DNA from: Planctomycetota bacterium
Lineage (GTDB): Bacteria; Planctomycetota; GCA-002687715; DRQF01
Length of the DNA stretch: 43,224 nt
Direction: 5' to 3'
Assembly (NCBI GenBank): GCA_036479435.1
Contig: JAZGFI010000293.1
Location: forward strand, 1 to 43,224
In this document: positions 1 through 43,224 of the stretch, piece by piece
How the letters are laid out: every line of letters begins with the position of its first letter
Numbering within the stretch: the first letter of the stretch is position 1
Position numbers and translations under genes: made by a program
The notes under the pieces: model-generated
Told to the model about the DNA's origin: nothing
What the model saw: only the letters and a program-made list of their open reading frames with translations
Databases searched by the model: none

Positions 1-127
1 TATGACCAGTCACCAGACGACCGATGGAAAACTCAAAAGGGGGCATTCAGTTCTCTATTTAGCCTCGTATTGCGATGACGACGACCCAACATGCACCGAC
101 GATATGCCGTGCCTGGAATGTCTGAAA
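1..127 (+). repeat. Terminal direct repeat (copy at 43098-43224), probably an assembly k-mer overlap
   Basis: 1-127 is identical to 43098-43224, cuts through an ORF, and 127 is a common assembler k. Confidence 0.95.
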
Positions 128-211
128 ATGTCGAATGTCGCCGTTCTCAAAGAGGATTGCCCCGCAGAAATTCGCGGAGGATATGAATATTTAAAGGGGG
201 TCGCCACATGA
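2..211 (+). CDS. Hypothetical protein (cassette array; same gene starts at 43099)
   Basis: ATGA-coupled to neighbours; Cys-rich; starts MTSHQTT, encoded by the junction motif. Confidence 0.7.
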   Translation: MTSHQTTDGKLKRGHSVLYLASYCDDDDPTCTDDMPCLECLKMSNVAVLKEDCPAEIRGGYEYLKGVAT

Positions 212-534
212 CCAATTACCAATATATCCGCGACACCTGCCAATATGTCCGCAACACCTATGGCGTTCCCGCCGTCATCGGTCGCCGCATTTCATTCAAG
301 GGTAAGCCCGGCATCATCGCTGAGGATCGCGGCAACTATATCGGCGTGAACTTCGATGAGGACAAGCCTGGTGAAGTCTGCAACCTGCATCCGACGTATG
401 AGGTTGAATATCTCGACATGGGTAAAGTTCGACAGGAAACACGATCTCAAAAACGATACCGGCAGTTCCGTGAATGCGATTGGTTCGACGGAACCTTCGG
501 GGATTGGATCAAAACGGATTGGAGTGTCACCTAA
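208..534 (+). CDS. Phage hypothetical protein (cassette array)
   Basis: ORF with ATGA overlap and G-rich RBS. Confidence 0.8.
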   Translation: MTNYQYIRDTCQYVRNTYGVPAVIGRRISFKGKPGIIAEDRGNYIGVNFDEDKPGEVCNLHPTYEVEYLDMGKVRQETRSQKRYRQFRECDWFDGTFGDWIKTDWSVT

Positions 535-869
535 TGATCGAAGACAGGAAGGTGTTGGACGCACGAATCTACGCTCGCGGTTATGCGGCAGGCAAAAGAA
601 ACAAACAACACGCCATAAAGATGGCCGTCAAACAGGCCTCCAAAATTGAGATAGACACCAAGTTGGTTGCTACGATCCTGCGTGAGGAAATTGCAACGCG
701 CATGCCAAGGAGAATTGCTCCGACTATGCCAGAGATTGGACATGGACTGGAGTTCGTTAGCTGCTGTGTTTGTATGGTTGATTTTGGGATGCCAAAGGGA
801 AGGACGAAGGTAACTTGCCCGAACGGCCATTCCCTCCACTGGCCAAAAAGGGAGAAGAAAAATGCCTAG
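534..869 (+). CDS. Hypothetical protein with C-terminal Cys/His cluster (cassette array)
   Basis: TAATG coupling at 532-536 with GGAG RBS; CCVC...CPNGH. Confidence 0.7.
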   Translation: MIEDRKVLDARIYARGYAAGKRNKQHAIKMAVKQASKIEIDTKLVATILREEIATRMPRRIAPTMPEIGHGLEFVSCCVCMVDFGMPKGRTKVTCPNGHSLHWPKREKKNA

Positions 870-892
870 TCAACAGACGGACCAGGAGAGAA

Positions 893-1219
893 TTGAAATT
901 CCGCGTTTGGGATGAAGCCGAAAACCGCATTATCTCGACGGACATGGAAATAGCCGCGCGCTATTATCATGCGGGCGCCCCGGTCATGCAATTTACCAGC
1001 CTCAAGGATAAGAACGGCGTGGATATCTACGAGGGGGATATTGTTAGGATTGGAATGTCATCGGTAACTGCGACCGCCGTATATCAGGCTGATGGTGGTA
1101 TGTGGTGCATTCTTATAGAGGACGGACCCGATGGGGGGCGGGCACTAAGATCCCCCCTCTTCAAAGGCTACACGGTCGTCATCGGCAACATCCACGAGAA
1201 CCCGGAGCTGATATTATGA
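893..1219 (+). CDS. YopX family protein (start uncertain)
   Basis: ELKFRVWD...MQFTSLKDKNGVDIYEGDIV...VIGNIHENPELI is the YopX signature; no in-frame ATG near the N-terminus, TTG at 893 follows AGGAG. Confidence 0.8.
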   Translation: MKFRVWDEAENRIISTDMEIAARYYHAGAPVMQFTSLKDKNGVDIYEGDIVRIGMSSVTATAVYQADGGMWCILIEDGPDGGRALRSPLFKGYTVVIGNIHENPELIL

Positions 1220-1416
1220 ACGACAGTCATCGAAGGACCGAGGGCAAGATACTATTGACCGATGATACGAGCGAGATTGACCCGTTCAGATATGACTTTG
1301 AAATCTCAATGCGGACGGCAGCAGCTTGTGCGATGTTCCAAGTGGCTCATGGTAAGGCCCTTCCGCAACAGGTCCGAAACGACATTGTGAAGAAAGCACG
1401 GGAGGTTTCCAGCTAA
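1216..1416 (+). CDS. Hypothetical protein (cassette array)
   Basis: ATGA overlap with YopX stop; GGAG RBS. Confidence 0.65.
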   Translation: MNDSHRRTEGKILLTDDTSEIDPFRYDFEISMRTAAACAMFQVAHGKALPQQVRNDIVKKAREVSS

Positions 1417-1544
1417 TGACGGGGAAACTGAACCACATCAGAGATTGCATAGTTGTCGCCGCAATTCTTCTGCTGCAACCCACGCTCTTTATTAGCGTCT
1501 ATTCATTTGTCTTCTATATCATCTTTACGGAGGTCACAAAATGA
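1416..1544 (+). CDS. Small membrane peptide, 42 aa (not in ORF track)
   Basis: GGAGG RBS, TAATG coupling; MTGKLNHIRDCIVVAAILLLQPTLFISVYSFVFYIIFTEVTK. Confidence 0.65.
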   Translation: MTGKLNHIRDCIVVAAILLLQPTLFISVYSFVFYIIFTEVTK

Positions 1545-1750
1545 CCCAAGAAGAGCGCGAGAACGAGCTAATAACAATGACCCTTTCACGCAGCGGAAAG
1601 ATCATCACCAAGGCGACTTTTGCCGATAAGATCACTGACGCTTTTCTTGCCGGCGAGACAATCCTGATACGTATGGGCGGCTTTGATAAGGAGTTGAAAG
1701 GCTGCTGTAGGATCGTCGCTCAAGTGGAGAAGGAGACCGTCGATGAATAG
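1541..1750 (+). CDS. Hypothetical protein (cassette array)
   Basis: GGAGG RBS, ATGA overlap. Confidence 0.7.
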   Translation: MTQEERENELITMTLSRSGKIITKATFADKITDAFLAGETILIRMGGFDKELKGCCRIVAQVEKETVDE

Positions 1751-2114
1751 TCAACAGACGACGGAGACAGTAACCCTTGATATGACCGGCGTTGAGCTAT
1801 TCAGCGGCGAACGTTGCCCGTGTGAACACCACGCTACATGTCCTGATTGCAAACACGAATGGGACCAGGATTGTGGCGAAAATTATACCAATTGCCCCGC
1901 CTGCGGAAAGCGATGGTCTGTCCACCTGGATGAAATTGAGACAGATGACTTTTGCGATTGGGTGATTTGGTTGAGACCCGAAGAAGAGGGCATCAAGCCA
2001 TGTGAGCCACTACCTTCATACCAAGTGCTTCTCGCGTCCTGTGGCCTTTCAGGAGAGGTTAAGGACGGCGACACAGTGACGATAATCTCAACAATGGAAA
2101 GCTCTAGCACATGA
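1743..2114 (+). CDS. Zinc-ribbon hypothetical protein (cassette array)
   Basis: CPDC and CPAC motifs; AAGGAG RBS. Confidence 0.7.
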   Translation: MNSQQTTETVTLDMTGVELFSGERCPCEHHATCPDCKHEWDQDCGENYTNCPACGKRWSVHLDEIETDDFCDWVIWLRPEEEGIKPCEPLPSYQVLLASCGLSGEVKDGDTVTIISTMESSST

Positions 2115-2154
2115 CCCAAGAAACGAGCGTCTGAAGGACGCTCCGTCTGAAGGC

Positions 2155-2182
2155 AGAAGCCCCGGGTTATTCCGGGGCTTCT
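2155..2182. terminator. Hairpin between convergent transcription units (candidate bidirectional terminator)
   Basis: AGAAGCCCCGG-GTTATT-CCGGGGCTTCT, 11-bp perfect stem at the array/late-operon boundary. Confidence 0.6.
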
Positions 2183-2379
2183 GGTGTTTGGGGGGTCTGT
2201 GGTAATTGTGGTTCTCTTGGACGGCGTTCTGGCCGCCTGGGCGTGCGAGGGGGTGCGGGCGGCCTTGGGGTGCCTGGCTCCCCTCCGGGGCGTGACGGGC
2301 GCTCAGGACGGTCCGGACGGTCGGGCCGCCCCGGACGCTCAGGGCGTTCGGGACGGTCCGGATGGTTAGGGCGCAGCAT
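2167..2379 (-). CDS. Arg/Pro-rich low-complexity peptide
   Basis: TGATG coupling to the upstream gene; RP(D/E/G) repeats. Confidence 0.5.
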   Translation of the reverse strand: MLRPNHPDRPERPERPGRPDRPDRPERPSRPGGEPGTPRPPAPPRTPRRPERRPREPQLPQTPQTPEAPE

Positions 2380-2750
2380 CAGGACCCCACGCCGGCGATC
2401 GCGGCCTTGACGGCGTCAACAATGCTCGGCATTGCCTTGGTGACCTCTGCCGCCACCGCTTTTTCGACGTCGGCGCGGATGGCCTGGCCCTCGAAGGCTT
2501 TCTCGTCGGTGGCGGCATAATTCATGATCGTGCCATCCGGCGTGAACTCCACCTCGAACGACACCTGGCCTTTTTCCTTGCCGTCCATCACCTTGAACTT
2601 GCACGCCGCCCGGTCAGCGCCTTCACCGCACCATTTGACGGCGACCTCGGTCATACCGGCATGGCCCTGTGGGTTCCAGGGCACGGCCCCGGCGCAGGCA
2701 TTGAGCGCCAGCGCTACAAGCGCCGCCGCCATCAGTTTCAGAAAACGCAT
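2379..2750 (-). CDS. Lipoprotein (possible spanin/lysis accessory)
   Basis: MRFLKLMAAALVALALNAC lipobox; GGAG RBS; downstream of a holin-like gene. Confidence 0.7.
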   Translation of the reverse strand: MRFLKLMAAALVALALNACAGAVPWNPQGHAGMTEVAVKWCGEGADRAACKFKVMDGKEKGQVSFEVEFTPDGTIMNYAATDEKAFEGQAIRADVEKAVAAEVTKAMPSIVDAVKAAIAGVGS

Positions 2751-2773
2751 AACAGTCTCCTCAGGTTGTGGGC

Positions 2774-2941
2774 CTATGGCCCGGTTGGGATTGCCTCGGC
2801 GAGCGTCAGCAAAAACACGCTGATCGCCGCCCAGGTTTCCGCGTCCACCACCGCATAGGTGCCGCCGCCGGCGATAATCACGCCGAGCGCCGCCAGCGCC
2901 TTCTTGGTCAACAGACGCAATAGAAAATCTTTCCATCTCAT
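2774..2941 (-). CDS. Small 2-TM membrane protein (holin-like)
   Basis: MRWKDFLLRLLTKKALAALGVIIAGGG...WAAISVFLLTLA; GGAGAG RBS. Confidence 0.6.
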   Translation of the reverse strand: MRWKDFLLRLLTKKALAALGVIIAGGGTYAVVDAETWAAISVFLLTLAEAIPTGP

Positions 2942-2957
2942 GGGTCTCTCTCCTTGT

Positions 2958-3788
2958 TTAGACTGCGTTTGATGGGAAGGAACCGCCGCCCCACATAATC
3001 CGTACGGCGCCGTCACCGCCATCACCGCCAGTATCGGTGACACCTTCACCGGAACCACCGCCACCGCCAAAATCACCGCCGGCGCCGCCGACATCCGGAC
3101 CTATGGTACCCGTACCACCATCCGCGCCACCAGACCCACCGCCGCCGCCTGTCGGGGTCGCTGCGCCGCCGTCGCCATCATCTCCTTCACCATTCAGCCC
3201 CACGCCGCCGCCGCCCGAGCCGAGATTATCCGTGGAGCCACCGGCGCCACCACCTCCGCCCGCGCCGGCGTTTCCGGCACCAGATAGAACGCCATCGCCG
3301 CCATCACCCGAATAGCCACCCGCACCGCCACCGCCGGAATTTTCAATGCCAACGTGATGGAGGCCCGTACCACCATTGCCACCCAACACTCCGGCGCCTG
3401 AAAAGACGCCACCAGCACCATCAACAGTATCCGTACCTCTGCCGCCGCCGCCCGCCGTCACACCTTCAAAAACGGAGGCCGTGCCTGCGGTCCCACCATT
3501 TAATGTGCTTCCCGTTCCACCCACGCCGACCGTAACGGTGAAATTGTTTCCAGGAATAACCGGGATATCGTTTTTCCAGGCAAGAGCCCCGCCGCCGCCG
3601 GCGTCATAGGCACTGCCGCCACCGCCGCCGCCGACACCCATCATATGCACGATGGTCACGCCCGGACCCGGCGTGAACGTACCGGAGACGAGAAATATCT
3701 CCTCGGCCGTAGGCCCGCCGGCCGACTTGAACACGTCATGCATGACATCCTTGACTACATCCTTGATCGGGTCATTGAAGAGCGTCAT
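2958..3788 (-). CDS. Glycine-rich tail-associated protein
   Basis: SGTFTP...GVT...VGGGGGG and GGDGGDGAVRIMW ends typical of Gly-rich phage fibre domains. Confidence 0.8.
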   Translation of the reverse strand: MTLFNDPIKDVVKDVMHDVFKSAGGPTAEEIFLVSGTFTPGPGVTIVHMMGVGGGGGGSAYDAGGGGALAWKNDIPVIPGNNFTVTVGVGGTGSTLNGGTAGTASVFEGVTAGGGGRGTDTVDGAGGVFSGAGVLGGNGGTGLHHVGIENSGGGGAGGYSGDGGDGVLSGAGNAGAGGGGGAGGSTDNLGSGGGGVGLNGEGDDGDGGAATPTGGGGGSGGADGGTGTIGPDVGGAGGDFGGGGGSGEGVTDTGGDGGDGAVRIMWGGGSFPSNAV

Positions 3789-3800
3789 GGGGTTACCTTT

Positions 3801-5588
3801 CTAATCATCATCGGCGCCGTCGCGCATCGGATCCCGGATCGGATCCCGGAACACGTTGCGGAACACATTGCGGAAAAATTTGGGGAGGGCTCCGTCTCCC
3901 GGGATGAACAACCGGGCGAGGGACGCGGCGCCGGTCATCACGGCACTGATGGCGCGCGTGGCCAAAATCGCGTTCACCACACTCGCGGTGCCAGTCATGC
4001 CGGCGCTGATCGCGCGCGCGAACATGCGCGCCGGCGCCACGCTTGCGGTGCCCGTCATGGTAGCCAATATGCTTTTGCGGATCAGCTTGCCGGCGGCGGC
4101 CGTGCCCACCATCACCGCATCAATCGACTTGCGGATCAGCTTGCCGACGCTCGCCGTGCCGATCATCGTGGCCGCGATGAGGCGCCCGAACGTAAAGACC
4201 TGGGCGAGCGTGGCCGTGCCGATCATCACCGCGCTGATCGCCCGGCTCACCAGGCTTGCCGGCGTCACGGTTGCGGTACCGGTCAGGGTGGCCGATATGG
4301 ATTTTGAGATGGTCTTGGCGAGATCCGCCGTGCCGACCATCGCGGCCGAAATGCTTTTGCGGATCAGCTTGCCGATCGACGCCGTGCCGATCATCGCGGC
4401 ACTGATGGCCTCCGCGAATGTCTGCGTGAAGGTCTGCGACGCGGTTCCGGTCATCGTGGCGGAAATGGATTTGTTTGTCGTGGCGCCGGTGGTGGGAATA
4501 TGCAGGACCATGCCAGCCATGCCGTAACATTGAAAATCCTGTCCGCCGGTCGTTTCAAATCCAATGCTCAGATGTTCCGTCTTGAGAGGAACAATCGTCG
4601 GATCTTCGGAAACAAAGAAATAATTGGCAATCGATGTCGGCGGATCCAAGTCTGCCGACCGTGTTGTGCCATCAACATCATTACCGAGAAGACCGAAATG
4701 AGCCGAACCACCGCCACCCGAGCGGTTCATCCGCCAGATGCCTTTTACAGCAAGAGGGTCATTATCGATGTTGGTATCGCCGCTTGGTCCTTCCGGGTTG
4801 CCGTTCGTGGCGTCAGCATCAACCGACCCCGCAGCCGCTCCGGTATATTCCGCGACCGTCGCATCACTGAACGGGACAATGCCACAATCCACCCATTGGC
4901 CGATGTTGAGGGCATCGCCGGTATCGGCTGTTGCACTCGCCTTGTCCGACTGATATTTTCGAACCGCCCCCTGACCAAGACGATCTGCCGCACTGGCCGC
5001 CCCGGAAACAAAATAGATATCGTTGTAATAGGTGAAACCACCCGAGGCGTTGTTGTTTCCCTCGAATTCGATGGTAACAATAGAACCGCTACTGATCAGA
5101 TCATCGCCGGTTCCTGAACCAATACTCACGCCGTCCTTGAAGAGTTCCCAATCACCAGGGTCTGCATGCTGGAAATAAAATTCGAAGTAATAATGGGTAT
5201 CGTCGGCTACAATCGCATTTGTAATGGTGGAAATAACGCCACCGACATTGCGAACCTCAATAGAGCTGCCCGTGGTTTTTTGCAGGAAAACGGATGTGCC
5301 GGTCGCCCCCACAACTTCCAGCAGGCGCGTCGTGCCCGCCGAACTGAAGTTTTCAACAGCAACCCGGAATCCGATGATGTGGTCATTACCCGCATCAGAA
5401 ACGCTGTCAAACGGGGTTATTTCTATGACGCCGGGGGTCGATGCTCCTGCCGCGCGCGCCATAATGGTGCTGCCGCCAGGCTGCCCTGGGCCACCTGCCG
5501 ACGTATCGTCGGTAAAGCCCGAACTGCTCGATACCTCATTATCGATCCCAACTTCGAAACCGACAAAATCATTGATGGTGACGGCCAT
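3801..5588 (-). CDS. Tail/virion protein with beta-rich head and about 19-aa tandem repeats
   Basis: About ten ISAxMxGTA repeats in the C-terminal third; lectin-like beta N-terminus (inference). Confidence 0.75.
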   Translation of the reverse strand: MAVTINDFVGFEVGIDNEVSSSSGFTDDTSAGGPGQPGGSTIMARAAGASTPGVIEITPFDSVSDAGNDHIIGFRVAVENFSSAGTTRLLEVVGATGTSVFLQKTTGSSIEVRNVGGVISTITNAIVADDTHYYFEFYFQHADPGDWELFKDGVSIGSGTGDDLISSGSIVTIEFEGNNNASGGFTYYNDIYFVSGAASAADRLGQGAVRKYQSDKASATADTGDALNIGQWVDCGIVPFSDATVAEYTGAAAGSVDADATNGNPEGPSGDTNIDNDPLAVKGIWRMNRSGGGGSAHFGLLGNDVDGTTRSADLDPPTSIANYFFVSEDPTIVPLKTEHLSIGFETTGGQDFQCYGMAGMVLHIPTTGATTNKSISATMTGTASQTFTQTFAEAISAAMIGTASIGKLIRKSISAAMVGTADLAKTISKSISATLTGTATVTPASLVSRAISAVMIGTATLAQVFTFGRLIAATMIGTASVGKLIRKSIDAVMVGTAAAGKLIRKSILATMTGTASVAPARMFARAISAGMTGTASVVNAILATRAISAVMTGAASLARLFIPGDGALPKFFRNVFRNVFRDPIRDPMRDGADDD

Positions 5589-5667
5589 CAGACGCCCCCA
5601 CGCACAAAGCCACCACCAGGCGATGCCGGGCAGGTGGGCATATCAGCGCGAAGGACGCGCGCCACCA

Positions 5668-6018
5668 TCAGCCAACAGCAAGCTGGATCGTGTATTCGAT
5701 CTTGTCGCCAGCGTCCACGGCGACGCCGGCGTGATCGCCCTTGACGATCAGAATACCGGCCGTCACTAGGCTGAAAACCCCGGCGTTGGTGATCGTCTTG
5801 GTGCCGTCCGCCGTGATCTGCGCCAGCCACTGCATAATACTCGCGGAAGGCTGGGTGTCGGTGCTCTGCACACGGGTCTCGCTCGCTTCCACGAACAGCG
5901 TCGTATCCCCCTTGGCCGTGGTGCCGGCGCCGGTACCCCAGCCGATAAAATAATTCCCGAAGGCGTCGAGCTGATCCACCACAAATTCTTCGCCCGTATC
6001 CACAAAGACGTCAGCCAT
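5668..6018 (-). CDS. Tail-associated structural protein
   Basis: IGWGTGAGT..KGDTTL..E and TITNAGVF...AGDKIEYT resemble tail-fibre N-terminal adaptor domains. Confidence 0.7.
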   Translation of the reverse strand: MADVFVDTGEEFVVDQLDAFGNYFIGWGTGAGTTAKGDTTLFVEASETRVQSTDTQPSASIMQWLAQITADGTKTITNAGVFSLVTAGILIVKGDHAGVAVDAGDKIEYTIQLAVG

Positions 6019-6277
6019 GATTATTCTCCTTGGCCTGTTTCAGCTTCCGCCATTCCTCAAGCGAATAGCGCTTGCCGGTTTTGCCGCAAATCACGGCGCT
6101 TAGTTCGATCGTGGGCACACCGTCGAGCGGCGCCGCCATCGGCCCGCCGCCAGCGGAGCCGCGCTTGGCATAGACCCGGCCCTTGACAACCGGTCGCTTT
6201 GCAATCCGCCGGTCACCCCGGCGCCAGGCGGCAATGTCCGATCTGAAGCACCGGATCCAATCCATAAAGGCCATCAT
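6011..6277 (-). CDS. Hypothetical protein
   Basis: ORF with GGAGG RBS in the late operon. Confidence 0.65.
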   Translation of the reverse strand: MMAFMDWIRCFRSDIAAWRRGDRRIAKRPVVKGRVYAKRGSAGGGPMAAPLDGVPTIELSAVICGKTGKRYSLEEWRKLKQAKENNHG

Positions 6278-6283
6278 GCCCTC

Positions 6284-6583
6284 CTATTTCCGGATGGCGA
6301 CGTTGGCGGTGCCGGATGTGTACTGATCCATCCGAAGGCGCACCTCAAAGCTGCCGGTGAATTCGCCGATCTTGGTAACCTCAGCATTGGCCGTGAACGT
6401 CTCGGTCACCACAATGGGGCCGCCTGGGACTTCGCGGATTTCCGCCACTACCGTGCCATCATAAGTGCCGCTGATAAAAACGCTGAAAAAGTGCCGCCGT
6501 TCGGCATTCTGAAACACAAGCCAATCCGTGGCGGCTTCGTCGACCGCCAGCGCACCTTCTTTTCTCCACTTATTGTCTGCCAT
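6284..6583 (-). CDS. Hypothetical beta-rich virion protein
   Basis: ORF with AGGAG RBS; ISGTYDGTVV...VRLRM..YTSGTANVAI. Confidence 0.7.
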   Translation of the reverse strand: MADNKWRKEGALAVDEAATDWLVFQNAERRHFFSVFISGTYDGTVVAEIREVPGGPIVVTETFTANAEVTKIGEFTGSFEVRLRMDQYTSGTANVAIRK

Positions 6584-6594
6584 CGTGCTCTCCT

Positions 6595-6999
6595 TTATTG
6601 TCCAATATTCGTCGTGCCGCCACCACCACCAATCACGGACGCACCCGCCACACCGCCCAGGCTGCCGCCGATGCCGATCAGTTGCACACCGCCCGCCTTC
6701 TGCGCGAATTCAACGACCATTGCAGCAGCGTCACCCACGACTTCATCAAGCCCGAAACGGATCTGGCCCGTGCCCACAAAACTGGTACGTGCGATCATGC
6801 CGTCCTTCCACTTGTTGCGAGTGATATCGATCCATTCCTCAAACGGGTCGAAACGCCATTGCAGCACCACATCCGCCACCACCAGTGATCCATCATTCCA
6901 CGTCGCACAGTAGACCTCCCATATCCCGAACGGGAACAGTGTCAGGTGCAGCGGAAAGGGGTCGATCTGGGTGATCTCGGTCGGTGGAATTTGCTCCAT
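6595..6999 (-). CDS. Hypothetical protein
   Basis: GAGGAG RBS before ATG 6999; overlaps the endolysin 3' end. Confidence 0.65.
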   Translation of the reverse strand: MEQIPPTEITQIDPFPLHLTLFPFGIWEVYCATWNDGSLVVADVVLQWRFDPFEEWIDITRNKWKDGMIARTSFVGTGQIRFGLDEVVGDAAAMVVEFAQKAGGVQLIGIGGSLGGVAGASVIGGGGGTTNIGQ

Positions 7000-7540
7000 T
7001 CTCTGTCTCCTCAAGATCACCCCCCTGAGGTCCGCCCGAATATCTGTCCGTCTCCGCCAGCAGCCGCACCGCCAGCGCGTGGCAACGCATTAAACGCCGG
7101 AACCAGCCGCGCCGATAGTGAATGAAATTTCTTGTGTCGGAATAAAGAACGCACCGCTCGGCCGAAAAATTATCAATCAGCCTTTCAAGGCTACCGGCAT
7201 GTTCTATGGCGTCCATTGTCTGGGGCCCTATAATGCCGTCGTCTGTAACCTTCAACACCCGCTGCAGACACCGGATGCATCCATTGACGCCCTGGTTGAC
7301 GGCACCACCCATCATCAAAGCCGCAATGGGGACCGGCAGGGCATCACAAAAAGACTTGACCCAATAGTCGCGGTGGTAGATTTCCCGTGCGCGAGCCGCC
7401 GTCATGCTGGCGATGTCCTCATCCGGATATGCCCGCCGGCTGATGCCGAAATTGGTTTCGCCGCCCGGGTCATGGGGATCGGTGTGGTGACCGCCCTCGA
7501 TCGCCAGGATGAAATCAATGATGCTCTCAAAGGCGCTCAT
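6893..7540 (-). CDS. Endolysin, glycoside hydrolase family 108 with peptidoglycan-binding domain
   Basis: EGG..DPHDPGGETNFGIS, AVNQG, LQ..L.V.DDGIIGPQT, YRRGWFRRL motifs. Confidence 0.92.
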   Translation of the reverse strand: MSAFESIIDFILAIEGGHHTDPHDPGGETNFGISRRAYPDEDIASMTAARAREIYHRDYWVKSFCDALPVPIAALMMGGAVNQGVNGCIRCLQRVLKVTDDGIIGPQTMDAIEHAGSLERLIDNFSAERCVLYSDTRNFIHYRRGWFRRLMRCHALAVRLLAETDRYSGGPQGGDLEETENGANSTDRDHPDRPLSAAPDTVPVRDMGGLLCDVE

Positions 7541-7698
7541 GTCGTCACCTTCAGCACGATCACAAACAGCCCGCCGATCACACTCGTCAGCATGGCCCAT
7601 TGCAACATTTCAATGCGGCCGAGCCGTCCGAAAATCGTCTTGCTCTGTTCTTCCAATCGTGTCACGCGCTCTCTCAGATCGTCCAATGGATCTCTCAT
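7537..7698 (-). CDS. XhlA-like/holin-like protein, 53 aa (not in ORF track)
   Basis: MRDPLDDLRERVTRLEEQ coiled coil plus one C-terminal TM segment; ATGA-coupled to the endolysin. Confidence 0.7.
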   Translation of the reverse strand: MRDPLDDLRERVTRLEEQSKTIFGRLGRIEMLQWAMLTSVIGGLFVIVLKVTT

Positions 7699-7719
7699 AC
7701 ACACCCCGCCTGGTTAAAG

Positions 7720-9987
7720 TTAGGCCGCCTCAAGTGCGGCAATCCGGTCCTCGAAATTAGCCAACTGTTCCGCCTGGGCCGTGATCAGCAACGCCTGGTC
7801 GGCCGCCAGGGATTTTAGAGCGTCCAACTCCTCGGCATAGCTAGCGATAATGCCGTTTTGCAGCTCGTCCATGCGCAGCCGCATGATGCCGTCCTTGCCC
7901 GTGTTCATCAGGGAATAACTATTGACGTCCAGCGATTGAGCCACAAAGGCCGTCTCGACATCCTGCGCCATGGGCCCGGTTCTGCGGTCCTGGCCCGCCG
8001 CTTCGTTTTTCCAGCGGAAGGATTTCATCAGTCGCCCGCACGCGCCGAAAGCCGTGAGTTCGGCCAAAGCGAGATCGCGCTCGTCGCGCTTCAGGGTCCG
8101 GTCCGATGTTACCGTGATGGCGTTCAGGAAAAACCCGTCCCGGAATTCATCGCCCGTGTTGCTGCCAATATCCTGGTCTGTGGCCACGCTGATCGCCAGA
8201 ATATGACCGAGTTCGCTAAGCTCCAGCCGTTCGTTTTCGCCGCCAAGCTGGAAGACAATCGCGCCATTCACGGCCCCGGAAGCGGGCGCGGGCGCGCGGA
8301 CGCGGGCGCGGATCGAGCAGGCGATCTTGGGGTCGCCGACGCCATCGTCGCCGGCCCACCGGATATTGCCGAGATTATCCCCGAGCTGGACAATGGTCGC
8401 CGGATCACCAGCGGCAGCGGCGCGCGATTTCAGAAACGTTATTTCACCGGCAAGATCATTATTTGAAAATCTTCCGATCAAGGCGCTCGAATGCTCAAGA
8501 TCGGATCCCGCGATTTGCACGCCGTTTGTGGTGCCGAAGCCATTCGGAAGATCACCCCCGTAGCCCAGGTGAAGGCGGGTATCGAAAAATCCCTTGTCAA
8601 AGGCGTTACCGCTGGCGTCACCAATATGTTGGCTTGTAGCCGAGCTGATCGCCAGAATATGGCCGATCTCGCTAAACTCCAGACGTTCGTTTTCGCCGCC
8701 AAGCTGGAAGACAATCGCGCCATTCACGGCCCCGGAAGCGGGCGCGGGCGCGCGGACGCGGGCGCGGATCGAGCAGGCGATCTTCGGATCGCCGACACCA
8801 TCGTCACCGGCCCAGCGGATATTGCCGAGGTTGTCACCGATCTGCACGATCGTAGGGATCGCCGGGTCTGTCGAGCGCGATTTCGTAAACGTGAGTTCGC
8901 CAGCAAGATCATCCGCCGTAAAGCGCCCTATCATGGCACTTGTCTGACCATAGGTCGTGCCGGCAATCTGCAAGGCGGACGGCTCGCCGAAATGCGTATT
9001 GATATCGGCACCGTGACCGATATAGGAGCGGGTGGATACATTCGACTTCCGGAAAGGATTAGTCTCGTCGCCAAGATCAAGATCGCCCGCGAGCGAGGGG
9101 CGCAGGGCCGGTGTTGTCCCGCCGCCCGTCAGTGTCAAGAGGTTCGTCAGCGTGCCATTGACCAGGCAGCTTAAGGCCCACTTGCCGTTTTCACTGCCGA
9201 GCGCTGTATCCACCGCAACCGATTGCATCGCCGTGTAGGCGATATAGTCCGTGCCATCAAAGCCGTTGGCGAAAAGCGTGCCGAGCGCTTCGTCGTCCAA
9301 CACCTTCGTTCGGGCCGCCTTGGTACCGTTGGCACGGCGCATGACGAGATCCACGTCCGATCCAATTCCATGCAGCTGGACTTCAAGCGCACCATCCCGG
9401 GCGACGCTCAAAATCTGATCGGCTGTCGGCGTGTTATGATCACCGTCGCCGATCTCAAGTGCGTCAACGTTGGCGGTGCCGCTGATGCCGCTCAGGAAGA
9501 CCGCATCCACATAATTCTTAGTGCTGGCATCCGTGCCCGCGATCGGCTCACCCAGATTGATAATCCGGGCGCCGCCCACATCAATAAACGTACCCGTAGG
9601 ATCCGCGATCAGACCCAGCGCGATCCGGGCGTCCTGTTCCTGATCGCGCATAACGGCCAGATCAAAATCGCGCTCATGCCGCGCGGCGTCAAAATCATCG
9701 TTTGGCGGATAGACGGTTTTCTGCTGGACCGGCGTCTCACGGGTAATCACCAGCGTCTCGCCTGTTGCCGGTGCAACGGTCGCGGTCAGCGTGCCACCAT
9801 TCGGATCGCCGGCACCGGTCAGCGTGTAATCGACGGTCTCAACCCAGAGCGTTACAACCAGCGTCGCATCAACCACAAGCCTGGCAACAACAACCGCATT
9901 CTCGAAAAACTGGAAGGGCACCGTAAACCCGGTCGTACTGCCATTGCCCGCAATAGCCGGCGGCTCATAAGGCGTTTCAATGGTCAT
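7720..9987 (-). CDS. Tail fibre: T7 gp17-like N-terminus and C-terminal S74 intramolecular chaperone
   Basis: AGNGSTTGFTVPFQFF N-terminus; TSDRTLK cleavage motif, MAQDV and a terminal coiled coil; internal 152-aa duplication. Confidence 0.88.
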   Translation of the reverse strand: MTIETPYEPPAIAGNGSTTGFTVPFQFFENAVVVARLVVDATLVVTLWVETVDYTLTGAGDPNGGTLTATVAPATGETLVITRETPVQQKTVYPPNDDFDAARHERDFDLAVMRDQEQDARIALGLIADPTGTFIDVGGARIINLGEPIAGTDASTKNYVDAVFLSGISGTANVDALEIGDGDHNTPTADQILSVARDGALEVQLHGIGSDVDLVMRRANGTKAARTKVLDDEALGTLFANGFDGTDYIAYTAMQSVAVDTALGSENGKWALSCLVNGTLTNLLTLTGGGTTPALRPSLAGDLDLGDETNPFRKSNVSTRSYIGHGADINTHFGEPSALQIAGTTYGQTSAMIGRFTADDLAGELTFTKSRSTDPAIPTIVQIGDNLGNIRWAGDDGVGDPKIACSIRARVRAPAPASGAVNGAIVFQLGGENERLEFSEIGHILAISSATSQHIGDASGNAFDKGFFDTRLHLGYGGDLPNGFGTTNGVQIAGSDLEHSSALIGRFSNNDLAGEITFLKSRAAAAGDPATIVQLGDNLGNIRWAGDDGVGDPKIACSIRARVRAPAPASGAVNGAIVFQLGGENERLELSELGHILAISVATDQDIGSNTGDEFRDGFFLNAITVTSDRTLKRDERDLALAELTAFGACGRLMKSFRWKNEAAGQDRRTGPMAQDVETAFVAQSLDVNSYSLMNTGKDGIMRLRMDELQNGIIASYAEELDALKSLAADQALLITAQAEQLANFEDRIAALEAA
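8190..8860. repeat. Intragenic tandem duplication, period 456 bp
   Basis: 8228-8328 is identical to 8684-8784; flanks similar at protein level. Confidence 0.9.
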
Positions 9988-12470
9988 GGTCTTGCCTCCA
10001 ATGCTCGTGTCAGATCCGGCGCACGGCCCGGAAGTGTCTGTCCCGGACGCCACCAGTATTTTTGTCCGTAATCGCGCAGGGCGCCGCGCTCACGGCGGCG
10101 GCGGGCGCGGGCCGCATAACTCGGATTAATCATCGTGTCGAGCTGATCCCAGAGCGCCCGCTCGGTCGCCAGCCGCGTGTACCAGAGCGTCGTGCCGGGC
10201 GTGTAACGCTTGAGAAACCGCGCAAGCTCCGGCGTGACGTTCGTCTTTTTGCCGGAGGCCGCCTGCTGGATATTGCCGACCGTCAGTTTCAACACGTCCT
10301 CGCCAAGCCCAACAACCGGCCCCGCGAGGCTTTGCGCAAAGCCACCACCGAAACGGTTTTGATCCGCAAAGAGAAGATCCCCGAAAATACCGATGCCGCC
10401 ACCCTGCATGCCCGCCGCCGCCCAAAACTCGGTACTGGTCATCGGACGCGGATCGCGGCCGCCGGCGATTTGCTTCAGCTGCAGCGCCATCGCGCCCATC
10501 ATCGTCGTGGACATCATCAGGCCGCCCAGATAGCGCCAGTCGCCATGCCGGCGGATCTGGTTGACTGCGCGCTGGATATGCGTGAACAAAACCGTGATCG
10601 GAAAGTTCTTGTACATGCCGACGCTGCGCACCATCTCGCCCATGAAGGTCCCGGGGCGGGCCGCCTGGTTGATCGCCGCGCGCGCCTTTAGGCTCTCGGT
10701 CGGCACCGCGAATTCCATTTCCGTCTGGATCATTTCAAGGTATTTGGTCGCAAGCGCGTCGCTCTCGCCGACTTCCAGATGCGGCGCCAGCGCAATGTCC
10801 TCGGGCTCAAGAAAAGGCACGCCCTTGAAGGTGCTCGGCTCTGCCGCGCGGATCTTGTCCCAGTTTCCGCCGTCAAGGCCATAACGGGTCAGCGTGTTCT
10901 GAAAAGCGGGATCCAGGGCGTCAAAGGCAAGCCCCCGAAAATCCGCGATCGATCCCTGAAATTCCCGCCCCATGGCCCAGCGGCCAAACTGGGTCCAGCC
11001 CTCAAGACCGGAGGCGCGCATCACGCCGTCCGAGAGCCGCCGGAAAAACTCGTGTCCGGCGACTTCACCGACCATGCGATGCGCCGAAAGCGCGTTGCCG
11101 GCATAGCTGTCCGCAATAAGGCCGCCGCGAATGGCGGCCACGCGGGCATCACTATCGGCCATCAGGCCAAGAATATTGCGCATCACGCCTGTCGCCCGAA
11201 GTCCGTTAAAGCGCGCCGTCATGGCCTGAAAGGCGATATCCGATACCGCCGAGAGCGTCGCCGAACCGAGCTGCGCCGAGGCAAGCGTCGAACGCGCCGA
11301 CTGGAAGCCGCGGGCGACACGCGCATTCACGGGGGATTGGGTGGTGCCCTTATAGGCCGCCCACATATGATCCATACTGTTGACCGCCGTCCGCGCCCGG
11401 CTCATGGCTTTGTCGCCGCCGCGGGCCGCATCGATCTCGGCGGCGCGCTTGGTAATCGTATCCCCCAGCCACCGCACCGTTGCCTCCGGGTTCGGTCCCA
11501 AAATCTCAAGCGCAGCGATATCCCGGGACATATGATCCAGATGCGAGACCATGGTCGACCACGGGTCGCGGTCACCAAAACGGGCATTATATGTGAGCCA
11601 ATCATCCGCCGAGCGGAACACCAGAAAACGTGGATCCACACGCCGGTTCGCCAGACTGCGCCCGCGCGTGGCGCCGCTCGGCCGCACCTTGGACCAGCCA
11701 TCGGTGCGGATGGTTTCATAAACCGCGTCCAGCGCCTCATCCAGTTGCTTGACCGTGAACGGCAAGCCGGTTTGCTCGTCGAGCATTTTGGCGGTGTCGA
11801 GCCTGGGCCGGATAAAACCTTTCCATTCGGCGAGGCTGGCCTTGCGGACGCGCATGCTGTCATGGCTTTGCGGCATCCCCCAGTCCTGGCGCTTGGGAAT
11901 ACGGCCGCCGCCGGCGTTAAAGCGCTGGCGGGCATCCTCCGCCGCCGTTTCCCACGCCCGGGCCATCTGGCCGGCGGCTTCGTCACCTGTTTTCTCGCCG
12001 AAAATCTCACGCGCCATATTGTCCAGCTCGGCTTTTTTCATCTGCCGGCCCAGAATATCGCGGGAAAAGAACCGCAACTCATTGGCCATTTGCGTATGAA
12101 GACGCCCGAGCACCGCCTTGCGGCGGCTATCGAGATTGCTGATCCCCTCCGCCAGATCATCGCGGTCAAAAAGTGCCTCGGCAGCGCGCGGCATATTCTC
12201 CTTGCCGTTCGCGCCGCGAAACCCTTCAAGGTCACGGCCGATGCGCTCCGTCGCCACGATCTGCAAGAGCGCCAGACGCTTGTTGTCCGCCGCCTGTTCC
12301 GCGACGATGCGGCGCACCTCACTGTCCGCATAGGACCGCGCAGCCGCCTGGCTCATGGTCAGGCGTGCGTCGCGTTCCAGATCATCAAAGAGCGCCAGCA
12401 TTTCGTCCGCCCGGTTGGCGTCCACCTCACCGGCGGCCTTCTTGAGATTAATGCAATTCTTGAGGCTCAT
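9984..12470 (-). CDS. Internal virion (DNA ejection) protein
   Basis: Large helical protein before the tail fibre; ends in KYWWRPG, as in epsilon15/BPP-1-type ejection proteins. Confidence 0.75.
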   Translation of the reverse strand: MSLKNCINLKKAAGEVDANRADEMLALFDDLERDARLTMSQAAARSYADSEVRRIVAEQAADNKRLALLQIVATERIGRDLEGFRGANGKENMPRAAEALFDRDDLAEGISNLDSRRKAVLGRLHTQMANELRFFSRDILGRQMKKAELDNMAREIFGEKTGDEAAGQMARAWETAAEDARQRFNAGGGRIPKRQDWGMPQSHDSMRVRKASLAEWKGFIRPRLDTAKMLDEQTGLPFTVKQLDEALDAVYETIRTDGWSKVRPSGATRGRSLANRRVDPRFLVFRSADDWLTYNARFGDRDPWSTMVSHLDHMSRDIAALEILGPNPEATVRWLGDTITKRAAEIDAARGGDKAMSRARTAVNSMDHMWAAYKGTTQSPVNARVARGFQSARSTLASAQLGSATLSAVSDIAFQAMTARFNGLRATGVMRNILGLMADSDARVAAIRGGLIADSYAGNALSAHRMVGEVAGHEFFRRLSDGVMRASGLEGWTQFGRWAMGREFQGSIADFRGLAFDALDPAFQNTLTRYGLDGGNWDKIRAAEPSTFKGVPFLEPEDIALAPHLEVGESDALATKYLEMIQTEMEFAVPTESLKARAAINQAARPGTFMGEMVRSVGMYKNFPITVLFTHIQRAVNQIRRHGDWRYLGGLMMSTTMMGAMALQLKQIAGGRDPRPMTSTEFWAAAGMQGGGIGIFGDLLFADQNRFGGGFAQSLAGPVVGLGEDVLKLTVGNIQQAASGKKTNVTPELARFLKRYTPGTTLWYTRLATERALWDQLDTMINPSYAARARRRRERGALRDYGQKYWWRPGQTLPGRAPDLTRALEARP

Positions 12471-13738
12471 CGGCAGGCCTCCACGGCAGCAACAAAGGCG
12501 TCATCCGCTTCGATCGCGGCACGGATATCAGAGGCGGATCGTGTGATCGGCCGCACCACGCCGTCCGCGCTGATCTCCACACCGACCGGGATCCGGTCCG
12601 GGAGCACAAGACCTGCCGCCTGATCTCCGAAAAGATCCGCCTCCACGGCGTCCGTTGCCGCACGCGACCGCGTGCCCGCCGGATCAAGGCCTATCTCGGC
12701 ATCCAGACGCGGGGGCAAAGGCTCGCCGCCCGGGACCGGGCCGCCGGCTTCCATCGTTTCCTCAATATCCACCAGGCGGTCGTTGTGGGTGGCACGCCCT
12801 TCCGGCGTATCCGGCCCGGGGTTCATGCTTTCGAAAACATCCTCGTTTTCCAGGTCCGCGCGGGCGGCCGCCTGTTCCTTTGTCGGGTCAGTCACGGTTT
12901 CGTCAAACGTTTTCATCAAATCGCGGCGGGTCGCAAAACGGCTGATGCCTTTCTGTAGCGCCCGCAGACTACCCGCGAAAATTCCGGCACCCGTGGCCGC
13001 CATCAGGACATTTTCGGTTGCCTGAAGAGCACCATAATCAAGACCCACGTCCCGGCGATAGGCCTGCACGGCCGGCTGGATTGTGGTTTCGACGCCGGCG
13101 GCGATACTGCTTTCAAGCATTGCCGTGCGCAAAATGCCGGCGCTCGCCGTCGCGCCGAACGGCAACGTCAGAAGGTTCACCGGATCCGTCAAAAGCGCAC
13201 CGGCAGCGCCCACAAATACACCGGCAAGCGCCCCACCGCCCCGGGCACGGCTGGCGATTTCGGCGGCATCTTCCTGCTTTTGCCGCACTTCGCCGTTCAC
13301 ATCTTCGATAAGAGCGCCAGCGGATTTCGGGATCCCAGACAAAGCCGTGGGATCGGCGGCGCGGCGGCGAGCGACTTCGGACCATATCGCCTCCTCGGCC
13401 TGCCGGCCTCTTGGCCGCCGATCGGTACCGCCCGCACGCGCGAAACTTTCGGCGGCAGCGGCGCCGGTGATGGCGGCCGTCTCCAGAGTAAGCGGCGCCT
13501 CGTTTTCTGATTTGCCGAACGGATTAACGAATTGCCCACCTTCCGCATTCAACTGCTTGAGGATGGGATCATAAGCGTCGCGCATATTGCGGGTGCGTGA
13601 AATGCTCAGGTTGACGGCGCGGTTCGCTTCCCAGGCGGCGATGGTATTTTCCACAAAACCGGTACGTGGCCCGCGCGAGATAAGACTGCGCGGATCCTGG
13701 CCACGAATGGCGGCGTTTGTATCGGACCAAACCGTCAT
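12467..13738 (-). CDS. Internal virion protein
   Basis: Ala/Gly-rich hydrophobic segment (LTDPVNLLTLPFG); position in the ejection cluster. Confidence 0.7.
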   Translation of the reverse strand: MTVWSDTNAAIRGQDPRSLISRGPRTGFVENTIAAWEANRAVNLSISRTRNMRDAYDPILKQLNAEGGQFVNPFGKSENEAPLTLETAAITGAAAAESFARAGGTDRRPRGRQAEEAIWSEVARRRAADPTALSGIPKSAGALIEDVNGEVRQKQEDAAEIASRARGGGALAGVFVGAAGALLTDPVNLLTLPFGATASAGILRTAMLESSIAAGVETTIQPAVQAYRRDVGLDYGALQATENVLMAATGAGIFAGSLRALQKGISRFATRRDLMKTFDETVTDPTKEQAAARADLENEDVFESMNPGPDTPEGRATHNDRLVDIEETMEAGGPVPGGEPLPPRLDAEIGLDPAGTRSRAATDAVEADLFGDQAAGLVLPDRIPVGVEISADGVVRPITRSASDIRAAIEADDAFVAAVEACR

Positions 13739-13754
13739 GTGTCCTTCCTGATCA

Positions 13755-15794
13755 TCAGATAATCCCCGGGCCTTCGAAGGCTCTTGAGATATCCCGAGCA
13801 ACCGGCAACCGGCCGATTACTGCGGGGGCGATCGCCCCCACGTTCATTTCATAAAAACCGTTGTTTCCGGAACCAAGCACCAACTCACCGCCGGTGCCGT
13901 TCATTGAGACCAGATAAATACCGTCACCAACAGGCACCAGAATGGCATCGTCCAAATCTTCGGGTGTCATATCGCCCTTATCGTTGCCGTGGAACGGAGC
14001 CACGCCGCCGACGCTCGCGGCCTGCAAATCGTCCTTGGTCATGCGCCCCAGAACCACATCAAAATCACGGCCGGAAAGCCCGGTCGGAAGCACCAGCTCA
14101 CGGTCATTCCAAATGCCCCGCCCGCCAAGTCTGTTGCCATCGGCGTCCGTGGTGCCGCCCATCGCCCGATGAACGGACCAGTCAAACAATTCACTGTCAA
14201 AGGCATCGGCCTCGGTCAACCCGGCTTTGAGCGCCCTGTCCGCATAGACGGCCTTGGCGATCTCAATCACACCGGAACGATCCGCGGGGCTCGCATTCAT
14301 TGCGGCGCCCATACTTTCGTCAAGCGCCAGCGCAACGTCACCCACCGGCATATCGAGCTTTGTGCCGCTCGCGAGTGCTTTGCGGCCGGAAAGCGCCATC
14401 CGCGCCGTCTGCTGCCCGTCCGGTCCATCCATGACCAAACCACCGATCCAGGACATCACGGGTGCGTCCTTGGAAATTTCCTCCATGACGCGGGGGGCGG
14501 CACTTCCGAAACTGCTGGTCACCCCGGCGAGCATGGCCATCTGTTCCTCAACATCCGTGTCGGTCGCGGTTAGTGTCTGCACGAACTGGTGGCGCTCTTC
14601 ATTGGTGAAATAGGTGACGGGGTTGCCATATTCGCTCGCCACCAGTTCGGCGGTCGCGACCCGGTCGGCGAAGCTCTCGGGCACCGTGACGTCCAGGGGC
14701 TCAATCTCAACGCCGGCGCCCGCGGCCCAGGATAGCGGATCTTCCTTCAAGGCCGTATTCATCTGCCCGAGAACCGATTGCGCGGCTTTGAGCACCTGGG
14801 CCTGTTCCACGCTGGCGCCTGCCGCCGTCGCCGCTCTCAGGCCGTTAATTTCATTTTGCAACTGTACAGGGGTCATGCGGATCATCGCACTCCGCGCATC
14901 CATTACCATTACCGTGCGGTTAAACCGCGTGGCAAGAGCCGCATCCCCGCTCGCCCTCACGAGCGCCGCCGTATTCGTCAACATGCCGGGCTCAACGGGC
15001 ACACCGGCGCTCAACACCGTATCCATATCCTGAAGGGCGGAACGCGCGGCCGTCGTTATCTTGCCCCGGCGCTGCGCAAGCAGTGTTTCCGCCCGAGCTT
15101 TCAACCGCAAACGATCATCTGTCGCGAGACCCGGGATGCTCTCCGCATCACTCAGCGCTTCAACCGCCCGCTCCGGATCCGCGTCAATCAGTTGCAAAGC
15201 CTGGTTTTGGCTGCCTTCACTGACAAACCCTTGCTGCGCCGCCACGGCACTGGCTTCGCTCATCCATCCGGCCGCCACATCGGAGGTCAGCATATCCTCG
15301 AAACCCGCGATCGCCGCGTCGCGATCCGTTTCGCTCGTCGCGCCAGCCCAATCGCGGAGAAAAGCATCCCGACCGCGCAACCGGTCAGCGGCCGCGTCGT
15401 CCGCATGCACTCGTAGCCGATGTGCGGATGCCCGGCTTCCCGTGAACGCCGAGCGGCGAATAAATTCCGGTTCAAAAGCCTGCCATTGACGTGCATTCAA
15501 CCCCTTGATAACCGTTTCCCTGAGGCTGGTCGTGCCTTTGCTCACCACGTCGCCGATCGCTTGCGCATCCGTTGTCAGCGCCACATCCTCATCAAGCCCG
15601 GTAAAGCCTTCGGCCATAGTGGCCCGCGCCGCGTTTACCTGGCGCTGATCTTCCGCCTTGCGCTGCAAAAGACCCGTTACCGTCGCCGCCCGGCCAAGTT
15701 GCTGTAGTCCCGATATATCAACACCGGGCGCACCGATCGGCGCAGCGACACCGCCGCGTGGCGTTTCAGTAGGGGCTAGCGGTACAGTAACCAT
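13755..15794 (-). CDS. Internal virion protein
   Basis: Large Ala-rich helical ORF in the ejection cluster; TGATG coupling. Confidence 0.7.
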   Translation of the reverse strand: MVTVPLAPTETPRGGVAAPIGAPGVDISGLQQLGRAATVTGLLQRKAEDQRQVNAARATMAEGFTGLDEDVALTTDAQAIGDVVSKGTTSLRETVIKGLNARQWQAFEPEFIRRSAFTGSRASAHRLRVHADDAAADRLRGRDAFLRDWAGATSETDRDAAIAGFEDMLTSDVAAGWMSEASAVAAQQGFVSEGSQNQALQLIDADPERAVEALSDAESIPGLATDDRLRLKARAETLLAQRRGKITTAARSALQDMDTVLSAGVPVEPGMLTNTAALVRASGDAALATRFNRTVMVMDARSAMIRMTPVQLQNEINGLRAATAAGASVEQAQVLKAAQSVLGQMNTALKEDPLSWAAGAGVEIEPLDVTVPESFADRVATAELVASEYGNPVTYFTNEERHQFVQTLTATDTDVEEQMAMLAGVTSSFGSAAPRVMEEISKDAPVMSWIGGLVMDGPDGQQTARMALSGRKALASGTKLDMPVGDVALALDESMGAAMNASPADRSGVIEIAKAVYADRALKAGLTEADAFDSELFDWSVHRAMGGTTDADGNRLGGRGIWNDRELVLPTGLSGRDFDVVLGRMTKDDLQAASVGGVAPFHGNDKGDMTPEDLDDAILVPVGDGIYLVSMNGTGGELVLGSGNNGFYEMNVGAIAPAVIGRLPVARDISRAFEGPGII

Positions 15795-16318
15795 CAAATC
15801 AATCCTGCTGCCAAACCAAAATCAGAACCCGGGGTTGCCGCACTACCGGGAACCGCCGGACCACTTCCCGCTGTGAATTTGCTGTTGAGGCTGGCGCCGA
15901 GTAAAAGCGTGCCGGCGGCACCGAAAAGACCTTGCCGGAAAGCCTGTTTGCCGCGCCGGCGGGCGACGATGCCGCGGGCAACCCGGTCTTCGGCACGCTG
16001 TGCCGCACGGGCTTCGATACGAGTAGCGTCAAATTCACGTTTGGCGGCGGTTTCGGCGGCCACCAGAAGCGGCGTGCCGGATGAGATATCCACACCCGCT
16101 TTTGCAAAGCTGGCGCGCTGACGGCCAAGGAGCGCGCGGGTCGCGGCGCGGAAGCCCCGGGCCTCGATAACGCCTTCCTGCAATTCCTGACCGCTGGCGA
16201 TAAATTCCCGCTCGGCTACCGCGCGACCTTGGCTCCTTGCCGCGATGCCGCCCTGGATCTTGCCGCCGGCGCCGATCAGCGTGCCCGCGAGAAGGGCGAA
16301 TTCAGGTCCTGCACACAT
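15794..16318 (-). CDS. Internal virion protein (T7 gp14-like)
   Basis: MC start, GxQRA.FA.AGVDISSGTPL motif, follows tail tubular B. Confidence 0.75.
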   Translation of the reverse strand: MCAGPEFALLAGTLIGAGGKIQGGIAARSQGRAVAEREFIASGQELQEGVIEARGFRAATRALLGRQRASFAKAGVDISSGTPLLVAAETAAKREFDATRIEARAAQRAEDRVARGIVARRRGKQAFRQGLFGAAGTLLLGASLNSKFTAGSGPAVPGSAATPGSDFGLAAGLI

Positions 16319-18567
16319 CAGCCACCCTCCCCTGCAATGTTATATTCCGTCGTGAACTCGAGCACCGTCATGGGTAACGGCTGGTTCTGTTCGATGGTGA
16401 TACCGGCCTCGCGGTCCCAGCCGCCGATGAGCCGTGTTTTGCGCACGCCCGCATAAGTGTCCCGCGCCTCGTCATAATCGCCGCCGCCCGATGGCCGGAT
16501 TTGTTCAAACTCCTCCGGCGTGTCGCTGCGGTAGATAATCCCGCCGGCACTGCCGAGCGTTCGCGTCACCACCGCCCGCACCCGGCGCTGGCGCCCCGCC
16601 GTCGCACCGCGATTGTCGGCAAAATTCGGATCCAGGCTTTCAAACTTGCGGCCATTCACCGGCAGCCCGACGAGAATGACCTGATACGTGCGATCAAGCG
16701 TAATCGTGCCACTCTCGACGACTTCATCCGGCAACACCGCACCGTCAGCGAGCACCTCAACCGTTTCGCCTTCCAGATGATCAAGACCGGTGACCGTATC
16801 CGTCGGCGGTCCATTCGTTTCGTCATAGCGCACGCCGCTGCACAGATACCAGGCGCGGTCGGGTTTTCCCTCCTCGCGGTAATCCAGGGCAAATTCCTGA
16901 CGTTCGATATAACGCCGCGTCGCACCATCCACCGTGCGCCGGACGATCATCCAAAGCTCGGACCGCTCGCCATCCGGCGAACGTGAAACGCTCAGACGCT
17001 CAATGAAGCCATCACCACCGACGTCCGCCGTGTGAAACCCGACGACCTGTTGCTTGCGCATATAGGTCACACCGATGAGCGTTCCATCCGACCGGATGAC
17101 CCACAGGATCCGATACGGGTCCCGCGCCCAGGTCATTCCGGTACAGCCATCCAGAAACAAATGATCGGCCTGTAGGCTGACTTCTTCCGTTTTGTAATCA
17201 TCCGCTTTGATGCTGAAACCAAGCTCATGCAGGCGCAGGCCGCCGGCCCCGAGAAAGAGCGCCCGGCCATCGATTTGCAGGGCGGGAACGGCCGTGCTGC
17301 CATCGCCCGAGGCGTCCCGAACCGAAACATTCGTCGGCGTCAGGGCCTCCCGGAACGAACTCGCACCGAGGGTGAATTCATCGCCGGACGATCCCAGCAT
17401 CAGGCGCGTACTGGTCGCGAACCACAAAAGATGGTTGACCTGCAGATTGCGCGATACGATCGTATATTGAAGCGCATCATCGTCGTCAGTGCCGGCCAGC
17501 ATATTCTGAAAATCGCTCGAGACGGATCCAAAAACCGTTGTCGGCTGATGATCCGTGGCGCCGAGCATCAGGCGCTGTTCAAACCAGCCGATCACACCCG
17601 GGTAACCGCGAAACCGGCTAAAAGAGCCTTCCTCGAATTTGAAACTGGCGGTCGCGGTCAATTCCACGGGCAATTCCGTCAACACGCGCGCTGTCGCCGT
17701 CACGCCGCCAACGGCCACGTCGAGGATCCGCACAATGCCAAAGCCCGCATGCAGAAACTTCCAGACGCAGGAATTCTTGGCGGAACGGACCTGGCCCTCG
17801 GTATGGGTGGGGGCGTTCGGACCGGCGCGCACAAGTGTTTCGGATCCTTGCCGTTCATAGACATTTGCACCGACGCGCACACGGTCCAGCTTCGCATACT
17901 CGATATCCGATCCCGCGCTATCGACACCACCTTCCCAGAGCGGCACGTCATTCAAATCCTTGGCGATCAGCTTCCAGATCGAATTGGCATGGCCGGCGTC
18001 AAACGTGAAACCGGATGCCGTCAGCGTGATAATGCCTTCAATCCCATCCGTCTTGATGGTTTTGTTCTTATCGATATTTTGCGGCAGGAAAGGCCCGTCC
18101 TCAAACCGCGCCGGCGTCAGAACCCAGTCGGTGTCCCCAAAATGCTCCAGCTTGCGCGCCGTGCGCTGGCCGCCGGACACCAGATACATCACGTCGGCCG
18201 ATTGCGCCCATTGCAACCGCGCCAGTTCCGTATCGTTATAGGGATGATCAATTTCAAACGGATCCCCGCCAGTATCGCGAATGAGCTGGTCGGCTCGGTA
18301 AAACCGCATTTTTTGGTTGGATCCGAACTCGATTTGATAGCTGAGTTCCCGGGACGGCGAAAACGGGACCAGTAAGCCGGGCGCTGTTTCATCGCCGAGC
18401 GCGCCGATAAACTTGGTCCCGGGCGTTGTGCTGACGCCGCCCTGGATCCGCACGAAAAAATTGCGGCAGGTCTTGAGCGCCGTATGAAACAACGCCTGAT
18501 CGTTGCGCCCATGCAATAAGGGCGTAATCTCGCCCGAAGAAAACGAGGCCTGGTGTGTTGCGGTCAT
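16318..18567 (-). CDS. Tail tubular protein B (nozzle)
   Basis: SFSSGEITPLLHGR.D, NFFV..QGG...PGTKF, AQSADVMY, GYPGVIGWFEQRL. Confidence 0.9.
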   Translation of the reverse strand: MTATHQASFSSGEITPLLHGRNDQALFHTALKTCRNFFVRIQGGVSTTPGTKFIGALGDETAPGLLVPFSPSRELSYQIEFGSNQKMRFYRADQLIRDTGGDPFEIDHPYNDTELARLQWAQSADVMYLVSGGQRTARKLEHFGDTDWVLTPARFEDGPFLPQNIDKNKTIKTDGIEGIITLTASGFTFDAGHANSIWKLIAKDLNDVPLWEGGVDSAGSDIEYAKLDRVRVGANVYERQGSETLVRAGPNAPTHTEGQVRSAKNSCVWKFLHAGFGIVRILDVAVGGVTATARVLTELPVELTATASFKFEEGSFSRFRGYPGVIGWFEQRLMLGATDHQPTTVFGSVSSDFQNMLAGTDDDDALQYTIVSRNLQVNHLLWFATSTRLMLGSSGDEFTLGASSFREALTPTNVSVRDASGDGSTAVPALQIDGRALFLGAGGLRLHELGFSIKADDYKTEEVSLQADHLFLDGCTGMTWARDPYRILWVIRSDGTLIGVTYMRKQQVVGFHTADVGGDGFIERLSVSRSPDGERSELWMIVRRTVDGATRRYIERQEFALDYREEGKPDRAWYLCSGVRYDETNGPPTDTVTGLDHLEGETVEVLADGAVLPDEVVESGTITLDRTYQVILVGLPVNGRKFESLDPNFADNRGATAGRQRRVRAVVTRTLGSAGGIIYRSDTPEEFEQIRPSGGGDYDEARDTYAGVRKTRLIGGWDREAGITIEQNQPLPMTVLEFTTEYNIAGEGG

Positions 18568-19193
18568 AGGCCCGGGATCCCGCTCGAGGTGCGGCGCGAC
18601 CGGATCCATGTACCGTCCGGCAGCGTCTGCGGGCTGCGCTGCTGGGCGTCCAGCCGCTGCGCGTCATCGCGGAACCTCGCGAGGTCCTTGCGGGCTTCCT
18701 TGGTCATCGCCGTCGCTTCTGAAAGCTTGGGACCGATCACGATTGCCAGCTCATGCGCGAAAAGCGCCGCAAAGAGCGATGAAAAGAGCGCCGGGCTTTC
18801 CACCTCACGCGTATAACGGATAAAGATCGGGGACGCGAAAGGCGTGACGATAGTCGTGCCTTCGATCCGCCAATCGTCACCGGGCAGGAATTCCCGGTCA
18901 CGGAAGTCAATTTCATCCTCGGCCACTTCACGCAAGGCCAGAAGATCCACCGGCAGGGTATAGGCAAAATCAAACCCGAAAACGGGTGCGGTGGCGGAAG
19001 CCGCAAGCTCCTTGCGCTTGCTCGCAAAGCTCCAGTCATACCGCTCGAGAATGAGGTTGCGGGTGGAAAAATAAAACCGCGCGACAACACGGGCCGAAGC
19101 GTTTTCATCATCAAGCCCGGCGATGATCTTCGCCGCGACCAGGTCAAGCGCCTGGTTGGCGATCGTGACATCCGTCCGAACTTCCTTCGTCAT
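18564..19193 (-). CDS. Tail tubular protein A (adaptor)
   Basis: IANQAL...R..ILERYDWSFA.KR..LA...F.FAY.LP.D. Confidence 0.88.
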   Translation of the reverse strand: MTKEVRTDVTIANQALDLVAAKIIAGLDDENASARVVARFYFSTRNLILERYDWSFASKRKELAASATAPVFGFDFAYTLPVDLLALREVAEDEIDFRDREFLPGDDWRIEGTTIVTPFASPIFIRYTREVESPALFSSLFAALFAHELAIVIGPKLSEATAMTKEARKDLARFRDDAQRLDAQQRSPQTLPDGTWIRSRRTSSGIPGL

Positions 19194-19210
19194 CGCCGGC
19201 CGCCTTGAAC

Positions 19211-19405
19211 TTAGGTATTAGTAGGGGGGAAGGTTTCTTCCGAAAGCCTGTTTTTGACTTCCTGCAGCATGCGGATGTATTCACCCTTGGTCGTGCCATC
19301 CTTGATGGTCACCTGCAGATCGATCCCGGCACCCGGGTCGGATTGTGTGGTAATGGCCACATCCTTTTTGGACTGACCGACTTCGATTGCGAGACGTTTA
19401 CCCAT
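19211..19405 (-). CDS. Hypothetical protein
   Basis: ORF in the head-tail operon. Confidence 0.6.
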   Translation of the reverse strand: MGKRLAIEVGQSKKDVAITTQSDPGAGIDLQVTIKDGTTKGEYIRMLQEVKNRLSEETFPPTNT

Positions 19406-19486
19406 GGAACTGTTCCAATCTATTGGGGAAGAAAGGGGCCGGGACGCGGGCGCTCAAACCAACGCCCCGGCGTGTCGCCGCGCGTA

Positions 19487-19969
19487 TTACCGCTCTGCGA
19501 ACAGGATTTCCCAGGCCAGCGTCACGGCTGCCGGATTGGCGCCTGCCAACGTCGCCACGACATTAATCATGCCGCCGGGGTCCTCGGTAAAGCCGGTCAT
19601 GTGATCCCAGACGGGAAGGCTCTTGTTTTCAATCACCACCGCCTTCATGGCGTTCACGGTGCCGGCGCTGCTCACATCTTCAGCCGAAACAAGCGCCGCG
19701 GCTTCCGTCGTGGTGACACCACCGACCGTTTTTTCAAGGCCGAGATCCAGCGTCACAAGGGCGCCAAAGGCATCGAAAAACACCTGGCCAAGCGAATTCA
19801 GGACCGCATTACTCGGCACCTGGCCGATGATGATACGATCATCCTCCGCGAGGTCCTCTTCGGCAAAGCCGGAAATGGAATTCAGCCGGCCGGCCAAATT
19901 CTGGACGTCCTTGACCTGTGCCGTGAAAAGGCTGGGGTCCCGGGCTGTTGAACCAAAAAAATCTGCCAT
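19487..19969 (-). CDS. Capsid cement/decoration-like protein
   Basis: Directly after the capsid gene; GAGG RBS; beta-rich. Confidence 0.6.
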   Translation of the reverse strand: MADFFGSTARDPSLFTAQVKDVQNLAGRLNSISGFAEEDLAEDDRIIIGQVPSNAVLNSLGQVFFDAFGALVTLDLGLEKTVGGVTTTEAAALVSAEDVSSAGTVNAMKAVVIENKSLPVWDHMTGFTEDPGGMINVVATLAGANPAAVTLAWEILFAER

Positions 19970-19989
19970 TGTATGTTCCTCAGTATCTT

Positions 19990-20020
19990 AAAAAGGGGCG
20001 TCCGGGGCCGAAGCCCCGGG
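19990..20020 (-). terminator. Hairpin after the capsid gene
   Basis: CCGGGGC-TTCG-GCCCCGG on the minus strand, followed after a few nt by TTTTT. Confidence 0.55.
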
Positions 20021-20031
20021 CATGATCATTG

Positions 20032-20937
20032 CTATGCGGTGACGTTCAAAACCTGGACGACGCCGGTTTCCTGGGTCCGGGTGGCACCGAACTCGCGCTC
20101 GTGATAGAGCTGCAGACGGAACCGTTTGCCCGGGCTTTCGGAGGCTTTGTCCTTGGCCTTGCCGGACCATTCGCCGAGCGCCATCGAGGATTTGATCCAT
20201 GCCGGCGTCAGGGTATTGGCGCCGGACGTTTGCGATCGCGTCGTCTGGATGAATTTGAACCCGAGGAAGCCGGTCAGGACCCCTTCCTCAAGCCGCGCCG
20301 TTTTCGAAAACTCGGCACTGGTAAAGCGCTGATCGTTCAGAAGTTGGGTGCGCATCTTTGGCGAGATCGCAATAAACTTCTCTTCCATATCCAGATCGAT
20401 ATCGGCGTTCCCGAAAATTTCGTCGATTGCCAGCAACTTCTCGACATTCATGCCGGTGTCCGCCGTCGCCCCCACATCCGCAGCCACCTGTTGCGTCGCG
20501 GTCGGGAAGACGACATTCGTGCGGGCTTCCTTGTCGCCGGTGATGGCGCTCGCGAAAAAGGCGCCGATGATCTCGTCATCCATGTCGCGGCCAAAGGCCT
20601 TGCGCACAGCCTCCACAAGCGGACCGGAACTGTCGCCCATTTTGCGGATCTCGTCATCATCCTCGATAAGATCGCCCCAGTCGAACATGTTGGGCTGGAC
20701 CCAGCGCGACTTGCGCGGGGTATCGTTCTGCGGCGTATCCAGCCCCCGGCCACGCCGGTTCTTGTTGGTGCTGGTGGCGCCGTATTGCTTTTTCACCCGC
20801 ACCAGCTCGCCGATAAGCCCGGTCTCAAGCATGACGGATCCGGCAAAGAGTGACCGGTCCTGCTGGTGAAGGTGTTCGACGCTGTCGAGATACAGATCGA
20901 TATAATGATTGCGTTGGTCGTCTGTTAAGGAAGCCAT
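20032..20937 (-). CDS. Major capsid protein (BPP-1 Bbp17-like)
   Basis: HLHQQDRS, DTP...RW, WGDLIE..D..K, AFGR.MDDEII.A, GATR.QE.GVVQ; follows the scaffold. Confidence 0.9.
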   Translation of the reverse strand: MASLTDDQRNHYIDLYLDSVEHLHQQDRSLFAGSVMLETGLIGELVRVKKQYGATSTNKNRRGRGLDTPQNDTPRKSRWVQPNMFDWGDLIEDDDEIRKMGDSSGPLVEAVRKAFGRDMDDEIIGAFFASAITGDKEARTNVVFPTATQQVAADVGATADTGMNVEKLLAIDEIFGNADIDLDMEEKFIAISPKMRTQLLNDQRFTSAEFSKTARLEEGVLTGFLGFKFIQTTRSQTSGANTLTPAWIKSSMALGEWSGKAKDKASESPGKRFRLQLYHEREFGATRTQETGVVQVLNVTA

Positions 20938-21161
20938 CTGCCCCTCCAAAAATTACCGTTTATGGTGATTTCGGAAGGGGTGCCCGCATCTGGCTCACCG
21001 CTATTGCGGCGGCACGGGCCCGTCCTTGCCCTTACGTGGGCCAGGCGCCGGTCTTACCCGGCGTAGCGGGCCGCCAATCGAACCCTGGCGGGTACCCGCA
21101 TTCGGGGTGGCCGGCGAGAAACCGACACACCCCGCCTACCAGATGTCTTTTGTCGTGTCAA
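20938..21161 (-). ncRNA. Candidate promoter and structured 5' leader of the capsid gene
   Basis: TTGACA at 21161-21156, then several GC hairpins; the last one pairs with the RBS. Confidence 0.5.
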
Positions 21162-21164
21162 GAC

Positions 21165-22145
21165 CTATGCGGCATTTTTAATTCTGACGAGACGAGTGCG
21201 TTTTTCTTCGAATTCCTTGTGACGTGGATCGGACGCATCCGCGAGGGCCTTTTTCGCCACCGGATCGTCGTGCAGAGCCTTCAATTCAGCGGCGGCACCC
21301 GCGGGTGTCTTGCCAAGGCCCATGTGCACCGCACCGTCCTTGCGCTGGTCCTCGGTCATCATGGATCCGATCTTATGGAACATCTTGACCATCTCGGCAT
21401 CGTCACCCATGGCCTTGTTAAGACCGGCGATCAGGCTCTCCTGTTCCTTGGGGTCAAAGAGCGCATAAAGCGCCTCCTTGCCGATACGGATATTCTTGTC
21501 GGTTTCGGCGCCCCATGAGGTCTTCAGCGTTTCGAGCATCTTGTCGTGGACCGCCTTCTGATCCACAAGCGTCGCCTCGGTTTCCGCTGCGGCCGCCTTT
21601 TCGACAAATTCGGTGGCACCCTGCCAAAGCGCCGCCATCTGACGCTGCGGAATACCGTTCTTAACGCCGACATCCAGCATCGCGTCCATGAACTTTTCGT
21701 CGGGGGCGCTGTCCGTGCCGGCGATGTCCTCGCGTTTGTATCCGCCCACCTCGGTCGGCGCGCCGAAATTCTTCTGCCAGTATTCCGTACTGGCAAGGTC
21801 TTCCTCGGTGGGGCGCGTCATCAGTGTCTCCGGATCCGCACTGAGACGGATTTCCGCATTGCGGTTTGCCGCCACCAGCCGATGCACAATATCCTCCGGC
21901 TTCATATCCTCCTTGTAATGCCCTTTCTTGCCGATCCAGTCTTTCTCGTCGTCGGACATCAGGCTCAAAAGGCTTGACACCTCGAATTCGGCAGGCGCGG
22001 CGGCGGGCGCGGGGGCGGGTGCGGGTGCCGGATCCGCAGCGGGTGCGGGGGCTGGATCAGCCGCGGGGGCCGGATCGCCGGTCAAAAGTGCGGCGGCGGG
22101 CGAAGGGGCGGGGCTCGGGTCGGGTGCGGGGATTGGATCTGGCAT
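21165..22145 (-). CDS. Capsid scaffolding protein
   Basis: Pro/Ala-rich N-terminus, LKTSWG, KMFHKIG..M.ED, C-terminal DPRHKE; lies between portal and capsid. Confidence 0.8.
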   Translation of the reverse strand: MPDPIPAPDPSPAPSPAAALLTGDPAPAADPAPAPAADPAPAPAPAPAAAPAEFEVSSLLSLMSDDEKDWIGKKGHYKEDMKPEDIVHRLVAANRNAEIRLSADPETLMTRPTEEDLASTEYWQKNFGAPTEVGGYKREDIAGTDSAPDEKFMDAMLDVGVKNGIPQRQMAALWQGATEFVEKAAAAETEATLVDQKAVHDKMLETLKTSWGAETDKNIRIGKEALYALFDPKEQESLIAGLNKAMGDDAEMVKMFHKIGSMMTEDQRKDGAVHMGLGKTPAGAAAELKALHDDPVAKKALADASDPRHKEFEEKRTRLVRIKNAA

Positions 22146-22147
22146 AG

Positions 22148-22462
22148 TCAGTTTTCCTTATCTTCGGGGGTTAAAGGGTCACTCAAATCAGTTGCCGGGT
22201 CGCTTAAAAGCGCCAGTACCTGCACTTCATCGACGCCGGCCATCATCAGCATGTGGCGCAACACCGCCTGGCCACCGAGGATATAGGCTGTCTCCAGACT
22301 GTCCCCGGGCGTGTAGGCCCCGCGGTGAAACTGCGTCACATTCGCCAGGTCCCGGATCACATCCGGGAACTTGCTGACGACGGTGTCATAGTCCGCGATC
22401 AGCTGACGCTCACGGCCGGACCAGCAGCGCTTCAACCAGCGCGCAACGGCATCTTCGTTCAT
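22148..22462 (-). CDS. Bbp19-like protein
   Basis: VIRDLA...ETAYILGGQAVLRHM; position after the portal. Confidence 0.65.
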   Translation of the reverse strand: MNEDAVARWLKRCWSGRERQLIADYDTVVSKFPDVIRDLANVTQFHRGAYTPGDSLETAYILGGQAVLRHMLMMAGVDEVQVLALLSDPATDLSDPLTPEDKEN

Positions 22463-22574
22463 GGCAGGTAACTCCGGTGGGTGCAGCCGCAGTCAACGCA
22501 TTCAAAAACAACAAACGGCCCGCGCGTCACCTTGAACCCACGGCTCACAATCATCCACCAATGTTTGCAACGGC

Positions 22575-24200
22575 TCATGCCGCCGCCTGCCCTGTGTTAA
22601 AGGCCGCGGCGCCCTTCTGTGCCGTGTCCGCGACGGAATTCGCCGCCGCTAGAGCCGCCGCCTGGCGGTCCTGTTCCGCTCGCGTTTCGCGGATTTCTTC
22701 CACTTCGCGGGCATCGCGCCGGACGGTCGGATTGGGATTAAAGGCTTCGCTCAGGACCTGGGCCGCCGCGTCGCCGTCCAGATTGTCAACCGCATCCGGC
22801 ACCACGGTTGCAAGCTCGCCGATCGCACGGGCATAGCGCATGGTGTTGGCCCCGTCGCGGGCCTTCTGCGCTGTTTCCATCGGGCCCTGATACCGAATAT
22901 CGAGGGTCATACCCTCAAGCTCCGGTGGCGGCAGCGGCAAGGCGTTCATCCGGTGCAGCATATTAAAGCGCCGGGTGATAAAGGGCGACAAAAACTCGTC
23001 CTGGCTGCGGCCGATCATCGGGCTCATAAGGCGCAGCTTTTCCTCGTCGATCGTCAGGAATTCCTGTTCACTGATGCCGGTGCGATTGCTCAGACTGGTC
23101 AGGAAAAAGAAAGCGGCGTTTTTAACGGCGTCACGGGTCTGCGCGATCAGCTCGATATTAATCGGCGTATTGCCGCTGAGGTTCAGCGCCTGCACCAGCG
23201 GCTTGCCGGCCCGGTTCATGCCGCCGTAATTGATGAAACCGGGCGACAAGCGCACCGGATCCTGGATAACCGTCTGATCCGCCGCAATCAAGGTCGGCTC
23301 CGCCGCCAATTGGCCGGACTTCAGCAGGCTCGCGTTTTGTGCCTGCAGCATCAGGGCATCCGCCAGCATCTTATGGCCGATACCGCGTCCGTATTTTTCA
23401 TTCGCCACCAGGTCCCAGCGGGGGGCAAAGCCCGGGCTTTCATCATAGCCGCGGCGCGAAAGCTCCGTCGCGTCCTGCTTCAGAATATAAATCGACTGCA
23501 TCGCCTTGCCGGTGAGGCCGAACTTGCCACGCTCAAATTCCTCGTTTGGCAGCACCGCATGCACGACACGCATCTCATCATTATTGCGCGCCGGATCCTC
23601 GAGGGCCTTGCGAAAGGCTGGCTTGAAAGGGGCATCCGGGAACTTTTGCCCGATCTGCCGCACCGTCATCTTCATCTCACGGTATCGGGTATCGACCTTG
23701 CCGAGCGCATTCGTGCGCAAGTACATTTCACCGATCGGGTCCACCACATCAATAAAATTATCCGTGCCCGGCTGGCGTTCCGACCAGAAGTATCCGGTGC
23801 CGAAGGCCGGGTAGTCCACCCACATGATCGGCATCTGGCTATAGAAGGCGGAATGCGCGGGGCGCAGGCTTTGATGCATGATCTCACCCACGTTAAAAAG
23901 CCATTCCGATACCGGACGGAAGGCATTGAGATCCGGATCCGGCGCAGCCAAACGGAACCAGCGGGACGCCGGATTGGTCAGATTGGAATACAGATCCGCA
24001 CCAAGACGGTCCATCGAACGTTCGGGTTCACCGTCAAAAATTTTACGGCGGCGGTCCTCGCCCTTGGTTTTCTCCTCGCGAATGCCCTGACGCAAGGGCC
24101 GGATCACATCGCCGATCGCGCGCCATTGCTCCTCATAGACCGCGCGTTCCTTGACGGCTGTATTAAAACCGGCGAAAATATCTTTTATGTTCATCGCCAT
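22575..24200 (-). CDS. Portal (head-tail connector)
   Basis: LTNPASRWFRL, FGTG, PRW...EKYGRG, EEKLRLMSP..GR.Q.EFL.P. Confidence 0.93.
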   Translation of the reverse strand: MAMNIKDIFAGFNTAVKERAVYEEQWRAIGDVIRPLRQGIREEKTKGEDRRRKIFDGEPERSMDRLGADLYSNLTNPASRWFRLAAPDPDLNAFRPVSEWLFNVGEIMHQSLRPAHSAFYSQMPIMWVDYPAFGTGYFWSERQPGTDNFIDVVDPIGEMYLRTNALGKVDTRYREMKMTVRQIGQKFPDAPFKPAFRKALEDPARNNDEMRVVHAVLPNEEFERGKFGLTGKAMQSIYILKQDATELSRRGYDESPGFAPRWDLVANEKYGRGIGHKMLADALMLQAQNASLLKSGQLAAEPTLIAADQTVIQDPVRLSPGFINYGGMNRAGKPLVQALNLSGNTPINIELIAQTRDAVKNAAFFFLTSLSNRTGISEQEFLTIDEEKLRLMSPMIGRSQDEFLSPFITRRFNMLHRMNALPLPPPELEGMTLDIRYQGPMETAQKARDGANTMRYARAIGELATVVPDAVDNLDGDAAAQVLSEAFNPNPTVRRDAREVEEIRETRAEQDRQAAALAAANSVADTAQKGAAAFNTGQAAA

Positions 24201-24202
24201 AA

Positions 24203-24469
24203 CTATTCTCCAAACAGGCGTTTCATGCCGGCGCCGGGTCCGGCGGGTGCGGTGGCGGGTGCGCCGAGCGTCTGCGCCGGTCCACCCGTCAGAATGGTGG
24301 ACGAAAACCCACGGCGCCGCAGGGCGCGGCGGCGCTCCTCCTCCTCGGCGCGCAAGGCGCTTTCATCCACAGGGGTTTGCACGCTGGCGCCCGTGCCACG
24401 CGGTTGAGGGCTTCCCAATCCCGGTATCAGCCCAAAGGTCGATAAATTTGCAAGTTGCCGCACACACAT
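24203..24469 (-). CDS. Small virion-associated protein
   Basis: MC start; RRRGFSSTILTG and K.LFGE end, typical of the gene before the portal in this group. Confidence 0.7.
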   Translation of the reverse strand: MCVRQLANLSTFGLIPGLGSPQPRGTGASVQTPVDESALRAEEEERRRALRRRGFSSTILTGGPAQTLGAPATAPAGPGAGMKRLFGE

Positions 24470-24472
24470 ATC

Positions 24473-24991
24473 TCAGCCCTCCTCGGTTCTGGCATACTGG
24501 ATGAAGGTCTCCCCCCCCTTGCCATAGAGGGGAAGCTCGGTTTCCGCATGAAATCCCATGGCCTCGATAAGCCGGCGGGATTGACGGTAATCCTTGGCCG
24601 TCGTCGCCTCGACGCGGCGCAGCCCAAAATCAATGCAGCTCTTGACCACATTCGCCCGGAAGTGCCGGATCATCGGCCTGATGATCGCGCCGACCGCATC
24701 GGTCGTGAACATCATTGTGGACGCAAGTCTGGTGTGCTGCTGTATGATCGCCAGGTAAGCGATCGGCTTTTCCGGCTCCACGCTGTAAATATTTTCAATG
24801 AAAGCATGCGGCGCCAGGCGCTCCAGATAATCCGCGAACTCCGAACGCTCAGTGAACGGCAGAACCGCCTGAAACTTCGCCCAATCCTCATCCCGCATGT
24901 GCGCAGCGAGATAGGCGTAACGCTCAACATTTCCAGACGATACTATCATAAACTTGGCCTTTCGATCTCTCTTCCCAAAAGCATCCATCAT
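24473..24991 (-). CDS. GNAT-fold protein (T7 gp13-like)
   Basis: MR.ED, RRVEA, SRRLIE.MGF.AE..L..YGKGGETFIQYA. Confidence 0.65.
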   Translation of the reverse strand: MMDAFGKRDRKAKFMIVSSGNVERYAYLAAHMRDEDWAKFQAVLPFTERSEFADYLERLAPHAFIENIYSVEPEKPIAYLAIIQQHTRLASTMMFTTDAVGAIIRPMIRHFRANVVKSCIDFGLRRVEATTAKDYRQSRRLIEAMGFHAETELPLYGKGGETFIQYARTEEG

Positions 24992-26511
24992 GCTGCAAAG
25001 CCGCCAAGCGGATCATCACTCCAGGTATCACGGCCCTTCTCACGATCCATCCGCTGCCGCTGTTCCACCCGCCGCTTGAACCCCCGGTCCTCACGGCCTC
25101 TGAGAGCGTTCTCGCCGAGCACTTCCATCACACCATATTGCAACCCGTCATGCGGATGACTGAAGGGGCTGTCCTTATCCGGCTTGTCGGCATAGCGCTC
25201 AACACCGGATATCTGCTTGCGCTTGAGGCAGTAGCCCGAGTTGAACCCCTTCCTGAGGACCTTGCATCTCGGGTCCATGATCAGCCCGGGCTTGCCACCG
25301 GCGACATTGCGGAGGAGCGCTGTCTCGACAGCCTGAATACGGGTGTCGATATCATTGGTGAAGGCCGGCTGTATATCGAGCCCCGTCAGCGCCATCATGA
25401 TATCGACCCAGGTTTCCTCGCCGGCATCATTGCCAAAACACGCGCTCGGATCGGCAACGGCGTCAATATCGGCGCCGGGGGCAAGCTCCGCAAGCCAGGA
25501 CACAACCTCGGGCGCGAACAGCGTCGCACCCATGTTTTCGCAGACCAGCTCACCAAGGATCCGCACCTCATTGTCGGGTCCAAGCTCGAGAAGGATCGCC
25601 GCCGGCGTGCGCCCGGCATCGAAGGCGACAACCAGGCGGCGGCCGATCGGCGTCAGCGGCACATGGCTCACATGACGGGTATCGTCATAGCTTTTTTCAT
25701 AGACCGGGAGACCATCACGGCTGTATCCATACTGGTTATGGATCATACGGCGGATGAGCCAGTCCTGGCCCTTCATATCCTCCAGCATGCGCTCATAATG
25801 CGCACGGCCGCCACGCAGGTTCATGAGATTTTCAGCGCCCGCATCCAGTCCGCCGGGCTGGCGGAAAAAGCCCAGACTTTCCGGTTTGGTTTCTTCCGTC
25901 AGTGTGTAGACGTAATTTTCCGTGTCCGGCGCGTTATAGTCCATCAGGATGCCCGTCCAGTCCGGGCCGCCATGCATGTTTCCGGGATAACGATTGAGGC
26001 GCGTCAGCGCGTAAGGAAAGACGAGCGGTGAAACCAAATCCGCCTCATTCAGCCAAAAACATGTTGGCTCGATCCCGCGGCACACATCCTCGACCTTCTT
26101 GTCACCGATCGCCCGAAAAAGTATTTCGAACTTGACGGGCTTGACCGCGCCGGTTTGAAGATCCTTAACATCGAAATTAAGAGCATGCTTTCCGGGCTCG
26201 CCGTGCTTTCCGCCGGTCATCTTCCCCACATTAGCCGGCACGATTTCATGCCAGGTCGGGATCGTCGTGTCCTCAAGTTCCTTGTACACATTCCGGACAC
26301 ACAAACACCGGAAGCGGGCAATACCGTCAATCGGGCTCGGGCGCTGGGCCGCGGCAAAGTTCAACAACTTCACGCACGTCGTCCATGTCTTGCCACCAGC
26401 AACCGGCCCCATAATGGCGACGATGCGTTTCTGGCTCTTGAGATAAGCCTCGGCAACCGGGCCAGGCGGCAGAAAGTTAAACCAACGCTCAAGAGAACCT
26501 GCCGTACTCAT
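24988..26511 (-). CDS. terL: Terminase large subunit
   Basis: Walker A GPVAGGKT, Walker B FWLNEA, DYNAP, nuclease DAGRTPA, DPS, SHPHDGLQY. Confidence 0.93.
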   Translation of the reverse strand: MSTAGSLERWFNFLPPGPVAEAYLKSQKRIVAIMGPVAGGKTWTTCVKLLNFAAAQRPSPIDGIARFRCLCVRNVYKELEDTTIPTWHEIVPANVGKMTGGKHGEPGKHALNFDVKDLQTGAVKPVKFEILFRAIGDKKVEDVCRGIEPTCFWLNEADLVSPLVFPYALTRLNRYPGNMHGGPDWTGILMDYNAPDTENYVYTLTEETKPESLGFFRQPGGLDAGAENLMNLRGGRAHYERMLEDMKGQDWLIRRMIHNQYGYSRDGLPVYEKSYDDTRHVSHVPLTPIGRRLVVAFDAGRTPAAILLELGPDNEVRILGELVCENMGATLFAPEVVSWLAELAPGADIDAVADPSACFGNDAGEETWVDIMMALTGLDIQPAFTNDIDTRIQAVETALLRNVAGGKPGLIMDPRCKVLRKGFNSGYCLKRKQISGVERYADKPDKDSPFSHPHDGLQYGVMEVLGENALRGREDRGFKRRVEQRQRMDREKGRDTWSDDPLGGFAA

Positions 26512-26645
26512 GACATCCACTCCCAGAAAATGACCGAGAGCACGGCCGTCACTAGAACGCCGCCCTCCGGGCTTGCCACAGCCGCGGCGTATGACAGACC
26601 AACGGCCATCAGGAACAAAAAGAAGCGGCCAAGGAATTCAAACAT
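26508..26645 (-). CDS. Small 2-TM membrane protein, 45 aa (not in ORF track)
   Basis: MFEFLGRFFLFLMAVGLSYAAAVASPEGGVLVTAVLSVIFWEWMS; GGAG RBS; ATGA-coupled to terL. Confidence 0.55.
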   Translation of the reverse strand: MFEFLGRFFLFLMAVGLSYAAAVASPEGGVLVTAVLSVIFWEWMS

Positions 26646-26689
26646 GGCGCTCCACTCCCCCTAACCCCCATTGTGACCATTGAGTTTTC

Positions 26690-26957
26690 GGCCACATTTT
26701 TTCAAATCCGGACAAAATCTCCTGTGTCACCCCCCTCAGAGAAGATCGACGCGAGGCCCCCCCCCTCTTTTTTTGGGTCGCGGCGGTCGGCGGCAAGAAC
26801 CACCCAATGGTGCGGAAGGACCGCGCCTCAGGCCGGGCCGCCGTTTTTGCAATCCGGGGGCTCGCACGCAATAGTTGTGCAGTATCAAGGGCTTGGCTCA
26901 AACTGTCCAACTCCAACTGTCCAACTATCATTGATGCAAAACCGTAAGTCATTGTTT
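26690..26957. promoter_or_regulatory. terS-terL intergenic locus: candidate packaging site with IHF sites and AACTGTCCAACT repeats
   Basis: C and T homopolymer runs; TATCAAGGGCTTG (26883-26895) matches the IHF consensus; 12-mer at 26901 and 26915; reverse IHF-like site 26945-26957. Confidence 0.5.
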
Positions 26958-27611
26958 TGGCTCACCTTTTTTTGTGGGCTTGCGCTTGGCCTGGGCCTTC
27001 GCCTTGGGCTTCGCCTTCTTGCGGGCTGGAGCCTTCGCCGGGGGCTTGGCCTGGGCCTGGGGTGCGGGCTCCGGATCCGGTACCACGGGCAGCGCCACGT
27101 CGTCCTCGTCGACCAGGTCACCCTCAAGGATGGTGATCGCCTGACGGGCCTCGTCCGTCGTGAGATTGGCGCCCGTGTTGATCATCAGCACGAAGTCAGC
27201 GCCCTCGACCTGCAGGGTCTGGGGCTGGCGGCTGTGGATGTACGGCAGCAGCACGCCCGCCGCAGTGATCTGGCGAGCGAGCGCTTCAGCCGTCTTGCAC
27301 CCGATCTCTTTGGCCAGCACCTCAACGGGCCGGCTGATGGTCTGGGCCAGGAACTCCAGCGGGTCGGCATAACGAGCGCGCAGATATTTCACCATGTCGT
27401 CAGTCGTCTTGTTCCGCGCGCCCTTGGGCCGGCCAGGCCCGCGCGTCAGGCTTACGAGCTTCCCGTTGCCATCGATCTTAACGCTCATATCGCCCAGCTC
27501 GGCAAGCGGCAAGGTCGCCTGCACGGGTGCCGCCTCGTCATTCGCCGCGCCGCACGCACGCTCCTCGTGCACGATCGCCACAGCCGCACCAAGGCCCAAT
27601 TTCTTAGCCAT
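26949..27611 (-). CDS. terS: Terminase small subunit (putative)
   Basis: GPGRPKGARNK, DPLEFLA, AAGVLLPYIHSRQP; Lys/Ala/Pro-rich tail; upstream of terL. Confidence 0.75.
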   Translation of the reverse strand: MAKKLGLGAAVAIVHEERACGAANDEAAPVQATLPLAELGDMSVKIDGNGKLVSLTRGPGRPKGARNKTTDDMVKYLRARYADPLEFLAQTISRPVEVLAKEIGCKTAEALARQITAAGVLLPYIHSRQPQTLQVEGADFVLMINTGANLTTDEARQAITILEGDLVDEDDVALPVVPDPEPAPQAQAKPPAKAPARKKAKPKAKAQAKRKPTKKGEPKQ

Positions 27612-27667
27612 GCGCACCTGCCCGGGATAAACACCCCATTAAATATTGCTCGTGCTCGCATAACCCC

Positions 27668-27696
27668 TTGACATGGTGAAGTGACTTCACTATATA
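27668..27696 (+). promoter_or_regulatory. Sigma70 promoter of ardC with palindromic operator in the spacer
   Basis: TTGACA-N17-TATATA; GTGAAGT-G-ACTTCAC at 27676-27690. Confidence 0.75.
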
Positions 27697-27729
27697 CAAG
27701 ACATCACAACCACACAAAAGGACCATGAC

Positions 27730-28602
27730 ATGACCAAGACTGACCTTTACGAACAAGTCACCAACACCATCGTCGCCGAGCTGGAAGCCGGCACGTTGCC
27801 ATGGCTCAAGCCCTGGGATGGTACCGGCTGCGCCGACGGACTGATGCCCTACAATGCCGCGAGCCGCCGGGCCTACACTGGCGTCAACGTCCTGACGCTG
27901 TGGTGCGCCGAGCGCTTCCCCACGAATGGCTGGCTCACCTACCGCCAGGCACAAGAGCACGGCGGCCAGGTCCGCAAGGGCGAAAAGGGTTCTATGATCA
28001 TCTACATCGGCCAGAGCACCAAAGAGGAGGAGGACGGCAACGGCGACACGCGCAAGCGGTCCTTCCGTTTCCTGAAACGGTCCACGGTGTTCAATGTCGC
28101 GCAGTGTGATGGCCTGCCCGAGCGTATGACCAAGCTGCCCGATCCCTTGCCCGAGCCCGTGCGCATCGCCAACGCGGAAGCTTTGATCGAAGCCGCCGGC
28201 GCCGCGCTCAGCCATGGCGGACAGCGTGCATTCTACAGCCCGAGCGAGGACCGCATTCAGTTGCCCGTGCCGCAGTCCTTTCGGTCGCCCGAGCACTACT
28301 ACGCCGTAGCCTTTCATGAGCATGGCCACTGGACCGGACACAAAGCACGGTGCGCCCGTGATCTGTCCGGACGCTTTGGTGATCGTGCCTATGCGGCGGA
28401 AGAGTTGATCGCTGAATTGACGGCGGCATTCCTTTGCGCCGAGCTGGGCATTGAGGGCGACATCCGCCACGCTTCCTATATAGAGAGCTGGATCAGTCTC
28501 TTGAAAAACGACAGCCGCGCCATCTTCACGGCGGCCAGCGCGGCCAGCAAAGCGGCCCGGTTCCTCACAGCGTACACGGAAGCCGCCAGCCAAGCCGCGT
28601 GA
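27730..28602 (+). CDS. ardC: ArdC-family antirestriction/ssDNA-binding protein with zincin-like domain
   Basis: LE.G.LPW.KPW, YTGVN..L, WLTYRQA...GGQVRKGEKG, VFNVAQCDGL, HE.GHWTGH, YA.EEL.AEL. Confidence 0.93.
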   Translation: MTKTDLYEQVTNTIVAELEAGTLPWLKPWDGTGCADGLMPYNAASRRAYTGVNVLTLWCAERFPTNGWLTYRQAQEHGGQVRKGEKGSMIIYIGQSTKEEEDGNGDTRKRSFRFLKRSTVFNVAQCDGLPERMTKLPDPLPEPVRIANAEALIEAAGAALSHGGQRAFYSPSEDRIQLPVPQSFRSPEHYYAVAFHEHGHWTGHKARCARDLSGRFGDRAYAAEELIAELTAAFLCAELGIEGDIRHASYIESWISLLKNDSRAIFTAASAASKAARFLTAYTEAASQAA

Positions 28603-28610
28603 CACACGAC

Positions 28611-28645
28611 GGGCGGGACTGGCATGGTGCCGGTCCCGCCCTTTT
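28611..28645 (+). terminator. Intrinsic terminator after ardC
   Basis: GGGCGGGACTGGCA-TGG-TGCCGGTCCCGCCC followed by TTTT. Confidence 0.7.
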
Positions 28646-28683
28646 CCCACGATCACAACCACGAGACCGAAAGGACCAGCACT

Positions 28684-28893
28684 ATGGAACAAGACCGCAC
28701 CCACTTCAAGCTCTGGCGCACGTCGAGCGGCAAGACCCAGGCCCAGGCCAGCGCGGAGCTTGGCATCAGCGTCCGCTGGTGCAAGGCCCTCGAGCGCGGC
28801 AGTGACGGCAACGGCAAGCCCGCCATGCCAAGCTTGACCCTGCGCCTGGCCATGGCGGCGATCGCTCACCGCCTCGCGCCCTATCCCGACTGA
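28684..28893 (+). CDS. XRE-family HTH regulator
   Basis: FKLWR...KTQAQASAELGISVRW.KALERG. Confidence 0.85.
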   Translation: MEQDRTHFKLWRTSSGKTQAQASAELGISVRWCKALERGSDGNGKPAMPSLTLRLAMAAIAHRLAPYPD

Positions 28894-28905
28894 CGCATCA
28901 CCCCA

Positions 28906-29186
28906 CAGAACGAGTAGAACGGTCATTTTCGGACCGTTCTGCTCGGCGTTCTGTTGGTGGGCTTGGCTAAACACTTGATATATATACCTTTTCCTAATCC
29001 AGATAGAGATATAGAACGGTTAGAACGTTAGAACGCCCTTAACCCCTCACGTACGCACGCGCGCCTGTCTGCGCACACCTATGGGCTTGTATTTTTGGCG
29101 TTCTAACCGTTCTATCTAAAATACCGCAATGATATCAGTACCTTAGATAGAACGTGGGGCGTTCTAGCCCCGTTCTGGCCGTTCTA
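28906..29186. repeat. Putative replication origin with 13 YAGAACG iterons
   Basis: 13 copies in both orientations around AT-rich tracts; IHF consensus at 28968-28980 (minus strand); downstream of the helicase. Confidence 0.8.
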
Positions 29187-29359
29187 AAATCTGCCAATTC
29201 TTATTCTTGAAAGATTGAGGTTGGGAGAAAGAGCGGGGGCGCGTGGGTTGGGGTGAGAGTGTCCGCGTCATGGGCTGGGCCTTCAGGTGAGGGGGAGGAG
29301 ATACGGACGCGCGGGCGTTGCCCACGCGGTGTTTTTCAGTCGTTTTGGTGTCTGGTGGA

Positions 29360-31087
29360 TCATAAGAGCGCCCTTTGTTTGACTTTGATGCCCTCCAGCA
29401 CGTTGAGGGGGACCATGGTGCAGCGGGCCTTGGCGCCCGCGAAATACTGGCCTGAGGGGTGTTTCACGGCCCCGTCCAGCCGCCCCAGGCTTTGCGCCCA
29501 GGGTGCCGTGGAGCCCGCAATCGTGCCCCAGTGACTGCCATCAAAGAGACGCGCCAGGCCCGAATGCGTGTTGGCAACAAAAAGCATATGGACCTGCTCA
29601 TAGAGCTTGACCTTGAGCCCGAAGCGCTCCAGCACCTTGGGTGCCGACAGGCACGGGGGACTGTCCACGCTCTGCTGGATAAGCTCCGCAACCGTGAGCT
29701 TGGTATCGCCGGCCTTCTGGTCCGGCACCACCTGGGTGAGGAGATGCTGCAGACAATTGCGTTCGTCCGCTTCCTGGTCAGCCACGGCGAGCGTTAAATA
29801 GCCCGCCATCTGCGCGACCGTTTTCTTGACAAACTTCGGATCCGGCGCGTCACGCTCCAGCGCGTGCGCAACCCCCAAGAGCGCCGAAAAGACGTCCGCC
29901 GTGCGGCCGCCGAAACCGGCGGCGGTCAGGCCCTTGTGATAGGCCTCGATGCGCGCCTTGACGTCACCCCAGCGGTTGAGCAAGCGGCGGCGGAAGCCGC
30001 GCCCGAGAATACCCAGCTGCCGCGTGTCAAAGTCCGGCACCTTGGCCCCAGCCGCCACCTTGTCCAGCTCCAAAATCGCCATTCGGTTCTGGTCCTGGGG
30101 GGTGAGGGGCGGCAAAAGGATCGAGGAAAACAAAAACATCATCTGCGCCATAAACTGGCTGCCCGTATGGTCGGCGCCGCCGCGCAACACGATCTTGCCG
30201 TCACACGCCAGGCGCGCCAGCTCAATCACCGCCTGCATTTTTTTGCTGTCCGGGTTCGGCTCGCCCTCGTCATAAATCACCGGGTTTGAGCCCATCCGCG
30301 TCTGTTGCCAGATGCCGGCGGCGGTCGCGTTGCCCACTTCCGTCAAGGATCCGATCACCGCACCCAGCACCTTGAGGAGCGTGGATTTGCCGGCGGCGCT
30401 GCCGCCCGTCAGCCAGACAACCGCCCGCCAGTCGAGCGCGGCGCCAAGAAGCGCGCAGCCGACCCAGCCGAGCAACAGGCTCGCATCCAGCAATCCGCGC
30501 TTCCAGTACCAGGCCCCGAAAAGCTCCATCAGCTCCGCCGCCGCTTGCGGTCCCGGGTCATCGTCCAAAGGTGTTGGCCCCGGCGGCATCGAGGGATAAA
30601 TATGCGGCCCGAGCGGCCCGGGGGGGAGCTTTTCGCGTTCGCGGTAAATGCTCTTACCGCAGTGCATCACCAGGTGCCCCTCGTCATCGACCCAGCCGCC
30701 GGTTTCCCGCACCGTCCCGAAAATATCAATCAGCCCCTTGGCGGCGCTTGCGTTCAACAGCGCCTCCTCAACCTTGCCGCTGTTCCACTTGCCCGTCGTC
30801 TTGCCGTCCTTGTCATAGGCTGGCCAGTTTTCAGGGAGATAATCGATATACTCACCGAAAAGCCCCATGATATCGAGCCGTGCGTGCTTGCGCACCTGCA
30901 GGTCACGCATCTGGCCAAGCGCATCGATGTAGTACCGCACATCCCCCTGGGCACCGAGCGGTATGACCGGGCAGTTTTCAGGCAGAAACACACGGTCCGG
31001 CTTCTCAGGCGGCGGCGGATCCGCCGGCGGATCTTCCATCACCACCTTGTCCATGTGGTCGCGTATATCGGTGACCTTATCGGTCAT
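29360..31087 (-). CDS. DNA helicase/P-loop NTPase (DUF927/SF3-like)
   Basis: Walker A GGSAAGKST, Walker B VIYDE; ATGA-coupled to the primase. Confidence 0.8.
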   Translation of the reverse strand: MTDKVTDIRDHMDKVVMEDPPADPPPPEKPDRVFLPENCPVIPLGAQGDVRYYIDALGQMRDLQVRKHARLDIMGLFGEYIDYLPENWPAYDKDGKTTGKWNSGKVEEALLNASAAKGLIDIFGTVRETGGWVDDEGHLVMHCGKSIYREREKLPPGPLGPHIYPSMPPGPTPLDDDPGPQAAAELMELFGAWYWKRGLLDASLLLGWVGCALLGAALDWRAVVWLTGGSAAGKSTLLKVLGAVIGSLTEVGNATAAGIWQQTRMGSNPVIYDEGEPNPDSKKMQAVIELARLACDGKIVLRGGADHTGSQFMAQMMFLFSSILLPPLTPQDQNRMAILELDKVAAGAKVPDFDTRQLGILGRGFRRRLLNRWGDVKARIEAYHKGLTAAGFGGRTADVFSALLGVAHALERDAPDPKFVKKTVAQMAGYLTLAVADQEADERNCLQHLLTQVVPDQKAGDTKLTVAELIQQSVDSPPCLSAPKVLERFGLKVKLYEQVHMLFVANTHSGLARLFDGSHWGTIAGSTAPWAQSLGRLDGAVKHPSGQYFAGAKARCTMVPLNVLEGIKVKQRALL

Positions 31088-32172
31088 GCCACTTCACCCC
31101 TCAGCCAATCATTCACGTCCTTGCCGCAGTCCGCCGGCGTCTCGAATACGCCGGTTTTAAGCCCGCGATCACGGTACGCCTGGCGTGCCCGCTCAAAACC
31201 TTTTTGGGCATCCGGATTGTCCCAGTCGTTGTCTTTGACGAGGACAACGCCGCCGCACTGATCCGGCAGCCAGACGTTGCCCATATTGCCGAGACTGACC
31301 GCCGAAACGATCCGCCGCGTAGGGTCGGCGAGGGCAAGTGAGAGCGCGTCTTCAATACCTTCGGTGATCCATACTCTCTCGCCCTTCGCCATCTCTTTGA
31401 AGGGCCGGCCCGGCTTACCGTCGGCCATGCCCTTCGAAATCTTGATACTGCCGCCTTCGCGCGCAAACTCGCCGTAAACGAGCTTCTTCTTGATGCCCTC
31501 GCGCTCAGTCACCCCCCGCCAGCCATAAACCGGGGAATATTCCAGATACGTCATATGCACGGCCAGAAAACCGCCCGGCCCGGATATCTGGGCCAGCATG
31601 GCCGCGTAGCGCTCCCGCGCAAACGGGTGGTAGCAATCGGGTGAAAAGCGCAGCGCGCCCGGGCGCCCGCAAGTAGCGGCCAGCTGCGCCAGGCTCACCC
31701 CGCGCGCCCACAGATACGCATGCACCGCCGTGTTGCGCAGGTCAGGCGCGGCCTTCAGCCACAGGGCTTTCGCCGCTCCTTGCTTGACCTTACGCTTTTC
31801 ATCCTGTTCCTTGGCCCGCTTCGCCGCCCGGGCGCGCGCTTTGTCGCGCCGCGCCTGCCATTCCTCGGTCGTCGCCGTGTCGAGGCCGAGAAATTGCCGC
31901 GCAAATGTCATAACGTCTGCGAAATGAGCTTTCGTGTCCTGCCAGTCGTGGCAGCGGGCAATCAGGTCAAAGACGTCCCCCGTGGTGCCGCCATCCCATT
32001 CGGTCCAGCCGCCATGGTCCTTGATCTGCAAACTCTGGCCCTTGTCGCCGGCGAAGTTGCCGACCTGCCAATAGTTCCCGCGCGCCACCGCGTGTGGCAA
32101 CAGCTCGGCCACGAGCGCCTTCAGGTCGCCGACCAGCATGGCCCGGATCTCGCGTGTGGTGGGCTCGGTCAT
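31084..32172 (-). CDS. DNA primase (Toprim)
   Basis: GDKGQSL, GDVFDLI, AYL.ARG, AVH.TYL, ITEGIEDALS, KDND, KDVND. Confidence 0.88.
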   Translation of the reverse strand: MTEPTTREIRAMLVGDLKALVAELLPHAVARGNYWQVGNFAGDKGQSLQIKDHGGWTEWDGGTTGDVFDLIARCHDWQDTKAHFADVMTFARQFLGLDTATTEEWQARRDKARARAAKRAKEQDEKRKVKQGAAKALWLKAAPDLRNTAVHAYLWARGVSLAQLAATCGRPGALRFSPDCYHPFARERYAAMLAQISGPGGFLAVHMTYLEYSPVYGWRGVTEREGIKKKLVYGEFAREGGSIKISKGMADGKPGRPFKEMAKGERVWITEGIEDALSLALADPTRRIVSAVSLGNMGNVWLPDQCGGVVLVKDNDWDNPDAQKGFERARQAYRDRGLKTGVFETPADCGKDVNDWLRGEVA

Positions 32173-32567
32173 GCCGGGCCCCCGTCCCTGAGACGCGGCG
32201 CCGGCGGGGTCTCCCTCCCCGCCAGCATCCGCTGCTCGGCCTGGTGGCAAATCTGTGAAAATGAAAAAGCAGTTTGCACCCTGGCCGGAACCCGGCGGGC
32301 TAATCGCCGGGGAGCCTGATCGCGAATTTCCAGGCACGTGCCCAGCTCGGTGGACAGCACCTTTTTATGGCCGATCCGCACCGCCGGGTTCACCTCGGCA
32401 ATAAAAGCCGCCGCTGCCTTGGCGAGCGAGGACCACGGATACGAAAGCCGCCGGCACGCGGGCCGCCGCAATACGGTTTCAAGGCTGGTCAGATGCACCG
32501 GCGATGGGTCGCCCAGCACCTTCACGACTTGCAACTCAAGCTCGGTTTTCAGGTGCAGGCGGGCCAT
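32169..32567 (-). CDS. Hypothetical protein
   Basis: GGAGG RBS before ATG 32567; ATGA-coupled to the primase. Confidence 0.6.
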   Translation of the reverse strand: MARLHLKTELELQVVKVLGDPSPVHLTSLETVLRRPACRRLSYPWSSLAKAAAAFIAEVNPAVRIGHKKVLSTELGTCLEIRDQAPRRLARRVPARVQTAFSFSQICHQAEQRMLAGRETPPAPRLRDGGPA

Positions 32568-32719
32568 GGTCAGTTTCCTCCGAAGAAAAGAGCGGCGGCG
32601 GGCGAGAAAATGGCAGAGCGCCGCGCCACCGCAGGGGAGGGAGGAAACGCCAGGGGGGCCATGCAAGGAACCCCCGCGGTGCCTTCGCGCCGACTGGGCG
32701 CAAAGCTCTTGAAGAAAGG

Positions 32720-32790
32720 TGCAGGGGGTAGGGATTGAACCCACACACGCCAGTAAGCAGACAGGCGATAAACCGCTGCTATTCCCCTGC
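32720..32790 (-). tRNA. Degenerate tRNA-like element (pseudo-tRNA)
   Basis: 7-bp acceptor stem GCAGGGG/CCCCTGC, canonical T-arm GTGGG-TTCAATC-CCTAC, D-loop-like CAGCGGT; irregular anticodon arm. Confidence 0.5.
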
Positions 32791-32796
32791 GCAATG

Positions 32797-33078
32797 TCAT
32801 TTTCTGTTCCCCCGTACCGGAGGATCGTCATATTGGCCCGCCTCGTAGCGCAACCGCGCCTCGCGCCTCGCGACCGTGAGCCCACGGTCCCGGTCGGTGT
32901 CCGTGACGCCCACCACCACATATTGGTCGGGGGTGGGGCCGTTCAACTCCACCGTCACGTCATGCTTGACGGCGTCGGGCCAGGTCACGGCATGGGGGTA
33001 GATGGTGATGATTTCATGTGGGCAAAAGACTGGCGCAGCCGCCTGGGCGGGATCCGGGGCTGTGGCCAGCGCGGTCAT
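32797..33078 (-). CDS. Hypothetical protein
   Basis: ATGA-coupled to cro. Confidence 0.65.
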   Translation of the reverse strand: MTALATAPDPAQAAAPVFCPHEIITIYPHAVTWPDAVKHDVTVELNGPTPDQYVVVGVTDTDRDRGLTVARREARLRYEAGQYDDPPVRGNRK

Positions 33079-33299
33079 GCGGCTTCACCTGAGACATCAG
33101 CAGGAGGCAGAAAGGCGACCAGTAAATCTTCGGGGCCGACCTTACCCTCGGTCTCTTTGAAAATATCGATTTGCACACCAGACCCAGGCCTCATACTGCC
33201 GGTCCGAATGCCATGAATGTACTGCCGGGATTTGCCGATTTTCTTGGCAAATATCGTGTCGTTTTCGCCTGTTTCCTTGAAATATTCTTCCAGCGTCAC
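33075..33299 (-). CDS. Cro-like HTH protein
   Basis: TLEEYF...FAKKIGKSRQYI...RP...I...TEGKV...DL; divergent from the repressor; GTG start after GGAG. Confidence 0.85.
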   Translation of the reverse strand: MTLEEYFKETGENDTIFAKKIGKSRQYIHGIRTGSMRPGSGVQIDIFKETEGKVGPEDLLVAFLPPADVSGEAA

Positions 33300-33319
33300 G
33301 ACATGCTCCAGCGTCAAAT

Positions 33320-33456
33320 CATGTTTGACAAGATTTTGTGTATATCGAAATATTTGATACTACATAAATTCTGTAAAGGATAATTTGACCCGTCGTCAAG
33401 ACAAATAAACGCTTGAAAGACAGATTTCTGTCATTACATATTTTACAACAGGTTTT
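33320..33456. promoter_or_regulatory. cro/cI intergenic control region
   Basis: AT-rich; imperfect ACA-N6/7-TGT dyads (33327, 33361, 33419) as candidate operators. Confidence 0.55.
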
Positions 33457-33900
33457 ATGGAAGATGCTTTGCCAAACCGGATCAGAGAGTTAAGAACCGC
33501 TCAACAGCTTTCACAAGAGGCTTTGGCTAACCGTGTGGGGACCCTCTCAAAAATGCAAGTGTCGAATATCGAGCGAGGAATTACTCAGCTCACGCATTTT
33601 TGGATGCGGCGCTTCGCCACAGCCCTGCAATGCTATCCATCCGACTTGCTCCCGGATGAAGATGTCCGGATACGGGAAATCGAAGAACGTCTACTCGCTG
33701 AAATAATCAAAGAGCTTTTTCAGTGGAAATCCGATCGCCGCAAAGAATTGACCGAGCGCGGCATCATCATTAGCCCACATGAACTAGGAATGCTGGCCGC
33801 CCACACCTATACGGGAGCCACTCGCGACACGGAGAGTGCCCGCATGATCCAAGCGGACATTGATAAGATACTTTCCTTTCGGATGAAAGCGGCGTCTTAA
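33457..33900 (+). CDS. CI-like XRE repressor (no S24 peptidase domain seen)
   Basis: NRIRELR...LSQEALANRVG..SKMQVSNIERG...LQCYPSDLL. Confidence 0.88.
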   Translation: MEDALPNRIRELRTAQQLSQEALANRVGTLSKMQVSNIERGITQLTHFWMRRFATALQCYPSDLLPDEDVRIREIEERLLAEIIKELFQWKSDRRKELTERGIIISPHELGMLAAHTYTGATRDTESARMIQADIDKILSFRMKAAS

Positions 33901-34094
33901 GCCGAAATACTCGTCCCAGTCACCCCTCATATCCTTTCGCAACCGGGGCGTCAGCCCGTGAGCCGGGCGAAGGGGGGTGATCTCTGCAATGCTCACTGGG
34001 CTGACGCCTCCGGTATCTCCCCTGCGGCCACGGCAGAATATCGTGGCCGCAATCAAACACAGAGGCAACTCTATAATACGTTTTTTTTGCGTAA

Positions 34095-34427
34095 TTACTG
34101 GAGCGCTGTCACCAAGGCCACAATACTGGCGCGGCCATGCCTTGTTAACACCCAGACGCGCGATCGAATACCGATGGCGATACCCTCAACGAGCCCCCGG
34201 GATTTGAGGATGATAATACCTCCGCGCACCGTCGCCTCAGAGAGATCCGAAGCCGCTGCCAATGCTGCCGTGTTCGCGCCGGACCGATCCGCGTCCGCAA
34301 CCGCAATAAACACACTAACGGTATTGCAATTCCCCCCGGTCAAGCGCTGTAACGCTCGGCGTCCGCGTTCCATGGCAACCATCCGGTCAATGCAGTCTCT
34401 CTCATCGTGTTTCATGTCATGCAACAT
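34095..34427 (-). CDS. Winged-HTH protein (putative)
   Basis: TAALAAASDLSEATVRGGIIILKSRGLVE followed by a wing-like segment. Confidence 0.6.
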   Translation of the reverse strand: MLHDMKHDERDCIDRMVAMERGRRALQRLTGGNCNTVSVFIAVADADRSGANTAALAAASDLSEATVRGGIIILKSRGLVEGIAIGIRSRVWVLTRHGRASIVALVTALQ

Positions 34428-34506
34428 TTCTGAGCGCTGGTCTATGATCCCTTTATATTGGACAAGAAATCCGATCGGACAAGGCACGCATATCTTTACT
34501 TACCTA

Positions 34507-34522
34507 TGTTCCACGTGGAACA
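34507..34522. promoter_or_regulatory. parS: parS-type palindrome TGTTCCACGTGGAACA
   Basis: Perfect 18-bp palindrome (34506-34523) fitting the bacterial chromosomal parS consensus. Confidence 0.75.
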
Positions 34523-34579
34523 TTTTTGATATTTTCGGTTGACTTTGTAAAATAATGCTTTACATCTGACGCATTCCAC

Positions 34580-34795
34580 ATGGCTGAGGAGACGAACGTG
34601 ACCCACCCCAATTACCTCAAAAAGCGTGCCGAGGCACAGGCGCCGTTGCGGTTTTGCAGCTGGGACAACCTGGCCAAGCACCTGCCCCGCCGCTATCAGA
34701 ACGGCATCAGCACCCCCGCCGCCCGCCTCATCGCCACCATAGGCTTTGCCGCCGGCCTCATCGCCGGCGCCGCCCTCACCAAAGGGGGCATGTGA
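34580..34795 (+). CDS. Small protein with C-terminal TM segment
   Basis: TTGACT promoter-like element upstream; hydrophobic C-terminus. Confidence 0.55.
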   Translation: MAEETNVTHPNYLKKRAEAQAPLRFCSWDNLAKHLPRRYQNGISTPAARLIATIGFAAGLIAGAALTKGGM

Positions 34796-35286
34796 TGAGC
34801 TGGACCCCGTTACCAGACCGTCCGCGCACCCATATGAATGATGGCGTCAGTGTCGCCCTCAGAAAAGTCAGCGGCTCAACGAACCTGCGGGTGGTTGTGG
34901 TCCTGCGCCCGGAAGTCATGGGACGCGCCGGGTGGGACTTGAACGACCCGATATCGGTGATTGTCGGAGGCGATGGCCACCTCGGAAAGATCATTCTGCG
35001 GCCTGCGCCCGCGTCTCAGCGGCCGAGCAGCCATATCCGCAGATCCGCCGCGGGAAGAAAATATGCAGACTTCGGGAGCATTAACATCCACCCGTGGCCG
35101 GACTTGCCGAAAGAAAAGCGCCGCGCCCTCAATTGCGCCTACGAGATTACCGACCGGGCCTTTGTGGGGGGCATGCAGCCTGGCGAAAAAAAGAAAGAGA
35201 TTTACATCACCCTGCCCCAATGGGCGGGAACGCCGGTCCGCCAGTACCAGGACCACCAGAAGGCCGCGGCCAACAGCAGGCTTTAA
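34795..35286 (+). CDS. Hypothetical protein
   Basis: TGATG coupling, G-rich RBS. Confidence 0.65.
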   Translation: MSWTPLPDRPRTHMNDGVSVALRKVSGSTNLRVVVVLRPEVMGRAGWDLNDPISVIVGGDGHLGKIILRPAPASQRPSSHIRRSAAGRKYADFGSINIHPWPDLPKEKRRALNCAYEITDRAFVGGMQPGEKKKEIYITLPQWAGTPVRQYQDHQKAAANSRL

Positions 35287-35380
35287 CCCCATTCGTCCGG
35301 TTACCCCCATCACCGGACGGATCCCGGCGGGGCGGTGTCCCCCATCACTGCCCCGCCACTTAACCGAAGGACGACACACC

Positions 35381-36433
35381 ATGAAACGCTTTATCCTCGC
35401 GGCCGCCCTGACGCTCGCCGCCTGCAACCCGGGCGGATCCGGCCCGGGCCCCACACCGCCCACCACGCCGCCCACCACGCCACCCGAGGCCTGCCCGACG
35501 CCAACACCGAGCGAGCGATGGGTCGAGGACAACAACATGGGAACGGCCGCCGGCCTGCCCGCGGACTTCTTCACACGCCTAGACACCCCCGCCACCTGGG
35601 CGAATGCCCGCGCCGTCACGTCCGCCTATGTGCTGCGCAACTCGTCCATGGGCGCCATCAGTGACGCGGATCTCGCCCGCATGGCCATTCTCTTCCGGGC
35701 CGTCGGCATCACGGTTGCCGTGAACGACGGCGCCGCCACCTGGGCGCACCACCGCTTGCCGGCGCTCACCTTCAAGGGCTCCATCCAAAAAATTACCCGC
35801 ATGCTGGATGCTGGCCTGGACGTGCAGCACATCGCTATGCAATCAACGCTCTCGAAACCTCTGCCCGGGCCGGACGGCACCACGCTCGAGTATACGCTCG
35901 CGACCCGCTACCTTGATATCGCCGCCTACATGAAGGCCATCAGCGCCGCGTTCCCGGACCGGGATTTCGAGTTCGGGCTCATCGACGCCAGCCCGGCCAT
36001 GATGCCCGATACCTACGAAAGCCAGTGGCGGGGACTTCAAACCCACCTCCGCGGCGAAGGCCTGGCGCTGGACTTTGTGCACATGGACCTGGCCATGGTC
36101 CACGCCCGTAAGGAATTGCGCGGGCTCTCCTGGCAGGGCTTCAAAAGGGTTGTCGGCGAGGCCCGCGCGCTTGGCTGGGAAACCGGCTTCTACCTGCACG
36201 AAGGCCCCCCGGGCGGAGCCGATAGCGACGCCACCTGGCGCCGCAAGATGCTGGACGGCATCGACAGCTTTCTGGCCGTCTGCGGTGACATGGAACACTG
36301 GGTGGTCGCAAGCTGGTACGAGTGGCCGCAGCTCAGCACGCCCGACACCCCGACCGCCGCCACCACCTTCGGCGTCCTCACGGCCATGGACCAGAAACTC
36401 ACGGCCAAAGGCCACCCAAACCCTAAGGATTAA
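35381..36433 (+). CDS. Lipoprotein with Pro/Thr linker and possible TIM-barrel (glycoside-hydrolase-like) domain
   Basis: MKRFILAAALTLAAC lipobox; PTPPTTPPTTPP; alternating beta/alpha pattern (inference). Confidence 0.75.
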   Translation: MKRFILAAALTLAACNPGGSGPGPTPPTTPPTTPPEACPTPTPSERWVEDNNMGTAAGLPADFFTRLDTPATWANARAVTSAYVLRNSSMGAISDADLARMAILFRAVGITVAVNDGAATWAHHRLPALTFKGSIQKITRMLDAGLDVQHIAMQSTLSKPLPGPDGTTLEYTLATRYLDIAAYMKAISAAFPDRDFEFGLIDASPAMMPDTYESQWRGLQTHLRGEGLALDFVHMDLAMVHARKELRGLSWQGFKRVVGEARALGWETGFYLHEGPPGGADSDATWRRKMLDGIDSFLAVCGDMEHWVVASWYEWPQLSTPDTPTAATTFGVLTAMDQKLTAKGHPNPKD

Positions 36434-36435
36434 TT

Positions 36436-36672
36436 ATGGCGAAAACACCTAAAAATACGGTTCAGGATATGCAGGAAGTCGAACATTTCCGAGCGAAAAT
36501 GGCGAGGCATATAATCGTTCACACAGGGGCCGACTGGAACCAATCGGACGAAAAGATCGCGAAAGCCGCCTTCGAAATGGCCGACGCTTTTTTTGACGAA
36601 GCTCAGCGCCGCGTCGATGCCATTAATTCAGCCATGAACACCGCACCGTCATCCGAGGAACCCTCGCCCTAA
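36436..36672 (+). CDS. Hypothetical protein
   Basis: AAGGA RBS; IAKAAFEMADAFF helix common in small phage proteins. Confidence 0.7.
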   Translation: MAKTPKNTVQDMQEVEHFRAKMARHIIVHTGADWNQSDEKIAKAAFEMADAFFDEAQRRVDAINSAMNTAPSSEEPSP

Positions 36673-36880
36673 CGGCGGGAGGATGACGGACCACCCGCCG
36701 GGCGGGGATGCCCTCAGCCCCACTAGCCCCGCCCGGCCCCTTTAATCGAATTCGGCTGGCGCCCACTTAAGTGTGGATCGACGGGATCCCGACCAAGGCT
36801 AACAGGGCGGTAATGCCGAATAACCGGCGGGGCTCCATTGCGGAGCCCCGCCAACCAGATCGGATTTACAGGAGAACACG

Positions 36881-37162
36881 ATGCCGAAGTTTAGGAAGAA
36901 GCCCGTTGTGATCGAGGCAATGCTATTTCTTGGCGGAGACCAGGCGCTAATCAACATAGATTACGCAGTGGAGTTTGATGATTGGCTTAAGGAAAATCAG
37001 GGCGAGCGCAAATGTCGCTACGTCGGAGACACGGTTATCATCCCGACCCTTGAGGGCGACCACACGGCGAGCGCTGGCGACTGGATCATCAAGGGCGTCC
37101 AGGGCGAATTATATCCCTGCAAGCCCGACATCTTCGACGCCACCTACGAAAGTGTCACTTAA
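36881..37162 (+). CDS. Conserved phage protein (FRKKPV..IEA / TLEG / YPCKPDIF family), copy 1
   Basis: Recognisable family motif; AGGAG RBS; paralog at 39368-39631. Confidence 0.85.
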   Translation: MPKFRKKPVVIEAMLFLGGDQALINIDYAVEFDDWLKENQGERKCRYVGDTVIIPTLEGDHTASAGDWIIKGVQGELYPCKPDIFDATYESVT

Positions 37163-37179
37163 CCCCGGAAAGACCAACC

Positions 37180-37380
37180 GTGAACGAAGCCAACAGAGAA
37201 ATCATGAAAGAGCGCCAGCGGATTATCCTGCGGTCGGCTGGCGGCAAGATGACAGCCAAAGAGTTTTGCAATGAACATGTAAGGCGAGGTTGGGCTTACG
37301 CGGATTTGACACCGGACCGCATCGGCCTGGAGGACACAGATATAGTCCGGCTAACCAACCCGCTTCAAAACGTACATTAA
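37180..37380 (+). CDS. Hypothetical protein
   Basis: ORF between the paralog and the integrase promoter. Confidence 0.5.
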   Translation: MNEANREIMKERQRIILRSAGGKMTAKEFCNEHVRRGWAYADLTPDRIGLEDTDIVRLTNPLQNVH

Positions 37381-37389
37381 CCCCGTGAT

Positions 37390-37418
37390 TTGACACCGCG
37401 CCGCGCCCGCGACAGAAT
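37390..37418 (+). promoter_or_regulatory. Candidate integrase promoter
   Basis: TTGACA-N17-CAGAAT upstream of the AAGGAG RBS. Confidence 0.55.
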
Positions 37419-37457
37419 AGGCGCACCGCACTCCGATGCTCATAAGGAGATCACACC

Positions 37458-38633
37458 ATGGCCACCGTCAAAATCCGCTACCTGGTGCAAAAACCCGGAA
37501 GGGACGACGTCACGCGCCGCTTCTGGCAGCCTTCACCGAAGCTGCGCGCCGCCGGCTGGCCTCCTGTAAGCCTCCGGGATGCTCACGGTGGCTGGCTCAA
37601 CCTGGCGGACGCCATGGCGGCGGCGGAGGAAATCAACACCCGCGTCGACGCCTGGTATCTCGGCCTGGCGGACGGCGCCCCGATGGAGGTCGCGGCGGCG
37701 CCCGGCGATCGCACGCTCGGCGCTCTCATCGATGTGTATGAGCGCTCGCCCGAATTCAAGGGCCTGGCCCCACGAACGCGCAAGGATTACGCCGGTTACA
37801 ATCGCCGCATCGACGCCTGGGGCGGCGAGCGGCCGGCCATCAGCCTGACGCCCAAGACCTGCAAAAGCCTCTACGCCCTGATTGCCAAAGACGGCACCAC
37901 GAGTGCAGCGCGGCACGTGACCCTGCATCTGCAAACACTTCTGACCTGGGCCCGCGGCGAGGACTGGTTCCCGAACAACTGGCACAACCCGGCGGCCAAG
38001 CTCAAGCTCCCTGCCCACAAGGCGGCGCGCGGCAAGCTCTGGACGCGGGCCATGGTCGACCACGTGGTCGCCAACGCCGACCGCATGGGCTGGCACTCGA
38101 TCGGCACGGCGATCATCGTCAACGAATGGATGGGCCAGAACCCGGTCGACTTGCTCGCGCTCACCCGCGCCCAGTTTGACAGTGGCCGCTTTCAGGTGAC
38201 CCGCACGAAAACCCGGGAACAGACCGGACGGCGCACCCTCAGCCCCAAGGTCGCCGCGCGGATCCGCGAGGAGATCGATCGCCAGGCGGCACGCGGCGCG
38301 GGCGGGATACTGATCTTCATCTCCGAACGTAAGAACGAGCCTTGGGGGCAGAACAACTTCACCCGCTGGTTCCGTCGCGTCATCAATGAGGCCGCCAAGA
38401 CCATGCCCGCATGCAGGGAGCTGCAGTTCCGGTACCTGAGGCACACCATGGTCACCCGCGCGGCCGCCGCCGGCGTGCCGCTGAACGCCATCTGCCAGCT
38501 CTCCGGCCACAATCCCAAGTCGATCGTCAACATCATCGACACCTACACCATCGACGACGACGAAGTCACCGACGCCATCACCGCCCAGATCCTCGAATAC
38601 GAGGACGCCCGGGCCCGGAAGGATAGGTCATGA
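37458..38633 (+). CDS. int: Tyrosine recombinase/integrase with atypical box I
   Basis: Arm-binding N-terminus, LAPRTRKDY, NPA, GQNPVDLL (Arg to Asn), TKT, FRYLRHT, SGH, DTY. Confidence 0.88.
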   Translation: MATVKIRYLVQKPGRDDVTRRFWQPSPKLRAAGWPPVSLRDAHGGWLNLADAMAAAEEINTRVDAWYLGLADGAPMEVAAAPGDRTLGALIDVYERSPEFKGLAPRTRKDYAGYNRRIDAWGGERPAISLTPKTCKSLYALIAKDGTTSAARHVTLHLQTLLTWARGEDWFPNNWHNPAAKLKLPAHKAARGKLWTRAMVDHVVANADRMGWHSIGTAIIVNEWMGQNPVDLLALTRAQFDSGRFQVTRTKTREQTGRRTLSPKVAARIREEIDRQAARGAGGILIFISERKNEPWGQNNFTRWFRRVINEAAKTMPACRELQFRYLRHTMVTRAAAAGVPLNAICQLSGHNPKSIVNIIDTYTIDDDEVTDAITAQILEYEDARARKDRS

Positions 38634-38818
38634 AACGGGATCATCTCGCCAAGGTTTTGATGGTTTTCTTCACGACGGGTACCAACGAAATGAACTGCTA
38701 CAACATCGACCATGATGGCAATGAAGTAGGATTTGAGGGCGAGATAGACTGCGAAGCCCTGGCCGATACCATCATAAAATCAGTCACGACAGAGGCCCGA
38801 AAGGACGGAGGATCATGA
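38630..38818 (+). CDS. Hypothetical protein
   Basis: ATGA-coupled to int. Confidence 0.6.
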   Translation: MKRDHLAKVLMVFFTTGTNEMNCYNIDHDGNEVGFEGEIDCEALADTIIKSVTTEARKDGGS

Positions 38819-38820
38819 CG

Positions 38821-38916
38821 ACGGAATCATAATTCTCAGTCAACAAATAAATTCAATACCTTAGGCGGCAAAAACTGTCCAACTATGGGCGAATTTTCGC
38901 GAGAGTTGGACAGTTT
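38821..38916. other. Putative attP remnant: tRNA-Met anticodon-like core, IHF-like site and inverted arm-type repeats
   Basis: ACGGAATCATAAT; ATTCAATACCTTA; AAACTGTCCAACT...AGTTGGACAGTTT. Confidence 0.5.
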
Positions 38917-38934
38917 AAAAATGCCGAGAGAGCA

Positions 38935-39105
38935 TTAATTGATAGCGAAATACACAAGCCACACAGAAGCAACCTGAAAGGCGGTGAATGGCAGAGTGAA
39001 GGACAAACTGAAGTCATATGGCCCTCTGCCTGGCCATATCTTGAAGGTAACATACGGCAAGAAAATCGTCAGAAAAACAAATACCCAAATCATATTAGGC
39101 GCCAT
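38935..39105 (-). CDS. Small 2-TM membrane protein (left array)
   Basis: GAGGAG RBS; two hydrophobic segments. Confidence 0.65.
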   Translation of the reverse strand: MAPNMIWVFVFLTIFLPYVTFKIWPGRGPYDFSLSFTLPFTAFQVASVWLVYFAIN

Positions 39106-39349
39106 TGTCTTCTCCTCTGAGGTTGGGCCGTGTGATGACCAATTCCCGGCCATCTTCAAGGGTTATGCTTCCGTCCTGTTTACCGTGGCCGCAACAACAA
39201 GCGAGTGTGGGTACACCGCCTGCATTAAGTGCCGCGATAATTTGGTGTATGCACCAGTCGATGCAGACTACCTTATTATTGAGCGGTAGGCATGCTTGGT
39301 TAGCATAAGTCTCTTTCCCTCCGCAACTATCGCACCGTTCACAACTCAT
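39095..39349 (-). CDS. Phage hypothetical protein with IDxCI...ALN..G..T..CCxGHG motif
   Basis: Motif typical of a small phage protein family. Confidence 0.75.
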   Translation of the reverse strand: MSCERCDSCGGKETYANQACLPLNNKVVCIDWCIHQIIAALNAGGVPTLACCCGHGKQDGSITLEDGRELVITRPNLRGEDNGA

Positions 39350-39367
39350 CGTTTAATCTTTCCGGCG

Positions 39368-39631
39368 TTAAGTGACAATTTCGTAGGTGGCTTTGAAGAT
39401 GTCAGGTTTGCAAGGATAATACTCCCCCTGAACTCCTTTGATTATATAGTCGAGAGGTTGCCCGGTCATATCACCCTCAAGCGTATGAATGATAACCGTT
39501 CCGTCGTCCCCGCGCTTCCACTGTCGGTGCATATCATGCAAAAAATGGATCAGATCCGGGTGCATATAAACGTCGGGCGGCGGCAACTGAAACGCCTCGA
39601 CCTCGACAGGCTTCTTTCTAAATTTAGGCAT
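39368..39631 (-). CDS. Conserved phage protein (FRKKPV / TLEG / YPCKPDIF family), copy 2
   Basis: Paralog of 36881-37162. Confidence 0.85.
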
Positions 39632-39831
39632 TAGCCAGTCTCCATAACAAAAGGAAGCTTATTAACCGCACCACAAGACGTACAGAGGACTCCAGGATGA
39701 TCAATCATAGGCACCCTGACTTTGAAAGTTGCTTCACAGTTGCCACACGTAATAATCCATTTGGGACCGGACCCCCATAGTTGGGCGATGCTCATGTTAT
39801 ACCCCTGTGCCTCTTTCGGTCTTACGATCAT
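39631..39831 (-). CDS. Zinc-ribbon protein
   Basis: CGNC...CTSC. Confidence 0.7.
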
Positions 39832-39879
39832 CTTTCGGCCCTTTCTAATCGGTGCCCGGATTCGGGCGTTAGCTGCAAC

Positions 39880-40125
39880 TTAGGCAGCGTGGTTGATATT
39901 CTTGCAATCGTATAGGGAAAGGTACCCGAAATTCACTACAATAGCCTGCGCATACCCAAGCCACCTGTGCGCCTTCTCGCCGGTGATATTGCCGAGACCT
40001 ATCTCGGTCAGCATCCATCCCGCATGTTCGATCCCCATACCGGTGTGGCACCGGTCGAAAGGGCCGCCTCCATTGCGGATGTTACTTTTGGTCAAGGTCT
40101 GACGGGCCGCTTCGGCAGTGTTCAT
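39880..40125 (-). CDS. Phage hypothetical protein
   Basis: WML...EKAHRWLGYAQ motif; ATGA coupling. Confidence 0.75.
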   Translation of the reverse strand: MNTAEAARQTLTKSNIRNGGGPFDRCHTGMGIEHAGWMLTEIGLGNITGEKAHRWLGYAQAIVVNFGYLSLYDCKNINHAA

Positions 40126-40328
40126 CCTTCTATCTCCGTGTGAGAGGGGGGTTTGCGAGAACCGTCAGGATTATGAAGAAAGCGCATCGCCCAAAGCCGC
40201 ATATCAGCGGCAACGATTGTCTCGCGCCCTGAGTCTGCAAAATCCTTCGCGATTTCCGACAAGTCTTTGACGCTCAAGTCAAGTAGACATTCGGCGAGAT
40301 TGGTTGTTGTTACTGCTACGTCTGTCAT
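40122..40328 (-). CDS. Hypothetical protein (first gene of the left array)
   Basis: ATG 40328 downstream of the leftward promoter. Confidence 0.6.
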   Translation of the reverse strand: MTDVAVTTTNLAECLLDLSVKDLSEIAKDFADSGRETIVAADMRLWAMRFLHNPDGSRKPPSHTEIEG

Positions 40329-40352
40329 CTTTCGGCCCTTTGTGAAAATGTC

Positions 40353-40403
40353 TTGCGTTTCGTTCTCCCCTTGTATATAAACAGTTCTGTTATTTGTCAA
40401 GGG
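40353..40403. promoter_or_regulatory. Overlapping divergent promoters within a dyad (candidate res-like site)
   Basis: Leftward TTGACA-N17-TATACA (40400-40372); rightward TTGCGT-N17-TATAAA (40353-40381); CCCTTG...CAAGGG inverted ends. Confidence 0.65.
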
Positions 40404-40421
40404 ATTAATACAGGATTTTTT

Positions 40422-41000
40422 ATGATAGACGAGTTAAAAGGATACCATTTGGTCGGCTTGTACCGCGCGGCGAGCGGGCTTCTCAGGCTGTCAAGACAAA
40501 TCGCAGCTCTGGAAGCTGTGGGTATTGAGCACGAGCGGTATACACGGGACACAGAAAACCAGCTGGAAACACTGCTATTGGACTGTCGGCCATCCGGTGA
40601 CAAATGGTTGCCTGTCGCTGTTGTAACCACAGAGCTAGCTGTGCTTGGGCGATACCGTTCGCAGATATTGGCGGCGGTCGGTGCGGCGGGCGGTGTCTTA
40701 TATGACTTGGAACATCAACGGGTTTTCACTCAGGAGGAGGCTGTTGACCGTGACTTGATCGAAGAGGCCCACAAAAGGCAACAGACGGCAGCCGGAAGAG
40801 CTGCGGTCAAGAGACCTGGCCCGGAAAGTAGCTTCACTGAGAAGGATCGCCGCGATCAGCTGGCGGCCTGGGAAAGGCCTGAGGGCTCGAACGCTGAGGT
40901 CGCCGCGCGCTGGGACGTATCACCGCAGTGGATGCACTCGCAGTATGGGGGCAGGAAAGAGGCGCAGCGGAAGGCTGCAGCCAGAGAGGATGTCACATGA
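40422..41000 (+). CDS. Divergent serine recombinase (resolvase/invertase-like) with C-terminal HTH
   Basis: VGLYRAAS..LSRQIAALEAVG, LL..CRPSGD, VVTTELAVLGR, QTAAGRAA..RPGP and HTH SNAEVAARWDVSPQWM align in order with the Hin/Gin/Tn3 resolvase layout; catalytic motifs non-canonical. Confidence 0.7.
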   Translation: MIDELKGYHLVGLYRAASGLLRLSRQIAALEAVGIEHERYTRDTENQLETLLLDCRPSGDKWLPVAVVTTELAVLGRYRSQILAAVGAAGGVLYDLEHQRVFTQEEAVDRDLIEEAHKRQQTAAGRAAVKRPGPESSFTEKDRRDQLAAWERPEGSNAEVAARWDVSPQWMHSQYGGRKEAQRKAAAREDVT

Positions 41001-41515
41001 CGGGTCATAATCCCTGGGTGTCGATGACGCCGGCACAACGCATGAACACCTTATGCAGTTCGGATATTGGCCTGAAAATTCCGGCGTCACCAAGCTTTGT
41101 GACTTCTGCCGCAGCAGCGAATTGTGAGCCACCAGATGAAGGCCTTACAGCAAAAAAAATGATGGCCATGGTGGCTCAGTTCGAGCACCTGCCAAAGACG
41201 GAAGTTCTGGTTGTAGTCGACGATTGGGACATTGATCCGGTGAGTGTTTACGACGGTAATGACAAATTATTGGTCATCGGCCATATCGATTTCCTCAAGC
41301 TGGAAAATGCAGGCTTGTTCGCGCCATCAGGCGGCCGGCAGATTGGCGGCATACCATGGAGAGAAGTATCCCGGCAAGACGCTATACAACGAATGGCGGA
41401 AGCGGTCACAAAGGCATCGGGGCTCCTCAAAAGTCCATATGACGACTGGACACCTGAACGGGTTGAGGCCGAAATTGAACGGCTGGAAAAGAAGTTAGGA
41501 ATTACAAATGAATGA
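40997..41515 (+). CDS. Hypothetical protein (cassette array)
   Basis: ATGA overlap with the recombinase stop; GAGG RBS. Confidence 0.65.
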   Translation: MTGHNPWVSMTPAQRMNTLCSSDIGLKIPASPSFVTSAAAANCEPPDEGLTAKKMMAMVAQFEHLPKTEVLVVVDDWDIDPVSVYDGNDKLLVIGHIDFLKLENAGLFAPSGGRQIGGIPWREVSRQDAIQRMAEAVTKASGLLKSPYDDWTPERVEAEIERLEKKLGITNE

Positions 41516-41708
41516 CCGTCACCAGAGGACCATTGATCCAGATGTTTGTTTGCATTGGATGGACTGTCCGAACTGTGGGGAGGATATTCTACCGAACTGT
41601 CGCGCTGAAAAAATTACGTGCGGCCGCTGTGGCGGGACATTCAACGTTGAACTAGATGAAACCGAGCCGGATGACAGCATACTACGGCTTTGGGAGGCCG
41701 CAGCATGA
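41508..41708 (+). CDS. Zinc-ribbon protein (cassette array)
   Basis: CPNC...CGRC. Confidence 0.7.
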   Translation: MNDRHQRTIDPDVCLHWMDCPNCGEDILPNCRAEKITCGRCGGTFNVELDETEPDDSILRLWEAAA

Positions 41709-41893
41709 ATAGTCACCAGACGACCCAGAAGACGAGCATTCTGTGCCGAATATTTGGGCACCAATGGTTCACCGGCGAGGAGATGTTTAGGCCTATCAGG
41801 GGAGAGCAATGCTTCCGATGCGGTACAACGCAAAATATCAAAGTGCTGCATGACGGCAAATGGAAACACTGGCCGAGAAAGGTCACCACATGA
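41705..41893 (+). CDS. DUF1660-like small Zn-binding protein (cassette array)
   Basis: LCRIFGHQW...CFRCG; GGAGG RBS. Confidence 0.7.
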   Translation: MNSHQTTQKTSILCRIFGHQWFTGEEMFRPIRGEQCFRCGTTQNIKVLHDGKWKHWPRKVTT

Positions 41894-42102
41894 CCGGAAA
41901 ATTTATGACTATCTACGACACATATGCCAGCCTGACCAAGCGCATCTCCGAGCTGAAAGATAAGGTGCGAATTGGCAAGGAAGTTGACGAGCTGATGACT
42001 TTGATGGAGACCCGGGACGGGATTGTGCGCAAGCACGAACTCCACACTGGTTTGGAAATGGCCGATGCCTGCAATGACCTGCTGCGGGGGTTTATCAAAT
42101 GA
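41890..42102 (+). CDS. Hypothetical protein (cassette array)
   Basis: ATGA overlap inside the junction motif. Confidence 0.65.
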   Translation: MTGKFMTIYDTYASLTKRISELKDKVRIGKEVDELMTLMETRDGIVRKHELHTGLEMADACNDLLRGFIK

Positions 42103-42413
42103 CCGTGATCAAAGTTGAGACAGCGAAGGTTTATCGCGCGCCCACGGCTGGCAGGCGATACCTGACAAAGAGGGCGGCCATTCACAACGAGGCAACCGCA
42201 ATGATCCTCAAGGAATGGCCTATAGAAGATGAGGGACCTGATTATAATGAGTGGGGGCGCGAGACATATCCTGGTGATTATTTTGATATAAGACACAATG
42301 AGCCGGAAGCCTTCCAAATAATGCACGATTCGTTGGTGTCGATGATCAAAAACGGCTTCGTTACGGATGACTGGAAGCTCGACGACAATCACGAAGCATG
42401 GAAGGCCACCTAA
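42099..42413 (+). CDS. Phage hypothetical protein (cassette array)
   Basis: VYRAPTAGRRYLTKRAA motif; ATGA overlap. Confidence 0.75.
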   Translation: MTVIKVETAKVYRAPTAGRRYLTKRAAIHNEATAMILKEWPIEDEGPDYNEWGRETYPGDYFDIRHNEPEAFQIMHDSLVSMIKNGFVTDDWKLDDNHEAWKAT

Positions 42414-42649
42414 TGACCAAGACACTGAAGGAAATAGCGTCCAGACTTAAACAAAAGGGGATGCGCTGCAACTGCGATCTGGATAATTGTATGCCACAGA
42501 TCGACACAGGACATTCGCGGGTGTGCCGTATTCACATCAGCGCACGCGCTATTTATAGCGTAAGGAAGAAACCCAAAAAAAGGCCCAATAGAGCCAGCGT
42601 CGCGCTTGCCGCTATCGGTACCCATAGCACCCGACGGATAACCCGATGA
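42413..42649 (+). CDS. Phage hypothetical protein (cassette array)
   Basis: GMRCNCDLDN..P...TGHS.VCRIH motif; TAATG coupling. Confidence 0.7.
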   Translation: MTKTLKEIASRLKQKGMRCNCDLDNCMPQIDTGHSRVCRIHISARAIYSVRKKPKKRPNRASVALAAIGTHSTRRITR

Positions 42650-42873
42650 GTAATGTGATCCCGCTGGGAAATATCACAAAGCTAGATCAGCCTCCGGACC
42701 GCATACTTGAACAAGCCGTCGGCAAATTGGACTCCGTCATAATCATGGGCACCAAGGAAAATGGCGAGGAGTTTTTTGCAAGCTCGATTGCCGATGGCGG
42801 AACCATTCTTTGGATTATGGAACGGTGGAAAAAAGCACTTCTTGAGGTGCCTGAAAAATTACAAGAGGAGTAG
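42646..42873 (+). CDS. Phage hypothetical protein (cassette array)
   Basis: MSNVI...TKLD.PPDRILE.A.GKL..V...G....G...FASS.ADG. Confidence 0.75.
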   Translation: MSNVIPLGNITKLDQPPDRILEQAVGKLDSVIIMGTKENGEEFFASSIADGGTILWIMERWKKALLEVPEKLQEE

Positions 42874-42880
42874 TCACCTA

Positions 42881-43102
42881 ATGGCCGCGGATAGAGCCGT
42901 CAGCGACGACATGGAGCGCGAGGCCAATCTGTTCGCGATGGAGCTGTTGATGCCCTATGACTCCGTCATGCAAGACCTTCGGGAAATGGGTAAAATCGAT
43001 GTAGAGAACGACCCCCGAATCAAGGGTCTCGCGAGGCGCTATAAGGTCACGGAACAACTGATGACAATCCGCCTGGCCCAATTAATGAAGGACACATTAT
43101 GA
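42881..43102 (+). CDS. ImmA/IrrE-like C-terminal fragment (no HExxH)
   Basis: EREANLFAMELLMP...LARRYKVTEQLMTIRL; GAGGAG RBS. Confidence 0.7.
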   Translation: MAADRAVSDDMEREANLFAMELLMPYDSVMQDLREMGKIDVENDPRIKGLARRYKVTEQLMTIRLAQLMKDTL

Positions 43103-43224
43103 CCAGTCACCAGACGACCGATGGAAAACTCAAAAGGGGGCATTCAGTTCTCTATTTAGCCTCGTATTGCGATGACGACGACCCAACATGCACCGACGAT
43201 ATGCCGTGCCTGGAATGTCTGAAA

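Follow-up and report, generated by a model that had tools for sequence, protein, structure and literature searches.

The means by which phages acquire and exchange their many small accessory genes have long been in question, and linker sequences were proposed decades ago. The attC hairpin sites of integrons span about 55–140 bp, the crossover site of small serine recombinases measures about 26–30 bp with a 2-bp centre, and shufflons (Rci/sfx of R64 and Min of p15B) carry in-frame sites within coding sequence, whose joins give open frames and which recombine the alternative ends of one gene. One of the few worked cases of phage accessory-gene exchange is that of the PeSLs, cassettes of T4-type phages that, in the excerpted account, place promoter and terminator units between small accessory genes (PMC2839356). 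Excerpts of two further papers describe repeats in mycobacteriophages, namely the stoperators of Cluster A, the SAS of Cluster K and the 17-bp repeats of Cluster O, which are spread over genome arms, the stoperators and SAS being asymmetric and aligned with transcription (PMC3203893, PMC4351075).

The window considered here, i.e. the whole stretch of 43,224 nucleotides that was analysed, carries a defined 15-bp site that co-travels with a candidate binding protein between unrelated phage backbones. Since site and candidate binder travel together, a single protein and short DNAs would suffice to put the exchange question to the test. The motif arrays that two phages carry around an apparently dead resolvase suggest an undescribed route for plugging genes in and out. 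Neither possible outcome has a counterpart in the literature searched, whether the dead recombinase organises the exchange of cassettes or has been recruited to silence the genes one by one.

The array and its 15-bp sites

The contig is a circle of 43,097 bp with a 127-nt terminal overlap, so that the motif copy at 43105 is the terminal duplicate of that at position 8. The motif, a 15-bp quasi-palindrome with the consensus RGTCAHC-N3-YGACC, lies at most junctions of a 16-gene array on the + strand. The nine 15-mers of the original prediction are all present where it placed them, and eight further copies (at 199, 525, 868, 1225, 1407, 1532, 1749 and 2102) bring the circle to 17, position 8 counted, with A10 and G12 invariant in 17/17. 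The 16 short genes and their common N-termini were likewise verified, and the array is indeed less GC-rich than the core (0.507 versus 0.607).

The array follows the resolvase-like gene (40422–41000, + strand, 192 aa), whose stop is spanned, together with the next start, by the first site (40988–41002), a degenerate GGATGTCACATGACG that stays at background level with a matrix trained on a second phage, G023. Gene 1 (40997–41515, 172 aa) has no family, gene 2 (41508–41708) is zinc-ribbon-like and gene 3 (41705–41893) DUF1660-like, the latter two with in-gene sites at 41517–41531 and 41711–41725, respectively; the best site, GGTCACCACATGACC at 41881–41895, holds the stop/start overlap within its right arm. 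They are followed by gene 4 (41890–42102) with a weak site at 42090–42104, gene 5 (42099–42413, phrog_21496) with a site at 42404–42418, gene 6 (42413–42649), whose 3' junction has no site, gene 7 (42646–42873, phrog_11040) with a site at 42872–42886, and gene 8 (42881–43102), encoding a short IrrE/Peptidase_M78-like protein. The idea that this 73-aa gene is a fragment cut at a site was rejected, because stand-alone 71-aa viral clusters exist. Two sites then stand head-to-tail (43090–43119), the circular contig beginning at position 9 of the first. Beyond the contig junction come gene 9 (2–211, beginning MTSHQTT; site 199–213), gene 10 (208–534, phrog_16342/2730; site 525–539), gene 11 (534–869), a YopX gene (862–1219) behind a site with one extra G (868–883), gene 13 (1216–1416; in-gene site 1225–1239, weak site 1407), gene 14 (1416–1544; site 1532–1546), gene 15 (1541–1750) and gene 16 (1743–2114; in-gene site 1749–1763, weak final site 2102). 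Owing to the extra G, the leader and the body of the YopX gene are out of frame. Both the tandem sites 43090/43105 and this 1-nt insertion in site 868 resemble junction scars. At the array end lies a perfect 12-bp hairpin (2154–2183, + strand), which we infer to be a probable terminator.

To the left, a divergent array of small low-GC genes (38935–40328, − strand) carries outward sites at 39363 and 39126 and weaker start-type sites at 40323 and 39826. Apparent sites noticed by eye around 40140 and 39650, as well as upstream of the resolvase-like gene of a third locus, L006, were rejected, their scores all being negative. A tyrosine phage integrase (37458–38633, + strand; PF00589, phrog_1) is found 2 kb away, a correction to the original prediction; together with a CI-like gene, it marks the window phage as temperate.

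In a PWM scan of the whole circle, the top ten scores are array sites, all on the + strand. When each site is left out in turn, 11/17 are outranked by at most three positions among 86,177, and the array is the sole cluster of at least three hits within 5 kb in the 5.47-Mb bin. As a control for ATGA/TAATG overlaps, the complete left arm GYCAHC was counted at coupled junctions: it occurs at 1/846 in the bin and at 0/70 candidate junctions in the phage core, and at 4/17 array junctions with the same offset, or 10/17 when both in-gene offsets are allowed. With the G023-trained matrix and 896 control junctions for comparison, 12/17 array junctions score above the 95th percentile and 9/17 above the 99th (7/17 once the ATG/TGA columns are removed), as compared with 2/38 phage-core junctions above the 95th, in a test that is only partly independent, as the G023 training sites were chosen with a window-informed pattern. 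Enrichment beyond ATGA/TAATG coupling is thus borne out. The junctions at 40997, 42099, 42646, 1416 and 2111 score no higher than background with the same matrix and controls, which makes the 40988 copy a weak one and reduces the motif's claimed presence at almost every junction to about 12 of 17: it does mark most junctions, but five are unconvincing.

Pairwise, the sites differ at about 5.4 of 15 positions, several being degenerate, and neighbouring pairs are not more similar than other pairs. Neither an Rfam family, nor long inverted repeats at the junctions, nor an attachment-site match between the window and the remainder of the bin was found. In 38600–43224, the array junctions likewise showed no match to a consensus promoter or to a + strand terminator. 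A defence-system cargo was considered and rejected, with only weak capP/RmrA and PDC-S64 matches among 23 proteins.

The resolvase-like protein and a second phage

When searched at full length with Foldseek, the 192-aa protein retrieves gamma-delta/Tn3 resolvase structures (2gm4, 1zr2, 1gdt and 5cy1; E 1e-6), a profile search links it to Gin and gamma-delta, and a search of the ESM Atlas recovers a resolvase N-terminal fold with a C-terminal HTH. The nucleophile serine of the Y-x-R-V-S motif is replaced by Ala17 in the window protein, and none of 13 aligned members has a serine at this position, versus both controls (annotated invertases, 2/2). Similarly, the catalytic motif D-R-L-(G/A)-R reads A-V-L-G-R, and the alignment retains the Asp-Arg pair in 0/14 and the last Arg in 1/14. 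Across the family, whose members show 24–55% identity, the HTH is kept and the catalytic residues are gone, with a dimer helix region that is shorter in the alignment than in resolvases and invertases. Judged by these residues, the product of 40422–41000 is a protein of resolvase fold and not an active serine recombinase. Modelled as a homodimer via the resolvase helix, it scores 0.70 against 0.00 for the best control, on a mark attained by 20/30 solved pairs and 1/23 single chains (runs agreeing in ≥75% of contacts, pLDDT ≥80); as like complexes have already been solved, the model may show likeness alone.

A homologue occurs in G023, a complete phage whose backbone is otherwise unrelated to that of the window phage. 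The resolvase-like protein is the only one common to both (E 4e-19), besides a weak match over a 63-residue portal stretch (E 3e-4), and in both phages the motif arrays directly adjoin its gene, which upholds the proposed tie between motif and gene in an unrelated genome. In G023 there are 17 related sites, each small gene having one, and they are directed away from the resolvase-like gene on both sides: all 17 matches of at least 12 bits lie in the array, four in reverse orientation on the left of that gene and 13 in forward orientation on the right, and the matrix was trained on 16 of them. Its genome has no Phage_integrase (PF00589) or Resolvase Pfam match. Since all of its array genes are on one strand, there is no sign of inversion.

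All 13 right-hand sites of G023 lie in one frame, with 12 consecutive genes terminating through the site and the 13th site being placed in frame within a gene. Third codon positions are fixed in these sites, whilst the same genes use other synonyms elsewhere, and conservation ends sharply toward the gene body, leaving a conserved span of 15 bp with a one-base centre and unconserved flanks. A fixed frame together with codons fixed at synonymous positions places the signal in the nucleic acid, in agreement with the original prediction that the motif is not just ATGA coupling; its claim that the site often supplies a start or stop codon holds as well, sites or their neighbours providing both. When YopX homologues are aligned, their annotated starts fall on the first or second codon past site 868 (4/4). 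For a G023 methylase, a test of the N-terminal tag was mixed: among 30 listed matches, 16 begin at residue 10, directly after the tag, and four earlier, and of three records inspected one starts exactly after the tag, one later and one with its own 8-residue extension.

The association between array and dead resolvase is drawn from three loci (the window, G023 and L006), with arrays at two; at L006, the homologue's gene is not preceded by a row of small genes and has no site close by, its 3' flank comprising only 160 nt. No close relative was found in the collections searched. The window protein and its first alignment gave no locus in viral or metagenome contigs, the other subfamily alignments none in genome or viral contigs, and the window integrase none either. 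The dead resolvase was absent from 22 genomes of the bin's class, 400 genomes of its phylum yielded no more than two hits, both marginal and partial (E 4e-4 and 9e-4), and the DNA of 40300–43224 had no match among annotated phages. By pattern, the in-gene motif returned no viral locus and two genome loci, both without arrays, and the G023-type pattern 62 viral loci, three from G023 and the other 59 with at most two sites per strand and no dead resolvase. Among cargo proteins, 9/10 from the window and 8/10 from G023 were found, all as singleton clusters, one of the latter with a second start call; one cargo search returned itself alone and another no phage match. Contigs from the one sequencing run that contains the locus, at the low depth of about 5 and over 36500–43224, contain no joint in the array indicating gain, loss, excision, circles or re-ordering. 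One contig end, at 42879, falls inside a site, which is within chance.

Possible cassette joints or operators

We propose that the 15-bp sites join the cassettes of a platform for accessory genes, at the centre of which stands a catalytically dead resolvase. Each small gene body would have one site attached to it, with the sites on either side of the resolvase gene facing outward, and thanks to the fixed frame the site or the adjacent unit would donate the start or stop, allowing units to be translated regardless of their neighbour. The dead resolvase would bind the sites as a dimer and pair or mark them, whilst a separate activity would exchange strands at the sites and in this way add or remove genes; this activity might be a recombinase of the host or the phage, the annealing of single strands or template switching. 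The proposal builds on the observed motif, its enrichment, frames and orientation, the loss of catalytic residues and the co-occurrence in two phages. To this reading, in which the dead resolvase organises the cassette joints by binding them and another activity carries out the exchange, we assign a probability of about one half. It is possible, though tentative, that they represent a new class of phage cassette, in which the dead resolvase recognises and pairs in-frame sites and directs the insertion, excision and fusion of small genes on both sides by a separate enzyme; if true, a recombinase that does not cut would organise a platform akin to integrons, with chimeric proteins among its products. 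Several observations speak against cassettes: sites of 15 bp are short and divergent, hence poor for homology-matched exchange, their half-sites, 10 bp apart, resemble a repressor operator, and 5/17 junctions have no convincing site. The low-depth contigs without a joint, the number of known arrays (two), the array-free locus L006 and the mixed outcome for the methylase tag count on the same side.

The main rival, which we regard as somewhat doubtful, takes the dead resolvase for a repressor and the sites for its operators, one per accessory gene, serving stoperator-like silencing instead of exchange. The family-wide retention of the HTH with loss of catalysis agrees with such a silencer, as do the dyad with its half-site spacing, the position of sites at or near translation starts and the temperate character of the window phage (integrase and CI-like gene). 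Operators, however, need no fixed frame, and the right-hand sites of G023 have a common one (13/13). Furthermore, all four left-hand G023 sites match better when read outward than in the direction of the genes (4/4) and so oppose transcription, which stoperators follow according to the excerpted source (PMC4351075), and the divergent promoter region of G023 contains no site of at least 9 bits.

It is unlikely that an active resolvase relative, either an ancestor or one acting in trans, built or works the arrays, with the resident copy being a relic or specificity subunit. The resolvase ancestry is clear, a distant family member (P0015) passes the Pfam Resolvase cut-off and several sites are degenerate; nevertheless, a protein that is intact and yet dead over such a range of identity points to an old inactivation, and many sites have meanwhile stayed near consensus. 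The missing Resolvase match in G023 and a site of 15 bp centred on one base, unlike the 2-bp crossover of serine recombinases, also count against it. Less probable still is that the motif acts in mRNA or protein, as a translation-coupling hairpin or a terminal peptide tag: the frame is fixed and three start-type sites fold into a hairpin of 5 bp that covers the AUG (−3.7 to −4.4 kcal/mol), but the remaining sites fold weakly or not at all, synonymous positions are fixed, and the same DNA yields SHQTT, QSSVD or ANKRP depending on frame and strand. Finally, an adjacent active serine recombinase that excises and inserts cassettes, as originally predicted, is very improbable. In its favour are the fold, the gene position, a serine of the window protein one residue beyond the nucleophile position and the retained first Arg; against it, the window protein and every aligned homologue lack the nucleophile serine as well as the Asp-Arg pair, and the shifted serine is present in only 2/13.

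Comparison with known systems

Read as cassette joints around a dead resolvase, the locus shares features with several described systems. It resembles gamma-delta, Tn3, Gin and Hin in fold, domain order and modelled dimer helix, and differs from them in the loss of the catalytic Ser and Asp-Arg pair and the shorter dimer helix region; in contrast to the sites of small serine recombinases, the conserved span is 15 bp, of odd length and with a one-base centre. Shufflons, too, have several fixed-frame sites within coding sequence, inverted between the two sides of a gene, whereas the complete G023 genome has no Rci or active invertase, and many whole unrelated genes are involved here and not the alternative ends of one. 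As in integrons, promoterless single-gene units stand in tandem, with one site each, beside a gene of a recombinase family. However, an IntI-type enzyme may not be needed, G023 having no PF00589 match (the window has a phage integrase, phrog_1), arrays flank the gene left and right, the adjacent protein belongs to the serine family and is dead, and the sites are far shorter than attC.

Stoperators, SAS and the 17-bp repeats are likewise short phage repeats near gene starts that, in the excerpts, are thought to be protein-bound; the sites described here differ from stoperators in being quasi-palindromic, with four G023 sites scoring better against transcription, and neither a fixed frame nor a bidirectional layout around one gene is described in the excerpts for these repeats (PMC3203893, PMC4351075). 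With the PeSLs and the modular shuffling of "linkers", as excerpted, the locus has in common a repeated element between small unrelated genes that is proposed as a point of gain and loss (PMC2839356). Unlike PeSLs, the array junctions in 38600–43224 have no promoter or terminator match; instead, the window sites are 15 bp long, lie inside coding ends in a fixed frame and are linked to a putative DNA-binding protein.

A phage carrying a resolvase-like protein that lacks key catalytic residues

The window contig is a circular temperate phage of 43,097 bp (terminal overlap, 127 nt) that encodes a terminase, a head-tail adaptor, a capsid, primases, an ArdC-like protein, a CI-like repressor and a tyrosine integrase; no attachment match was found between it and the 5.47-Mb bin genome. 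The ArdC-like anti-restriction gene (27730-28602) lies on the + strand amid - strand packaging and replication genes, and an 18-nt direct repeat directly upstream of the integrase (37303-37320 and 37387-37404) possibly represents arm-type sites. Sixteen short genes form the array, which runs from 40997 through the circular junction to 2114, ends 3' at a 12-bp hairpin and is, as anticipated, less GC-rich than the phage core (0.507 versus 0.607). Gene 208-534 carries a 21-bp tandem duplication at its start (219-259) that makes it 7 residues longer than its PHROG families, and a 9-bp tandem array (2286-2375, with ORF 2167-2379 on the - strand) could encode a Pro-Asp/Glu-Arg repeat.

The original prediction regarded the protein encoded beside the array (40422-41000, + strand, 192 aa) as an active serine recombinase, a view contradicted by its family: in an alignment with two annotated invertases, Ser occupies the nucleophile position in 0 of 13 members (the 14th, the distant P0015, lacks that stretch) and the Asp-Arg pair occurs in 0 of 14, while the first Arg and Gln are retained and the dimer-helix region is shorter than in the invertases. 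The catalytic roles of these residues in resolvases are textbook knowledge. The protein has no match in Pfam or PHROG; its predicted structure aligns with gamma-delta and Tn3 resolvase over the full length, and the family profile can be aligned to Gin and gamma-delta. Judged from its sequence, the array neighbour is a "dead" resolvase, lacking the nucleophile Ser and the Asp-Arg pair. A homodimer model via residues 102-120 scores 0.70, against 0.00 for the best control (among solved pairs the mark is reached by 20 of 30, among single chains by 1 of 23), although this score may reflect likeness only, because like complexes have already been solved. Within the gene, a strong motif match on the - strand (40588-40602) is a possible self-binding site, and the adjoining divergent promoter region (40355-40410) holds TTGACA-17-TATACA on the - strand and the inverted repeat AACAG-N2-CTGTT.

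The 15-bp site at gene junctions

The predicted junction quasi-palindrome with invariant A10 and G12 is real, being found in 17 copies that match RGTCAHC-N3-YGACC and supply all of the top ten motif scores of the whole circle. Start/stop coupling does not explain these sites, since, of 846 coupled junctions in the bin, only 1 has a complete left arm. The proposed enrichment test with this control was favourable: with a matrix trained on the second phage only, at sites chosen by a window-informed pattern, 12 of 17 array junctions score above the control 95th percentile and, with the ATG/TGA columns left out, 7 of 17 still score above the 99th. The claim of a motif at almost every junction holds for those 12 and not for the other five, including the first, 40988, which do not rise above background.

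Two placements are seen. At 11 sites (each named by its first position) the ATG occupies positions 10-12; the preceding gene has its stop codon inside 10 of these 11, the exception being 42872. The other six, as foreseen, have ACG or AGG in place of ATG and an in-frame ATG 6 or 9 nt upstream. Sites 43090 and 43105 abut with no gap. At site 868, one extra G in the contig sequence shifts the frame between the leader and the YopX body, and in 4 of 4 YopX homologues the annotated start aligns at the first or second codon past the site. Gene 40997-41515 has an internal match at 41127 (within 41106-41141), out of the usual frame and shortly followed by ATGATG, and may be two fused units. Among array proteins looked up, those with the site inside the gene (n=4) are recorded on one contig and the others (n=5) on two, which probably reflects start-codon calling.

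Of the sites in the divergent left array (38935-40328, - strand), two are clear and point outward (39363 and 39126) and two more are weaker. A 17-nt direct repeat, AAAGGGCCGAAAGATGA (40323-40340 and 39826-39843, - strand), contains the starts of two left-array genes and may be a site variant. Two phrog_419 paralogues, in the core (36881-37162, +) and the left array (39368-39631, -), are 75% alike over 150 nt.

A second phage with comparable arrays

A dead-resolvase homologue (L003) lies in G023, a complete P22-like record of 36,754 bp that shares with the window only this protein and one weak portal match; it has no Phage_integrase or Resolvase match, and encodes a RecT-like annealing protein and a RusA-like gene. 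An antisense ORF of 193 codons (L003 9995-10576, -) mirrors the homologue. Downstream of the inverted resolvase gene, NGYCAWC-N3-SSCCC ends 12 consecutive genes in a single frame, shortly upstream of the next ribosome-binding site; the first gene of the row has no site, and a 13th site lies in frame within a gene, as if linking two modules. On the other side, four genes start through a site scoring higher on the opposite strand, and all 17 matches of at least 12 bits fall inside the array rows. The 13 sites have invariant third codon positions, while the same genes use other synonyms elsewhere, and the motif gives differing peptides in differing frames; it is therefore a nucleic-acid signal. 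The expectation that resolvase homologues flank such arrays is borne out in G023 and not at L006, a third homologue, which follows a Sel1-like repeat gene on a short contig with neither array nor site.

Joining, operators and known arrays

The features seen here, namely a single site for each gene, a sharp edge against the gene body, a constant frame, tandem and frameshifted copies and outward orientation around one gene, are the expected trace of repeated joining at the site. Since resolvase chemistry is impossible for the sole shared protein, we infer that the dead resolvase would bind the sites and pair or mark them, strand exchange being performed by another activity, a reading to which we assign a probability of about one half. 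Against this reading, no event was seen among the contigs of one sequencing run (depth about 5), and the sites, besides being short, diverge at about 5.4 of their 15 positions. Their geometry also suits a repressor operator, the chief alternative and an unlikely one; operators arisen by point mutation would not share a frame. The roles of cassette joint and operator can coexist. The first base of the contig falls within a site (position 9 of 43090), sites occupying <1% of the circle. Were the assembly to branch there, a different upstream neighbour could account for it, which is a weak and post hoc hint given that start points can be arbitrary.

Literature searches of open-access text listed no description of the pairing of dead resolvase and site array. 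The arrays fail defining tests of shufflons, and likewise of stoperators (PMC3203893, PMC4351075, PMC8138268). A categorically new system is rather unlikely. The platform of the window and G023 would work like an integron array, but fails the integron test of long attC hairpin sites, its own sites being 15 bp; it would likewise work like the PeSL linkers repeated between accessory genes of T4-type phages (PMC2839356), but fails the tests defining these. The arrays are rated as a variant of linker-type cassette arrays, whose pairing with a dead resolvase is new within the open-access text searched.
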